A DNA stretch of 64,000 bases from Diplonema japonicum (Eukaryota; Protista; Euglenozoa: Diplonemea): NCBI GenBank assembly GCA_964019335.1, contig OZ025664.1, positions 620,001-684,000 on the forward strand. The letters are read 5' to 3'. Shown here piece after piece: positions 1 through 64,000 of the stretch; position 1 is the first letter of the stretch, and every line of letters starts with the position of its first letter. The translations under genes and the position numbers were made by a program. The notes below the pieces were generated by a model, which saw only the letters and a list, made by a program, of their open reading frames with translations, did no database searches and was not told the origin of the DNA.

Positions 1-110
1 TTTCCCATAATAGCTTTCGACCAATTCAAAAAAAAAAAAAAAAAGAAAGAAAAAAAAAAACACTCTTTAGTAGAACTCAGGATTGAACCTGTACTGATGT
101 ACAGTTAGAA

Positions 111-2977
111 ATGGCAAGAGGAGTCCGGCCTGTTTATGGGGGTATCAAATGGCTGAGGAGGATGAAGAGGCTAATGCAGGGGAAGGGATCCTTGATGCTA
201 GTGGGGTTGGTCTTAGCGTTTCTGTTTAAAGCAGCTGAAGCGAATACTGCAGATTACCTAGCAGCTGATGAGGCTACGGCCAACAGGATGGGCTACAAGA
301 GAATCATCACAACGGGCAATAATGGGGACTTCGTGGTAGAGTTCTATCACAACAACGGGTCGGACTACTGCGACTCCTTCATCCTCGTTCCCGCAGAAGG
401 GATTTGGCACGTTGCGTTGAGGGGGTTTCTGTACCTCATGGCGCTTCTTTATACGTTTCTAGGGATTGCCATTGTGTCTGATATATTCATGGCGAGCATC
501 GAGAGGATCACTGCTGCGCGCACTGAGGTGAAGATCAACGCGGACGGCACACGCCACGTCGTCACTGTCGTCGTGTGGAACGAAACCGTTGCCAACCTCA
601 CTCTCATGGCACTTGGCAGCTCCGCTCCCGAGATCCTCATATCAGTCGTGGAAACAGTCCAAACCCTGGGAGGCGAACCTGGAGAACTCGGGCCCTCGAC
701 CATCGTCGGCTCCGCCGCTTTCAATCTATTCGTCATCACTGGCGTCTGCGTCTACTTCGCCGAAGAAACTCCCAAAAAGGTCAAAGAGGTCGGTGTCTTC
801 TGCGTCACCTCCTTCTCCTCTATCTTCGCCTACCTCTGGCTCATTTTCACTCTTCAGATTTGGACGCCTGACGAAGTCACCATCCCGGAAGCCGTCATGA
901 CGCTGCTGTTCTTCCCTTTACTGGTCGGCGTTGCATGGTGCCAGGATAGGGGCTGGTTTCGATCCGACGGGACTACACAAGTAGAACAGAAGGTTGTCAG
1001 CGCAGAGATCAACGCCGGACAGGTATGCCTGCAATACACATTCACAGCAACACAAACAGATGGACAGGGAGCGCATACAAGAACTGTGGAAAACTTTGAA
1101 GAGCGAGAGGATTGACAACATGGACGCAGAGGTGTGCTATCTTTTCTTTGAATGAACGTTTACAGGGCGAGCACGAACAGCTTCTTGAAAAAGCAAAAGC
1201 TGTGGAAAGATCAAGAGCCGGGGCAGGGTTGCATGCGGCACACTGGAGCCGTGCTGCATACAGGATGAACGCAGTGCGTGTGGTATGCAACCAACTATTT
1301 CACAACACGACTGTGCACAGCTTGCGAAGAAGCCGTGCTTCATCGACAAGAAGCCCCATGGTGACCGCAGAGACTCTCAAGGAAAGGACCAGAAACAAAA
1401 AGAGAACACGAGGGAAGATGTCCCGATGAAGAAGAAGATGTCAATCCCAGGAAGGTCTGCGCAGTGTGACAAGGGCATCATCGAGTGGTCGTCGGCAACG
1501 TACTCTGTCGTGGAGAATGAGGGCACCGTGAAGCTCAGCATCCTGAGGCGCACTGGCTCAGACGACACAGTCACAGTGCGATATCACACAAAGCAAGGAA
1601 CAGCGCTTCCCCTCTTAAAGTACGAAGAGTCAGACGGGGTTATCGTGTTCGAGCCGTGCGAGGTGCGGAAGGACATCTACATCAAGATCATCGACGACAA
1701 GCAGTATCAAGAGAACCAATACTTCTTTGTGATCTTGGACCACGTGAGCGGGGGCGCCATGCTGGGCGACAAGAGGATGACAGAGGTGACCATCATCGAC
1801 GACGACCAACCAGGGCAGTTGGAGTTCCTGAAGTCTCACATCACTTTTCATGAAACAGTTGGCCCTGCCATCGTGCCGATCGTGAGAAGAAACGGTGGAG
1901 ACGGGAAGGTGGCCATTAAGATCAAAGCAGTGGACGCTTCGGCAGTTCTGGACAAGGACTATGTGTTCGAGGAACAGATCATCGAACTAGACCAGGACGA
2001 GATGATGGTGGAGACGGTAGTTGAAGTCATCGATGAGTGCAGCTATGACAAGTCTGTTAGCATGCAACTCGTTCTAAGCGAGCCAAAAGGGGGTGCCATT
2101 CTTGGAAAGCTGACAGAATGCACATTGACCATCACGAATGACCCAGAAGTGACGAAGCTGATCGACAAGGTTATCGAACAGCTTGCCTACGACCAGAATG
2201 TCCTGAAGGAAAAAATGGGGACTTCCTCGTGGGGGCAGTCCTTCAGGGACGCACTCACGCTAAGCAGCGAAGACGACGACCTGACAACGATGGACTTCGT
2301 GATGCACTTTTTGACTATCTTCTGGAAGGTGATCTTTGCAATGATCCCCCCAACTGAAATGATGGGTGGGTGGGCTACCTTTTGTGTAGCACTGTTCTTT
2401 ATCGGCGTCATAGTGGTCATTGTAGGGCAGCTCGCAGGGTTGTTCGGGTGTGTGTGCGGGCTGCCTGACCCGGTCACTGCCATTACTTTCGTGGCCTTGG
2501 GTACATCACTGCCCGACATGTTTGCTAGCAAAACAGCAGTAGCCGAGGTGTGTTATTTTATGTTACTTTCATTGTAATCCCTAACAGGAGGAATTCGCAG
2601 ATGCTGCTATTGGGAACGTGACTGGAAGTAACTCTGTGAACGTCTTCTTGGGCATGGGCCTGCCGTGGGTGCTCGCATCAATTTATTACGAAGTCAAAGA
2701 TGAACCTTTCAGGTGTTGAGGGGCGAACTTTTTTTCTTTCCCCCCCCCTTTTTTTTTGAATGGAACTTACCATAAACCACGCTTGACGACCGCCAACACC
2801 AAGCACCCTGTGCAACTCTGAATTTTTTTTTTCTCTCACCATTCCTCTCAGGATACCTGCTGGCGACCTTGCATTTTCTGTTATCGTGTTCGTGAGCTGC
2901 GCGTTGATTTGTTTGGCTACACTTGCCATTAATCGCAATGTCAATGGAGGGGAGCTTGGGGTGTGTGAATAAGGAGG

Positions 2978-3019
<42 letters not shown>

Positions 3020-3111
3020 GCCCATGGAGAAATATCATCCTCGTCTTTTTCTGCGTTATCTGGGTGACGTACGTAGTGCTATCCTCACTGAAGAGCACCG
3101 GTAAAATCTAA
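111..3111 (+). CDS. Na+/Ca2+ exchanger (NCX/SLC8 family) with two Calx-beta domains, multi-exon
   Basis: Alpha-1 repeat [13 protein letters not shown]...GSAAFN, alpha-2 repeat [10 protein letters not shown]...[10 protein letters not shown] and C-terminal GGELG|GP are recovered after removing GT-AG introns (e.g. 1023-1059, 2713-2851, 2961-3018). Confidence 0.95.
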
Positions 3112-3476
3112 AGTAACCAAGAAAGGATAAGAAACAAAAGAGGAGAAAAGAAAAAGAAGAAAAGGGGGCATTTCCATGTTCCGGTGAACGAGAGAAGGTA
3201 AGCGTGTACATTTACCCCCTTCCCTATTCTTTTTTTTCCACCCCTTCCCCCCCCCCTTTTTTTATTCACTCCTCCGCTTTCCATAGTGCTTCTAATTACC
3301 CACATTCCCCCCTTTTTATTTTCTCTTTTTTTTTATTTCTCCTCTCTGCAATGCATTCCAAGGCGCCCTGATGAAGGGTCACATTTTCACCACTCTCTTT
3401 CACCTTTTTATCGATTGTCTTAACCTACATCTTCTAGAATTTCAACAAAAAGAAAAAGGACAAATATACTACACAT

Positions 3477-4385
3477 ATGCCTCGCCATTTAATAGTGTTC
3501 GGAGGCACAGGGGTTCTCGGAAGAGGTGTGTGCAGGGAAGCATTAAACCGCGAGTGGGATGTGACTGTGGTCAGCAGAAGAATAAAGGGAAGAGAAGGCG
3601 TGACATATTGCGGTTGGGAGGGGTGGGAACAACACCTGAAAGAGGGAAGCGTGCTCGTTAACCTCGCTGGGGAAAACCCTGGGAAGGGGTATTGGACGCA
3701 AGGCCTTCGAAACAAAATACTAGAAAGCAGATTGAACGCCATCGAAGCCATCAAAAGAGGTGTTGAAAATTCGATTGAAAAACCAGCCCTTCTAATACAA
3801 GCCAGTGCTGCTGGGGTCTACGGCAACACTGGTGATACCCTTGTGACTGAAGACATGGACGGTGGGGTACTTCCTTCACACCACATTGAAGGAGGCCGCT
3901 TCAGGGTTGAGGTTTGCAAAAAAATCGAAGAGACGCTCAACACCGTTCCTGTGCCCTCCGTCGCGCTGCGTATCGGGCATCCTGTCATATCGGAAGACGG
4001 GCTTCTAGGTCCTTTGAACCTTGCTAGCATGCTTGGTGTCGCGTCGCTAGGCGATGGGGAACAATACCTCCCATGGGTGCACCTCGATGACCTCTCCCGG
4101 AGTATTTTCCACGTTACCGAGACTCCTTCCCTCCATGGCCGCCCCGTCAATGTGTCCTCTCCCTCACCTGTTACGAATAGGGACTTTCTTTCCGTTTTGT
4201 CTAAGCTCCGAGGCAGGCCTTACGCCATACTCCCTATCCCATCGTTGTTCCTCTCCATCTTGGGGCCATCGTCTTGCGTTGTTCTTGATTCTGTGAGGCA
4301 GCACCCGCAGAATCTGCTCGACACCGGGTTCAAGTTCAAGCACGACAGCCTCGAAGGTGCTTTGAAAGCTTATTACAAACTGTGA
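3477..4385 (+). CDS. NAD(P)-dependent epimerase family protein (SDR39U1/TIGR01777-like)
   Basis: GGTGVLG Rossmann motif, VNLAGE, ASAAGVYG, GDGEQYLPWVHLDD, GFKFKH. Confidence 0.9.
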   Translation: MPRHLIVFGGTGVLGRGVCREALNREWDVTVVSRRIKGREGVTYCGWEGWEQHLKEGSVLVNLAGENPGKGYWTQGLRNKILESRLNAIEAIKRGVENSIEKPALLIQASAAGVYGNTGDTLVTEDMDGGVLPSHHIEGGRFRVEVCKKIEETLNTVPVPSVALRIGHPVISEDGLLGPLNLASMLGVASLGDGEQYLPWVHLDDLSRSIFHVTETPSLHGRPVNVSSPSPVTNRDFLSVLSKLRGRPYAILPIPSLFLSILGPSSCVVLDSVRQHPQNLLDTGFKFKHDSLEGALKAYYKL

Positions 4386-4448
4386 TCAGTTCTTTATTTT
4401 TTGCATTTTGGTCTTTGGGTCATCATCAAGCTGCCTCAGGCTCGAATC

Positions 4449-4898
4449 ATGTCGCACAACCCTTTTGATGATTTGCGTGAGTTCTTCACTGTGTTGGATA
4501 GCATAAACACGTCGTTCCACACGGACCCCAGGACGGCAGGTGCGGGGAGGTTTGGATCGACAATGCGTTCCAGTGGTGGGTTTGCACCTGCTGTGGACAT
4601 ATCAGGGACAGATGACGGGTACACGTTGACTGCAGACTTACCCGGGTGCACCTCAAAGGATGTGGACTTGAAAGTGCATGACAAGGAGATCTGCCTCACG
4701 GCCAGCAGGGACATCACCCACGCACCAGAAGGAGATATTTATAGACGAGAACGACGAGGCGGCTCCTTCGAACGGTGCTGGTCTTTCTCCTCCTCCATCG
4801 TCGAAGACAAAGTCTCTGCAGAGCTCACCAACGGTGTCTTGAACGTGAGCTTCCCGCTCGTGAAGGAGGGCATCCATAAGAACATCACTATCAAATGA
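4449..4898 (+). CDS. Small heat shock protein (HSP20/alpha-crystallin domain)
   Basis: PAVDI...ADLPG, RRERRGGSFER, AELTNGVLNV; first ATG at 4449. Confidence 0.92.
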   Translation: MSHNPFDDLREFFTVLDSINTSFHTDPRTAGAGRFGSTMRSSGGFAPAVDISGTDDGYTLTADLPGCTSKDVDLKVHDKEICLTASRDITHAPEGDIYRRERRGGSFERCWSFSSSIVEDKVSAELTNGVLNVSFPLVKEGIHKNITIK

Positions 4899-5115
4899 AT
4901 ACACTGAGTGAGCCTTAAGGACACTGCACGCACTTAAGTCGGCTATTTTCTAGCTTCTAACTTTGTTTTAGGTTTTTGTCGCCCCGTCCACTGAGGTGGA
5001 CTCAACGGGGCTTTGTTTAATCTTGGTTTTGATTTATCTAATGTTATTTTTTTACTCTTTTTTTTTTTTTCTTTTACACTCAGAAGCTGCAACAGGCAGG
5101 GAGGGAGAGAGAGAG

Positions 5116-6820
5116 ATGATGATACAAAAAGCGGGACTCGTGTTGCTTCTTGGGGTGTGCTTGATGCTGATGTACGATAGGTATAGCATAAAAAGAACCA
5201 ATTTGTCCACATATGTCCCATCATTTTTTGTTGGGGTGTTGTGTGGATTTTGCGTCTTGCAAAAAAGAAAGGAGGGGGGGGGAAAACAAACAAACAAAAG
5301 GTTGCAGTCGAGCAAACAGTTGCAAGAGACACGCAAACAAGTCACCACTTTGACTGGCGATCTTGCGATTGAACGAGAAAAGGCAGCGCAGAACAAGTTC
5401 AAGGAGTCCTCCCAAGCCATCCCAAGCGAGAACCTGACGGTGGTCCACCAGCACGTGTATATCAACGAGAGTAGAGTAGAAGGCTACGAGGCTTGGAACA
5501 ACACCGAGATGGCTTTGAGAGAAGGGAAAGAAATATACAGCAGTGCGCACTGCATTGGGAACAGCGAGAAGTCAAAGCATGACCGTGACGCGTGGAAGAA
5601 GACGACCTGTCGATTTAAGAATCTTTGTTACAACCCTGCGACAGAGAGGTTTATATACTTTCGACGACCGGGAGATACGTTCGATGCTCGAAGTACGGTG
5701 GCGATGGGTCCGCTGAATGCTCAGTGGAACGAAGGCGACAAGGAAAAGATGAGGTGGCTCCCTGATATAGTAGATACACCCCTCACAGCCCCCCACCTTG
5801 CCGCACCCTCAAATGAGGTTTGGATCCCCCACTTCGAGCATTGTGCTGCCAATGTGATGCATCTCATCATGGACTCGTTCTACCCCTGGCACAACGCCGT
5901 GTCCCTCTTCGGCATCAATAAGCACATCCGGCCCCTTCGCATTGTTCTCCAGGAAGGAACTCTTTGGGGAACTTGCGATTATATCAGGTCAGAAGAAGCC
6001 AAGGGGACAGCATGGGCGCAGGGATACTCTCGGCGCTGTACCATGAACCAAGCGAGATGGGTTCCAGCCATGCTTCCGAAGATGAATGGCCGTGAAATCA
6101 CTGATCTTGACACTACAAAGGAATTCATGAAGAACGACGCGTCTGGTAAGATGGTGTGCTTTGACGATGCTGTGGTAGGGGTGGGAACGCTTTCGGACCA
6201 CTGTCTAAAGGCCCACGGGTGGTCCTGGGACCAAAAAGATATTGGCGAACACGACTGCAACCAAGCTAGAGGTAAGATGCTGTGGGAATTCCGAAAGCGG
6301 ATGTTCGCAGTGTCGGGTGTGCCACTGATGCTGCCAGAGCGGCATCAAGTGTTGCTTTTCTCATTCGGGATGAGGGGCAATCCTAGATGGCACGCCTACG
6401 CGACATTCCTAAAAACAAAACTAGGGACAGGTGTTACGGTATGACACAGCTATGTCACTGTTAAACATTCCATAGGTGGAACTAGCCGCGTTAAAAACAG
6501 CAAAACAGCAGCTGGAACAAATACAAGCCACCACTACAATCGTCGCCGCTATGGGTGGGAACACAATCACAGCCATCTTCCTTCCAAGGAGTGCAGGTCT
6601 CGTCCTACTTCATGACAACAAGGTATGCCATGTCTATCAGAAGATATCTACTTCTCTTTAACAGGATCGTCTTGATTGGGACTTCTGGACCCACGCATCG
6701 CACATCTCAGTTAAGTGGCTGCCGACCTCCAGCCCGAATATAACGAACATGTTGGGCGAGACCGTCCAACAGCTGCTTGTAAGTTATGAAGAGTTCAGCC
6801 CCTTTCCGAATAGAAGATAG
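5116..6820 (+). CDS. Type II membrane glycosyltransferase, GT61-like (EOGT/POMGNT2-like), multi-exon
   Basis: N-terminal TM helix, CRFKNLCY, NVMHLIMD, VCFDDAVVG, late exon IVAAMGG...AIFLP; short introns near 6440-6475 and 6623-6664. Confidence 0.65.
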
Positions 6821-6910
6821 ATATGACCGAACTGAAGAACGAACTCACACACCATGTCCTTTATAATTGCTCTATTGTCAATTTCTTATGTTATCCCGAC
6901 ATCAGGATAA

Positions 6911-8341
6911 ATGGTTCTAGAAGGGATCCTGAGGAATGCAAAGGGAAGAGGTGATGTGCTCCCTTCTGACCTGAGCGAAAGGATGGAAGGGAGGCAAGGG
7001 TTCACCGAGGGGTGGGACCAGACTATGCCAAACCCAAGCGCCCATGGGCTGCGATGTGCATTTATAGAAGCGGAAGCTGTGAAGAAGCTTACGAAGATCA
7101 CGGACGAAGCTGTGAGTACTATGGTTAGCCTCAGGCTGTGCGCTGTGGAGCTGTGCCCGGACGCTATAAGGAACTCTTCTTTCCCATCTTCGCCCCCATC
7201 TGTCTCTCTCACCCCCTCTGAAATGTCCATCGAGGAAGATGAAATCGGGCGTGCAGTGGCATCTGCCCTTGCGCCTTCCTCCGGCATCTGTCCTGACAAG
7301 GCAGACACCACTACAACCCTAGTCACCGACAAAGCAGCAGCTTTCCTCGGGAGATGGATCGCAAGGGAATGGCGAAACAAGGAAGGCAGCATTCTAACAG
7401 AGCTACTTACCAACCTCGAGTCCCCCCTTGTCGACAAGATACCCATCATAGCCAAGGCCTCCAGCATCCTCCAAAAGAGAGCACCAGAGCTGAAGGACCA
7501 CTGCAGACTAGAGCTGTTCGTGATGACGCTCTACACGATGGCGGGGCACGACATCGACGCCATGATGGGTTTCAAGAACGTTCCCAGCAAGCCCACTTCT
7601 CCCGCATGGGCGCAATACAAGCCCAGGAACCAACCAATGTTCAGAGTGATTAACTCGGCCATGAGAGTAGCAGGGAGCAATGGGCAGAGCCCGAATGCGA
7701 AGGAATGGCCATGGTCGGACATCAAGAAATGGGTGAAAACGATTGTTTTGTTGACAGCGCTGTCGGGGAAGGGCGGCAAGTTCGAGCTCAGCAGAGGTTT
7801 GGCAGGGCTGCCGGCGGATGTGGTGGCCGCACATTCGAAGCTCAAGAATGGGAACATGATTTACTGGTCGGCACCGAGCAGCTGTGCATTGGACCCTTCT
7901 GTGAGCAAGGCGTACCTAAACGGCGATGCAGCCAATGCGACACAGCAAGAGGGTGGGAGGTTGCTGTTTGAACTCCGTAGTACTTGCGGTCTGCCCCTTC
8001 AGAAAGTGTCAAAGTACCCAGGAGAAGCTGAGGTGCTGCTTCCCCCTCTCACAGAGCTGGCTGTGCACTCGGTGACGAATGAAAACGGGCTGGTGTCAAT
8101 TAAGGCAGTTGGAAGTTGCAGAATGAAAGAGCACCTGAAAGGCGTGTGCCTTGATTCCCACCCAGAGGCGTTGAGAGCAAGCAAAGAGCTTGATCAAACG
8201 TCGACACCACGAAAGAGGCTACCTTTTCAAAGCACATCACCTTCTCCACGCAGAGTGATCAAGGAGCTCCCCAATGACTCTCCTCTGCTGAATCCGACCC
8301 GTGCTACTGAAGGCAAGGTGGTGTACCGTGAACACAACTGA
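6911..8341 (+). CDS. Protein with C-terminal R-S-E type ADP-ribosyltransferase (ART) domain
   Basis: LSRG (R), WSAPSSCA (S-x-S), SKYPGEAEVLLPP (E-x-E) in the expected order and spacing. Confidence 0.75.
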   Translation: MVLEGILRNAKGRGDVLPSDLSERMEGRQGFTEGWDQTMPNPSAHGLRCAFIEAEAVKKLTKITDEAVSTMVSLRLCAVELCPDAIRNSSFPSSPPSVSLTPSEMSIEEDEIGRAVASALAPSSGICPDKADTTTTLVTDKAAAFLGRWIAREWRNKEGSILTELLTNLESPLVDKIPIIAKASSILQKRAPELKDHCRLELFVMTLYTMAGHDIDAMMGFKNVPSKPTSPAWAQYKPRNQPMFRVINSAMRVAGSNGQSPNAKEWPWSDIKKWVKTIVLLTALSGKGGKFELSRGLAGLPADVVAAHSKLKNGNMIYWSAPSSCALDPSVSKAYLNGDAANATQQEGGRLLFELRSTCGLPLQKVSKYPGEAEVLLPPLTELAVHSVTNENGLVSIKAVGSCRMKEHLKGVCLDSHPEALRASKELDQTSTPRKRLPFQSTSPSPRRVIKELPNDSPLLNPTRATEGKVVYREHN

Positions 8342-8456
8342 TGCTTTCGGCTTTGCGTTTCTTTGTATGCAGTTTTCTTATAAGTCTAGTCGACTCTTTG
8401 TTGTCCTTTTCCTGTATTTTACGTGTGTATCATTTTCCAATAACTTCCTCAGTAAC

Positions 8457-9971
8457 ATGCTTTCGGTTGTTGAAAACATCGGCATCAGCGAGAATGTTAC
8501 AGCACGGCCGGCGAGAGCAAAGGTCCTATGCGTCCCCAAGCAATACAGGTCAGTGCAAGATGCGATCAACGAGGCAAACGATGGGGACTGCATTGCTTTG
8601 AGCAGCGGGGTACACCTTCTGCACGAGCCTTTGAGGATAGACAAGGATGTGCACATGATAGCGGGTGACGAAGCGTCTTCTGGTGTGACACTGCGGCTCG
8701 ACACCACAACAGGAAAACATTTGATAGCTGCCACACACATGGTGGTGATTGACTGCAACACTTGTCGGTTAGCCAACCTCACCCTGGAACATATTGGAGA
8801 AAAGGACCAAGAACGCCCCGAGTTGGTATTCACCGTGTGGTGCAAGAGGGGAAGCCCAATCCTTGACCAGTGCACAATCCTGTCCACGATGCACTCTGCA
8901 GTGGGTGTGAGTAGCGACACGTATCCCACTCTCCGCAGGTGCCAGATATCAGCCATCGAGTACGGCACGTGGGCAGGTCAGGAGGGCAAGCTCCGCTTAG
9001 AGAAGTGTGTCATAAATGGTGGGAAAGGATGTTATTACCAAGACTTGTCCGTGGGGGAAGTCGAGGCGTGTCATTTCGTCAATTGCGGGGTGGGGGTCGT
9101 GTGTCTAGTTCCGTGCAAGGTAACAATAAGCAACACGAAATTCGAGAAATGTGCAGAAGTAGGCGTACACTGCGTGGGCGGTCCATCTATCAACGTGGAC
9201 CTGCCGCTAGAGATACACACCAATGAGTTCGAAGGTGTGGGCACCGCCGGCATTGTCATCGACCACGCAGCACCTGTTGTACGGAAGAACTCCTTTACGC
9301 AATGCACTGTTTACGTCCAAAACACTGGCCAGGGAAAACTCGTGGATAATACTTTCCAAGGCGTAGAGGTGGCTGTGGTGGTGTCAGGGAAGTCAACCCC
9401 TGTGCTGCGGGCAAATTACTTCGAGAAATGCAAGTCTGCTGTTGTAGTGCAGGAGCGGCTGAGCCAGGGGATGCTCACAGGGAACGTGTTTGAGGCATGC
9501 GACACGGCAGTACGCGTGAGAGACAAGGCGACGCCGTCTATCGTGGCGAACACCATCACAGAGTGTGAGTGCGGGATGCTCTTCACCGAAGAAGGCAAAG
9601 GAAGCGTGCGAGGAAATACTATTACGAACTGCAAAACAGGTGCCTTCATCGAAGACAACGGAGATCCTGTTCTAGACCAAAACACCATACACGAGTGCAC
9701 AGCGGGGATCGTAGTCACAAATGCATGCGGCAGGATCGTGGGAAACACCATCACGCATACAGAAGAGGCGAGCATCAAACTAGACGGAGCCAAGGACACA
9801 TTCATAGAAGACAACACGATTAGGAATTCCGACAAGGAAGGCCTCTTCATCCTGCATGCCTCAAAGGTCACCGTTCTATCCAACCGCATAACAGGGTGTG
9901 TGCTGTCTGCCGTGCAGTGCACAGAGGACAGCAAGGAGGGCCTTACCCAGCGCGACAACATCTACGAATAG
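8457..9971 (+). CDS. Right-handed parallel beta-helix repeat protein (pectin lyase-like fold)
   Basis: YRSVQDAINEA..GD.I.L..G cap followed by many ~22-aa repeats with I.GNTI..C..G pattern. Confidence 0.85.
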   Translation: MLSVVENIGISENVTARPARAKVLCVPKQYRSVQDAINEANDGDCIALSSGVHLLHEPLRIDKDVHMIAGDEASSGVTLRLDTTTGKHLIAATHMVVIDCNTCRLANLTLEHIGEKDQERPELVFTVWCKRGSPILDQCTILSTMHSAVGVSSDTYPTLRRCQISAIEYGTWAGQEGKLRLEKCVINGGKGCYYQDLSVGEVEACHFVNCGVGVVCLVPCKVTISNTKFEKCAEVGVHCVGGPSINVDLPLEIHTNEFEGVGTAGIVIDHAAPVVRKNSFTQCTVYVQNTGQGKLVDNTFQGVEVAVVVSGKSTPVLRANYFEKCKSAVVVQERLSQGMLTGNVFEACDTAVRVRDKATPSIVANTITECECGMLFTEEGKGSVRGNTITNCKTGAFIEDNGDPVLDQNTIHECTAGIVVTNACGRIVGNTITHTEEASIKLDGAKDTFIEDNTIRNSDKEGLFILHASKVTVLSNRITGCVLSAVQCTEDSKEGLTQRDNIYE

Positions 9972-10050
9972 GCTGACTTCCGTTGGCTCTACTTTACAGA
10001 ATTTCCCCTTTTCTATCGCATTCTTTTTATTGAATTGTTCATCACAGGCG

Positions 10051-11850
10051 ATGCTGTCGAAGAAGGCTACCCAGGCGGTCGCCGCGAACAACCTTGAGGT
10101 AGCCTTTGCGAAGCCGATCACACAAGGCAAGGTTAAAGGAACGAATGTCGGGAAGAACATAGGGCTGCGGGTGATAGAGGAAACAGGCAGCATGGTGATT
10201 CGCCCACCATCAAGGGTGATGCCTCCCAAGCGATTGTTGGGATTTCATTCGCAGAATGTAGCGCATCCTCTGGATGTGGCAGGGTGGTATTATGAGCAGT
10301 CTATGAAGCACACATGGGAAAAGAGGTCCTTGGAAGAAGAAGTTAGAGAAGTAGCTGAGATAGAAAGAGAATGTGGCCTGCAGTGCACATACACATCCCG
10401 AGCACTTGCGTTAGGGAAGATACAGTCTAATAGCTGCGATGTGATGTCCTACGAGACTATGGGCTCCGGGCAGCATGCCGTCAGGGTGCGTGGTGCACAC
10501 GGTGAACCCTCCTTCAACAACGAACACCAGTATGCCACGTGCATCATCAACAAGCACAACGTCCCACACAATGTGCTGGTACACTGGCTCAGCACGAAGC
10601 TCAACATACACCACAATATGATCGGCCTCCGAGTCATCGAGGAAAGCATGGGACACACCACGCAAACAGCCTTCTTCAAACTGAAGCATAGTGATACATT
10701 TTCACAACTCACTCGTATTCTTGGCGTGACCTCACTGCACAACGGGTCTGTGCACATCTCCTCTCTCTCAACAACAGCATCGCCCTCTATACCTGGTAAG
10801 GATCTCGCTATATGGGCGGCCATGCACTCCATCCAAGCCCCGCAGCAGATGTTCTTCAAGTCTCTTCAGGATTTCGAATCCAGCAGGAAATACATCAACT
10901 TCTTCCCACCCAGCACCTTTGGCGTTCCCGTGCACAGGCACATCCCAATATGGTGTGTGGGGTGGCACCTCTACCGGTTCGACGATCTGCATGTTGTGCT
11001 CTCTATCGTGGCGCAGGGTGCGAAAGAACACCCGATGTGCCGTGACTTGCTGCAGGTGCCTTTGGAGAAATGGAAGGGAAGCAAGGAGGTCAAGTCGCTG
11101 CTCCGAAGGCTTGCCGCAAGCCCAGGGAAGAACCAGGAACTACGATTTGTAGTAAACAGTTTGTTCGAAGGAAAGTTGAGAGGCATCACGAGAGGGCTGT
11201 GCGCCCAACATAAAGAGTGGGCAGGGCGAGCACTGGAAGCATTCCAGAAGCTGCTGTGGAATATGCTTGTGTCGGGCAGGATGGACGACAACAAGGGCTC
11301 CATGTTGGGAGACACCGTAGTGACGGAGAAGGGGGACTTGCAGATCAATCATGACGAGCTTCCCATCAACAACGTGGTGCTTCCCCTGTCTGGTATTTTC
11401 ACTTCAAGCACTTCAATCGTGTGGCCGCAGCACCGGTTCTCCAGGAAAACGGCCAACAACCTTCTGGCTGCTTTCGGCCTCACACCCTTGGATATAGACA
11501 GGCTGCACCATGTTCTCCCCACGGAGTTCCTCGCCACACCTTACCGCAGGGTCGTAGGCACAGTAGATAAGGTATAATTTCAGCACACAAACAACAACCT
11601 GTAGATTGAGTTCCAAGTGCACCAAACACCGATTGAGTTGAGTCCTGATGTGGGACCCGTCCATGCCGCAGACAACCAGCTGCTGCAAAAGAGAATACGG
11701 GTATGTTGCACTCTGAAATCTGACACAACTCAGACGTTGAACGCTGACAGAAAGAAAGGTGAATGCGAGGCTGCTGTCTTCATGACCACCCATCTTGATG
11801 GCGGTGGCTACTCTGCCTTACGAGAGGTAGCCCTGCTAAAAATCGTTTAG
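10051..11850 (+). CDS. TruD/PUS7-family pseudouridine synthase homologue, probably catalytically degenerate; intron ~11572-11605
   Basis: YINFFPPSTFG (~FINYYGxQRFG), AFQKLLWNMLVSGR (~AYQSYLWN..S.R), VVLPL.G, PYRRVV, YSALREV; catalytic GxKD not found. Confidence 0.7.
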
Positions 11851-11896
11851 TCATTTAATGCACCTACCTTGCATGTTTACTCCTCAAGAAGCTAAA

Positions 11897-12589
11897 ATGG
11901 TGCAACGTACAAAATGGGATTCGTGGGACCACCCCGATGCGAAGGAGGAACCAGTCCTCCCTGTGGGTTCGAAGTTGGCGAGGGAAATGGTTGATGACCC
12001 ACGTGCAAGGAAGCACTACATGGAAGTGATGAAGAAAATGGCAACAGAGGAACAAGAGGAGAACATAAGGTACAAGAAGGCTAGAAGAGAAGAAGAACAG
12101 AAGAAAGAACAGAGAAAAGAGCTGCTTGAGAAGCGCAGCAAGGAAGAAAAGAAGGAGTTTGCGAAGAAGGTGAAGGAGTCAGTGCCAGAGAGGAAGACTG
12201 GTTTCTCAAAGGAGTTGCTGTGGTCGATTGTGTGCTTCGTCGCCTTGACCTTCCACCCCCGCAACCTCAGGCCGACACCCACGTGGGTATTGGCTGGTGC
12301 TGCATTCACAGCATTCTTCTCTCTTTACCTGACTTTCTCTAAAAGTCGCCACGAGCTCCACGTCGTAAAACACCATACTGCTCACTTCTTCACTACCCTC
12401 CCTTCTACCCATTCTTTCCTTCTGGTGCTCGATGCCGTATTGCTTCTATTTTCATTGGGTATGATGTTGACGCCAGCGAAAAGCGTCGTACACCCTTTGG
12501 TCTTTGCCTGTGTGGGAAACAGGATCATAGGAATCCTACGGGATGGGATGGTCCTGCTGTGTAAGAAAAGCGCTAATTATATTTCTTAG
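11897..12589 (+). CDS. Hypothetical membrane protein (charged coiled-coil N-terminus, ~4 hydrophobic segments)
   Basis: ORF composition only. Confidence 0.6.
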   Translation: MVQRTKWDSWDHPDAKEEPVLPVGSKLAREMVDDPRARKHYMEVMKKMATEEQEENIRYKKARREEEQKKEQRKELLEKRSKEEKKEFAKKVKESVPERKTGFSKELLWSIVCFVALTFHPRNLRPTPTWVLAGAAFTAFFSLYLTFSKSRHELHVVKHHTAHFFTTLPSTHSFLLVLDAVLLLFSLGMMLTPAKSVVHPLVFACVGNRIIGILRDGMVLLCKKSANYIS

Positions 12590-12668
12590 ATAGATAGATG
12601 AGTAAGTAACTTCCCCTCTTAGTTATGATTTTTATCTTTCCCCTTTTGCAATGAGCTGCAACAGCAAG

Positions 12669-13401
12669 ATGTTCACGTTGCGAAGGCTTGCGGGTGTAGC
12701 GGCAGGTGTGGCAGTGAGTTGGAAAGTGCAGGAGAGTTTCTGTAAGGAAACAAGCAAATGGGGCTATACACCGCCGTTTCCAATAAATCCTGCAAATGCA
12801 GTGGTGTATTTCGATATTGCCGTTGAGGACACAGTGATAGGCCGCGTAGAGCTTGAGGTGTTCGATGATGTGTCACCGCTGTTGGCCACTAACTTCAAGG
12901 CATTAAGCTCTGGGTACTTCCTTGGATATCCCATAGTGACAAAGCACCCAACCAAACACAAGCAGCATAACGATAGAAAGCTCATATCCTACCACAACAC
13001 CCTTTTTCACAGCGTCAAACCAGGCTTCATTGCCCAAGGCGGTGACAATGAAACCTACAACGGCAAAGGTGGGGAATCTTACTGCGGTGACATCTTAAAG
13101 GACTGTTTCAAAGGTAAGGCAGGCAGTATTGCTGGTGAAGGATGCCTCTGCATGGTCACCCACGCCCGCAACACCAACAAATCCCAATTTTTCATCAGCT
13201 ACTCAGCCCTTCCCCACCTCAACAGGACGAACTCTGTCATCGGGCAGGTTATCAATGGTTGGGATGTTATGAAGGAGATTGAGACACTGGGGTCAGTATC
13301 AGGCTATCCCCAAAAGGAGATCTCGGTATGCATAATTTTCTTCACCACGGCGGACCAACGATTCTAAAGCTACAGTTTCTGTACTTTATTGGTAGGGAAG
13401 G

Positions 13402-13446
<45 letters not shown>

Positions 13447-16400
13447 ATAAAAAATGTCAAGTGACAAAATGACGAAGCCGAGCAAGGCGGGCGCCTCCAA
13501 GGGGCCCCTACCGGACGGGAGCGAGCCCGACCAAGACCCGCCGCAGCTAGTGCTGCAAACCACCGAGGTGGTGATCAGAAAGACCCCCCCCGAGACGACC
13601 CCCAAGACGAAGCCCACCCGGAAGCACTACGACGCAGTCGTAGCCCCGCTCGCCCCCAAGCCCACGTGGGCGGCCTTCATTGCGCAGGCTGGACTGGGGA
13701 AGTCGATGAGGTTCGACGGTGTCCTAGGCACCATCGTAACCACAGGGACTCCCCCTCTTCAGTCCTACTCAGTGAGGGACGGAGACACTACCCATAAGGT
13801 GGTGTTCGAGGAGCAGAAGGGATCCTTTAAAAGGAAACTACCGGGTGGGTCTCGTAGAGGGACCAAAATAGACTTCCGCAGGGAGTTCGGGGGGGCGAGC
13901 TGGTCGCAGGTGTGGGAGCTGGCCGACGAGAAGGAGGGGAGGAAGAAGAAGGCGAGAGAGGAGAAGGGGGCCAAAGCCGCAAAAAGGAAGGCCGAGGCCA
14001 GGGAAAGAGAGGAGAAGCTGGAGGCGAGGATCCAGGCGCTGGAGAGCGCCGAGAAGGAAGAGGGAGGCGGGATGGAGGACGACTGGGGTTGGAGGGAAGC
14101 CATGGACAGGCGGATTGCCGAGTTGGAGCAGGCGAGGGAACAGGCCGGGCTGTGGGAGAAGGCGTGCGAGAGGAAGGTGGAAGAGGTGGAGATGAGAGGG
14201 GTGCGTACGGACGAGAGGACTGAGGAGCTGAACAGGAGGGTGGGCCTGGTGGAGGGCGAGCTTGGTGGCCTGAGGGGGGAGATTTCTTCCTTGAAGGCGT
14301 CATCGGAGAGGACGGAGCGGTCGGTGGAGGAGCTGAAGCAAGGGATGAACAGATTACTCATCCACTTGACTACAGGAGCCCCCCCACCAGGAACCTCCGA
14401 GGAGGCAGACGGGTCCCCAGAACAGAGGGGACACGTGCCGTCCACCGATGGCGCTGACGAGGGGACTGACACCCCAGACTGCCCCAGGCACGCTGCGACA
14501 CCGGAGAGAAAGGGTACCGTAGCACCTTTATGCTACGACACCCCCCCACCAGCCGAAAGGCTCGTAGGAGTTGCCACAACTAGGCAGACAACCCTACACA
14601 CCACCCCCTCGCAGACAACGCCCCTGCACAAGGTGAACCCTCCCGTAAAAAGGAAGGTTGAAGGCCAGTACTAAGGGCCGTGCAATCTCATTCAACACCC
14701 CTTTCACCCCCTTTCCCACACCGTCTCTCACTCCCTGTCCCTACTCCCAAACCCCCAACACTACACCCCATCTAAACGAAGATGAAGTACTACCCAGCCT
14801 CTCAAGCCCTGGAAGCTGGGGTGACCGCAAAGGCAGCACATCATCACCACATCACCATCCCTCATCTTTCCCTCTCTCCACGCACAATTCCTCCCCAAAC
14901 AAGCACTCACAAACTCCCGTCACCGGTGACGAAGTATTACCCAGTATCCAAAGGCCTGGACCTAGGGGTGACCACACAGGCAATCTTCACATTCGCAGAA
15001 ATCCCGCAGCCAGCGGTCCGCACGGAAAACACTTACTGAGCTGCGGGGACATAGAAGCGAACCCCGGTCCAACCACCGAAAAGACAACAAGAGTTGAACA
15101 CTCTCTCCCTCCCGTCCCCTCTACTTCCTCTCTCTCACAGGCACACTCCAACACAACACCACCACCTAACAACATCAACGTACTGTCTCTCAATGTCAGA
15201 TCCCTAACGGTGAGCACCACAGCGCAGCTGCTGAAGGGCATTGAGACACACAACATCGACGTGCTCCTACTCCAAGAGACTTTCCTGAGGCCGTCGAAAG
15301 ATATAACCGGAGTCTTCACTGGGTTCAAGGCATACCGCCGAGACCGAACACGACCGGTGAAAAGAGGAAAGCAAATCAGCGGAGGGGGTCTCGTCACACT
15401 GGTCAGAGAATCGATACCGTCGAAACAGATCGAAGTTCTTCAGAAACCCAGCGACGTGACGGAAAGACTCGACGTAGAGATCTCGCTGCCCAACCGGAAG
15501 CCGTACAGACTCGTCAACCTGTACCTGCCTCCGACAACGGGTAGAGACGGCGACGACAGACCACCCCCCGAGAAATATTTCCGCCCGGCAGAGCTGCCTC
15601 ATGACAGTCACACCATCATCGCCGGTGACATGAACGCCCACCACACGATGTGGGACAAAAGGGGCACACCGAATAAGCTGGGAGAAATACTGCACAGCTG
15701 GATGCTGCGATGGGGCTACAGCACATGGAACAAGAGCAGCGAAGCCACGATCCTGAACCCGTCAGGAAACCCAACCTCTCCGGACATGGTAATGAGCGGC
15801 GCAGAGTTCGACAAATCTTCTTGGAGGACGTTGCCAGCAATGGGCTCAGACCACGTTCCGATGTTCTTCAGTCTGAGAGGGGGAGTCAGCCAACCGACCA
15901 GAAGAGTACTCTACTCTTGGGGGAGGGAGGCAAGGAGCGCGTACAGGGAGACGATGGAAGAAAAGTGCAGCAGGCTGCTCAGGGCCAGAGACCCGATAAG
16001 GCTAAACGCTGAGTTTCGCACACTTCTTCTATCGGCAACCGAATCGTGCGTCCCCAGGAAAGGACAGAAGAAAGGGAAGGTTTGGTGGAACGACGAGATT
16101 GACGCACTCGCAAGGCGACGAAGCACACTGAAGGCGAAGCTGTTGTCCGAGGATCACGACGGGAACGACGAAGACCTGGCACGTCTAGCGGCGATGGAGG
16201 CTGAGCTGGACAGGGCGATAACGAGCGGGAAGCAGGCTGCCTGGGGCGACTACACCAAGAAGTTGTCCAAGGACGGAAACCTGACGCAAGCCTTCTCGGT
16301 CATCCGCAGATTCGACGGTCGCAGCGAGAAGCCACCAATAGCCCCGCTCCGACGAGGAAACGGTATCGCCACCACCGACAGGGAGAAGGCCAGTGTACTC

Positions 16401-19400
16401 GTCGAACACTACGCGAGGGCCTGCTCCCCAAGGACGACTGCCAAGTCGGAGGAAGTGATCACCACCATCAAGAAGGACGCGAAGCCCGGGACAGACAACG
16501 ACTTCCCCCTGGTAACGAAGGACGAGCTGGACTCGGTGCTGCGAAGGCTGAAGAAGGGCAAGGCTCCGGGCCCAGACGGCATCTACAACGAAATGCTGAA
16601 GTACCTGGGACCGGTGGCCAGGGAAGTTCTACTCCTCCTCTACAACTCATCCCTCCAGACCGGTGTCGTCCCTGCCGAATGGAGGCGGTCTTCCATCATC
16701 CCCCTCATGAAAAAGGGCAAAGACCAATCCGAACCCGCCTCGTACAGGCCGATCGCGCTGACGTCAAACATCGTGAAGACGTTGGAGCGAATAGTCAAGG
16801 ACAGGATGTGCTTCCTGCAGGACACAGGACGGGTAAGGCAATTGCACACATCGCAGGCGGGTTTCCGGAAAGGGAGGTCCACGGAGGAAAACGTGCTGTA
16901 CGCCGCCTCAAAGCTCAAAAGTGTCAGGCTGAGCCAAGGTCTGGGGGGTCTCCTGCTGTTCGACTTCAAAGGAGCCTTCGACACAGTCTGGCACAAGGGA
17001 GTGATCGCAAAGCTGATAGGCGACGGTTACCCTCCCAAGCTCGTGAAATGGATCACCTCTTTCCTCGACCAACGTAAAGCCTCCGTCTGTGTGAACGGGG
17101 AACACGGCTGCGTGAAGACAATGACAGGGGGCGTACCCCAAGGCACCATCCTGGCCCCGCAGCTCTTTTCCATCTACGTCAACGACCTGGCCAGGTTGTA
17201 CAGGAAGGCTGGAATCGACGCGGTACGCAGACGACATAGCGATAGTGCTGGAGGCGGGGAGTCCTGCCGAGCTGAACAAGAAGGTGCAACGCGCGGTGAG
17301 CCTCACGGAGCGATGGTGCGAGACGTTCTCGATGAAACTGTCCCAGGAAAAGACAGAGTTCATGCCGGTAGAGGGACAGTTCTGGAACTCGCACGACAGT
17401 CTCGCAAACCTCATCAACGCCCGCTTCCCCTCGAGTGGGGCGAAAGTCAAGGTGGTACGCGAGGCTAAATATCTTGGCGTCACCTTCGACGAAAGCATGA
17501 ACTTCCACGAGCATGTGCAGAAGGTGAAGGGAAAGATCAACAGCCGTCTTCGCCTGCTGCGCAAACTCGCCGGAACAAGGTGGGGCTGCCGCAAGCACAC
17601 CCTAAGGACGCTGTACCTGACGTACGTCCAACCGGTTCTGCGCTACTGTCTCGGTGCTTACGGCAACTTCGTGGGACATGCTGCTCTGGCCGAGTTCGAC
17701 TCGCTACAATACACAGCAGCGAGGTTGATAACGGGATGCTTCGACAAGACTTCCGCGACGGTGACCAGGTCAGAGGCGGGCATCTGGGAGATTGAATCCT
17801 TGCTGGAACACGACACCCTGGTGCTCTACGAGAAGGCACAGCGTCAACCGGGGACAACAGCGGAGAAGGCAACAAAGATATCCGGGGGTCAGATGTGGTA
17901 CGGGAAAAGCTGGCGAAACACCGCGCTCGACTTGGCGAAGAGTCACGGGATGCCGGAACGCGAAGACCTACCACACCACTCAGTCACTCAGAGCGCAGAC
18001 CTGCAGCTCCCTCCATGGGTCCAACCCAAAGTCCTGTTCCACCCCGACCTAGTCCGCAAGGTACACAAGAAGGACGAAAAAAGTCTCAAACTCCGAGCGG
18101 CCTTCGAATCGATCAGGAGGCACGGCATCCCAGATGCGATCGTCTACACCGACGGGTCAGTCACCGGACACAGGAACGGCGGTTCGGCAGCTGTGATAAG
18201 GATCGGGTCTGACACACCGAAGCAGGCACGCAAGAGCGGAGGAGCAGTGACTTCGGCCTACCGATGCGAACTGAAAGCGCTGAACCTGGGGCTGCAATTG
18301 ACACTGTACCATACCCGGAGACAAGGTGTGACGACAGGAGTAGTGCTGCTGTGCTCGGACTCCCAGTCGGTGATCAGAAGACTGATGCAGGGCCACAGAG
18401 AGATGAGGCAGAAGGAGGAACTGCTGGCTTGGAAATGGCTGGACGCGCTTGACCGCCAAGGCCTCTCCACTATCATCCAGTACGTTCCCGGGCACTGCGG
18501 CCTACCAGGTAACGAGCAAGCCGACCGACACGCCAAACGCGCCGCAAAGGAGTCGACACCGGACGGCCCGACGGACCTGATGACCACAAAGAGCCTCATC
18601 AAGAGGTCGGTGAACCGCGACTGGGCAGCCTCGTGGGAGAAGACAGGTCGGGACAAAAAGTACCGAGAGGAGATCGGCGCGAGGTACCTCCCCTTGAAGG
18701 AACTGTCCTGCAGACACGTTGAGGTACAGATAACGAGACTGCGAACGGGCAGGAGCCACCTGACTTGCGGTTTCCTGTCGAAACCCGTCCAGAATGACAT
18801 ACGTTGCCTCTCGTGCCATTCGATCCAGGACAGACACCATCTGCTGATCGGGTGCCCAGCTGGAGACAAGGTCCGCGAAGAGATCTTCGGGGATGACATC
18901 CCCACGACCACGAAGGAGATGCTCACAATGAGGGTGAGTGAAACCGCCTCCTACCTGAAGAGGATGGACCTCATCTGAGACTCTCACGACCGCCGAGCCG
19001 CTGACCGCAATCACAGGACGTAGAAAAAAAAAAAAAAAAAAAAAGGAACAGAAAAAAGTGAACCAAAAAGTACTAGTGAACCCTCTCCCCCTCCCCCTGT
19101 GTTTCCCATTATTACCCTGTCGTGCACCCCATCTTCTGTCTTCACCTTTCCCCGCCCCTTCACACATCCCCCCGTATCATTTCCCTTTGTTTTGAATTTT
19201 CTAAGGCTCCGCCGCCCAACAAAGCTGGCTGAAGGGGATGCCTCCGTGCCAGTGTGCCGCTCGTGAGGGCGAGCACGGACGAGGTACCCCACTCCTCAAA
19301 AACCCGGAGGTTCGCCCGAAGGGTGCTGGCTTGGGAAGCGGGCTGGAGAGCTGCCGGGGTCACGGAGGTGGGCGAAGTCGCGAACACTGGAGCCCACGAA

Positions 19401-22400
19401 CCGGCCCCACCTCCGTCCTCGGTACGTATGGATAGTTTAGCGGAAGTTTCAAGGTTATCTCATTCCTTCCCCCCTTTCGTTAGATACAGGGAGACCCTTG
19501 GTCCACCTGTTCTGTCCCCCCCCCCAGCCTTTGCTTCGCACGTCAGTGGTTCATTTATTATTATTATTACCACGGCGGTTGTAAAGGAAAGAAAAGAAAA
19601 GAAAAGAAAAGAATCATGTCGACCTCCAACAAGAAGAAAAAGAGGCCCGCTCACCACAAGTCCAGGACGGAAGAAATCCTGGAGAAAGCCCGCGGTGAGC
19701 GGGTAAAGGACAACGCCGCCGCCAGGGCGAAGCGCACGCGCGAGGAGGTGGAGAGGAAGCGCGCAGAGGGGGTCACGCCGGTGGTGACACCCTCCCCCGG
19801 GCAAGGGAAGAAGGCGGCCAGAAGGGCCAGACAGAAGGCAGCAGCTGCTGACGCTGCCACCGCCGCCGCTTCGGGCTCCGACGACTCTGTCGTCTTAATT
19901 AGCGAGTCGCCGGGCGTTGTCACCTCGTTCACGGTCGACACGCCAGAGGTCAGGAGGGCGAGGATGAGGACTGCTGCCGCCGACACCACTGCCACTGCTC
20001 CTGCACCTGCTGCTGCCAACACCACTGCTCCTGCACCTGCTGCTGCCGACTCCCCTGCTCCTGCACCTGCTGCTGCCGACACCACTGCTCCTGCGCCTGC
20101 TGCTGCCGACTCCCCTGCTCCTGCGCCTGCTCCAGCCTCTACTGCTGCCGTGTGGTCTACTGCCGTCCTCACTGCCGCTGCCTGCGACACCGCCCTCCCC
20201 ATGTCGGACTCTGACACCGACGAGAAGGACACGGCCCCCGCTCCCGCACCGGCCCCGGAGCCTCACTGGGATCTGGTCCCCGACACGTGGGACGCCCCCA
20301 TCTACACCAACACTGCTCCCCCTGAGGAGGTGCCCCGCGCCGTCGTCGCTCTCGACGACCTCCAGCAGGTGGACGCGATTCGCACTGCGAGGCCCACGGC
20401 CTCCCTGACCTTCGTCCTCTTGACGGAGGTTGCCGGTTCGACCACCCCATGCACCGTCATCGTACTCGCCGGCCAGCGTGTCGTGCACAAGGCCGTGCAC
20501 ACCTTCTCGGTCGGGTCGAACCCCCCCTCCTACACCCCACTCGCTTCTTTTGATGGCGGCACTGAGGTAGTGTACGTCAGCGTGAAAGCTGACAGCGTGA
20601 ACGCGGCGAAGGCCAGGGTTCGGGACCTCGTCGCGACCCAGGGCGTGGCGGTGGAGGAGCAGGCGATCTTCCGCCCGAAGAAGATCGACGGGAACGAGCC
20701 GCGGGCGCGGCACTGGAGCCACGAGGTGGGCCTGCGGCTCCCGGCGGCATCCGTCCATGCGGTACTCCGGGCCTCGGGCGACGGCTGCATGGTCAGGACG
20801 ACCGAGCGGCGCGGGGGGTACACCTACGTGCCCATCGTAGCGGAGGGGAGGGCGGAGGCCTTCCAGCTGGCGAAGGCACTGGGCGGGTTGTCCCTGGGGG
20901 TGGCCCATCGCAAGGGTTGGACCGTGAGGTGCCTGCCGGAGACGGAGCAGCGTCTGAGGGAGGCCCTCGCCAAGCAGAGGACAAAGCGTCGGTACCTGCT
21001 CACCGGAGCCCCGCTGTCTGTTACCAGGGCAGCCTTCGACGGGATGATGGACCACATCGGTTGGAAGCCGTCGTCCATCATCCGACGCTCTGACACGGCG
21101 TTCCAGGGCACGAGGCAACTCGTGTTCTTCATCGTCGCCGACGCCCCGCCCCCCAAGGCCAGGACATGGCTCTTCGGCTCTCGTCTCGTTCGACTGCACG
21201 ACGCGGAAGACCACCCGAGCGTCACGCTCCCGCCCCGCACCAACAAGAAGGCTCCACCCGCGGCTCGGACGCCGGTTGCGGCAACCACGGCCCAGACGCC
21301 GACGCCGGCCCCTGGCCCCACGGTGCAGTCCACAGGGCTGCCGAGCACCAATCCGTGGTCATCTCCACCGAGCTCGGTTGCCCCTCCGCCACTTGGCACT
21401 GTGACTCCGGTCTCCTCTGCGGCTTCCCCGACCACGACACCTCCCCGTGACTCCCAGAAGAAGAATCCCGCACCGGAACCAGAGGTCCCGGCGCTCCTCG
21501 CGCTGATCCAGTCGATGCAGGCGACCATCGACGGTCTGCAGGCGACGGTCCGCGACCTCCAGGAGAGGATGGCAGCGTCACTTGGCGCGCCGGCGTCATC
21601 TGCAGACGGAGCTGGGCGGACGGCAGTTGCTGGGAAGGGCAAGGGCGGCAAGGCTGGGTCCAAGGCAGGGACGAAGGGGCACCAGGCGCAGGGCGTAAGC
21701 ACGCCAGGCCCCTACCCGACATCGACGGAGCAAGGGGGCGGAAGGGGACGCGCCCAGTCGCTGGCTGGCGACTCTGCTTCCCCCAACGGGGCCGGCCGTG
21801 GACGGGCAGCCTCTGTGGGCCCGGCCCCCGCCCCTGCCAATTGAAGGGGTCCCGCTGAGCAGGGGGGGCGTCAGATCGACGACCACGCCCCCTCTCCTGG
21901 TCTCCCGCGCATACAGCCGAGGAGACACCTTCCACATCACTTGTACGACGTCCTCCCTTCCTTGATCCCTTCCTTACTTGAACGGATGTCGGCCAGGGAC
22001 CTGCTGGGGCTGCTTGGGCTGGTTGAGACGAACCCCGGTCCACCTAAGAAGCTCCCACCCCCGAAGCCGAAGGGACTCAGGGTCCTGTCCTGGAACTGCA
22101 ACGGTCTTGCCGCCAAGTGGTCAACCGTGTCCTACCACGCTGTCCTACTGACGCTGGATATCATTATGATCCAGGAGACACACCTTAGGGAGGGGCATGA
22201 GACACCATACCTGCCTGGATACACGTCCTACAGGAGGGACCGCACAACACCGGTGACGGACGGCTCTGCGACGAGAGGCGGTGGTGTCATCACGTATGTC
22301 CGTGACTGCCTTGCCTCGGAGGAAGCTCCTTTCGTACTCCCTGAAGGTGACAGTGTCACCGAGCGATTAGACGTGAGGATCTCCTGTGTGAAGCGCGTCC

Positions 22401-25400
22401 CGGTCACCCTCTCCAACGTGTACCTCACGCCTGTGAGTATAAGCAGAGGGACAAGGGACCCCGAGTACCTACGGCCGGGCAGCCTACCTGTGGGGAAGAA
22501 CACGATCGTTGCTGGCGACTTCAACGCACACCACAGCTCTTGGGATGCCAAGGTGACAACGCCCAACGAAAGGGGGAACGTGGTCAGGGACTGGCTTGAC
22601 ACCCACGGCTACACCGTCTACAACAACCGAGACGAGCCGACGCGGGACTCACCGCCACGCGTTCTGGACCTGGTGGTGGGACGTTGTGCGGAACTGGAGC
22701 CGAGGACGTTGGGGACGTGGGGCTCTGATCACAGCCCGGTTTCCTTCCGCCTGCCGCTTGAGGACGCCTACTGCTCGGAGCGACCCTGCCCTACCTGGAA
22801 CTTCAAAAAGGCCAGGTGGGACGACTTCACCGCGGCCGCCGCTGCCCTTCTGACCAAGATCGACACGAAGGCCCACATTGACTCCTTCACGAAGGAGGTT
22901 ACAGAGGCTCTTCTGCATGCAGCTGACGACCACATTCCGCTTTGCGGAGTGCGACGAGGCCCGACCCCCTGGTGGACGGCCGAACTCGAAGACGCCTTCG
23001 AAGAACGGAACGTGCTGGGACCCGTCCTTTACACCATCTACGTCGACGAGCTAGCCAGGTTGCTGGTTGGGATGGCGGACCTGTCGGTTCTTTATGCCGA
23101 CGATGTTGCGGTGGTGGTCTCAGCCGGGCAGGGCGACCTGGCTGGTCTTGAGCGAGGGGCCCAGGCTGTGATGGACGCGGTTGAGGGCTGGTGTGGGAGA
23201 CGGGGCATGCTGCTGAGCTCCAGCAAGTCGCAGGCAGTGTGCGTTCCCTATCAGAAGCGGCTTAATGTCTACTTCTCTTCGTCGCGTGTCCCGCTTTGCC
23301 CGGGGGCCTTCCAGGACCCTGTCCTTAATCTTGGGGTTGGGGCCTGTGGGACCTTGTCTGGCGTCCGTGAGCTGTCTGGCTTTCGGGTCGTGGAGGCGGG
23401 TGGCAAACGGTCCTTCGACATTCCCGCCGCCATCCGGAGGTCCGACATTGGTTACATGGCGGCTCGCCCCTTGCCTCTGTGTGGGTCGGCGAAGTATCTT
23501 GGGGTCACTGTAGACTCTGGGCTCACGTTTGACGAGCATGCGGGGGATGTCCTGAGGCGCGCTGACAAGAGGCTGAGGGTACTAAGGCTCCTGTCGGGCA
23601 CGACCTGGGGGTGCAAGAAGGCCACGCTCCGATCTCTGTACCTCACGTACGTTCTCCCGCTACTCCGGTACTGCATGGGTGTTTACTTTGCCAGGCTCAG
23701 GGACAGCAGGGTGGAGGAGCTTGTTGGGCTCCACCAGAGAGCGGCGGTGCTGATCTCGGGTTGTTGGCACGGCTCGGGCACGGCGAAGGTTGTTGCTGAG
23801 GCAGGTCTGCTACCCCTCCGACAGATGGCTGAGGGAGCTGCGGCGGTGTTGACGGCGAAGTCGTTCTGCTGGAGGACCTCCCCGGTTCACCGCGAGGTCC
23901 TTGAGCAGAAGCGGATGACCGGTATGGGCAATGGGTGGCTGCGTGCGGGTATCCTTGCGCTACGACGCTGCGGACTGCAGGGGTGGACGACGCAGGAAGG
24001 CTTCAGGAAGTACGACACCTTCGAGCTACTGACTGCCTCGCCCAAAGTAGCACCGTGGCACGCGTTCCTGGTGGAGTTCAGAACTGCCCTTCCCGGCAGG
24101 GTCACGCGTTCGTCGCCGGACGTGGATAAGCGGAAGGCGGCCGTGGAGGCTCTGGCTGCCCTTCCACCGGGTATCCATGCCTATACGGATGGTTCTGTCG
24201 TACGGGACCGCCAGAGGTGGAGGGGCGGTGCCGGGGTCTTCTTGCAGCTCCCCCGCCCCCACGAACCCGTGTCCGAGAGCTTCGGCGTCAGCAATTTCTG
24301 CTCTTCCTTTCGGGCGGAGGGTCTGGCTGTCAAGGTGGCTCTGGACATGGTGGCCGCGCTCCGGAGCGAGCACACCACGTTGGCAGACAGCCGGCTGTCG
24401 ATCTGTACCGACTCGCTCTCTCTCCTTGATCAGCTGAGGGCAGGTCCTTCGCGGCAGAGGGAGAGGCTCGACCACGAGACCTGGGAACTGCTGGTGGCCG
24501 CGGCACGTGCACAAGGTGCACCAGTCATTCTCCAGTTTGTGCCGTCCCACTGCGGGGTTCCTGGCAACGAGGCGGCAGACAGGCTGGCCGGGGAGGGCAC
24601 GAAGCGCGAGCTGACTCGCCCCTCTCTCGACTACAGGTCGGTCAGGGCCCTGGTCCGTCGCCAGATTCAGCAGAGGTCTGCGGTCATTGTCGGGGAGGTG
24701 GCCCCGAGATACGCGAGGGCCACGGGGCTCCGAGCGGCGTGCTTCCCCCAGTCCCTCCCCAGGCTAGCGGAGACGGTCATCTCGCGGCTGAGGGTAGGGC
24801 ACTCCGCTCTCTTCTTCGGCTTCCTGCAGGCGGCTGGACCGAACAGGAAGAAGGCTGAGCTCAGCTGCCCAGCGTGTGGAGCAAAGATGTCCAGGGAGCA
24901 CGTTGTTGGGGGGTGCGCTGTGGTTGGACGGGGTTCGCTCGACGCTCCCAATGGACGCCCCTCGCTGGTGGAGTGCCTGTCAAAACGCGTGACGCAGGTA
25001 TTCACCCTCATCGCCGACTCTGGCTTGCTTGACTGGGCCAGATCCGGGGTCTTCACGTCGCCGTCTGCGGCAACGGCAGGTACCGCTGCCCCTTCGTTCA
25101 TCCCGCCGGCTGTCTCCCTTGACGCCGGCCCTGCGGCCCCCGTGTTGCGCTGAAGTGAGTAGGGTGAGATCAACATTTCAATTCTTTTAGTGCTTACGTT
25201 CCCTTCCCCTCTCTTCCACTCCCTCTCATCCTTTTCTTTATCATCATCCGGCGTCTGGCCTTTCTCTTACCAGTATGCCCGTCCCCTTTTAAACTTTTAA
25301 ATTTTTAAAATTAACATCCTCTTGTTATCGTGTGCCCTGACATTGTAGTCAAAAACGGATGGCCCGGCCTACTCTGAAGTTGCCCAGATGAGTCCTCTCA

Positions 25401-26297
25401 TCTTCGCACGAACGAGTGTGGTACGGCCATCCCCTCCCCCCGCCAGCCGGAGTGCAGCGGGGAGAGCAAATGCTTCCCCTATCATCCCCATGCACACTCG
25501 CTTCCCCTTTTGATTTTGAGAGATTTTACTCTCACCCTTTCATGTTTCGCTCAATGGAGCAAATCCCTCTCGAGGGGGCGACCGGGGCCAGTTCCGGTCA
25601 CCAGAGGTCCCAGTTGAGAAAAACGACGAACTGGGGTCAAGGTCCCCGTCCGAGTCACGTAGGTCTACGCGGCTTGGAATTAAAGTAATTCAGCCCTCTT
25701 CGGCTGTTCCAAACAGGTGCACGGGTTGGCGGAGTCCACAGCTCCATCTGATTGCAGAAGAACTGGTCTTCGCCCTCCCTGTAATATTTCCATGCTTCCC
25801 TTCACCTTTCCCCTTCCCAGGTGTTGCTCCCCCATGGTGGCACCTATTGGTATTTTGAAAAAAAAAACGGCGGTTGTAAGGTCGTGTAGCTCAGTCGGTA
25901 GAGCATTGGTCTAATAAGCCAACGGTCCCAGGTTCGAGCCCTGTCACGACCATTTTTTATGATCCTTTAACTTCTTTTTAAGGTTCGTCACTGTGGAATA
26001 TTGAAGCACAAGAGTGGTGTTTTGAAGGATGCCGAAGACCCTTTGACTGTCCCGCCAAGGTATGTTATGTCGTTTCGTGAAAACTGACTGCAAAACAGTG
26101 TTGAATGGACTGAGAAGGGTGGAATCAACTTAACGAATGTCGCTCCTGGAAAACTGGATATGGTGGACGATCCTTTGTTCAACGGTGACTGGGTGGCACC
26201 TATCGGGGCGTACGACATGCGATCAGGTAATGGTGCAGGGAAGCGAGGTAAACCAATTCGTGAGCTTTCGATGGATCCGGCAGCGAACGGATGCTAG
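12669..26297 (+). CDS. Cyclophilin-type PPIase; exons ~12669-13325, 25983-26059, 26099-26297, split by a 12.66-kb intron
   Basis: VYFDI...GRVELEVF, FHSVKPGFIAQGGD, SQFFI, VIGQV..GWDV. Joining donor GTATGC (13326) to AG (25981-25982) restores the terminal strand KEIS|VRHCGIL; a 39-nt intron (26060-26098) extends the ORF to TAG 26297. Confidence 0.85.
13354..13403 (+). ncRNA. Spliced-leader (SL) RNA-derived fragment: 38 nt of SL exon plus GTAGGGAAGGCT
   Basis: ACCAACGATTCTAAAGCTACAGTTTCTGTACTTTATTG closely matches the recalled diplonemid SL and has the euglenozoan core CAGTTTCTGTACTTTATTG, followed by a GT donor. Confidence 0.9.
13454..14674 (+). CDS. Element 1 ORF1 (406 aa, coiled-coil, no recognisable zinc knuckle)
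   Basis: ATG after an A-run; E/K/R-rich heptads; lies upstream of ORF2 inside the TSDs. Confidence 0.8.
   Translation: MSSDKMTKPSKAGASKGPLPDGSEPDQDPPQLVLQTTEVVIRKTPPETTPKTKPTRKHYDAVVAPLAPKPTWAAFIAQAGLGKSMRFDGVLGTIVTTGTPPLQSYSVRDGDTTHKVVFEEQKGSFKRKLPGGSRRGTKIDFRREFGGASWSQVWELADEKEGRKKKAREEKGAKAAKRKAEAREREEKLEARIQALESAEKEEGGGMEDDWGWREAMDRRIAELEQAREQAGLWEKACERKVEEVEMRGVRTDERTEELNRRVGLVEGELGGLRGEISSLKASSERTERSVEELKQGMNRLLIHLTTGAPPPGTSEEADGSPEQRGHVPSTDGADEGTDTPDCPRHAATPERKGTVAPLCYDTPPPAERLVGVATTRQTTLHTTPSQTTPLHKVNPPVKRKVEGQY
14658..18978 (+). pseudogene. Element 1 ORF2: 2A-APE-RT-RNase H-CCHC, with a frame break immediately before YADD
   Basis: GDIEANPGP; LLQET, GDMNAHH, GSDH (APE); KAPGPDGI, YRPIALTS, QAGFRKGRST, DFKGAFD, GVPQG, YADD at 17224-17235 in the +1 frame; YTDGS, SDSQS, PGHCGLPGNEQAD; CLSC-x7-H-x4-C. 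Confidence 0.93.
19616..21844 (+). CDS. Element 2 ORF1 (742 aa; basic N-terminus, Ala/Pro repeats, C-terminal coiled coil)
   Basis: Long ORF starting 31 nt inside the element; ends in TGA in frame with ORF2. Confidence 0.82.
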   Translation: MSTSNKKKKRPAHHKSRTEEILEKARGERVKDNAAARAKRTREEVERKRAEGVTPVVTPSPGQGKKAARRARQKAAAADAATAAASGSDDSVVLISESPGVVTSFTVDTPEVRRARMRTAAADTTATAPAPAAANTTAPAPAAADSPAPAPAAADTTAPAPAAADSPAPAPAPASTAAVWSTAVLTAAACDTALPMSDSDTDEKDTAPAPAPAPEPHWDLVPDTWDAPIYTNTAPPEEVPRAVVALDDLQQVDAIRTARPTASLTFVLLTEVAGSTTPCTVIVLAGQRVVHKAVHTFSVGSNPPSYTPLASFDGGTEVVYVSVKADSVNAAKARVRDLVATQGVAVEEQAIFRPKKIDGNEPRARHWSHEVGLRLPAASVHAVLRASGDGCMVRTTERRGGYTYVPIVAEGRAEAFQLAKALGGLSLGVAHRKGWTVRCLPETEQRLREALAKQRTKRRYLLTGAPLSVTRAAFDGMMDHIGWKPSSIIRRSDTAFQGTRQLVFFIVADAPPPKARTWLFGSRLVRLHDAEDHPSVTLPPRTNKKAPPAARTPVAATTAQTPTPAPGPTVQSTGLPSTNPWSSPPSSVAPPPLGTVTPVSSAASPTTTPPRDSQKKNPAPEPEVPALLALIQSMQATIDGLQATVRDLQERMAASLGAPASSADGAGRTAVAGKGKGGKAGSKAGTKGHQAQGVSTPGPYPTSTEQGGGRGRAQSLAGDSASPNGAGRGRAASVGPAPAPAN
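19970..20135 (+). repeat. 30-bp coding minisatellite (APAPAAAD/N-TT/SP, ~5 copies) in element 2 ORF1
   Basis: GCTCCTGCACCTGCTGCTGCCGAC... tandem units. Confidence 0.85.
21845..25153 (+). CDS. Element 2 ORF2: 2A-like-APE-(truncated RT)-RNase H-CCHC
   Basis: LVETNPGP; WNCNGL, IQETH, GDFNAHH, GSDH; VLGP..YADD; YTDGS, TDSLS, PSHCGVPGNEAAD; CPAC-x7-H-x4-C; frame open from the ORF1 stop, first ATG 21986. Confidence 0.9.
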   Translation, partial: RGPAEQGGRQIDDHAPSPGLPRIQPRRHLPHHLYDVLPSLIPSLLERMSARDLLGLLGLVETNPGPPKKLPPPKPKGLRVLSWNCNGLAAKWSTVSYHAVLLTLDIIMIQETHLREGHETPYLPGYTSYRRDRTTPVTDGSATRGGGVITYVRDCLASEEAPFVLPEGDSVTERLDVRISCVKRVPVTLSNVYLTPVSISRGTRDPEYLRPGSLPVGKNTIVAGDFNAHHSSWDAKVTTPNERGNVVRDWLDTHGYTVYNNRDEPTRDSPPRVLDLVVGRCAELEPRTLGTWGSDHSPVSFRLPLEDAYCSERPCPTWNFKKARWDDFTAAAAALLTKIDTKAHIDSFTKEVTEALLHAADDHIPLCGVRRGPTPWWTAELEDAFEERNVLGPVLYTIYVDELARLLVGMADLSVLYADDVAVVVSAGQGDLAGLERGAQAVMDAVEGWCGRRGMLLSSSKSQAVCVPYQKRLNVYFSSSRVPLCPGAFQDPVLNLGVGACGTLSGVRELSGFRVVEAGGKRSFDIPAAIRRSDIGYMAARPLPLCGSAKYLGVTVDSGLTFDEHAGDVLRRADKRLRVLRLLSGTTWGCKKATLRSLYLTYVLPLLRYCMGVYFARLRDSRVEELVGLHQRAAVLISGCWHGSGTAKVVAEAGLLPLRQMAEGAAAVLTAKSFCWRTSPVHREVLEQKRMTGMGNGWLRAGILALRRCGLQGWTTQEGFRKYDTFELLTASPKVAPWHAFLVEFRTALPGRVTRSSPDVDKRKAAVEALAALPPGIHAYTDGSVVRDRQRWRGGAGVFLQLPRPHEPVSESFGVSNFCSSFRAEGLAVKVALDMVAALRSEHTTLADSRLSICTDSLSLLDQLRAGPSRQRERLDHETWELLVAAARAQGAPVILQFVPSHCGVPGNEAADRLAGEGTKRELTRPSLDYRSVRALVRRQIQQRSAVIVGEVAPRYARATGLRAACFPQSLPRLAETVISRLRVGHSALFFGFLQAAGPNRKKAELSCPACGAKMSREHVVGGCAVVGRGSLDAPNGRPSLVECLSKRVTQVFTLIADSGLLDWARSGVFTSPSAATAGTAAPSFIPPAVSLDAGPAAPVLR
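25880..25952 (+). tRNA. tRNA-Ile (AAT), inside the cyclophilin intron
   Basis: Acceptor GGTCGTG/CACGACC, TAGCTCAGTCGGTAGAGC D-arm, anticodon arm TTGGT-CTAATAA-GCCAA, GGTTCGAGCC T-arm, T6 terminator. Confidence 0.97.
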
Positions 26298-26362
26298 ATG
26301 GATGTTAGTTATTGTCATTTCATTTCATCATGTTTCTAGGCACATTCCAGACGAGAAATGAC

Positions 26363-29083
26363 ATGATAGACCTGTGGGATGTATACGACCTGCCAACAGA
26401 TGAATTGGTTGTAAGCAAGAGCCAGATCGAAGAGAGTCTCAGTGAAAGTCCTGAGGATGGAAGGCTACTTGAACTTCTCAAGGTAGTCTCACGAGAGATA
26501 CAAGAACGTGGAGCAGCTGATGCTATACTCGAAAGACTGAATAGAAAAGAAACTGTGCTGCAGTATGAGCAGAAGCCGGTACTCGAACCTGAACCTGAAC
26601 CCGAGCCACTAGAACGAAGAAGTAGCAGCCTTCCTCAACTTGGTTCAGTCAACAAGGCGGTCTATGCTACGAAGGAGTCTCCCCCTGTTCTTTTTGGAAT
26701 GCAGCGACATCGAGCGTTCGAAGTGACCCACGACATTATCTACGGGTGTTCATTGGAGAAAAATGAATTCAACACAAACAAAATAAAGAAGGTTGTAAAG
26801 ACCAAAAGCAGCACGCCGATTCCTACGAGCTCAAAGAAAATTGTCCCACTACCAAGACCTTCCTCCGTTACCTCACACCCTATCGGGACTAAAGTCCACG
26901 ACCCAAGCAGGACACTGCGAAGAAGGTCATGTAAAAGTGCCGTTGCGGCAGCCACTATGCTGGCTGCATTCTGTACTTGTCTCAGCAATGTTGATGAACT
27001 AAACCTCGTTGTTACTGTAGTTTGTTCCTCCATATCTTGCGTGGTTCTACGACAGCGGGCTATCAATAATGCCAGTGCGAGCATTCTCACGATCGCAGCA
27101 GCTTCTTCAGCATCCACAGCGACATCTCGAGTTCGTGTGTTTCGCGCTTCAGCAGCCGCAGTGTCGTCTGCATTAAGCACAGCGATCTTTCAGTGTAGAG
27201 CACTCCAAGACAGAGCTGTCAAGGCTTGCATGTGCTCGGGGGCAATTGTGATCCTCTCGATGTCTCGCATGCAGGTCATCGAAAGGAAAGCGGGACAGAT
27301 GGAGAGATTACGGCATGAAAGGGAAGCCCAAACAGTGCAGAGTGCATCGTCTCCTTCAACACCAACACCAGCACCAGCACCCAAGATAGTAAACACCCAA
27401 CTGGTGAATCAAGAGCTGGTGCCACGTAAGGCAAAGGAACCGACGTATAACTATTCAAAGTACTTTCCCTCGTTCAGTTCGCTGTGGATCCCGTTTGAAA
27501 AGCATGGGAAGGTCGACAGCATTCAAAAGGACGAAAGGCAACTTTTAGAGATGGCGTGCCGGGAGATAGTATGTTGGTCCAATATTCAGGTTGCAAATAC
27601 CCACACCACACAGCTAAACTGGGCGCAAGGTGTACTCGACGACAATCAGACGCAAGACGAGTCTGATGAAGAAACCTCCTACCCCAACAAAGGTAAGCAG
27701 GGAAAAGAAACCCAGAAGACGTGCTCAGAATTGTCAGGGGTCTTGTGTGAGTTGCTGGAGTCAAAGCATACAAGGGAAAAGCTGCAAGAAGCGGGAGAAA
27801 GGATGGAATATTTCACGCAGAAGAGCAGAGATGAAGTGTACCAGCTGGTTCAGTACACGTTAGAGAATGTCAACGGGTGGAGTGAGTGCACACGGAAGTC
27901 TTTCTTCAATTATATGTGGATGTGGCGGAAGCCTCGGATCAGTTGTAAATACTTATTTGCACTTCAAAGGGTCAACCACTACCCTGGTTCATTCGTTCTC
28001 ACAAGAAAAGACTGCCTAAAGAAGTGCCTGCAGAGATTCCGCAGGCTTCCAGGGAAAGCAGGCGAGAGCTTTAACATATTTCCCGAAACGTTCGCCCTTC
28101 CACAAGACAGCACGCAGTTTATTGAATCCACCGGGTTAACCTTGGATAGAATACGGTTACAACAACTTGCATCAGGCACAAAGGGACACCATTCGGATTC
28201 TTGTGGAGTGTGGATCACGAAACCTGTGGGGATGTCGAGGGGCCGTGGGATAGAAATTGTTACACACCCTGCAAGCATTGAGTACAGCGAAGCACTTGTT
28301 ATCCAGCGGTACATTCAAAACCCCCTGCTGGTCCATGGGTACAAGTTCGACATGAGGCTGTACGTTGTTGTGTCATCATTTCAGCCCCTTGAGGCATACC
28401 TCAGTACGCTGGGGTTCGCAAGGTTCACGTCTCTCCCGTTCACAATGGACCCCGCATCATTCGGTAATAGGTTGGTTCACCTGACAAATACGTCGGTCCA
28501 GTCAAATTGTGTACCGCCTCCTTTTTGCAGTGCTGAAAATATGTGCAAATGGGGATTGGATCAGCTAGCCGAAGCCCTTCCGGAGCTGACTGGTCAGCCA
28601 TGGGAAAAGACATGGGCGAAAGTCACCGAGTGTCTGGTAAAATGTCTTGCTGCTGCAGATGTTAGTGTAACTAACCACAATTGTTGTTTCGAGCTGCTGG
28701 GTTTTGATGTGCTGTTGGATGACAAGTGTGAGCCGTGGGTGTTAGAGGTAAACGCGTCACCTTCTCTGGAGATCGATACCCCTCTTGATGAGCGGGTCAA
28801 GACGAGGTTGATGAAAGATTGTTTCCACCTTATCAACCCGCAGCCGTACAATAAGTTCCACTTAATGGAAGTTCTCTCTCGCCGCCTGTCGGGACAGTTG
28901 GCTTCCAAGAAGTCTGTCTCCACACGTCATTCGGCACCTGCCAGGGATGTTCTGAACGAGGACATCTCCAAGATCCTCGGTAATGTTCCACCACAAACAG
29001 CAACCCAACCGGAGTCCACGCATTTCGAGAGGCTCGCACCCTCGTCGTTGTACGACAGAATATGCCGCATGATGAGGTTATGA
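26363..29083 (+). CDS. Tubulin-tyrosine-ligase-like (TTLL) polyglutamylase family protein
   Basis: VNHYPGS..LTRKD, WITKP...SRGRGI, QRYIQNPLL..GYKFDMRLY, HLTN, FELLGFD, WVLEVNASPS. Confidence 0.95.
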   Translation: MIDLWDVYDLPTDELVVSKSQIEESLSESPEDGRLLELLKVVSREIQERGAADAILERLNRKETVLQYEQKPVLEPEPEPEPLERRSSSLPQLGSVNKAVYATKESPPVLFGMQRHRAFEVTHDIIYGCSLEKNEFNTNKIKKVVKTKSSTPIPTSSKKIVPLPRPSSVTSHPIGTKVHDPSRTLRRRSCKSAVAAATMLAAFCTCLSNVDELNLVVTVVCSSISCVVLRQRAINNASASILTIAAASSASTATSRVRVFRASAAAVSSALSTAIFQCRALQDRAVKACMCSGAIVILSMSRMQVIERKAGQMERLRHEREAQTVQSASSPSTPTPAPAPKIVNTQLVNQELVPRKAKEPTYNYSKYFPSFSSLWIPFEKHGKVDSIQKDERQLLEMACREIVCWSNIQVANTHTTQLNWAQGVLDDNQTQDESDEETSYPNKGKQGKETQKTCSELSGVLCELLESKHTREKLQEAGERMEYFTQKSRDEVYQLVQYTLENVNGWSECTRKSFFNYMWMWRKPRISCKYLFALQRVNHYPGSFVLTRKDCLKKCLQRFRRLPGKAGESFNIFPETFALPQDSTQFIESTGLTLDRIRLQQLASGTKGHHSDSCGVWITKPVGMSRGRGIEIVTHPASIEYSEALVIQRYIQNPLLVHGYKFDMRLYVVVSSFQPLEAYLSTLGFARFTSLPFTMDPASFGNRLVHLTNTSVQSNCVPPPFCSAENMCKWGLDQLAEALPELTGQPWEKTWAKVTECLVKCLAAADVSVTNHNCCFELLGFDVLLDDKCEPWVLEVNASPSLEIDTPLDERVKTRLMKDCFHLINPQPYNKFHLMEVLSRRLSGQLASKKSVSTRHSAPARDVLNEDISKILGNVPPQTATQPESTHFERLAPSSLYDRICRMMRL

Positions 29084-29191
29084 TGATTAAGTTGATGATT
29101 TACACGTTTTTCTAAACTCAGTTCTGATTTTTCTTCTTCCAGTTTTCCCTTTTTGTCTCACTTCACTTTTTTTGCAGAAAAAATAGAAACA

Positions 29192-30133
29192 ATGAGCGGC
29201 ACCGATGTGCAGCGCACCACGGGGTTGATTACGGAGCTGCTGCGAAAGATTGCCGTCCCGCCCGTGGCAACAGAGGAAGGAGCGAGCAGAATTATTCAAA
29301 TGCACAGGTTAATCTGCAGGAAGTTAGAGCCACAGCTTCGTCAGGCTGTGTCAGTCCTGCAGCAGATGGAGGGATTGGAGGGAGACCGTGCAATGTTCCT
29401 GTCGAAGGGAGAGAACAAGCGCGCCAACGAGGTTACGAATGTGATCCACAAGCTGATGGACAGCGTCGAGCACGAGTACTATCAGACTCGGGACAAAGAC
29501 AAGTCGGGTATTGTGAACCATGAAAACGGCTTCTGCAGTGCTGTGTCTGGGACTTCACCCGCTAAGCGTTGCCTCCCCACGTCCTCAAGGACGAAAACGC
29601 CAGACTATTCAACGCCTAAGGTGGTCAAGACTAGAACAGGCTTGACAACAACGCCCCCTGCCTCAAGTTCACGGAGAGGGAGAGATGACAGGACAGAGAG
29701 GGACATGGATACCTCAAGAGATTACTCTGAGAGAAGCAGGAGCAAGGGTAAAAGACGAAGCACAAGGTCGTCTAGTCCCACTCCTTTACCTACACCTACG
29801 AAGGTGTATGTGCCCATGCCCATATCACCCATGCGCCCTATGACGCCTGTGCACCAAATCACAATGGCACCAAGCACACCAGCTCCACTGTCAGAAGCGT
29901 CACCTCGTCGCGATAGAGAATTCATTGTAGCACTGCTGCGGTCCTTGCAGCTGGAGAACTACGCACATTTATTCACTGACATGACACTTCTGTCCTTCTA
30001 CCGCCTGTCATACGAGCAGCTGACTGGCATGGGCCTCAACGCCAGCTCTGCGAAGACCTTGTATAATTCTATCGATCAAATAAAGCAGATAGCAGACACC
30101 CAGGTGCACTCTCCAGGGAGGTCGCTCACATGA
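29192..30133 (+). CDS. Hypothetical protein with C-terminal SAM domain
   Basis: LLRSLQLENYAHLF...LSYEQLTGMGL pattern typical of SAM. Confidence 0.7.
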   Translation: MSGTDVQRTTGLITELLRKIAVPPVATEEGASRIIQMHRLICRKLEPQLRQAVSVLQQMEGLEGDRAMFLSKGENKRANEVTNVIHKLMDSVEHEYYQTRDKDKSGIVNHENGFCSAVSGTSPAKRCLPTSSRTKTPDYSTPKVVKTRTGLTTTPPASSSRRGRDDRTERDMDTSRDYSERSRSKGKRRSTRSSSPTPLPTPTKVYVPMPISPMRPMTPVHQITMAPSTPAPLSEASPRRDREFIVALLRSLQLENYAHLFTDMTLLSFYRLSYEQLTGMGLNASSAKTLYNSIDQIKQIADTQVHSPGRSLT

Positions 30134-30216
30134 GGACCAAGCGATGTTAGATTTGTAAAGACTTGATTTGTTGTAAGTTGCTATCACCATGCTCACATGC
30201 ACTACACTACAGGGAG

Positions 30217-31632
30217 ATGGCTGTCTCGGGGAGGACACCGTGCAGAAACAGCAAGCTGCAATGGTTCGATTGGGAAACTAAAAGGTTCGTGGACATTTGG
30301 GCGCAGTCGGACGCGGGGTCACTGTGTTGTTTCACTACGTCTAGCCCCGTGTTCTCAAAGCTGGTGTGCCGGCCATTGTATTTTAAACATGTAAACGCTT
30401 ACCTCCCCACGAAGGGTGCACTCCTAGGACGCAAGACTATTGGCCACCTGGACAAGGATTTTATCTTTGCATTTGAAACCTGCAGGCCAGGGGTTGAAGC
30501 TTCTAGAATTGACTCCAGCAGAACGGACTTCCAGATCTTCCGATGTGGGTCCAAGCAGAGTTACAACAACTGGATGATTCACTTCGACAGCATCCCTGTC
30601 TTGTCAGAGCTGAGGAAGAGCATTTGCCACTCATTCCCCGACCCACAGGCCTTCCACAAGACACTAGACAGCCGTGAACACCGTATCCCCAAAGGAAGAT
30701 CCTTCTCCTTCAAGCCCGCTATTGAAAGCATGCCGACACGTTACTGGCGGTGCACCGGGAAGGTGGCCAACATGGGACGGTCACGTGACAAGAGCAACTC
30801 TCCCGAGGGTATTAAACGGTCTTTGACGCCGAAGGATAGTTTGCTTCGGACGCCGAAAGAGAACACCTTTCGAGGTGCCAGCACACCAAACGAGAAGCCT
30901 CTACGCACTCCAAAGGAGTTCATCCTGCACTCTGTTGGTAAGTCTAGCTTCCACAGGAACAATACGGACAGCGGTGCAGTAAAGATAAGGAGCGGCAGTG
31001 TGGGGCAGAACCGTATTAAGAAAGCGTCGCCTACGCCAAGCAGCACGAGAATGCCGTCTCCAGGTGGGTTGCCGCCTGGCGCGTTTGCGAATAGTTGTTG
31101 TTTGCTGCTAGAAGCGGAGATGAGGGAAAAGACAGAGAGACACCGACGGATAGAGAACGACCTTTATGTGAGAATCGAGGAGCTGGAAATGAAGCTCAGG
31201 GAGAAGGAGAGGGAGGCCCAGAGGGAAAGAGAGAGATCGAAGGAAAGGGAACACAGCAGGTTGAAGGCTTTGGCAACCGCGCCAAGTAATGACTTCGAGT
31301 CTCGTTTGGAAGTGGAGAAGAAGGCATGGGTGCTGTGCATGCAGAACGAGGTCAAATCACAGTGGGAACAGGTAGAGGCATCGGTGAAGAAGAAGGACGA
31401 CCTGATTATTCAGCAGAAAAGTAGAATCGAAGAACTGGAGCGGGTCATCGCTATCACCACTCCATGTCAGTCCCCCATGCAGTCCCAGAGGTCACGTGTG
31501 GACACATATATTAAGAACCAGCTTTCACCAGTGCAGCAAGAGTCTCTTCTCGATCTTGATGCTCAGCTTGATTTTATCTTGGAAGAGGCTAATGACCTCT
31601 ACCCGGAGGAACACAGAGAGGGCTTCGCGTGA
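30217..31632 (+). CDS. Hypothetical protein (possible N-terminal PH-like domain, C-terminal coiled coil)
   Basis: FRCGSKQSYNNWM resembles the PH terminal helix; E/K/R heptads. Confidence 0.6.
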   Translation: MAVSGRTPCRNSKLQWFDWETKRFVDIWAQSDAGSLCCFTTSSPVFSKLVCRPLYFKHVNAYLPTKGALLGRKTIGHLDKDFIFAFETCRPGVEASRIDSSRTDFQIFRCGSKQSYNNWMIHFDSIPVLSELRKSICHSFPDPQAFHKTLDSREHRIPKGRSFSFKPAIESMPTRYWRCTGKVANMGRSRDKSNSPEGIKRSLTPKDSLLRTPKENTFRGASTPNEKPLRTPKEFILHSVGKSSFHRNNTDSGAVKIRSGSVGQNRIKKASPTPSSTRMPSPGGLPPGAFANSCCLLLEAEMREKTERHRRIENDLYVRIEELEMKLREKEREAQRERERSKEREHSRLKALATAPSNDFESRLEVEKKAWVLCMQNEVKSQWEQVEASVKKKDDLIIQQKSRIEELERVIAITTPCQSPMQSQRSRVDTYIKNQLSPVQQESLLDLDAQLDFILEEANDLYPEEHREGFA

Positions 31633-31740
31633 GAAGTAGTCTTTGAAGAAAGAAAGGTAGGAACACTAACAGACATTTTCTTTGAACAAATATTTTTTGG
31701 GTGGTGGGGATAACACAGAAATATGGAAATATAAAGAAGT

Positions 31741-31982
31741 ACATCAGATGTGTTGTTCGCTGTTGACCTCCACGTCGGTCATCACCGGTAGCGGCCGAGT
31801 GGAAGAACGTATCGCAGATGCTCAGGGTGACGAACAGGCAGCAAACTGCACGGGCTCAGAATCTTGGTTACCAGGGGCACCATGGCTGGGGTTGAGTTGC
31901 ACACCGCACGCATTAAGGACACGACGCGAAACGCAGAAGAAGCTACAACTAGGCCGAGGCGCGCCCCCTGTAATCAAGTAGA
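31741..31982. repeat. ~240-bp dispersed repeat, copy 1
   Basis: Gap-free alignment at ~90% identity to 41238-41479; shared upstream GGTGGTGGGGATAACA. Confidence 0.9.
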
Positions 31983-32099
31983 TGATACTTGTGCAGGGCG
32001 CCCTGCCACATACTGCAGGCACCCTTAAATAGTCTCTTTTTTTTTTTCCGGCTGTGCACAAACAACAATCAACCGACTCTTTTTTTTTTTTTTTTTTTA

Positions 32100-33657
32100 C
32101 TGTAAAACGAAAAACTCCCGGACGGAAAAATGTCCGAGTTTTTTTAGTGTCCGGGAATTTTTCCGTCCGGGAATTTTTTTTAGGTAAGGCCGTCAGGGGG
32201 CCTGGTCCACTACCATACCACCGCGCGAAGAAACCCCCAGGGTTCCCTTTCTGCATCTTTGTCTTCCTTTGCTGCCCCTGAGGCAATCAGCTTGTAGCCT
32301 TCGTGTGGCCTACTACCTTTCTTAATAGATGCTTTACAGCTGCGTTCAACCCAATATCCATCGGTTGAACCATGTAGGTGAGCCCAGGGGGACAAAAGCA
32401 ATGTGCACGTTTGCGCCTGCGAACAACTCTACGAACCCATAGGCATAGGTCGTGTGAGAGGTGTAGTCGCCGCAGCAGAATTCGGCAAAACCATGGGAAT
32501 CGATGATTTATAGCAAAAAGGAAGAAACAGCTCCGTAACCCGAGTATCATAATTAGCCCAATGATTGGGCGATGCCGCTAGGCTCCATTCGATGGGCGGG
32601 TGCTTGACCTGGGCACGGATAGTCCCTGCCGGTTGCGTTTCCGCTTTGCCTTTGTATTTAAGTTGCGGTGCAACCCATCCAGCCAAGGAAACAGCCAGCT
32701 GTTCAGTTATAGCCCGTTTTGTCCCCCAAACCACGTACTCTTACGACCTTAGCACCCCTTTTCGTTTTAGTTTTTAACCCCGTATTCCAGACCAATTCCG
32801 GCCTTACTTTATGGGTGTCGATTATGGACCTGAATTCCATGGAGAAACAGCATGCCCTCTCGTCCTTCTCGTTTTCGGGCTTTGTCTTTCTTGCTGCAAA
32901 GTTTTGTCAGCCTAGCCAGTGGAAAAGGATAGTGCCCCACCAAAGTCTACCAGGTATGTCTTTCGGGCTGGATTGGCGCGCAGCAGCCCTTCTGCATAGG
33001 TGCATATTTGTTGTGCTGGGATAGGCTCGCCAAGCCCGTTTTACCTATCGACTCAAGCAAAAACCTTTCAGCCCCCGAAGGATGCTAAATCCCGTATTGG
33101 GCGATACGCTGCTATCACGGCGTCGCGGCGGCCAGGGTGTGGTAGGGTGGAATAGCAACGTCCAGTATTTCCGTCTGGAAGAAACTGGGGGCTCTGTTGA
33201 ACCTGTTCCCGCCAAGCTGCTTTCGGGGGTTTGTACTGGCCTTCTCGGCCCCGTGTAAGGAGTTTATCTCCTCCACCTCTCGGGGGTGAGCTGGCCGGGG
33301 TGTCAGCACCAAAGTTGGGCCCTTCACAAGTCAGCTGCTCAACGTGCCTTGGGTAGTCGAACTGGTCAATTTGACGAAAGAAGTACAGGTTTATGAGAAG
33401 TTAAAGATCCCATGGGTGCTGTTTGTTGGTGCATTGAAAGGGGAAGAAAAATTCAAGCTGCCACGCAGGGTAAACATTTTGGCTCTGCACAAGGAATAAA
33501 GCCCTTCCAGGCAAACGTGGTGGGAGCTGCTACCCCCCCTTAAGTAAAAAAACTTCTTCCCAGAAAAACTCCCGGACGGAAAAATGTCCGGGTTTTTTTG
33601 GTGTTCGGGAGTTTTTCTGTCCGAGAATTTTTCCGTCCGACATTACTCGTTTTACAG
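32100..33657 (-). mobile_element. Degenerate pogo/Tc2-like (Tc1/mariner superfamily) DNA transposon
   Basis: TA|CTGTAAAACGA...TCGTTTTACAG|TA termini, subterminal CGGACGGAAAAAT repeats; minus-strand DDE_1 fragments SPNHWAN and PPGLTYMVQPMDIGLNAAVK in different frames. Confidence 0.88.
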
Positions 33658-34394
33658 TATTTTTTTCTTAGGCGATCCTGTCACATACTGCAGGTTCCCT
33701 TCAAAGACATCTTTTTTTTGTACATTTCCATTAGTCGCCTGCAAAGGGCAACCCCCTCCCCCTTTTTTTGCTCCCCCCCTTCGTTTTTAAAGATCCTCTT
33801 TTTTTTCTTTTAGTACCTAACGTATTTTCTTTTTTCTTGTCCTCCCTCTCCACTTCCTTTGTTTTTTTCGAAGATGCTATTTTTTTTTATGGCACTTCTG
33901 TGCTATAGACTGAACGCAAGGACGCCTTACAAGAGGCCGTCACTTCTTCTTTGCCCCCCTTATCCCCTTTATATTGCCCCCCCCCCCCCCCCTCCTTTTT
34001 CGAAAACAACAACAACTAAAAGAACAGTAATTTCTTTCCCCTTCTTTTTTTCCTTTTCTTCCCTTCCCGCTCTTCTAAAACGTTCGTAATTGTAAAAGGT
34101 GTCAACCCTCCCCCATTTTTTTTTCTCTCCCTTTCATCGTATTAGGGGTGAGGGTACTGGAGAATGAAAGACAAAAAAAAAAAAAAAAAAGAAAACCGCC
34201 ACCATACAAGAGGACTTGTATGGGGAAAAAAAAAGAAGAAGAAAAAAAGCTGGAGAGGGTTTTTTCCACGCACTGTTGAATCTCCTTACTATTATTATTC
34301 CACCCCTCCCCATCCCTTTTTTTTTTTACATCACCCCTAAAGGCGGAGAGAGAGAGAGAGGGCGGGCGGGGGGTGAGAGGTGGAAGGTGTTAAT

Positions 34395-35397
34395 ATGGCG
34401 GGGGTGGACATCGCCTCGTTGATAGGTGCATCACCGACAGCACCCAGAAGCACGAAGCAGAGGCCCGCATACAAGGTATAATGGGGAAAAAAGAAAAAAA
34501 AAAAAAAAAAAAAAAAAAGCTATCGGTTGAACTGCTTGCAACGTACAAACGGATAAATGACATGTTCTACGCAAGGAAGAGGAAAGAGAGCGCCGCTAAG
34601 CGTAGTGGCAACGGACGGATTTTCAACGAGGGTTTCGACGACGACGGTGGGAACTACGTGGTGCAGATAGGGGAGGAGATTGCACAACGGTACATCGTTC
34701 AAGACATCTTAGGAAAGGGCTCCTTCGGTGTGGTTGTGAAGGCACATGACCACAGGAGAGACGAAAACGTTGCTCTGAAGGTCATCAAAAACAAGCCGCA
34801 ATTCACCGCACAAGCTAAAATCGAGATCGACATCCTCAGCAAGCTTGTGCACCACTCCAAGGAGGACAACAACATCGTGGTCCTCAAAAAATACTTCACG
34901 TGGAAGAACCACCTCTGCCTTGTTTTCGAGCTGCTGTCCTTTAACCTCTACGACCTCATAAAATACACTAAGTTCTGTGGGGTGTCGCTCACATTGATCC
35001 GGAAATTCGCGTACCAGATCCTCAAAACTCTGGAGTTTCTTGCGCAACCATCTCTCCAAATTATACACTGCGACTTGAAACCCGAGAATATCCTGTTGAA
35101 AAACCCCAAAAGGTCGGGTATTAAGGTTTGTCGAACTTGGGGCCAGGAGAAGGGGGGAAAAAAAACACAGGTGGTTGATTTCGGTTCTTCTTGCTACCTG
35201 ACAAAGAGGATGTTTAAGTATATCCAGTCACGGTTTTATCGTGCGCCGGAGGTATTTTTTTCTTCCTTCTTTTTTTGTCCTGGACAACAAAACAAAAACA
35301 AAAAAAAAAAAAAGGTGATTCTTGGGTTAACTTATGACTGCGCAATCGATATGTGGTCATTGGGGTGTATATTAGTAGAAATGCATACTGGGTATTG

Positions 35398-35430
<33 letters not shown>

Positions 35431-35753
35431 TTCCCTATTTTTGACGGACGGGACGAGGCCGACCAGCTCTTGAAGATGCACGCAACTATCGGGTCGCTTC
35501 CCGAGAGTGTTGTCTCTAGAGCATCTACCAAGAAGAAGCAGCAGTTGCTAGAGCAAACTGACACGGGGTTCAAGTTGAAGCAGCTGGTGAACGGGGTAAA
35601 CCCCAAAGCAAAGACACTGGAGGAAGTTCTCGGGGCGAATAAAGGGGGTCCGTTAGGGAGACGAAAGGGGCAGCCGGGCCACTCGCCCGAAGACTATAAG
35701 ATGTTCATCGACTTGATCAACTTGATACTAAAATATGACCCAAGCGAGGTATG

Positions 35754-35788
<35 letters not shown>

Positions 35789-35996
35789 ACAGCGCATCAC
35801 ACCCACCGAAGCCCTAAAGCACCCCTTTGTCGCATCCTTCTCTGAACAGGCAGAAAAGGAGAAAATCCTTGAACCGAAGCCCGTCTCTACCCCAGACTCT
35901 GCATCCCGACAGCCCCCCTCAGCTTCTAGTATATCTGCCATAAAACCAGAGGCTCGGCACATAGACCCAACCGAGACAGCCCCCCTCAGTAGTTAG
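34395..35996 (+). CDS. DYRK1-like dual-specificity kinase, 5 introns (34476-34519, 35126-35170, 35252-35314, 35392-35429, 35749-35792)
   Basis: K|[22 protein letters not shown] box, [32 protein letters not shown]. Confidence 0.95.
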
Positions 35997-36210
35997 AGAT
36001 GAGACGACTTGGGGGAGGTAGGAGGGGGCGGGAAAGAGGGGGGTTTTTTTATTCATTACGGGGACTTATTGTGTTTTATTGTTACTATTATTATTATTAT
36101 TATTATTTTTTTTTTTTACACTTTTTTTTTCATGTTTTCTCCCCCCCCCCCCCCAACACCACGCATCCCCTCACTCTTCCTTTGGACCACGATCCGCGAA
36201 GATAAATTGG

Positions 36211-36250
<40 letters not shown>

Positions 36251-37438
36251 GAGAAAAGAGAATAATGGTCTTTGAGGATTTCAAAGGATAAACGCTGAGC
36301 AGGTTTGAGGGACTATTAGTGTAGGCATGGTTTTTGGGAATTACATCCACATTCGTGTGCATCATAATTTTTTTTTATGAAAACTACTTTTCTATTCTTT
36401 TACATCTCACACAAGATACGAGGTTAACCTTCTCTTCTCCTCTGCCTGGGGTGGTTTATATATTTTCCTGTGCGATGAACCAAAAAAAAAAAAAGAAAAG
36501 AAAAGTAAAACAGAACGGACTTACAACGAGTTGATATACAAGATGTCCTTCCCTTATTTCAGTATTAAAGAAAAGAGAAACAGAATTTGTTTCCCCCCCT
36601 CCCCCCCGCTTTTTTTTTTAGATAATTTCTTTTTTTTTTTCTTTTCTCCCCTTTTTTCCTTTCTCTCCCCCCTTCAATATTACTTCTGGGGGAGAAATGA
36701 TTTTTTTTTAAAAGGTTGTAAAAAAAGAAAAGGTTGGAAAGTTGTATTTCTTTGGGTGGGGGGGGGGGGGGGGAGAGACGAGGAAAAGGGAAGGAAGACC
36801 CGCCCAATGATTTAAATTATTCTTCAGATATATAATGTTCACTTCATTCCCCCTTCCCCTTTCCCTCCAAAGAAGAAAAGATAAGATGAAGAAAAATAGA
36901 AAGTGAAAAAGAAAAAGAAAAAGAAAAAGAAAAAGATGCCCCCCTTTTTTTATTCAAACAGAGGATGAAGATCAGACAGGACAGTTTTTCAAGTTGGATG
37001 TAAAGGTAACAAAGGGACTGCAGAAAATATTTACCGTTGAAGAGCAAGAGAGCCTTTCCAGTGAACGCTCCAGCTGTGCGCGAACCTCGAAGGCTGAGGA
37101 ACGAGAAGGCACCGTTTAGGCTAGCTGGTGAGTGGGAAAGCGCGTACCCGCCCATGAATGTTTGGTTTTTTTTTTTTCTTCTCTTTTTCCCCCTCCCTCC
37201 CCCCCTTTTTTTTCTTCATTCCTGTAAAACCCATGACCATATTTACCTTTTTTTTTTCTTTTTTTTTCCCCCCCAACTCTAAAAAAAAAAACAAAAAAAA
37301 ATACCAGGCAGAGGGGGGGGAAAAAAAACAAAAGAAAAAGAGAAAAAAAAAAAAAGAAACCCAGACAAGAAAAGAAAAGGAACAGGAAGAATAGAAACAC
37401 CAGAAGAGAGAACTATAAAGAAATAAAAAGAGAGCAAG

Positions 37439-38452
37439 ATGGGTGCTGAAGTGCTCTCTGATCATGAGTTTTCGCAGAGGTTGTCCAACATGTATAATAA
37501 GTACAAGAAGGCCTGCTTGGCATTGGTATGGTGCAAGGATTGTAAATTTTAGCAAACACGCAGGTGCCAATGTACGTGACTAGGATCAAGGCCGAGGAAA
37601 GGAGGGGTTTTTTAACAGATCTGGTTAACAAGGTGTGAAAAGATAAAAAAGAAAAAAAGGAAATCTGGCCACAGTTCGGTCCCGAGCCACCGCTTGATCC
37701 CAACCAGCCTGTGCCTGAGGCCCCTGCAGTGAAGCCGTCCCCGCCAATCTTTGACACGCACTCTGAAGAAGAAAAAACCATGCGAATGCCGAAGCAGCCG
37801 CCCTCTTTCGTCGCACCTATACCAACTCCTAAGTTCATTGTCCCTGCTCCACACCCCAACATCCCTCAGCCCCAGGTGGCTAAGTCCTGTATCAGGTGCT
37901 CCCGCTCCCGTATCAAGGGTGTTGACTGCTCGCAGAACAATGATTCGCACTTTGTGTGTGATACGTGTTACGCTGCCCTCTCCAACACAGAGGGCAGCAA
38001 CAAGGGGGTCAGGTGCCCTTCCGCTGACTGCAAGAAGATGCTGCCTAAGAAAAGAGCACCCAAGGAAAAGCGGTCTGACCCCCACACCAACGGCAATGAT
38101 GGGGCTGTGCCCGCGCAGCAGCTCAATGGGATGAACAACGTGCAGCAAATGATGCAGCTGCAGATGCTCCAACAGCAGCAACCGCTTCAAGTGCAGATGC
38201 TTCAGCAACAGCAGTTCCAGCAGCAGCAGCAGCAGCAACAACAACAACAGCAGCAGCAGCAACAGCAGCAACAGCAGAAGCAGCAGCAGCAGCCACAGCA
38301 ACAACAACAGCAACAGCAACAACAACAACAACAACAACAACAGCAGCAGCAGCAACCACAGTTGCAACAGCAGCACCAACAGCAACAGATTGCACAGCTC
38401 GTGATGCAAATGCAGCAACGGCAGTTGCAGCAGCAGCAACAGCAGCAGCAGC

Positions 38453-38487
<35 letters not shown>

Positions 38488-39364
38488 CCACAGCAGCAGC
38501 AGTCCCAGATGCAGCAGCAAAACACGGCGCAGATGATGCTACAGCAACTACAGCAGCAGCAGCAATTGCAACAGCAGCAGTTGCAGCAACTCCAGCTTGG
38601 GTTACTGCCTCAGCCTCAGCTCCAGCAACTTCAACTCCAGCAGCAGCAGCAGCAGCAACAGCAACAGCAGCAGCAGCAACAGCAGATGCTGCTTAAGCTG
38701 TACATGGCGGGGCAGCAACACCAGCAGTCTCTGATGCAGTCACATGCCATCCGCCCAGCTGTACCCCCCGAGAACACCAGTGGCAACGCCACCCCTAACG
38801 GGGCAACCCTCTCGCCACCCATGCAGCCCGTGGCATCGCCGGTGCAGACCAACGCAGCAGGAGTGCTGTCGCCGGCACCCGGTCAGCAGCATGAAGAAAT
38901 CCCCACACCACCGCCACGCTCGCCGCCCTTGCAAACAACACCCCAGCCTGTCATATACAAGGCACAGTCCACACCGAAGAAGGACAAGGACAAGGACAAG
39001 GAGGCTCAGGTATGCAGAGGGCCATTGAAACCATGACACAGCCAAACCCGAACACACGATGGAATGGGGCACCGCCACCGAAGAAAGCAACCTCTGGTGA
39101 GGACAAGGACAAGGACAAGGACAGGGACAAGGAGGACAAGCCGAAGAAGCCACCGACAAGGGAGGAGAAGGACTGGGAGGAGAAGTGCAAGGCGTACAGG
39201 ACAAACACAAAGGTGTACAACAAGGGTGTCAACATCCTGAAGATAGAGGTCAAGCTCATCGGGGAGTCGGTATGCATTCGGGGAGGGGTTTACCACCATC
39301 ACAGAACGAAGCGTGGGGTAAAGGGAGGGGAAGGCCATTGCCCGGAAAGCGTGTTCTCACATAG
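37439..39364 (+). CDS. RING-type zinc finger protein with long polyglutamine tract, multi-exon; ends uncertain
   Basis: C-x2-C...C...H-x2-C-x2-C...CP-x3-C; predicted GT-AG introns near 37526, 37633, 39010, 39270. Confidence 0.65.
38140..38720 (+). repeat. CAG/CAA coding repeat (polyQ)
   Basis: Directly visible. Confidence 0.95.
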
Positions 39365-39693
39365 TGCGACTCACACTCTGTACTCGTTGCGAGTCACTCC
39401 GACTTCGAACAAAGTGTCAAACATGCTGTTTTGGTAAAACAGCTTTAATCTTTTTTATACCAGTTGGGGGGTTTTTTTTTATTCTAAAAAGAAGAATAAA
39501 GGATTTCTTTTGTAAATCTCTGTTCTCTTCCTTTTTGGCTGTCAGCTTCGCCTTTTCTTTTTTTTTTCTTCTTTGTCTTCCTTGTTCCTCTATTCTCTCT
39601 ATTAATAAAGGTGTCGTAGCCTTCGTGCACTAGAGGGTTTCGAAGTGAACAAGGTGCGTTCCCCTCTCCTCTCTTTTTCGCTCTCATCCCCTC

Positions 39694-39724
<31 letters not shown>

Positions 39725-39956
39725 CTTCTTCTTTTTTTTTTTTTTTTTTTTTTTTTACGCGCCGTAATTCAGGGAGGGTGTGAGGTGAATGCGGTGTGCT
39801 ATCTTTCTATTTCTTTTGTACAAATATGGTATTCTCTTTTCATCCCTCTTTTTTTTTCTTCTTCTTTTTTTTTTCTTCTTTTTATTCCCCTCTTTTGTTT
39901 TTTTTTCTTTCTTTCTTTGTCCCAATCCCCACCAATTGTTGAGGCATATATCAGTG

Positions 39957-40014
<58 letters not shown>

Positions 40015-41162
40015 TTCCCGTTCTTATAATGGACCAAGAAGACATACAAGTCCATAAGAAAACATAAGGTATACTTGTGACGAAAAGAAAAGCAAAAAAA
40101 AAAAAAAGAAAAAAAAAAGAAAAAATAAAAAAAAACATGAGGTCATCTGTCGCCCAAGCGTTTCCTAAGGATTTGAGCAAAAGGTCTGTTGATGGTTAGC
40201 AAAAACGATTTTTTGGGGGCTTTTTTAAATTATACGAGTTTTCCCCCCTCGACTAAAAAAGGAAAAAAAAAAGTTTTCTACCCACTCTGGGTTGGAGGAT
40301 TTTTTTTTATTCCCCTTTCCTTGAGCCGTACTTTGCCGATTGCTTTTCTAGAGAAAAAAATAGAAATTGAAAAAAAAAAAAAAAAAAAAAAAAAGAAGAA
40401 GAAAAAACAAAGTTGACACATTAAAAAAAAAAAAAAGAAAAAAGAAAAAAAAGTTTTTCCGCGCACCCCCAGCCCCCTCCTCTTGTTCAAGGCAAGTGAC
40501 CCATTTTTGAATATTTCTGAGGAGGGGTGAAAGGAAAAAAAAAAGAAAAAAAAGCAGGCAGTTCAGGCAAAAGGAAATTTGCTTGGATTTGCCCTCCCCT
40601 CCACCCCCTTTTTTTTTATTTGATTTCTTAACGAGGGATTTGCTAGGTGTGCTACCCCCCTAGTTACACCTATCTCATCTCGCATTCACACACCCCCTCC
40701 CCTATTTTCTCTTTTCCTGCCACTCTGTTATACTTTGCACTAGCCCATCTCCCCCCCCCCCTTTTTTTGTTGCTCCAGCAGTAACAGCGCCAACAACGGC
40801 CTTTTTTTTCCAATCCTCCCTCGCCCCAGCTCCAACCGGGTATAGTACTCAAAAGGGTATTTTTTTAAGAAAAAAAGGGGGGGGTGAACAAATCTGGTAA
40901 CTATTCACATTGCCTACCTCAAAAAAGCTAATGGGAGGAGGGCAAAGTGTCTCTTTGTTGGGTGGTCCCCCCCCCCCCCCCCCCCCTTGAATGTATTACA
41001 ATTTTTTTCTCGCTTTCAGGGAAAACTTTACTTTTAAAAAAAAAGTTGAAGCACTCCCTTTCGACCTTCCCCTCCCATTCCCTTTTTTTATTTACGTGCC
41101 TTTAAAATGAAAATCAAAGTTTTTCTATAATACCACTTCAGGTATCAATTTTTTTCTGGTCC

Positions 41163-41194
<32 letters not shown>

Positions 41195-41237
41195 CTGGTT
41201 TTCCAGGTGGTGGGGATAACATGAAAATATAAGAAAA

Positions 41238-41479
41238 ACATCAGATGTGTTGTTCGCTGTTGACCTCCTCGTCGGTCATCACCGGTAGCGCCCGAGTGGA
41301 AGAACATAATGCAGATGCTCAGGGTGACGAACAGGCAGCAAACTGCACGAGCGCAGAATCTTGGTTACCCGGGACGCACCGGCTGGGGTTGAGCTGTACA
41401 CCGCACGCATTAAGGACACGACGCGAAACGCAGAAGAAGCTACAACTCGGCCGCGGCGCGCCCCCTGTAATCAAGTAGA
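41238..41479. repeat. ~240-bp dispersed repeat, copy 2
   Basis: See copy 1 at 31741-31982. Confidence 0.9.
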
Positions 41480-42292
41480 CAGTTCTTGTAGGGCGCCGCC
41501 AACACCGGCCTCCTTTAACTCATATATTTTTTTTTGCACATTCACTACTCAGCCCGCCTGCCTATTGCCCTTTGGGGTAAAATTCATAAATCTGGGCAGA
41601 GATTAGAGATGCGCGCCTTTCTTTTTTTTTTCTCCTCCCTCTTATTGACACCTGTCAATTTGTGCCACCCTTCTCCCCTTTGTGTGTGTGGTGTAATATA
41701 TTTCCATTTTTTTTTTTTTGTTTTTTTACATTTTTTTTTTAAACCTAGCTTCTTGTTGCCCTCAGGGTCGGTTAGCTGGCGCGAAGAGTGACAAGGAAGA
41801 AAAAAAAGAATAAAAAAAAGAAGAGAGAAAGGAGAAGAAAAAAAAAAAAAAAAAAAAGACCTCCTTATACGCCTCACACCCCTATTTAAAAGTGTTTTTT
41901 TCCCCCCCTCCTTTTTTTTTCTTCCATTTACCTCTAGGGGAGCTCATGCTGGCGAAGAGCAATCTAACAAATTTCTTTTTCACCCCCCCCTTGTCATATG
42001 TAAAAGTTTGCAAGATACTCAATGAACTGGGGTGTGCTAGCATCTTTGCAGCTTTCGCATGCACGGGGTATACCTAAACTATAGTAGAAAGAAAATATGA
42101 TTTGTGCCCATCCCCCCTTCCCCCATTTTTTTTTCTTTTTTTTTTTCTTCCACTTTTCTCCCTTGCGTCACGGGGTTCGCTACCTTTTTCTTGTTTAATC
42201 ACTTTTCAACAGCGCAAAGGGGGAGAAGGGGGGGGGGGGGGGAGGGTAACTAGAAACCACGGTATTTTTTTTTATATTTCTTGTTTTGTTCA

Positions 42293-42341
<49 letters not shown>

Positions 42342-42500
42342 GGAAGTAACAATTTCTCATTTTTTTTGTACTTTTTTTTTTCCCCTCCAAAAAAAAAATT
42401 TTTTTTTTCTTTTCAAACAACAATACCAAGACAAAAGAAGCATAAATATTTTTGAAAAATTAAAAAAGGTTTTCGGCAGTTCCCTTGGAAAGAAACGAGG

Positions 42501-42554
<54 letters not shown>

Positions 42555-43370
42555 AAAGAAAATCATAGCTATGTTGTTTCAAACATTGTTTTAAGGCTTC
42601 ACCTTTCATCGAGGTACTTGGGAAAAAAAAAGGGGGTACTTTTTTTCTTAGAGACCAAAAGCTTTTTTTGCGTCTATTCCTTTTTCTTTTCTTTCCTCCC
42701 CTTTTTTTTTCTTTGAAACTTTTTCCCTCCTGTTTTTAAAAAAAAGTAACCTGCAACTTAGTGTCAGTGTGTAGCATCTACCGCACTTGCATATTTAAGG
42801 CGCACTTTTTTTTTTTCTTTTTTTTTTTTGAAGCCTTATTTCACAGTCCCTGTCCATAAAAGTAAGCAGGGTTAAACAAAAAAAAAATATGAAAAAAGAA
42901 AAAGAAAAAGAAAATGCACAGTGATATAAAACAAAACAAAAAAAGGGGAAGACGGCAGGTGTAAAAGGAAAATAGCAAAAAAAAAAAAAAAAAAAGAAAG
43001 AAATACCGTCCTGCTCTTTCGTTTACGGTTCTTCTTTTTTCTTTTTTCTTTTCTCTCTCTCTTTTTTTTTTTCTTCCTTCCCGTGCCCGTAAGCAGAAGT
43101 GTCACGGTCTCGTGTGTCACCTCTTCCCTGATTCTTTTCTTTGCCTTCTCCGAAGCGACGAGAAAAAAGGGAAGAAGGGAGGAAGAGAATAATTTATTAA
43201 GAAAAAGAAAAGAAGCCCCGGTCAGCCATCCCTTCTCCTTCTCTTCAGTGTTATCAAAAGAAAAAGAAAAAAAAAAGGAAAGTGGAGAGAGGGGGAGGAA
43301 AGCGCACGAAAGAAGAATGAGAAGGAAAAAAAAAAGAAAGAAGGTTTTTTTTGTTCTTTTTTTCGTTCTC

Positions 43371-43405
<35 letters not shown>

Positions 43406-43709
43406 CTTTTTTTTTTTTTGAACACAAAACCGGGGAAGCAGCAGGAAAGCTCTTATTTAAAAAAAGGAAAAAAAAGGGGGGGAGAGGTAGATAAGAAAGA
43501 AAATAGGTTGCCTCTCCCCATTTTCACAAAATACTTTTTTTTTTTTTCTTTTTTGTTTTCCCCAACAACCCTTTCTCCGTCCCCCCCCCCTCCCCTTTTT
43601 ATTTCATTATTATTATTTGTTATTCTTTTTTTTTTATTTATTATTATTCACTTTCCTTTTTCTTCTTCCTTCACCTTAAAACAACCCCCCACAGGCAGGG
43701 CACGGCAAT

Positions 43710-46070
43710 ATGCCGCACGCAGACCCCTTGTCGTTCAACAGCAGGATGAGCGGGAGTAGTCCCGCCAAAATGCGAGAAGTGCTAGGATGGTTCAACAAAT
43801 GCTTAGAGGAGGTCCCTGCCAAGGACAGGAAGAGGGTGAGCGGTGCGCTCATGGGCATGATACCCAGAGACAGTGACGAGATCAACGGCATCGACTGGGA
43901 CACCTACATGCCGCTCGAGGTGCGTGCGCTCTTGCACAAGGACAAAGCACAGAGCACCGTGCCGACACCCACCTTCGACGACAGTCACGAGTACCTCCCC
44001 AACGAGGTCTCCCCGCAGACGCCTCTCCAACCTGAGAAGTTAAGCAACATGCCATCGAAGTCAAAGACGACGCTCAAAGTGAGCCCATCCACAGCCAAGT
44101 CCATGGCCTCAAGGAACGTTCGACAGCAGCAACAACAACCGCCGCCCCGCATGTCCCAACAACAACAACCTCAGAAGAAGCGTCCCCGCTCGCCCCTCAG
44201 GCTGAAGCGGAGGTCGACAGACGAACTTCTCAACATTAACGTGCGTTCCGAATGGGCGACACTCAACTCAGACGAACGCGACCGGTACAAGAACGCCAAG
44301 AGGACTGAAGCCAAGGTGCAGGCAAGGAGGAGGTCTGACGCACGCCGTGCACCTTCTGCTGACACAGCGGTGGAGCCGATGCTGTCGCCGCCTGAAGATG
44401 ATCACCTGCAACCCACCACACTCGACTTCTCTGTCCCCGTAGGGCAGATCCACATCCACGGTGAGATGAGGTGCGGGTCCCTCCTCGTGGCAGACCTTAG
44501 TACAAGCAACCCCGCCTTCGTGGACACCAACCCCCCCGACATCTCGTGGTGGGTGGAGCGTGGCTTCGATCACGTGAAGGAAGTCGACCACCTCAGGAAC
44601 ATCCCCGAGTTCCCCATCACCACAGAGTACATCGGTTGGTCTGTTGTCTGCCGCTACAAGCCCACGGGCACCCTTCACGGCAGCTTAATGACATGCGACA
44701 CAGTTCAAACCGTTGTAGGCCCCATACCCCCCTGCGACACCCTCACGCCTCGCCTCAAGATCCGCAACATCGTCGAGGGCTCCCTCACAGTCGGCTCCCG
44801 GCTTGAACTCCCGCAGATGAAAAAGCCTTTCACTGAAGTATGCATCAAGAAATACCATGTTTACCAACACAACAGCTGCCAAAGTGGTACACCATCTTCA
44901 GTGATGACCCTTCCGCGTCACCGCCGCCTGTTAAGGGGACAGTGTTGCAGTTGAAGCCGGAACATGCAGGCTGTGTTGTGAAGGTGTGCGGTGAAAATTA
45001 CTTCTTTACTCCGACCCCACAGGTTCGATTCGCACTACAGTCGGCAGGTCCCTTGTACTGCATCGTGGGCACGGTGGAAGCAATTCCAAGGTTGTTGATG
45101 GAAAAGCTTGGGTCTGATTTGTGTGAGCGGAAAAAGAGTTATAGAAACAGCTGGAGGGAAGAAAAGGAGCTGGCAAACAACCCAGAGCCGACAATGGTGC
45201 AGACACCGTCCGAGAGCACCGAGAGCGACTCAGGTGAGGGAAGCAGCGAAGCGAGTGCATTCTCGGAAGCAGACACAGTCAGTGTGATGGATACTTTACG
45301 AGAAGTGAATGTATGTCTTAGGTGGATTGAAAGAATGTATAACAGGTCATCCCGCCTTCTGATCCGGTGCTGAGTGTTCCTCCTTTAAGGATGGGGCGTG
45401 TACAAAAGGCACAGGATGCCATCAGGAGGCACACCGAGGCTTCTCTTGATGCTGCGGCACAGAAGAAAATGGCAGCAGGTGGGAAGATTGGAGGGCTTGC
45501 TCCTCTCTTCCAACCACAGAAACCCACTATAAACGGGGTGACCCTCAAAGTAGGGCAGCATCAGCAACAATCTAAGGCAAACCACGCACTCAAACCACCG
45601 AAACCGCCTCAAAAGAACAATTCTCAGCCTTCCCCGCACCAGCATCCTCCAGGTCCTCAGGACACACAGATGCTTTACGCAACTTCTGATGCGGCGTCAC
45701 CTCCTCCAGGGGATCATGAACCCTCTCCGATGAAGCAGCCTCGCCACCCTTCGCCGTATACGAAAAAGGAGGAAATACCCGCTTTCGAAGGGGGCGATCA
45801 AAACAGAGCAGCGCCCCCCACACAGTACCAAGGGAGACAGCGTGTTGCGAAAGGCTCTCCAAAGCAGGTTCAAAGCTCGAAAGCAGGTTGTGAATGTGTT
45901 TTGATGTGAAAAGATGAACAAAGCAGCGCCGTGTTCGCCCGATAAGAACAAAGACGCTGAAAAACGAGAAAGAAGATAAAAACAAGAAAAAAAAATATTG
46001 TTTCCTCTCCATAGGTCCCCAATCTGGCTTTTGCATTGGTGACCTTGGGGGGCTGTGTCCTTTACTGTGA
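43710..46070 (+). CDS. Hypothetical multi-exon protein with two AIR9/A9-like Ig-type repeats; predicted C-terminus CPLL
   Basis: G...G..L...W...ITTEYIG...YKP and VEG.LTVGS.L...KWY...LKPEHAG patterns; overlapping ORFs joined by short introns; last exon 46015-46070 inferred. Confidence 0.55.
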
Positions 46071-46151
46071 AAATAAGCCAACTGGCCCGCCACACACGGC
46101 AACAAGCTTGCGATCGACCAAACTACTCAGTTGGGCGGACGCAGATGCGTA

Positions 46152-46224
46152 GCCTCCCTAGCTCAGTCGGTAGAGCGCAAGGCTCTTAACCTTGTGGTCG
46201 CGGGTTCGAGCCCCGCGGGAGGTG
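46152..46224 (+). tRNA. tRNA-Lys (CTT)
   Basis: GCCTCCC/GGGAGGT acceptor, CAAGG-CTCTTAA-CCTTG anticodon arm, GGTTCGAGCC, T6 terminator. Confidence 0.97.
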
Positions 46225-48778
46225 TTTTTTAAAACACCACCGCGACATCGATAAAGCAACAGGAGGACCCTTTCCATTTCATTCTAGTTTATTCAAAACA
46301 CAGGGGAAGAACCGTTGGGTGCAAAAGGAAACGAGGAAAAAAAAGAAAACAAAAAAAAAAGCAAAAAAGAGGGAAAACAATAAAAGAGAATCTGTTATCA
46401 GTAGCTGTTGAATGCAGCGGAAACTTTCCTTTTTCTTTTTTCTTTTTTTTTCTCGGTTAGATTTAAGCCTTTTTTCCTGTCACGCAGTAGGCAGGCCCTG
46501 TTTAGAAGCCTGTCCACTTTTTTCTTTACTTCCTCCCCTAGTTCTAGACTAGTTCCACCAATACACGCCCAACTGCAACGGAAGAGAACAAGGTGTCTTA
46601 AGGCAGGATTGTTCCTTATGATAGCATTCTTTTTTCTTCCCTTAATTCTCTCTCTTAGATGGTGCCCCTACTCTTCCCTCTTTCAACGGATTTCCCGAAT
46701 AACTTCTTGAAAACCTCGGACAGCCTGACCAACTTTTTTGCTTCCTTTTTGTTCCTCGCGATCCTGTCACATACTGCAGGTTCCCTTTCAAAGACATGTT
46801 TTTTTCCCAAGGCTCGGACCAACACCTAGTTGCCGTGATTGGGATGGAAATGCTGACCACACTTGAAAGAAAAAAGGAGGGGGGAAATGTAAACGGGCTG
46901 TGTTGAAGTTTTCCCCCCTGCCCCTTTTACTTCTTTTTTCCTTTTTTCCTTTTATTTTCCTTCGAGTCTGGATCAAGGAGCGATATCTTTTTTTCTTTTT
47001 TTTCCCTTCTGTTCTGTTTTGTTCTAATATTTATTCTTTCTCTTTAAGACTGAGGACAACTCATGGACACGCCCGCACCACGTTTAGTAACTCTCCCCCC
47101 CCCCCCCCCCCCCCCCTGCTTTTTTATACAACACTCTGTCTTGCATCTAACAGCTCTTTTGCAGTCCCTTCCCTCTTGTTTCGCGCTAAGGGTTATTATT
47201 TTATTTGTGGAGCTTTTGTAATTTCTTGGTTATTTTGACATGTGGCTGACCCAACTTGGCGGAAGCCATATCCAGTTCGAGTTTCCTTTGCCTTACCTTT
47301 TTCATTTTGGGGACCTCTGAGGGATTGCATACTGTCTCTGACCCGAATGGTAGTACCTCGTACACCGTTCAGTAGCTGCAGGGCCAGGGTCACACTCAGT
47401 GCCCCATGTAACCAAAGAAAAAGGAAGGGACATATTGCCACAACCACATGCAAACACTCTAAGGGGAGCCAAATGACCTTTCCTGTCAACACTTCGGGGC
47501 ACTTTCCACCTATTAAGCAATTAAGGCCAATGAAAATAGTACAAAAAGACGGACAACAAGTACTAAAAACAGCCTCCGGTCCCAAGGAAAAGTCGTTGTT
47601 GATGGCGTTTGACCCCTCCCCCTCCCCTGTGTTTTTAAAGTTCACTTTACTAAGTTGCTCAGCATGTCCCCTTTTAACATTCCGGTGAGGTTTTACCTTG
47701 ACCCCCCTCTTTCTTCCGCTTGTATGATTTGAAAAATTAATAAAAAAAGAAATGACAAAAGAATTTGTTCTTATTGGTCCCTTCCCCATCGGGAAAAAAA
47801 GAAAAATGAATAACAGGGTAGTTTTTCTCTTTTCCCCCTGCTTCTCTTTGGCAACTGACAAGAGCAGTCCAATGGTTTTCTCTTTTACTTTTCCACTCCC
47901 CTCCCTTATAGCCTGTTCACCCCTTCCCTTGTTCTGGAACATAAATTCTCAAAAGCACGAAAAGTAATTCTATTATAAACAACCCGGGGGGGGGGGGACA
48001 AGAAAATATCATCCACTCTTTTCTTTCAACGTGATGATATCTGATCGGAGATCTACCTCTAGCGACCTCCTCTTTCACCTTACTCTTTTTCTCTTTCCTT
48101 CCGAACCTCTTATCCGCCTCTTTTTCTTTTCTTTTTCCTTCTTCCTTTGGTTCGGCATCCTCCTTTTTTTTCTTTTTATTCTCTATTAAATGTTCTAATT
48201 GCGCCCCCCCCCCCCCCCACCACCACCTTCATCTTTTCCCTGGAGCGATGCACAAAGGTATCAACAAGTCCCTCCCCCGGCCAAGGGGAGGAAAAAAGAG
48301 AAAGAAAGGCATAGCCAAAGGAGAAAGAGATGGAATGGAAAAAAGATAAAGAAAAGACTGTCTTTTCTTTTCCGTTCTGCTGAGAGAATTTGTTGTTTTT
48401 ATTTAGCCCCCCCCCCCCCCCCCCAGCAGTAACCCGCTAGCAGATCGGCTTTGATTTTTAAGTATTTCTTTGTTTTCAGTATCCGATGAATTCATAGCAT
48501 GTTATTGCATAGGAACATGCTGACACGCCGCGTAAGGCAAATGTACAGTGACGGCATACTGGATAGGGGAGTTTGTTATTTATTATGAGGGGCAAGGGGG
48601 AAAAAAAGGAACAAAAAAAAAAGAAAAAGAAAAAAAACCACTCCATGGTAATCATCTCCTTCTCTGTCCCTTCGTTGTTCCCTCGGTCTTCTTCCCCCCC
48701 CTTTTTTTGAACTTCTCTTAGGAGCGTATCTTTTCGATATTTACAACAACAGGTGCTTTCAGTGACAAGAACTATGCC

Positions 48779-50341
48779 GTGATGACACACCGGAGCATCG
48801 AGCAGGTCATCGATCAGAAATGGAAAGAAGCTGAGAAAGAGGTACGTGACCTGCAGAACACCCTCACCGACCATGGGGCAGTAGACGTGACGCCTATTCA
48901 CAGGATGAAGGCGGCCCTCAGAGGGCTAGGAACCATGCAGGTGCTTGGCAAGTTTTCCAACAAGGGCAAAGACCCTGAGAGTGTGTTGCGAGCCGAGCTA
49001 GAGTCCGTCCTTGCAAAGGTGGAAGGCATGCAGCTTGCCTTCAACAAAAAGGAAGAGCTCTGGAACGCACTCCTCGGCAAGAAAAACGAGCAGCTGATGA
49101 TATCCATGAAGCGGGAACAGACGGCAACGTCCAAGCTTCGCGACAAGGTGAACGAAGTGAACCAGAGATTGCGTGACACCAACGACCATATCACAGGACT
49201 GGACAAGCAGCTTGCTGAAAGCCACGAAGCGATGGAAGCCTACGAACAAGCTCTAGGGTACAAACTGCATGCCATTAAACCTCTGGAGAAACCCCTCAAC
49301 AACGACGATTTCTTGAAAGACAGGAAGCACATCTCTCAAGCTGACAGGGAGGCCAACACGTACGACGCGCAACAGATGATCAGGATGCAGGACGAGGCCA
49401 ACAAGTTGGCAGGCACGATCACCTCCTCCTACGATATTGACATCACAATCGGGCAGAGAGGCCACAGTCGGGTCGAGTCTGCATCTGGCCCCCAGAACCC
49501 TGTTCCCGACTCTGCGTCTAGCCCCCAGGACTCTGTTGCGTCCCTGTTAACCTCCAAGGGTGTCAAGGAGCTGCTCTCGCAAGTGATGCTGGAGTCCGCG
49601 TTCCTCCCCAGCCTTACTGAGGAAGAGTCTTCTCTTGTGGACCGCGTCAGCAACATCCTCAACGGTCGCACTGAATCACCAACTCCCGACCCCCCGCCAC
49701 CCAAACGGGACGAAAACGGCAGTAACAACCTTAGATTAGTAGCCGCTGCTCTCGAGTTCCGGGTGCTTACCCAAAAGAACAAGCTCCACGTCATGCATGG
49801 CTACGCACCCCCGCACAATGTAGATGCACTCAGCTCCTCAAGCAAAGGGAAATCAACACATGACAAGGGAGCGAAAAAGGTCGCGGTGTCTCCTAGTCGC
49901 GGAGGGTTAGTCGGAAAAGATGAGACCAAGAAGCCCGTCACACCCACCCCTGCTCAGAAGAGCGGCGAAAGTGTAAGAACACATAATAATCATGCGGCGG
50001 AGGAGAACGAAAAGCAGCGTCTAAAGCTCTTCAGGGAGAAGCGAGAAGCGAAGCAAGAAGCGGATATGTTGCAGGTGAGAGTTGAGAAGCTTTTGGAAGA
50101 GCTGAGTAGCCTGAAACCGTGCGAGTTCTGCGGGAGGGTAGCCATTAGGAATAACAAGGGCATCCAGTCTAGTCCCAATATCTCGAAGGTGTTCGGTTTC
50201 AACACGCTGAGCAGCCTCCCGATACTAGTTAACACGAAAGGGCATATTTTGCGCGACGCTGGGATGATACCCCAGAAGCCTGTGTATCAAGAGCGTATGG
50301 GAGGCGGCGGTGCGGCCCCAAGAAGGCAGTTACCTCAGTGA
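48779..50341 (+). CDS. Hypothetical coiled-coil protein (5' exon probably upstream)
   Basis: 520-aa ORF with host-like codon usage; AG acceptor near 48752. Confidence 0.7.
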   Translation: MMTHRSIEQVIDQKWKEAEKEVRDLQNTLTDHGAVDVTPIHRMKAALRGLGTMQVLGKFSNKGKDPESVLRAELESVLAKVEGMQLAFNKKEELWNALLGKKNEQLMISMKREQTATSKLRDKVNEVNQRLRDTNDHITGLDKQLAESHEAMEAYEQALGYKLHAIKPLEKPLNNDDFLKDRKHISQADREANTYDAQQMIRMQDEANKLAGTITSSYDIDITIGQRGHSRVESASGPQNPVPDSASSPQDSVASLLTSKGVKELLSQVMLESAFLPSLTEEESSLVDRVSNILNGRTESPTPDPPPPKRDENGSNNLRLVAAALEFRVLTQKNKLHVMHGYAPPHNVDALSSSSKGKSTHDKGAKKVAVSPSRGGLVGKDETKKPVTPTPAQKSGESVRTHNNHAAEENEKQRLKLFREKREAKQEADMLQVRVEKLLEELSSLKPCEFCGRVAIRNNKGIQSSPNISKVFGFNTLSSLPILVNTKGHILRDAGMIPQKPVYQERMGGGGAAPRRQLPQ

Positions 50342-50422
50342 TGTCTTTTCCAAGACATAGTTTGCTTGCGGTTCTGTTTGACTTTTATTTTCTTTTTGAC
50401 CTCAAGAATCGGAAAGGCGAAG

Positions 50423-50938
50423 ATGCTACGCTCCCTGCAGCACGAGGACGAAGAGGTGCTCCATTTGGATGCACAACTGAACATAATGGCGGCGGCCGTG
50501 GCGGAGAGCGAGAAGAAGCTGGCTGAGGCAGAGGAGAGGGCTTCTCTGCTTCAGGAGAAGCTAACAGACAGCAGTGCAGACGCACTGTTGGACAGGCTTG
50601 CAGAGAAGGACAAGATAATACACGACTTGGAAGTGGAGCTCAGTGCGACTATCACGTCCCACAGATCGAGAGAAATGCTCCTCATGGCAGAGATCACAAA
50701 GCTGAAAGGCGATGCACCTGGAGGTGTCGAGGTCAAACACACATCGCCTTTGTCGTCTGCTGTCAGCACGCCGCCTGTGTCGATAGTTCGTACGAGACAC
50801 GCAACACCCTTGCATTCCCACCCCCACCCCACCCCCTCGCACACCACACCCCCTAAGGCCGACATCGATCTTGACACTCTGCTGCAGAACGCACAAGAGG
50901 CCGTGTACCATGCTGACCGTCTGTCAAAGGGCGCGTGA
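50423..50938 (+). CDS. Hypothetical coiled-coil protein
   Basis: ORF with heptad pattern, ATG downstream of a pyrimidine tract and AG. Confidence 0.6.
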   Translation: MLRSLQHEDEEVLHLDAQLNIMAAAVAESEKKLAEAEERASLLQEKLTDSSADALLDRLAEKDKIIHDLEVELSATITSHRSREMLLMAEITKLKGDAPGGVEVKHTSPLSSAVSTPPVSIVRTRHATPLHSHPHPTPSHTTPPKADIDLDTLLQNAQEAVYHADRLSKGA

Positions 50939-51019
50939 GCCTGCTTTGTTCCTTTGTATTAGTGAAGAATCCTTTATAAATACCCGTTTGTTTTAAAAAA
51001 CCAACCAATCAGGACTAAC

Positions 51020-53350
51020 ATGCCATTCAGAGTGGACGAGGAGCTCGACTCGGAATGGGCAAGTGTTAGGACAAAGCAATCGCTATCATCATCGGAGACA
51101 CATGTAATGTGTAAGGAAAAGCGTGAGGTGGTGTTGGCATATAGAGAGTGCAAGAAGATGGAAAAGCAGTTGTCGGTAAAGGACCGGCAGGATCCTGGAG
51201 AGAAGGCGAGTCTGCGTTCTGCACTGAAGGGGCGCTACTTGATGCTGATCAAAGGAGAGCCATTGTACTCCTCGCAGAACGACATCGACAACAGGCTGTG
51301 GCGGGTGGTGTTCTACTCGCAGCTAGAAGAACTGAAGAAGCAGTGCAAACGTGAGGGCCAGAAGGACGCTCTCTTTGCCTTCATCGAAGAGGTGAAGATC
51401 TTCTACGAGGAACTCCTTGACGCTCTCCTAGAGCAAAAGGACGACACCAGCTGGGAGTACAGCGTGGACGACAGGGGCAAGCCCGTCTCGGTTAACACTG
51501 CGCTTATCAGACTCCTCAGCAGCTGCCAGAACCACCTTGGCGACCTGAGCAGATATCGCGAAGTTTACGACTCCGACGAGTGCAAGGACTGGGAAATCGC
51601 AATTGAGTGGTACACCGCCGCACACAGGAGCAACCCGTTCAGCGGGAACCCTCACAACCAGCTTGCTGTGCTGGCACACTACTCCGAAGACTACCTTGAG
51701 GCCGTCTACAGGTACTACAGATCGCTGGCTGCCAGGGAGCCTTTCCTCGCAACGCGTGAAAATCTCATTAACTTCTTCGAAAAAATACGGCGCAACAGTG
51801 TGCTGCGCACGCAGTCGTGCAGATATGACCCTTCGCAGCGGGCATGGCACGTGTCCCCGCACAGCAGCTACAGCATCAGTGCTTTCACGACAGCCTTCCT
51901 CAGCGTGCACGGCATGCTGTTCACAAGGACGAACTTGGAGTGCTTTGACATCACGCTCGACTATGTCGCGGCCATGCTGAACACGCTCCTATCGCGCCCC
52001 GAGGCCACAGAAGAGCTTCTGATGAGGCTCATGGCCATGAACATCTTCACGGTGCACAACGCGTCCTATCGCCCTGAAGGGTACAGGCCCACTGCCGCTG
52101 ATGACCAGCAGCGCCAAGTGTTGAAGGCAAAAGCCTTGGAGCTCGCGTTCACCTTCTTCGCATGCATCGCAGACATGGACGTGACTGCAGGGCACGCTTC
52201 TCTCTGTGTCTTCATCAACTGGATAACTAACGACGACGAGATCCTGCCCGCCTTGCTCGCTGCTGTCCCCGAAGCGGAGCTTTTCTCGCGGCTCAGTCGC
52301 CTTGTGAGCACGTTGTCGCACTTCGCTGGCACCGCGCAGCCAACGGAGGAGATGCTCGTAGAGGAGATGTACCTGCACGGCTTCGTGTGCCTCAACCAGT
52401 GGGGCATCATCGATGCAAAGGTCGGGCAGCGGTGCTGCTCCATGTCAGGGGGCTCTGCCAAACGTCTCCAGCGCCTGCAGCCGTTCATACGACACGCAAA
52501 GATGCACGGCTTCCTCGTAGACGACGGCAGCACTCTTGTGTCCACGAAAGAGGTGCAGCAGGTCCCGTCGTTCTCAATTACTGAGCAACACGCAAAGGGG
52601 AAGGGCACCAAGGGAGGCAAGGGCGTTGTGGGCCCGAGGAAGGGTGGGAATAATCGGGCACAAGGCGGAAAGAGCGGGAAAGGCAAAGGGAAGGGGTCTG
52701 TGGGGCAACCTGGCGATGTTGGGATTAACAGGAAGGGCGACAGACAGAAGCAGAAGCCGCAGGAGCCTGTTTGCGATGAGGAGTCGGTATGTGGTTTAGT
52801 TTTTGACACCGCAATGCAGGACGAGGAGACTGTGCTGCTGCAGCCTGGGCAGTACGGGATGGAGAAGGAAGCACCTGCCGTCGCGACCCTCGAGCAAGGG
52901 ATAAACAACTTGTTGATGCACAGCAAGCAGCAGCAGCCAAGCATGACAAGCCAGTCCCAAGCGCAGGTACAAGGCATCGACCTGTCAAGCGTGCTGAAGA
53001 CGATGGACACTGGGGCAAGTCAGATCACCTTGTCGCAGGTATGGAATTGACCTTTGGAAAAGTAAACTTCAAACCCCTTACTACAGGCGAAGGACATGCT
53101 TCCGATGGATCTGATGCTGAGCCAGACCCAGCACACCCAACACGACGAAGGGATGTGGGGGATCCCTCCTACCCAGCAGTTCCAGATGCAGCATCACCAG
53201 CATCAGCACCAGGTGCAGTTTGCACCTTCAGCCAGTTTGTACTCGAGCTTAAAGGGTGCTGATCAGCAGGACTTTCAGCTGCAGCAGCCAGCCTGGCAGA
53301 CAGCCAATGCAGCACCTTGGAGCAACACTGCAGGTTATTACCACACTTGA
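51020..53350 (+). CDS. Est1/SMG7-like TPR (14-3-3-like) protein, no PIN domain seen; intron ~53039-53086
   Basis: LWRVVFY, HLGDLSRYRE, WY..A....P.SGNPHNQLAVL, AVYRYYRSL...PF..TRENL. Confidence 0.88.
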
Positions 53351-54410
53351 GAATCTGTACTGCTGGCTGTTATGGTTTAGCTTAGTAAGCAGCAGGAAGT
53401 GCTGTCGTGACTTGACTTTCTTTATATTTTGTCTGTTTCTTTCCCTTTTTACTACTTTTCCTTTGCTGCAGACTGTCGGCTCCCTCGCGGTGGCAGGCAG
53501 GGTGAAAAGAGGAACATGGGGAAGAAAATGAAAATAGCAGAACAAAAAAGAAGAAAAAATGAAAAAAGAAAACCCTAACCCTAATGGGTGGTGCGAGAAG
53601 AACTCCCCTCCAAATTCACCGTTCATCCACAGATAGAAAACAAAAGGAAGAATAAGAAGAAGGGAAAAAGAAGAAAAAACGAAAAAGCAAAGAGAAGAAA
53701 CTGCTTTCCACTCTCAGACTCCCCTGACTATCCTAGAAAGGAAGCCTCTCTTTCCGTTTCTCCTGACCTGTGGCTCCACCCTTGGAGTTATTTTCCACTC
53801 CTTTGCAACCTTTTTTTTTTTCTTTCCACTATGTGCCTACAGGTGTAGTACTTGTCGGCTTTTAAAAAAAAGGAAAAAAAAAGGGGAAAAAAAAAAAAAA
53901 GAACAAGAAGAAGCGAAACCAAGTATGTAGGTCCCTACCAGCAGCGTGTAAGGATGTTGCACCCCGATATAATTAAAGGAGGGTGATCGACCCCCAAGAA
54001 AAAGGAAGAATCCTTCCATCCTAAACTAGTTTTTCAAAATTTTCGAAATACTGTCCCCCTCGTTTCAAAATTACCCTCCCCTCCCCAATCACTCCTACGG
54101 GAAAGCTTTTTCTATTTTTTTTTTATTGGGCGATGCCTAAGGTGTGAGTAAACTTCGTGCCCCTGTATGATGGAAATATGCAAGATGGGAAGAAAAAGGG
54201 AAAAAAAAAAGATCTGGGGGAATGTATACCACACTTCCCCCCCCCCCCCTCTTCGTGCTCGTAGTGCTGTAGTAAAAGGGAGACCATCAGCCCCTCCTCT
54301 TTTTCTTTTTTTTTTAAGGTGGTCCTCAAGTAGGATTTGCCCTTAAACATTGCCTTTCCTCCTACCCCCATTTTCTTTTTTCTTTAACGGATCAAGAAGA
54401 GAAAAAAAAA

Positions 54411-54441
<31 letters not shown>

Positions 54442-55214
54442 GAAAACAGTTAGCAACCCCGTGGCATTAAAGTTAATTTCATTTGTTTTTCTTTTCTTCC
54501 ATTCTCTTGTGCTATTAACTCACGGGTCTGGGGAAGGTTTTTTATAAGAAGAGAGTAAAAAAAAAAAAGAAAAAAAAAACAGAAATGGGGAGAGAAGGGA
54601 AAAGGGGGGGGGGAAAGAAAAGGAAATGGGGACTTGTTCATAATTGTTGCAATACGCTTTGTTACAACTATCCCCATCTTTTCTTTTCTTCCCCCCCTTC
54701 TTTTCTCCTCATTTTTTTTTTTTTTTTTTTTTTTTTTTTAGGGCTTCTCTACCTCCTCTGTTAGCCTAGTTCACTGTTTCTTCCTCCGTTTTTTTTTGTT
54801 TTTTTTGTTTTTTATTCTACATTTCCATTTATTTTAGTTCCCCTTACCTTCCTTCCCTTTCTCTAACTGTGCTGCCCTGAATATGTTTTGGCTGCCTGTT
54901 GCTCCTGGTAAAGCGAATGACCGGAGGCGTCCCCCACCCGTTCCCTTCGCTGACTTAAGATAGTGCTTAACTTTCACAGGCTCCATAACCGGTAAAGATT
55001 TTTTCTTCTCTTCTTAGATCTGCCTCGTACACCAAGGGGAAAAAAAAAGAAGAATGTTTGAAGGTGCCTTAAAATACCATATATTCTTGAGGTACTATGC
55101 AGAGTACTTAAGGGAAGAAGGGAAGGGAAAAAAAAAAAAAGAAATAAAAAAGAGATGGAGCTCAGTTGTTAGCCACAAAAAACAATGAGTAGCTTCTTCG
55201 AGGAAAAAGAAAAG

Positions 55215-55253
<39 letters not shown>

Positions 55254-55784
55254 TCCATCTCCATTTTTTTTTCGCTCTTTCCCCTCCCTTTTTCTTTTTC
55301 TTTTTTTTTTTGCCCCTTTTCTCCCCCCTTTTTTTCTTTCCTGCACACTAGTAAAAGAGTCTCGAGGAACACCATAAAAAAGAGAAAAAAGGGAAAAAAA
55401 AAGAGAAGAAAACTGCTCATCATTAGGAAGAGGGGGGGGGGGGGGGGGGGTTCCTACTTTGTTGGTAAACTCCGTTGTCAGAAATTTGGTTTTTCGTTTT
55501 GTTGATTCTTTCTTTCTCTTCCCCTCCCCTGCCCAGTGTCTATAAAAATATGCTGCAGGAAAAAAAAGAGGAGAATGCGAAATATAAAATAAAGGAACCC
55601 CCCCCCCCCCCCCCCCCCTCCTCCCTCCCACCTCCAAAAAAAAAAACCAGAGTGATTCCCTTTCTTCCCCACTCCTTCCCCTCTCTCTCTCTCTCCCTCT
55701 TTTTTTTTTTCTCCCCCCTTTTTTTTTTCTTCTTTTTCCAAATTTTCAAAAAAAAATCAAAAAAAAAAAAAAAAAAAAAAAGGA

Positions 55785-56672
55785 ATGGCTTCAGATGCAC
55801 CGGTCTCAACAATTTTAAAAACACGCGCAAGGTGCCATGGAGGGGCTGTGGTGATGATTAATGGGATAGCGCAGGGGGCGGTCTTGGGGTCGATGGGTGT
55901 CATGCTGGGGGATGTAGGAAAGAGCCACCACACCCTCGTCCCGTATGAAGACATAAGGGGGATCAAGGTGCTGCAGGACGTTACGACGCTGCTTATAAAC
56001 GACCGCCAGGAAAGGGTAGATCTCTGCTGGACAACCGACAGACGGAACACGCTGTCCAACGTGGAGTTTGCCAACGCACTGTACTCCCTTCAAAAGGGGC
56101 AGCCCGAAGACCCGCAACCAATGAGCCCCGTAACACCAGTAGGAGCCTTCAAAAACAAAATAAAAATCCCTCTCATGAAACTCGGCCCCCCCCCGTCCAC
56201 CCCCGGGCTGAAATGGATCGGAGCACCTTCCGCAATAGAAATCGCATTTTGGGACAATTACGTTAACCAAATATCCGGATATCAGGAAAAGGTTATGTGT
56301 GATGAGCGAAGTGCCATAAAATATCTCCATGCGTATCTAGGGGAGTACGGGATCAAGGTGAAGGCGTCGTGCGATGGGTTTATGAGCTCGAGGTTTATGT
56401 GCGACGATACGTTCCACGCCAGGCTTCAAGAACTGTGCAACAGCAACACACCTGCTTCCTTCCAAACTGTAACTATCGCAACTAGCAAAGTGGGGCTCAT
56501 GACCTTGCCGCTCTACGAGTGGGACAGGCTTGTTGCGAACTGGAATGCATCGCATGGGTTGAAGCGATCTGTTTACGTGGCAACAGTCGAGATAGAAGAA
56601 CCCCCTAAAGGCCGGAAAAGCTCTGACAACCGACCTCCTCAACACGAGGAAGGCCAGGTTTTTCGACTTTGA
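55785..56672 (+). CDS. Hypothetical protein
   Basis: 295-aa complex-sequence ORF within low-complexity spacer DNA. Confidence 0.7.
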   Translation: MASDAPVSTILKTRARCHGGAVVMINGIAQGAVLGSMGVMLGDVGKSHHTLVPYEDIRGIKVLQDVTTLLINDRQERVDLCWTTDRRNTLSNVEFANALYSLQKGQPEDPQPMSPVTPVGAFKNKIKIPLMKLGPPPSTPGLKWIGAPSAIEIAFWDNYVNQISGYQEKVMCDERSAIKYLHAYLGEYGIKVKASCDGFMSSRFMCDDTFHARLQELCNSNTPASFQTVTIATSKVGLMTLPLYEWDRLVANWNASHGLKRSVYVATVEIEEPPKGRKSSDNRPPQHEEGQVFRL

Positions 56673-57053
56673 AAAAGAAGGAGAAAAAAAAAAAAAGAAA
56701 ATCCCGTATATATAGTATTAACCCCACCCTTCATTCGACAGTTTTAAAAAAAAAAAAAAAAAAAAAAAAAGAAATTGAGAAAAAAAGAAATGAAAAGAAG
56801 GAAGAAAAGAGGAACTGTGAGAGAATTTTCAATGTGAAAAAAAAAAATGAAAAAAAAGAAGAATCCCCCCTCCCCCCCCGCCGCTCCATCTTTCTTTGGT
56901 CGATTGTATGGGAGGGAAGACAGGAAAGGGATTGGGCACGGTATCGGGCCAAGTGCCCTTTCTTTTCTCCCCCGCTCCCTTTTATTTTATTTTTTTTTAT
57001 ATTTATGGTATGTCTTTTTGTTTTTGTTTTAACAGTATTATCGTAGACTAAAG

Positions 57054-57141
57054 ACTAGTTGATGGCAGCGTTAACGAGCTATTTTTATTAGGTAAAATTC
57101 CGGGCTCGTGCGCACAAACAAATGAAGCGCCGAACTAGTTT
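57054..57141. repeat. ~90-bp ACTAGT-bounded repeat, copy 1
   Basis: ACTAGTTGATGGCAGC...TAGGTAAAAT...ATGAAGCGCC...ACTAGTT shared with 59364-59456. Confidence 0.8.
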
Positions 57142-57325
57142 CTTTTTTTATTTTCTCTTTCTAGTTCTTTCTTCTGGATATTTGTAACCCACTGTTCTTT
57201 TTTTTCTTATTTTTTTTTGTCTTTCTTCCTCTTTTTTTTTTTTTTATCTTTCTTCCCTCTAGAAATATCAAAACTGAAAAAAAAGGGAGAGGAGCTAAGA
57301 AAAAAAAAAAAAAAAAAAAAAAAAG

Positions 57326-57898
57326 ATGCTTCGAAAAGCACTCCCCTTAGGATGCACGATTCTTGGCGGTGCAGGAGGGTACTGGTACCTCTCAGAACGA
57401 GATACGGGGTGTTGGGTGTCTTATGATTTGGAGAGGATAGGTGTACGAGGTTACAAGGAAAAGAAAGGTGTGATAGCTGTGTGCAAAGATGATCCTTATG
57501 GGCTGAGCTGTGCACTGTGGGGCGATGCGATGGGCGATGGGAAGTGGAAGTGGTCACTGGAGAAACAAGGAGAAGCAGTAGAGGTCGGCCTGTGCAAGAG
57601 CGAAGACTTCAAACCCGCGTACACCTTCAAAGCAATCAAGCAAGAGGTCCCCTCGTGGCGGGGGGTGAGCGACAAACACGCAAACCATGCAGGGACACAC
57701 ACCACACACAACATCTCCATCCCCAACACAGCTACATGCCACATGTGTTATGATGCTTCTACTACTCAGTTTACTTTTTGCGTGGATGGCCAACGGCCCA
57801 TCACCATGGGCGCACCACCACCGCCTGTGCACGCTGTGGCCAGGTTCTCCCGAACGGGGCATGTTGAGATGCTGTCGCCTCCAACGAAAATCGAATGA
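57326..57898 (+). CDS. Hypothetical protein, possible SPRY-like domain with N-terminal hydrophobic segment
   Basis: WKW...VEVGL...YD....FTFCVDG...VHAVA beta-sandwich pattern. Confidence 0.5.
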   Translation: MLRKALPLGCTILGGAGGYWYLSERDTGCWVSYDLERIGVRGYKEKKGVIAVCKDDPYGLSCALWGDAMGDGKWKWSLEKQGEAVEVGLCKSEDFKPAYTFKAIKQEVPSWRGVSDKHANHAGTHTTHNISIPNTATCHMCYDASTTQFTFCVDGQRPITMGAPPPPVHAVARFSRTGHVEMLSPPTKIE

Positions 57899-57970
57899 AA
57901 AAAAAAGATTTTTTTTTTTATTTTTATTTTTATTGTTCACCACACCCCTCACCCTACAGAGTGTATCAAC

Positions 57971-59060
57971 ATGTCGGGTGCAGAACATAACGACAGCGAT
58001 GAGTGGGTGGTGGTCTCCAACCCTGACGACAAAGAGAAGGAAAAGCCCGTCAAGAAGCTCTTCGGGAAGGATGCCTATGAAAGGCTGGGGATATTGGGGT
58101 CTGGTGCACAGGGGAAGGTTTACAAGTGCAAACGGTTGGCAGACGGCGAGATCTTTGCTGCGAAGGAACTCTTCGTAAAAGACGACGAGCTGGAGAGCAA
58201 GCTGAAGAGCACTAAGGAACAGCGAACAATGCTCGAAGGCGGCCCCCACATGACTAAGATACATGACATCCTAATCGAGGACCGGGACGAAGGGGAGGAA
58301 GGCGGTGTGGGGAAGAAGATCATAATCATCATGCAATACATCGCAAAGGGCGACCTGGGCGGCATGATAGCTGAGACGAACGCGTACTACTCTGAGGAGA
58401 TGATCCTCTCTGTGGGCCTGCAGATTCTTGACGCCATCAACTTCTTACACAACAAGAACATCTACCACATGGACGTGAAGCCAGATAACATACTGGTGGG
58501 TGCCAAGAACGACGGGCTTGTGGTGTACCTTACTGACTTCGATGCTTGCCGTCCTGTTGGCAAGCAAGAGGTGGACACGGACACTGCATTCACAGCACCG
58601 GAGGTCTTGAAGCACAATATTGTTTCAGCTGCCGCCGATGTGTTCGGGTTGGGTGTTGTGCTGTACTGCTTCACAACGTTGCCCGAGTTCCCCGATCTTG
58701 GTGTGTTTTTTTTTTTTTTTTTTTTTTTGTAAAATAAGGTTGTAAATAATTTATTAATAATCACAGACGGCGAGATGCTGTGGTGTGACCGTTGGAAGGA
58801 TGAGGAAGAGTTCCTTGCGCAGTTGCACAACCACTTTGCTCAGAACCGGTACTACAAGCGGGATGGGAAGAAGATTAAGTACACGACTCAGTTGGTATGG
58901 AGGTGGTTGGGAGGGGTTTTTTTTTTTTCTTCTTCTTTTTTTTTTTATATTCATTCTCGTAGATTCAAATTATTGCTTCAATGCTTGCCTTTGACCACAG
59001 GAAGCGTCCGTCTGTTCCTTCACTCCTGAACCAGGTGAATAATGTATGCGGAGGAAGAGG

Positions 59061-59095
<35 letters not shown>

Positions 59096-59145
59096 AGCTG
59101 TATGCCGACCTTCTCACGGGCATCGTCGTCCCAGAAATGAGGTGA
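57971..59145 (+). CDS. Ser/Thr protein kinase, 3 introns
   Basis: GSGAQGKV, AAK, HMDVKPDN, DFD, TAPE, DVFGLG; later exon MLAFDHRKRPS (subdomain XI). Confidence 0.9.
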
Positions 59146-59363
59146 CAGGGGTAAACAATGGTTTTTTTCTTTTTTTTCCCCTTTTTTTTCCATCATAGAA
59201 ATGTCTTTCCTTTTTTTTTTTGTCTCCACCAGGTTCTTTTCTACCCGAGTCTTTTGATCTATCTGAGCAAAAAAAAAGTTATGGGTGTTGTTGTTTTAGC
59301 AAAGGTATTATTGTCGAGACTAAAAAAAAAAAGAAAAAAAGAAAAAAAGAAAGGAAGGAAGAA

Positions 59364-59456
59364 ACTAGTTGATGGCAGCATGGGTGAGGTTATTTTATTT
59401 AGGTAAAATACCGCTCATGCACGCAAGCAGATGAAGCGCCACTACCACTACTAGTT
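59364..59456. repeat. ~90-bp ACTAGT-bounded repeat, copy 2
   Basis: See copy 1. Confidence 0.8.
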
Positions 59457-60008
59457 TTTACCCCCTACCTTTTTTTTTTATTTTTTTTTTTTTTGCAAGA
59501 ACGAGTCTTTGACGTGTCTAAACAAAAGGGGAACGTTGGCAACGTGTTTCGGGTTTGACAAGCTTCTCCAGGTTTTACCCGGCACGTACAAACAACAACC
59601 AATTCCTCTTCCCCCTTTTTTTTCTTTCTCGCGCGCCGTGTTTCAGTGGCAGTGATGTGCAACGTGTCAGTCTTTTTTTTTTTCTCCTTTTCTTTTTTCC
59701 CCCCCACCCCCAAATGCAATATGGGTTGAAGCAAAATGCTTGAAAACCTGTACTCTTTCTTGTGCAGAGACGGAAGGGAGGGGAACGTAATTTTACCGTT
59801 TTCTTTTGTTTCAAGGGGAGGGGATAAAAGAAAAAAAAAAAGAAAAAAAGGAGAAATGCAAACAAAACCCTTAAAAAAAAAAAAAAAAGAATAATAGAAT
59901 TCTGAACACAAAAAAGAAGGTTGCTATATCTTCTGTTTTTCTTTGTTTTTAAACAACAAAACGAAATGCTCCATGCAAAAAAGAAGGGAAAAAAAAAAAA
60001 AAGAAAAA

Positions 60009-60183
60009 CTGTAAGATGAAAAGTGCCGGACCTACAAATGTGTATACTGCGTACGCGGGTTTGTCAAGCCGGGCCGTTGCCTTCCACAGGTGAGTTTTCT
60101 TGAAGGCCACTAAAGATTTTTTTTTTTTTTTTGTTTTTAGCGTCCGGGAAATTGTCGGTCCAACGTTTTTCATTTTTTTACAG
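60009..60183. mobile_element. Degenerate MITE related to the pogo-like element at 32100-33657
   Basis: CTGTAAGATGAAAAGTGCCGGAC...CGTCCGGGAAATTGTCGGTCC...TTTTACAG|TA resembles that element's termini; left TA not conserved. Confidence 0.6.
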
Positions 60184-60833
60184 TAATAAGAAAAGGTGCG
60201 CACTTTTCTAGCACTGGCACACCGGGAAAAGGAAGAAAAAAAAAAAAAAGAAAAAAAAAGGAAAGATAAGATATTCCACTAACCTACCATTTTTTTTTTC
60301 AAAAGAAAATATTCATTCCCCCATTTGATCTCTCTGTGTTACCTGACCCTCCAAGCGCCATATTTGACAGCTTATTATTTTTTTTTTTTGTTATCTTCTC
60401 CAGTTTTTGCTGTTGATTTAATGCAGTTCTTCCTTTCCTTAAACCCCACTGTTGAGTGGGTACAGAGTTCGCTGCTGTCACTCCCCTCACTGCACCCTTG
60501 CCATGGCCACGGGACGAGGTAACTCAGCCTCGGAAGGGTAATGCAACAAGGTGAAGAGATTCCTTTTTCCCTCCATTCTCCTCCCCCTGTCCCCCTGCGT
60601 ACTTTTCGTGGAGGATTGGCAAAACCGAAAGAAAGAAAGAGCCACAAAAAGAAACAGAGGGGATAGAGTGGAAGGAGACTGCTTCAGCTCACATCAAACA
60701 TTTGGACTTCCCTTCGTAGCTGGTCGCGTTATGTTTAGTTTGTTCTTAGTCTTTTTTTTAACTTCACATTATTCACTTTTGGCCGTTCCACTACTGCATT
60801 CCCACCACAGATTAACGATACACACAACTCACC

Positions 60834-61718
60834 ATGTGGAAGGACATCGGAGTGACAATGCTGGTGGCGTGCGTGACTGGGGTAACTGGACACGGGTACG
60901 TGAAGAGCCCGCCGTCGCGAGGGTACGCGTGCAACCAGAAGATGAACAGCGGGTGTGGGGCGGTGCAGTACGAACCGCAGAGTGTGGAGGGGCCGGACAG
61001 GTACCCCGCGTCGGGACCTCCTGACGGGGCGCTGGCCTCTGCGGGGAGCGGAACATGGTCGCCGCTGAACGAGCAGTCGTCAACGAGGTGGGCGAAGACG
61101 GCGGCGTCTGCTGGGCTGACCGAGTTCACCTGGCAGTTCACAGCGAACCACGTGACCCTGGACTGGAGGTACTACATCACGAAGGACGGGTGGAACCCGG
61201 AGGCTCCTCTTGGGAGGGACTCGTTCGAGGACAGCCCCTTCTGTGCCGAGGCGGGAGGGATGGTGAAGCCCCCCATGGTCACGACCCACTCCTGCACCCT
61301 CCCCTCCAAGATCGGCTACCACGTCGTCATGGCCATCTGGGATGTCGGTGACACTGCCGCCAGCTTCTACAACGCTGTCGACCTTGACTTTGGTGGTGGT
61401 AATGGTAATGGTGGTGGTGGCAACGGGAATGGGAACGGGAACGGGAACAACGACCCCAAGACACCTGTCCCTACCCCGGCTCCCACACCGATGCCCCCTA
61501 CTCCTCCTGTCCCGACACCCCGCACCCCGGCTCCCACTCCGGCTCCCACACCGTCGCCCCCCACCGGCGGGAGCAACAACTGCCAGATGATGATCCCCAT
61601 GTGGGGCGGCTGCTTGCACGCCCCCACGTGCTGCTCGGGTGGAGCCTCGTGCTACCAGCAGAGCAAGTGGTACGCGCAGTGCTTGAAGAACAACCATCTC
61701 GGATACAAGATTGGCTAA
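60834..61718 (+). CDS. Secreted AA10 lytic polysaccharide monooxygenase with GN/PT linker and CBM1-like module
   Basis: Signal peptide then HGYVKSPPSR, YEPQSVEG, TANH, WDVGDT..SFYN; C-terminal WGGC...CCSG..C.....WYAQC. Confidence 0.93.
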   Translation: MWKDIGVTMLVACVTGVTGHGYVKSPPSRGYACNQKMNSGCGAVQYEPQSVEGPDRYPASGPPDGALASAGSGTWSPLNEQSSTRWAKTAASAGLTEFTWQFTANHVTLDWRYYITKDGWNPEAPLGRDSFEDSPFCAEAGGMVKPPMVTTHSCTLPSKIGYHVVMAIWDVGDTAASFYNAVDLDFGGGNGNGGGGNGNGNGNGNNDPKTPVPTPAPTPMPPTPPVPTPRTPAPTPAPTPSPPTGGSNNCQMMIPMWGGCLHAPTCCSGGASCYQQSKWYAQCLKNNHLGYKIG

Positions 61719-62181
61719 GCGCTGTTCCTTTCTGCTGCTGCAAAGAAAAACAACAACAACAAAGGAAAAAGAGGCTCTCTTTCCTTCTTCCCAACTTCTA
61801 CTTTCATTTATGTTCCATTATTCTGTGCCTGCGGTACTCGTGAGTTTTATCTATTAACACAATATCTTATTCCATTATGGCTGAAAACCTCTTCTCCATG
61901 TTTTATTGCGACCCTTGTTGAGACCACGGTGCGGTCTCTTGTCGCCAGCTTCCCTCCGCATTATAACCTCTTTCGCCTCCGTCTTGGACTTGGTCCGGAC
62001 GAAGCCAAGGAGTGATCCCAGTTCTTTTGTTTGTTTGAAGGCATCCCGTGAAACTATTTATGGGGTCTTCAGGTAAGCCTTTCCCCATTCTTGTTTACCT
62101 CCCTCTTTACCATACCTACATACCTTATTCTTTTTGTGCTTGCGAACCATACTAACAGAAGAGGCTAGTGGCTGCGCCGAG

Positions 62182-64000
62182 ATGGAGACAAATCCAATGA
62201 TGGTTTTTTGCAGGCTGGTGAAGGAGAGCGAAAGGAAAAGGATACAGATACGGGGTAATACCGTAGAAATAAGAGAGAAGGAAGGGGAGAAAAAGGAGTA
62301 CTCTGTCGATGGGTGTTTTGGTGAAGGGGTGAGCCAGTTTGAGTTGTATAAAAGTGTTGGGATCCCAACTGTAGCGCAGGTGCTGAAGGGAAGGAATGGG
62401 TCGATCATAAGCTGCGGGGGTGAAGGTAGTGGGAAGACATTCACGCTGTTTGGGGTCAACGAGGGGAATTGCATCAACCTAAAGGACGACCAGCGAGGCC
62501 TCGCAGTGCGCATCATTGACTGCATCTTTGCCAGAGTTGGTGGCACTGCTCTGAATGTCTCTGTGGCTCAAGCCCTGCTCTGCCAAGACGACGCTGCCCT
62601 CGATCTCCTCTCCGACTACTCACCCTTGAACCCCGCCACCAAGCAGCTCTCCTTCGACACCTCTCATGTCCTCTCTGCCCTCCCAGACACTGACCCCTTC
62701 CGCATATGGAGCACAGTCCTCCCCACGCACACCATCATATGCACCCCCTCCAAAGATGAAGTTCTCAACACTATCTCCTGCACTGCCTCCACGGTCACCA
62801 AGGGTGACCACGTCACCATGCTGAGATTGGAGTGGATTGCAGAAGGTGGCACTAAAATGGTCAGCAACCTCCTTTTCGTAGACTGCTCCCCTGTCTACTC
62901 CAAGTCCATCCACAATCTGCGGGACGTTGCGCTTGCCCTCAAGTCAGGCTCCCAGCACCGCCCTTCTTACTCCCGGTTCAGGCTCACCAGACTGCTGCGC
63001 TCTGACTTCTCTCATCAGAGTTGTACCTGCACGAAGATCGTCTGCCATATGAAGGACACGCCCTTCGACCTTGACATCTTCGACGCGTCGTCTATTCTCA
63101 GCTTCACATCGCTCGCGAAGAAGATACCCCGCACGCCCTCCTTCACACCCATGTTCCAGCCTGTAAAACCGAAGGCCCTGCCGCTGCCTGAATGCAAGCC
63201 ACAGGAATCTACAATCCGACCTCAGCAGGACGCACAACCGCACGCCATGTTCACATCGTACTTGCAGCTGCTGACCAAGCAGCTACGCGAAAAGGAAGAG
63301 GAGTGCAAAGCAATAAAGAACAGCGCCTCGCACACAGAGAGCACGCTGATCGCCTTGAAGTCTGAGAATCAGGCGCTGCTAACGAAGCTGCAGGCGATAG
63401 AAAACAGTAGTAGCGATCAGGAAGTGGACATCGATGATGGGGAGGGGCCACTCTTACAACCCTTCAAGCAGCCGTCGGAGATGTGCAGTGTAGCAGGGTC
63501 GGATTCCTGCGAGGAGGAGGTGGAGGTGGAAGTGGTCGAGTGTTCGCCTGTTGACGAGAAAAAGAAAGGGATACGCACTATTGAGGAGTGTGAGAATAAG
63601 ATACAACAGCTAACAAAGGCGCTGTACGGAACGCGGCAGGAGGTGAAGGACATAGGGCGGAAGCTGGATGAGTCCGAGAGACACAAGCAGGACGTCATAA
63701 GCAAGTACATCTCAGCAGCGTCAAGGTTAGAGGAGAACAGGAAGTGGCTGAGGAAGCTTAAGAGAAGCTTGCAGTGCGAGAAAGAGAAGAACCTTCCAGC
63801 TCTGAATGAAGGGCTGAAGTTCAAGAAAGCAGCAGAGGAGGAGGCGAGGAGGAAGGAGAAAGAGAATGAAGAGTTGAAAGAGATGGTGCAGTCTCTGCAG
63901 CTCATGGTGGGACATTTGTCGGCAGAGTACAACAGAAGGATGCAGACAGCAGTCATGATGAACACCTCGCGCGACCCGAACAGCCTTGATGTAGATGAAC
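62182..64000 (+). CDS. Divergent kinesin-like protein (motor plus coiled coil), runs off the window; possible short 5' exon from 62060
   Basis: VFCRL, YSVDGCF...SQ.ELY, G.NGSII..G.EGSGKTFTLFG, SYSRFRLTRLL. Confidence 0.8.
   Translation, partial: METNPMMVFCRLVKESERKRIQIRGNTVEIREKEGEKKEYSVDGCFGEGVSQFELYKSVGIPTVAQVLKGRNGSIISCGGEGSGKTFTLFGVNEGNCINLKDDQRGLAVRIIDCIFARVGGTALNVSVAQALLCQDDAALDLLSDYSPLNPATKQLSFDTSHVLSALPDTDPFRIWSTVLPTHTIICTPSKDEVLNTISCTASTVTKGDHVTMLRLEWIAEGGTKMVSNLLFVDCSPVYSKSIHNLRDVALALKSGSQHRPSYSRFRLTRLLRSDFSHQSCTCTKIVCHMKDTPFDLDIFDASSILSFTSLAKKIPRTPSFTPMFQPVKPKALPLPECKPQESTIRPQQDAQPHAMFTSYLQLLTKQLREKEEECKAIKNSASHTESTLIALKSENQALLTKLQAIENSSSDQEVDIDDGEGPLLQPFKQPSEMCSVAGSDSCEEEVEVEVVECSPVDEKKKGIRTIEECENKIQQLTKALYGTRQEVKDIGRKLDESERHKQDVISKYISAASRLEENRKWLRKLKRSLQCEKEKNLPALNEGLKFKKAAEEEARRKEKENEELKEMVQSLQLMVGHLSAEYNRRMQTAVMMNTSRDPNSLDVDE

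Follow-up and report, generated by a model that had tools for sequence, protein, structure and literature searches.

At positions 13354-19568, the stretch of Diplonema japonicum DNA analyzed in this study (64,000 nucleotides, C17:620001-684000; in the following the window) contains a non-LTR retrotransposon of the APE/RT/RNase H type, a dead copy belonging to a recently active family, which with high probability was reverse-transcribed from the element's own spliced-leader (SL) trans-spliced mRNA. We propose that the leader is found at the start of the element because this copy was made from an mRNA which had already been spliced. The evidence comes from the element itself, from the SL RNA genes, from the sister copies of the element and from the other SL-headed sequences in the genome (62.5 Mb in 132 contigs).

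Anatomy of the Element

The initial annotation of this locus had described a target-site duplication (TSD), followed directly by 38 nt of the SL exon without its first A, 12 further nucleotides, an A-run and the start codon of ORF1, and had concluded that the SL belongs to the inserted cDNA and not to the target. This arrangement was confirmed in all its parts (Table 1). The SL exon of this genome is 39 nt long, and the 38 nt are its nt 2-39. With the SL lying inside the 10-bp TSD, it is indeed part of the inserted cDNA. The 19-mer core of the SL occurs once in the window and not at all in 100 shuffles.

Table 1. Positions of the element and its parts within the window.
Feature	Positions	Strand	Remark
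Left TSD, ACCACGGCGG	13344-13353	+	Same 10 nt recur at 19569-19578, adjoining the tail of the element
SL exon nt 2-39 as DNA copy (ACCAACGATTCTAAAGCTACAGTTTCTGTACTTTATTG), lacking the first A	13354-13391	+	Same sequence as the exon in the six SL RNA genes with promoter
GTAGGGAAGGCT, the element's own 5′-terminal sequence	13392-13403	+	Present without SL in five sister copies
5′ UTR: A(41) leader, then TAATAAAAA	13404-13453	+	A-run at 13404-13444
ORF1, 406 aa	13454-14674	+	ATG at 13454; same ORF in L046
ORF2, N-terminal part, APE endonuclease and reverse transcriptase (RT)	14658-17468	+	Pfam Exo_endo_phos 2e-13, RVT_1 1.4e-23
ORF2, C-terminal part with RNase H, frame-shifted in the window copy	17245-18978	+	Pfam RNase_H 8.5e-15
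3′ UTR, including an internal A-run (19024-19045) and, at its end, (ATT)4 (19557-19568)	18979-19568	+	Nine other copies are collinear as far as the ATT repeats
Right TSD, ACCACGGCGG	19569-19578	+	Directly after the (ATT)4 tail

The 3′ end of the element is backed by nine other full-length copies, and a comparison of the 5′ ends within the family showed that the length of the A-run differs from copy to copy. No significant Pfam domain was found in ORF1, while the Exo_endo_phos (APE) domain of ORF2 is located N-terminal to the RT. In the sister copy L046, ORF2 forms one frame of 1442 aa. The window copy is dead, as a private 5-nt deletion after position 17222 frameshifts and splits its ORF2. The ESM Atlas yielded only generic APE-RT-RNase H clusters for the proteins of the element. 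An Rfam search of the element gave no ribozyme and no other match, a result of low weight as a true SL gene remained unmatched as well. The sequencing run X6 looks like RNA, since a cyclophilin exon is spliced in it at about 13325/6; the element therefore sits in an intron of this gene, on the sense strand.

SL RNA Genes and the Sequence Following the Leader

The SL core occurs 217 times in the genome. At nine of these sites the SL runs on into GTACCCAATCTGATCC, and in six cases it is preceded by a conserved block that ends in GGGAGGTT/AACCAACG (here and below, a slash marks a junction). These six promoter-bearing sites are the SL RNA genes of this genome. Such a gene consists of the 39-nt exon and a 97-nt intron, which starts with GTACCCAATCTG and ends in a T-run, and the 135-nt SL RNA folds far better than shuffled sequences (z -4.7). 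At C15 the SL RNA genes adjoin a gene for 5S rRNA, recognized by Rfam with 102.6 bits. It was also the only Rfam match at the SL genes, where no SL model was hit.

The 12 nt following the leader in the window had been taken for the start of the SL intron including its splice donor, and the entire head for unspliced SL RNA. This interpretation is contradicted by the alignment to the SL RNA genes of this species, in which the genuine intron starts differently: the 12-mer agrees with GTACCCAATCTG, the intron start in all six genes as well as in all three SL-RNA chimeras described below, at only five of 12 positions. The proposed pairing of the 12-mer with AGTTTCTGTAC as a stem-loop was likewise not recovered, the 12-mer being essentially unpaired in the MFE and the centroid fold (z -0.60 relative to shuffled sequences). 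Folding of the SL together with the 12-mer gave nothing significant beyond the exon's own hairpin, in which the exon pairs with itself. Moreover, the junction SL/GTAGGGAAGG was found genome-wide in the window alone. The 12-mer constitutes the 5′ terminus of the element itself and not SL intron, as sister copies without an SL carry it as well and as GGTAGGGAAGGCTW is confined to the family (seven sites genome-wide, with all seven sites of the 12-mer accounted for).

Sister Copies With and Without Leader

The family comprises 10 full-length copies in the genome which are about 99% identical. Three of them are identical over their whole length, and the family was therefore active very recently. 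Five of the 10 copies (L045, L046, L049, L050 and L052) do not contain an SL and start with GGTAGGGAAGGCT(T), immediately preceded by an A-rich TSD, which results in the arrangement ...AAAG/GTAGGG, i.e., ...A(n)G/GTAGGGAAGGCT. In L048 and L051 the SL is joined to GGAAGGCTT, 4 nt further into the element and directly after the AG of GGTAG (GTAG/GGAAGG). The SL of L051 starts at C3, inside an 11-bp TSD (AAAATTGGGCG), and in both L051 and the window copy the SL ends exactly at the 3′ end of the exon, inside the TSD. Thus, AG precedes both junctions that could be tested in this family, AAAG/GTAGGG in L045 and GTAG/GGAAGG in all copies. Of the two remaining copies, L047 is slightly truncated at its 5′ end, and L044 exhibits a partial SL piece followed by SL(2-39), TGGGGG and GGTAGGG. 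With its partial extra SL and its TGGGGG filler, L044 looks more like a product of template jumping, which counts against trans-splicing.

In a maximum likelihood tree of the 6.1-kb bodies of the family copies, the window copy is sister to the SL-less L045 (96/91), which carries the arrangement AAAG/GTAGGG. A single clade of all SL-bearing copies was rejected by AU topology tests (p 3e-12), and so was a clade of L048 and L051 (p 2e-4). The distribution of the SL on the tree requires four state changes, with each SL-bearing copy being nearest to an SL-less one. As the SL is not monophyletic on this tree, it must have been gained, or lost, repeatedly and was not stably inherited in the family. 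Nowhere in the assembly does the window copy have an identical counterpart; the nearest copies differ from it by 19-23 substitutions, and L045 thus represents its sister type rather than a proven parent. None of the 10 copies is located in or near an SL gene. Their targets are A-rich sites, six of which are within about 25 bp upstream of a tRNA-like sequence, as judged by eye.

SL Heads Throughout the Genome

The leader of the window copy is one of at least 200 SL heads that are dispersed in the genome. Among the 217 SL core sites, 95 distinct ones were inspected, of which 91 are heads that do not belong to an SL gene. The missing first A, already recorded in the initial annotation, proved to be a general property of these 91 heads: 51 of them start at A2, 16 at C3 and 17 apparently at A1. 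As the 17 apparent A1 starts correspond to the 25% expected from an A flanking the insertion by chance, A1 is effectively never copied. A block of the RT at a modified cap-adjacent nt 1, which had been put forward as the cause, would fit this pattern by analogy to the kinetoplastid cap 4. Alternatively, transcription of the SL may begin at A2.

Classified by the first 10 nt after the SL, the heads fall into 39 junction types, and junctions vary within families. A G is found directly 3′ of the SL in 30 and a GT in 16 of the 39 types. Counted by copies, GT follows the SL in 62 of 91, a high number that goes back to a few large families. For 16 junction types an SL-less or longer sister was present among the inspected loci. 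Eight of these 16 junctions are located directly after an AG, which is a clear enrichment over the background of 0.071 (p 5e-6). Each of the other eight testable types is known from 1-2 copies, and a G precedes the junction in seven of the eight; these non-AG junctions may stem from deletions or from jumps mediated by microhomology. That half of the testable junction types genome-wide is not preceded by AG counts against trans-splicing. At three loci (L017, L026 and L060) a new SL is followed by the relic TTTCTGTACTTTATTG, after ACAG, which points to splicing at the relic's own ACAG. Some other families, for example the subtelomeric one with GTCGTTCG, are almost uniformly SL-headed.

Three of the nine loci at which the SL continues into its intron lack the promoter, namely L004 (C2:150.5k), L113 (C30:484.5k) and L115 (C107:8.9k). 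All three start at A2 after T-rich flanks. While L113 and L115 include the whole SL RNA through to ...GAGACACTTTT, L004 ends about 10 nt earlier. In each case the SL RNA is followed by 2-4 extra nucleotides and then by the 5′ end of a LINE family. These loci are template-switch products of the U6-L1 kind, and the true intron is present in them over about 85-97 nt, compared to the 12 nt discussed for the window. The SL heads thereby form two discrete classes, exon only (more than 200) and whole SL RNA (three), a split that would be predicted by splicing on the one hand and template switching on the other. The rarity of the whole-SL-RNA chimeras further argues against a switch onto the free exon, which is much rarer than SL RNA, as the main route.

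Proposed Origin of the Leader and Its Alternatives

According to the proposed origin from a trans-spliced mRNA, a parent of the L045 type would start with GGTAGGGAAGGCT right after its A-rich target, thereby presenting the junction ...AAAG/GTAGGG. Read-through transcription from upstream and trans-splicing of the SL at this AG would yield an mRNA composed of SL, GTAGGGAAGGCT, A-run and ORF1, which would be translated. The RT of the element would then copy this mRNA up to nt 2 of the SL and halt before the cap-adjacent nt 1, and the cDNA would be integrated by target-primed reverse transcription, generating the 10-bp TSD. The stop at nt 2 may be due to a cap modification which blocks base pairing, as that of the kinetoplastid cap 4 does. 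Transcripts starting at the 5′ end of the element itself are the probable source of the SL-less copies, whose extra G may originate from the cap. Such a cap-derived extra G is known for L1.

The joining of the SL by trans-splicing is suggested by the sequences of the genomic copies. The tract preceding 3′ splice sites in D. japonicum is unusually rich in A (PMC12621601), which makes an A-run followed by G a plausible acceptor. The consensus of the 5′ splice site is (G)/GTATG (PMC12621601), and ATTG/GTAGG is therefore a non-consensus donor. The run X6 covers ORF1 at low depth. Among the assembled (Logan) contigs of the sequencing runs, none crosses the SL, the 12-mer and the A-run, as the A-run blocks bridging. 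One G of the window junction can be assigned to either side (ATT[G]GTAGGG), an observation that counts against trans-splicing as it also fits a switch from a cDNA extended by the cap G onto a free SL exon.

Such a switch, in which the RT would have moved from the 5′ end of the element RNA (GTAGGG plus a cap-derived G) to a free SL exon or to the SL end of another RNA by means of 1-nt microhomology and without any splicing of the element RNA, would account for the one G common to both sides of the window junction. That RTs of this kind do switch is evident from the three chimeras of whole SL RNA and LINE, and both the duplicated partial SL with G-filler in L044 and the G preceding seven of the eight non-AG junction types would be in line with it. 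Yet, the abundant full-length SL RNA gave rise to only three chimeras compared to more than 200 exon-only heads, so that the much rarer free exon is unlikely to be the main acceptor. In addition, L048 and L051 were independently joined exactly after an internal AG, and AG is enriched before the junctions in general (p 5e-6). A template switch as the origin of the window head is therefore considered improbable. Cis-splicing of a lost chimera of SL RNA and element, by which the SL intron would have been removed up to the AG before GTAGGG, finds a parallel in another family, in which the chimera junctions ttttAAAG/GTGGTGGGG and ttttAG/GGTGGTGGGG match both junction variants of the SL-headed copies. 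However, the assembly contains no SL-RNA chimera of the window family, with all seven sites of the 12-mer accounted for, and trans-splicing at the same AG would lead to the same product in one step less, which leaves cis-splicing with a very low probability.

The initial annotation had offered three explanations for the head, two of which relied on unspliced SL RNA (the exon plus the first 12 nt of the intron), derived in one case from a source copy inside an SL gene and in the other from a template switch comparable to U6-L1 chimeras. The GT directly 3′ of the exon and the SL RNA chimeras at other loci would agree with this idea, but the intron starts with GTACCCAATCTG in six genes and three chimeras (five of 12 positions matching), five sisters carry the 12-mer without an SL, others have the SL joined elsewhere, the junction to GTAGGGAAGG is restricted to the window and no fold lends support. 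Specifically, a source copy in an SL gene is at odds with the absence of family copies in or near any such gene, and a template switch onto SL RNA with the fact that real chimeras hold the whole intron, whereas the window copy contains the exon only. Unspliced SL RNA is hence hardly conceivable as the source of the head. The third explanation regards a DNA-encoded SL as a stable, functional component of the family (self-leader for translation, SL mimic or cis donor) which is inherited from copy to copy. The frequent GT after the SL (in 62 of 91 copies and in 16 of 39 junction types) and the almost uniformly SL-headed families, such as the subtelomeric one, could be seen in its favor. In the window family, however, half of the copies lack the SL and the others exhibit three different junctions, the SL-bearing copies are scattered over the tree with each being nearest to an SL-less copy, the sequence ATTG/GTAGG departs from the donor consensus (G)/GTATG (PMC12621601) and the window copy is frameshifted. 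Stable inheritance of the SL thus appears highly improbable. Taken together, neither the reading of the window head as unspliced SL RNA nor that as an SL mimic holds.

It is conceivable, though rather unlikely, that LINE families of this diplonemid are built to exploit SL trans-splicing. Their first nucleotides (G, or CAG in another family) and the A- or T-rich target which they choose would then form an acceptor at every insertion, and promoterless copies would thereby obtain a capped, translatable mRNA from host read-through. In uniformly SL-headed families, the DNA-encoded SL plus GT might work as a self-leader or donor.

Comparison With Known Systems

The closest analog of the window element is provided by dinoflagellate retrogenes, recycled processed cDNAs with DNA-encoded DinoSL relics (PMC5585692, PMC6050394, PMC12014239). 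As proposed here, a trans-spliced mRNA is reverse-transcribed and integrated, and the leader remains at the 5′ end of the DNA. Repeated rounds place a truncated relic behind a new SL (PMC12014239), which resembles L017, L026 and L060. Unlike in dinoflagellates, the tagged RNAs are those of autonomous LINEs themselves, in a diplonemid (Euglenozoa), and the diplonemid leader differs in being 39 nt long and copied from nt 2. A further difference is the coexistence of SL-less and SL-headed sisters, which allows the acceptor site to be read directly.

SLACS, CZAR and CRE1 of trypanosomatids insert within the exon of SL RNA genes, i.e., the SL is their target, and encode a restriction-like endonuclease. 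They share with the window element that euglenozoan non-LTR elements are found beside SL sequence. Membership of the window element in the CRE/SLACS/CZAR group was rejected on account of its APE endonuclease, the SL lying inside the TSD, the location of copies near tRNA genes and the absence of all 10 copies from SL genes. U6-L1 chimeric retrocopies arise by a switch of the RT template onto a small nuclear RNA. Similarly, L004, L113 and L115 fuse SL RNA, from A2 through the intron and in two of them to the U-tail, to a LINE 5′ end. The window copy itself was rejected as a chimera of this type, for its SL part consists of the exon alone and stops precisely at the splice site.

L1Tc and ingi are, like the window element, euglenozoan APE/RT/RNase H LINEs that need an mRNA 5′ end within polycistronic units. 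They possess the internal promoter Pr77 and an HDV-like ribozyme, and L1Tc transcripts are unspliced (PMC1874656, PMC3185411). Unlike L1Tc, the window element showed no ribozyme match, and its genomic copies point to SL-spliced mRNAs as templates.

Implications

In the literature searched, no description of SL-headed retrotransposons in Euglenozoa was found, although this search was limited and represents weak evidence of absence. With the dinoflagellate SL-relic retrogenes as closest analog, the present case is a new lineage and a new substrate for a known type of event. The sister copies would constitute a genomic record of the trans-spliced mRNA of a LINE serving as template for retrotransposition in a euglenozoan, together with the AG acceptors that were used. 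From the uniform stop at nt 2 of the SL, seen in at least 68 heads and the three SL RNA chimeras, a modification of nt 1 in the diplonemid cap that blocks the RT is predicted. As in dinoflagellates, SL heads may be used as tags for retrocopies and for dating LINE activity in diplonemid genomes.

Spliced-leader junctions and chimeric retrocopies

Three chimeric retrocopies could be identified in the genome, all of which run from nucleotide 2 (A2) of the SL RNA into its intron and continue, after 2-4 extra nucleotides, with the LINE part, an arrangement like that of U6-L1 template-switch products. The intron reaches to ...GAGACACTTTT in two of the three and is ~10 nt short in L004, and the LINE partner belongs twice to the GTGGTGGGGATAAC family and once to the GGCTGGATATTGGG family. 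The AGs at the chimera junctions match those of the SL|junction variants (SL exon joined directly to element sequence) of the first-named, GTGGTGGGGATAAC family.

A double SL piece was found at the 5′ end of L044, a full-length copy of the window element's family, where TSD A7 is followed by SL nt 7-19, SL nt 2-39, TGGGGG and GGTAGGG. This double piece and the G-filler suggest that the junction was made by RT template jumping. Across the families, eight junction types have the SL joined inside the 5′ UTR of the family concerned with no AG before the join point, which is preceded by G in seven of the eight. Non-canonical acceptors, microhomology template jumps and deletions with one end fixed at the 3′ end of the SL are all possible origins of these junctions.

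In three further loci (L017, L026 and L060) a new SL stands before a 16-nt relic of an older one (TTTCTGTACTTTATTG), the same pattern as in dinoflagellates. Read from its sequence, this order would mean that the transcripts were trans-spliced at the internal ACAG of the relic and then went through a second round of retroposition.

Locations of the features (G000, genome assembly; C, contigs; L, excised loci)
Feature	Location	Strand	Composition
Chimeric retrocopy L004	G000 C2:~150.5k (L004:1481-1660)		unspliced SL RNA + LINE 5′ end
Chimeric retrocopy L113	G000 C30:~484.5k	minus	unspliced SL RNA + LINE 5′ end
Chimeric retrocopy L115	G000 C107:~8.9k	minus	unspliced SL RNA + LINE 5′ end
Non-AG junction loci	L104, L095, L076, L063, L059, L056, L009
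SL RNA genes	G000 C4:650.1k
SL RNA genes	G000 C15:779.1-779.5k
SL RNA genes	G000 C51:59.2k
SL RNA genes	G000 C59:512.4-512.8k
L044 5′ end	G000 C44:~64.5k
L049 5′ flank	G000 C36:~427.3k		35-nt stub
5′ UTR, window copy	window 13404-13444		poly(A) leader
Private substitutions	window 18336-19469
tRNA-Ile(AAT)	window 25880-25952

SL RNA genes and a probably subtelomeric SL-headed family

The assembly contains no more than six SL RNA genes with a promoter. Two pairs, with a spacing of ~350 bp, lie near contig ends, and a 5S rRNA gene adjoins one of these pairs. It may be that the arrays were collapsed or left unassembled.

The family headed by SL|GTCGTTCGTGTTCTGCTGGTGCC (62 sites genome-wide, e.g., L008, L012 and L053) clusters near the ends of contigs, at distances of a few kb at most. 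Copies at left ends are on the minus strand and those at right ends on the plus strand, so that their 3′ ends face outward, and some adjoin CAAACCCG-type repeats (L061, L101 and a loose end in the RNA-like run X6). It is probably a subtelomeric element that is almost uniformly SL-headed.

The family of the window copy and its target sites

The window copy has 11 private substitutions, all of them in its last 1.2 kb and none in the first 4.9 kb. Recombination, gene conversion or membership in a different 3′ subfamily may account for this skew. The 5′ UTR, in this copy as in the nine other full-length ones (L044-L052), consists almost entirely of a poly(A) leader of varying length (41 A in the window copy), which, speculatively, might help SL-less transcripts to be translated. 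A stub, A9 CGCAA GGTAGGGAACGCTTAAAAAAC, lies immediately upstream of the full L049 copy and duplicates both its target and the 5′ end of the element.

When tRNA genes were picked out by eye in the 3′ flanks, six of these nine copies apparently lay at most ~25 bp upstream of one. The window itself has a stack of two different LINEs, upstream of tRNA-Ile(AAT) and in the intron of the cyclophilin gene. The positions of LINEs beside tRNA genes suggest that insertion is targeted to sites upstream of these genes, with A-rich TSDs of 7-11 bp; the TSD of the window copy is atypical in being GC-rich.
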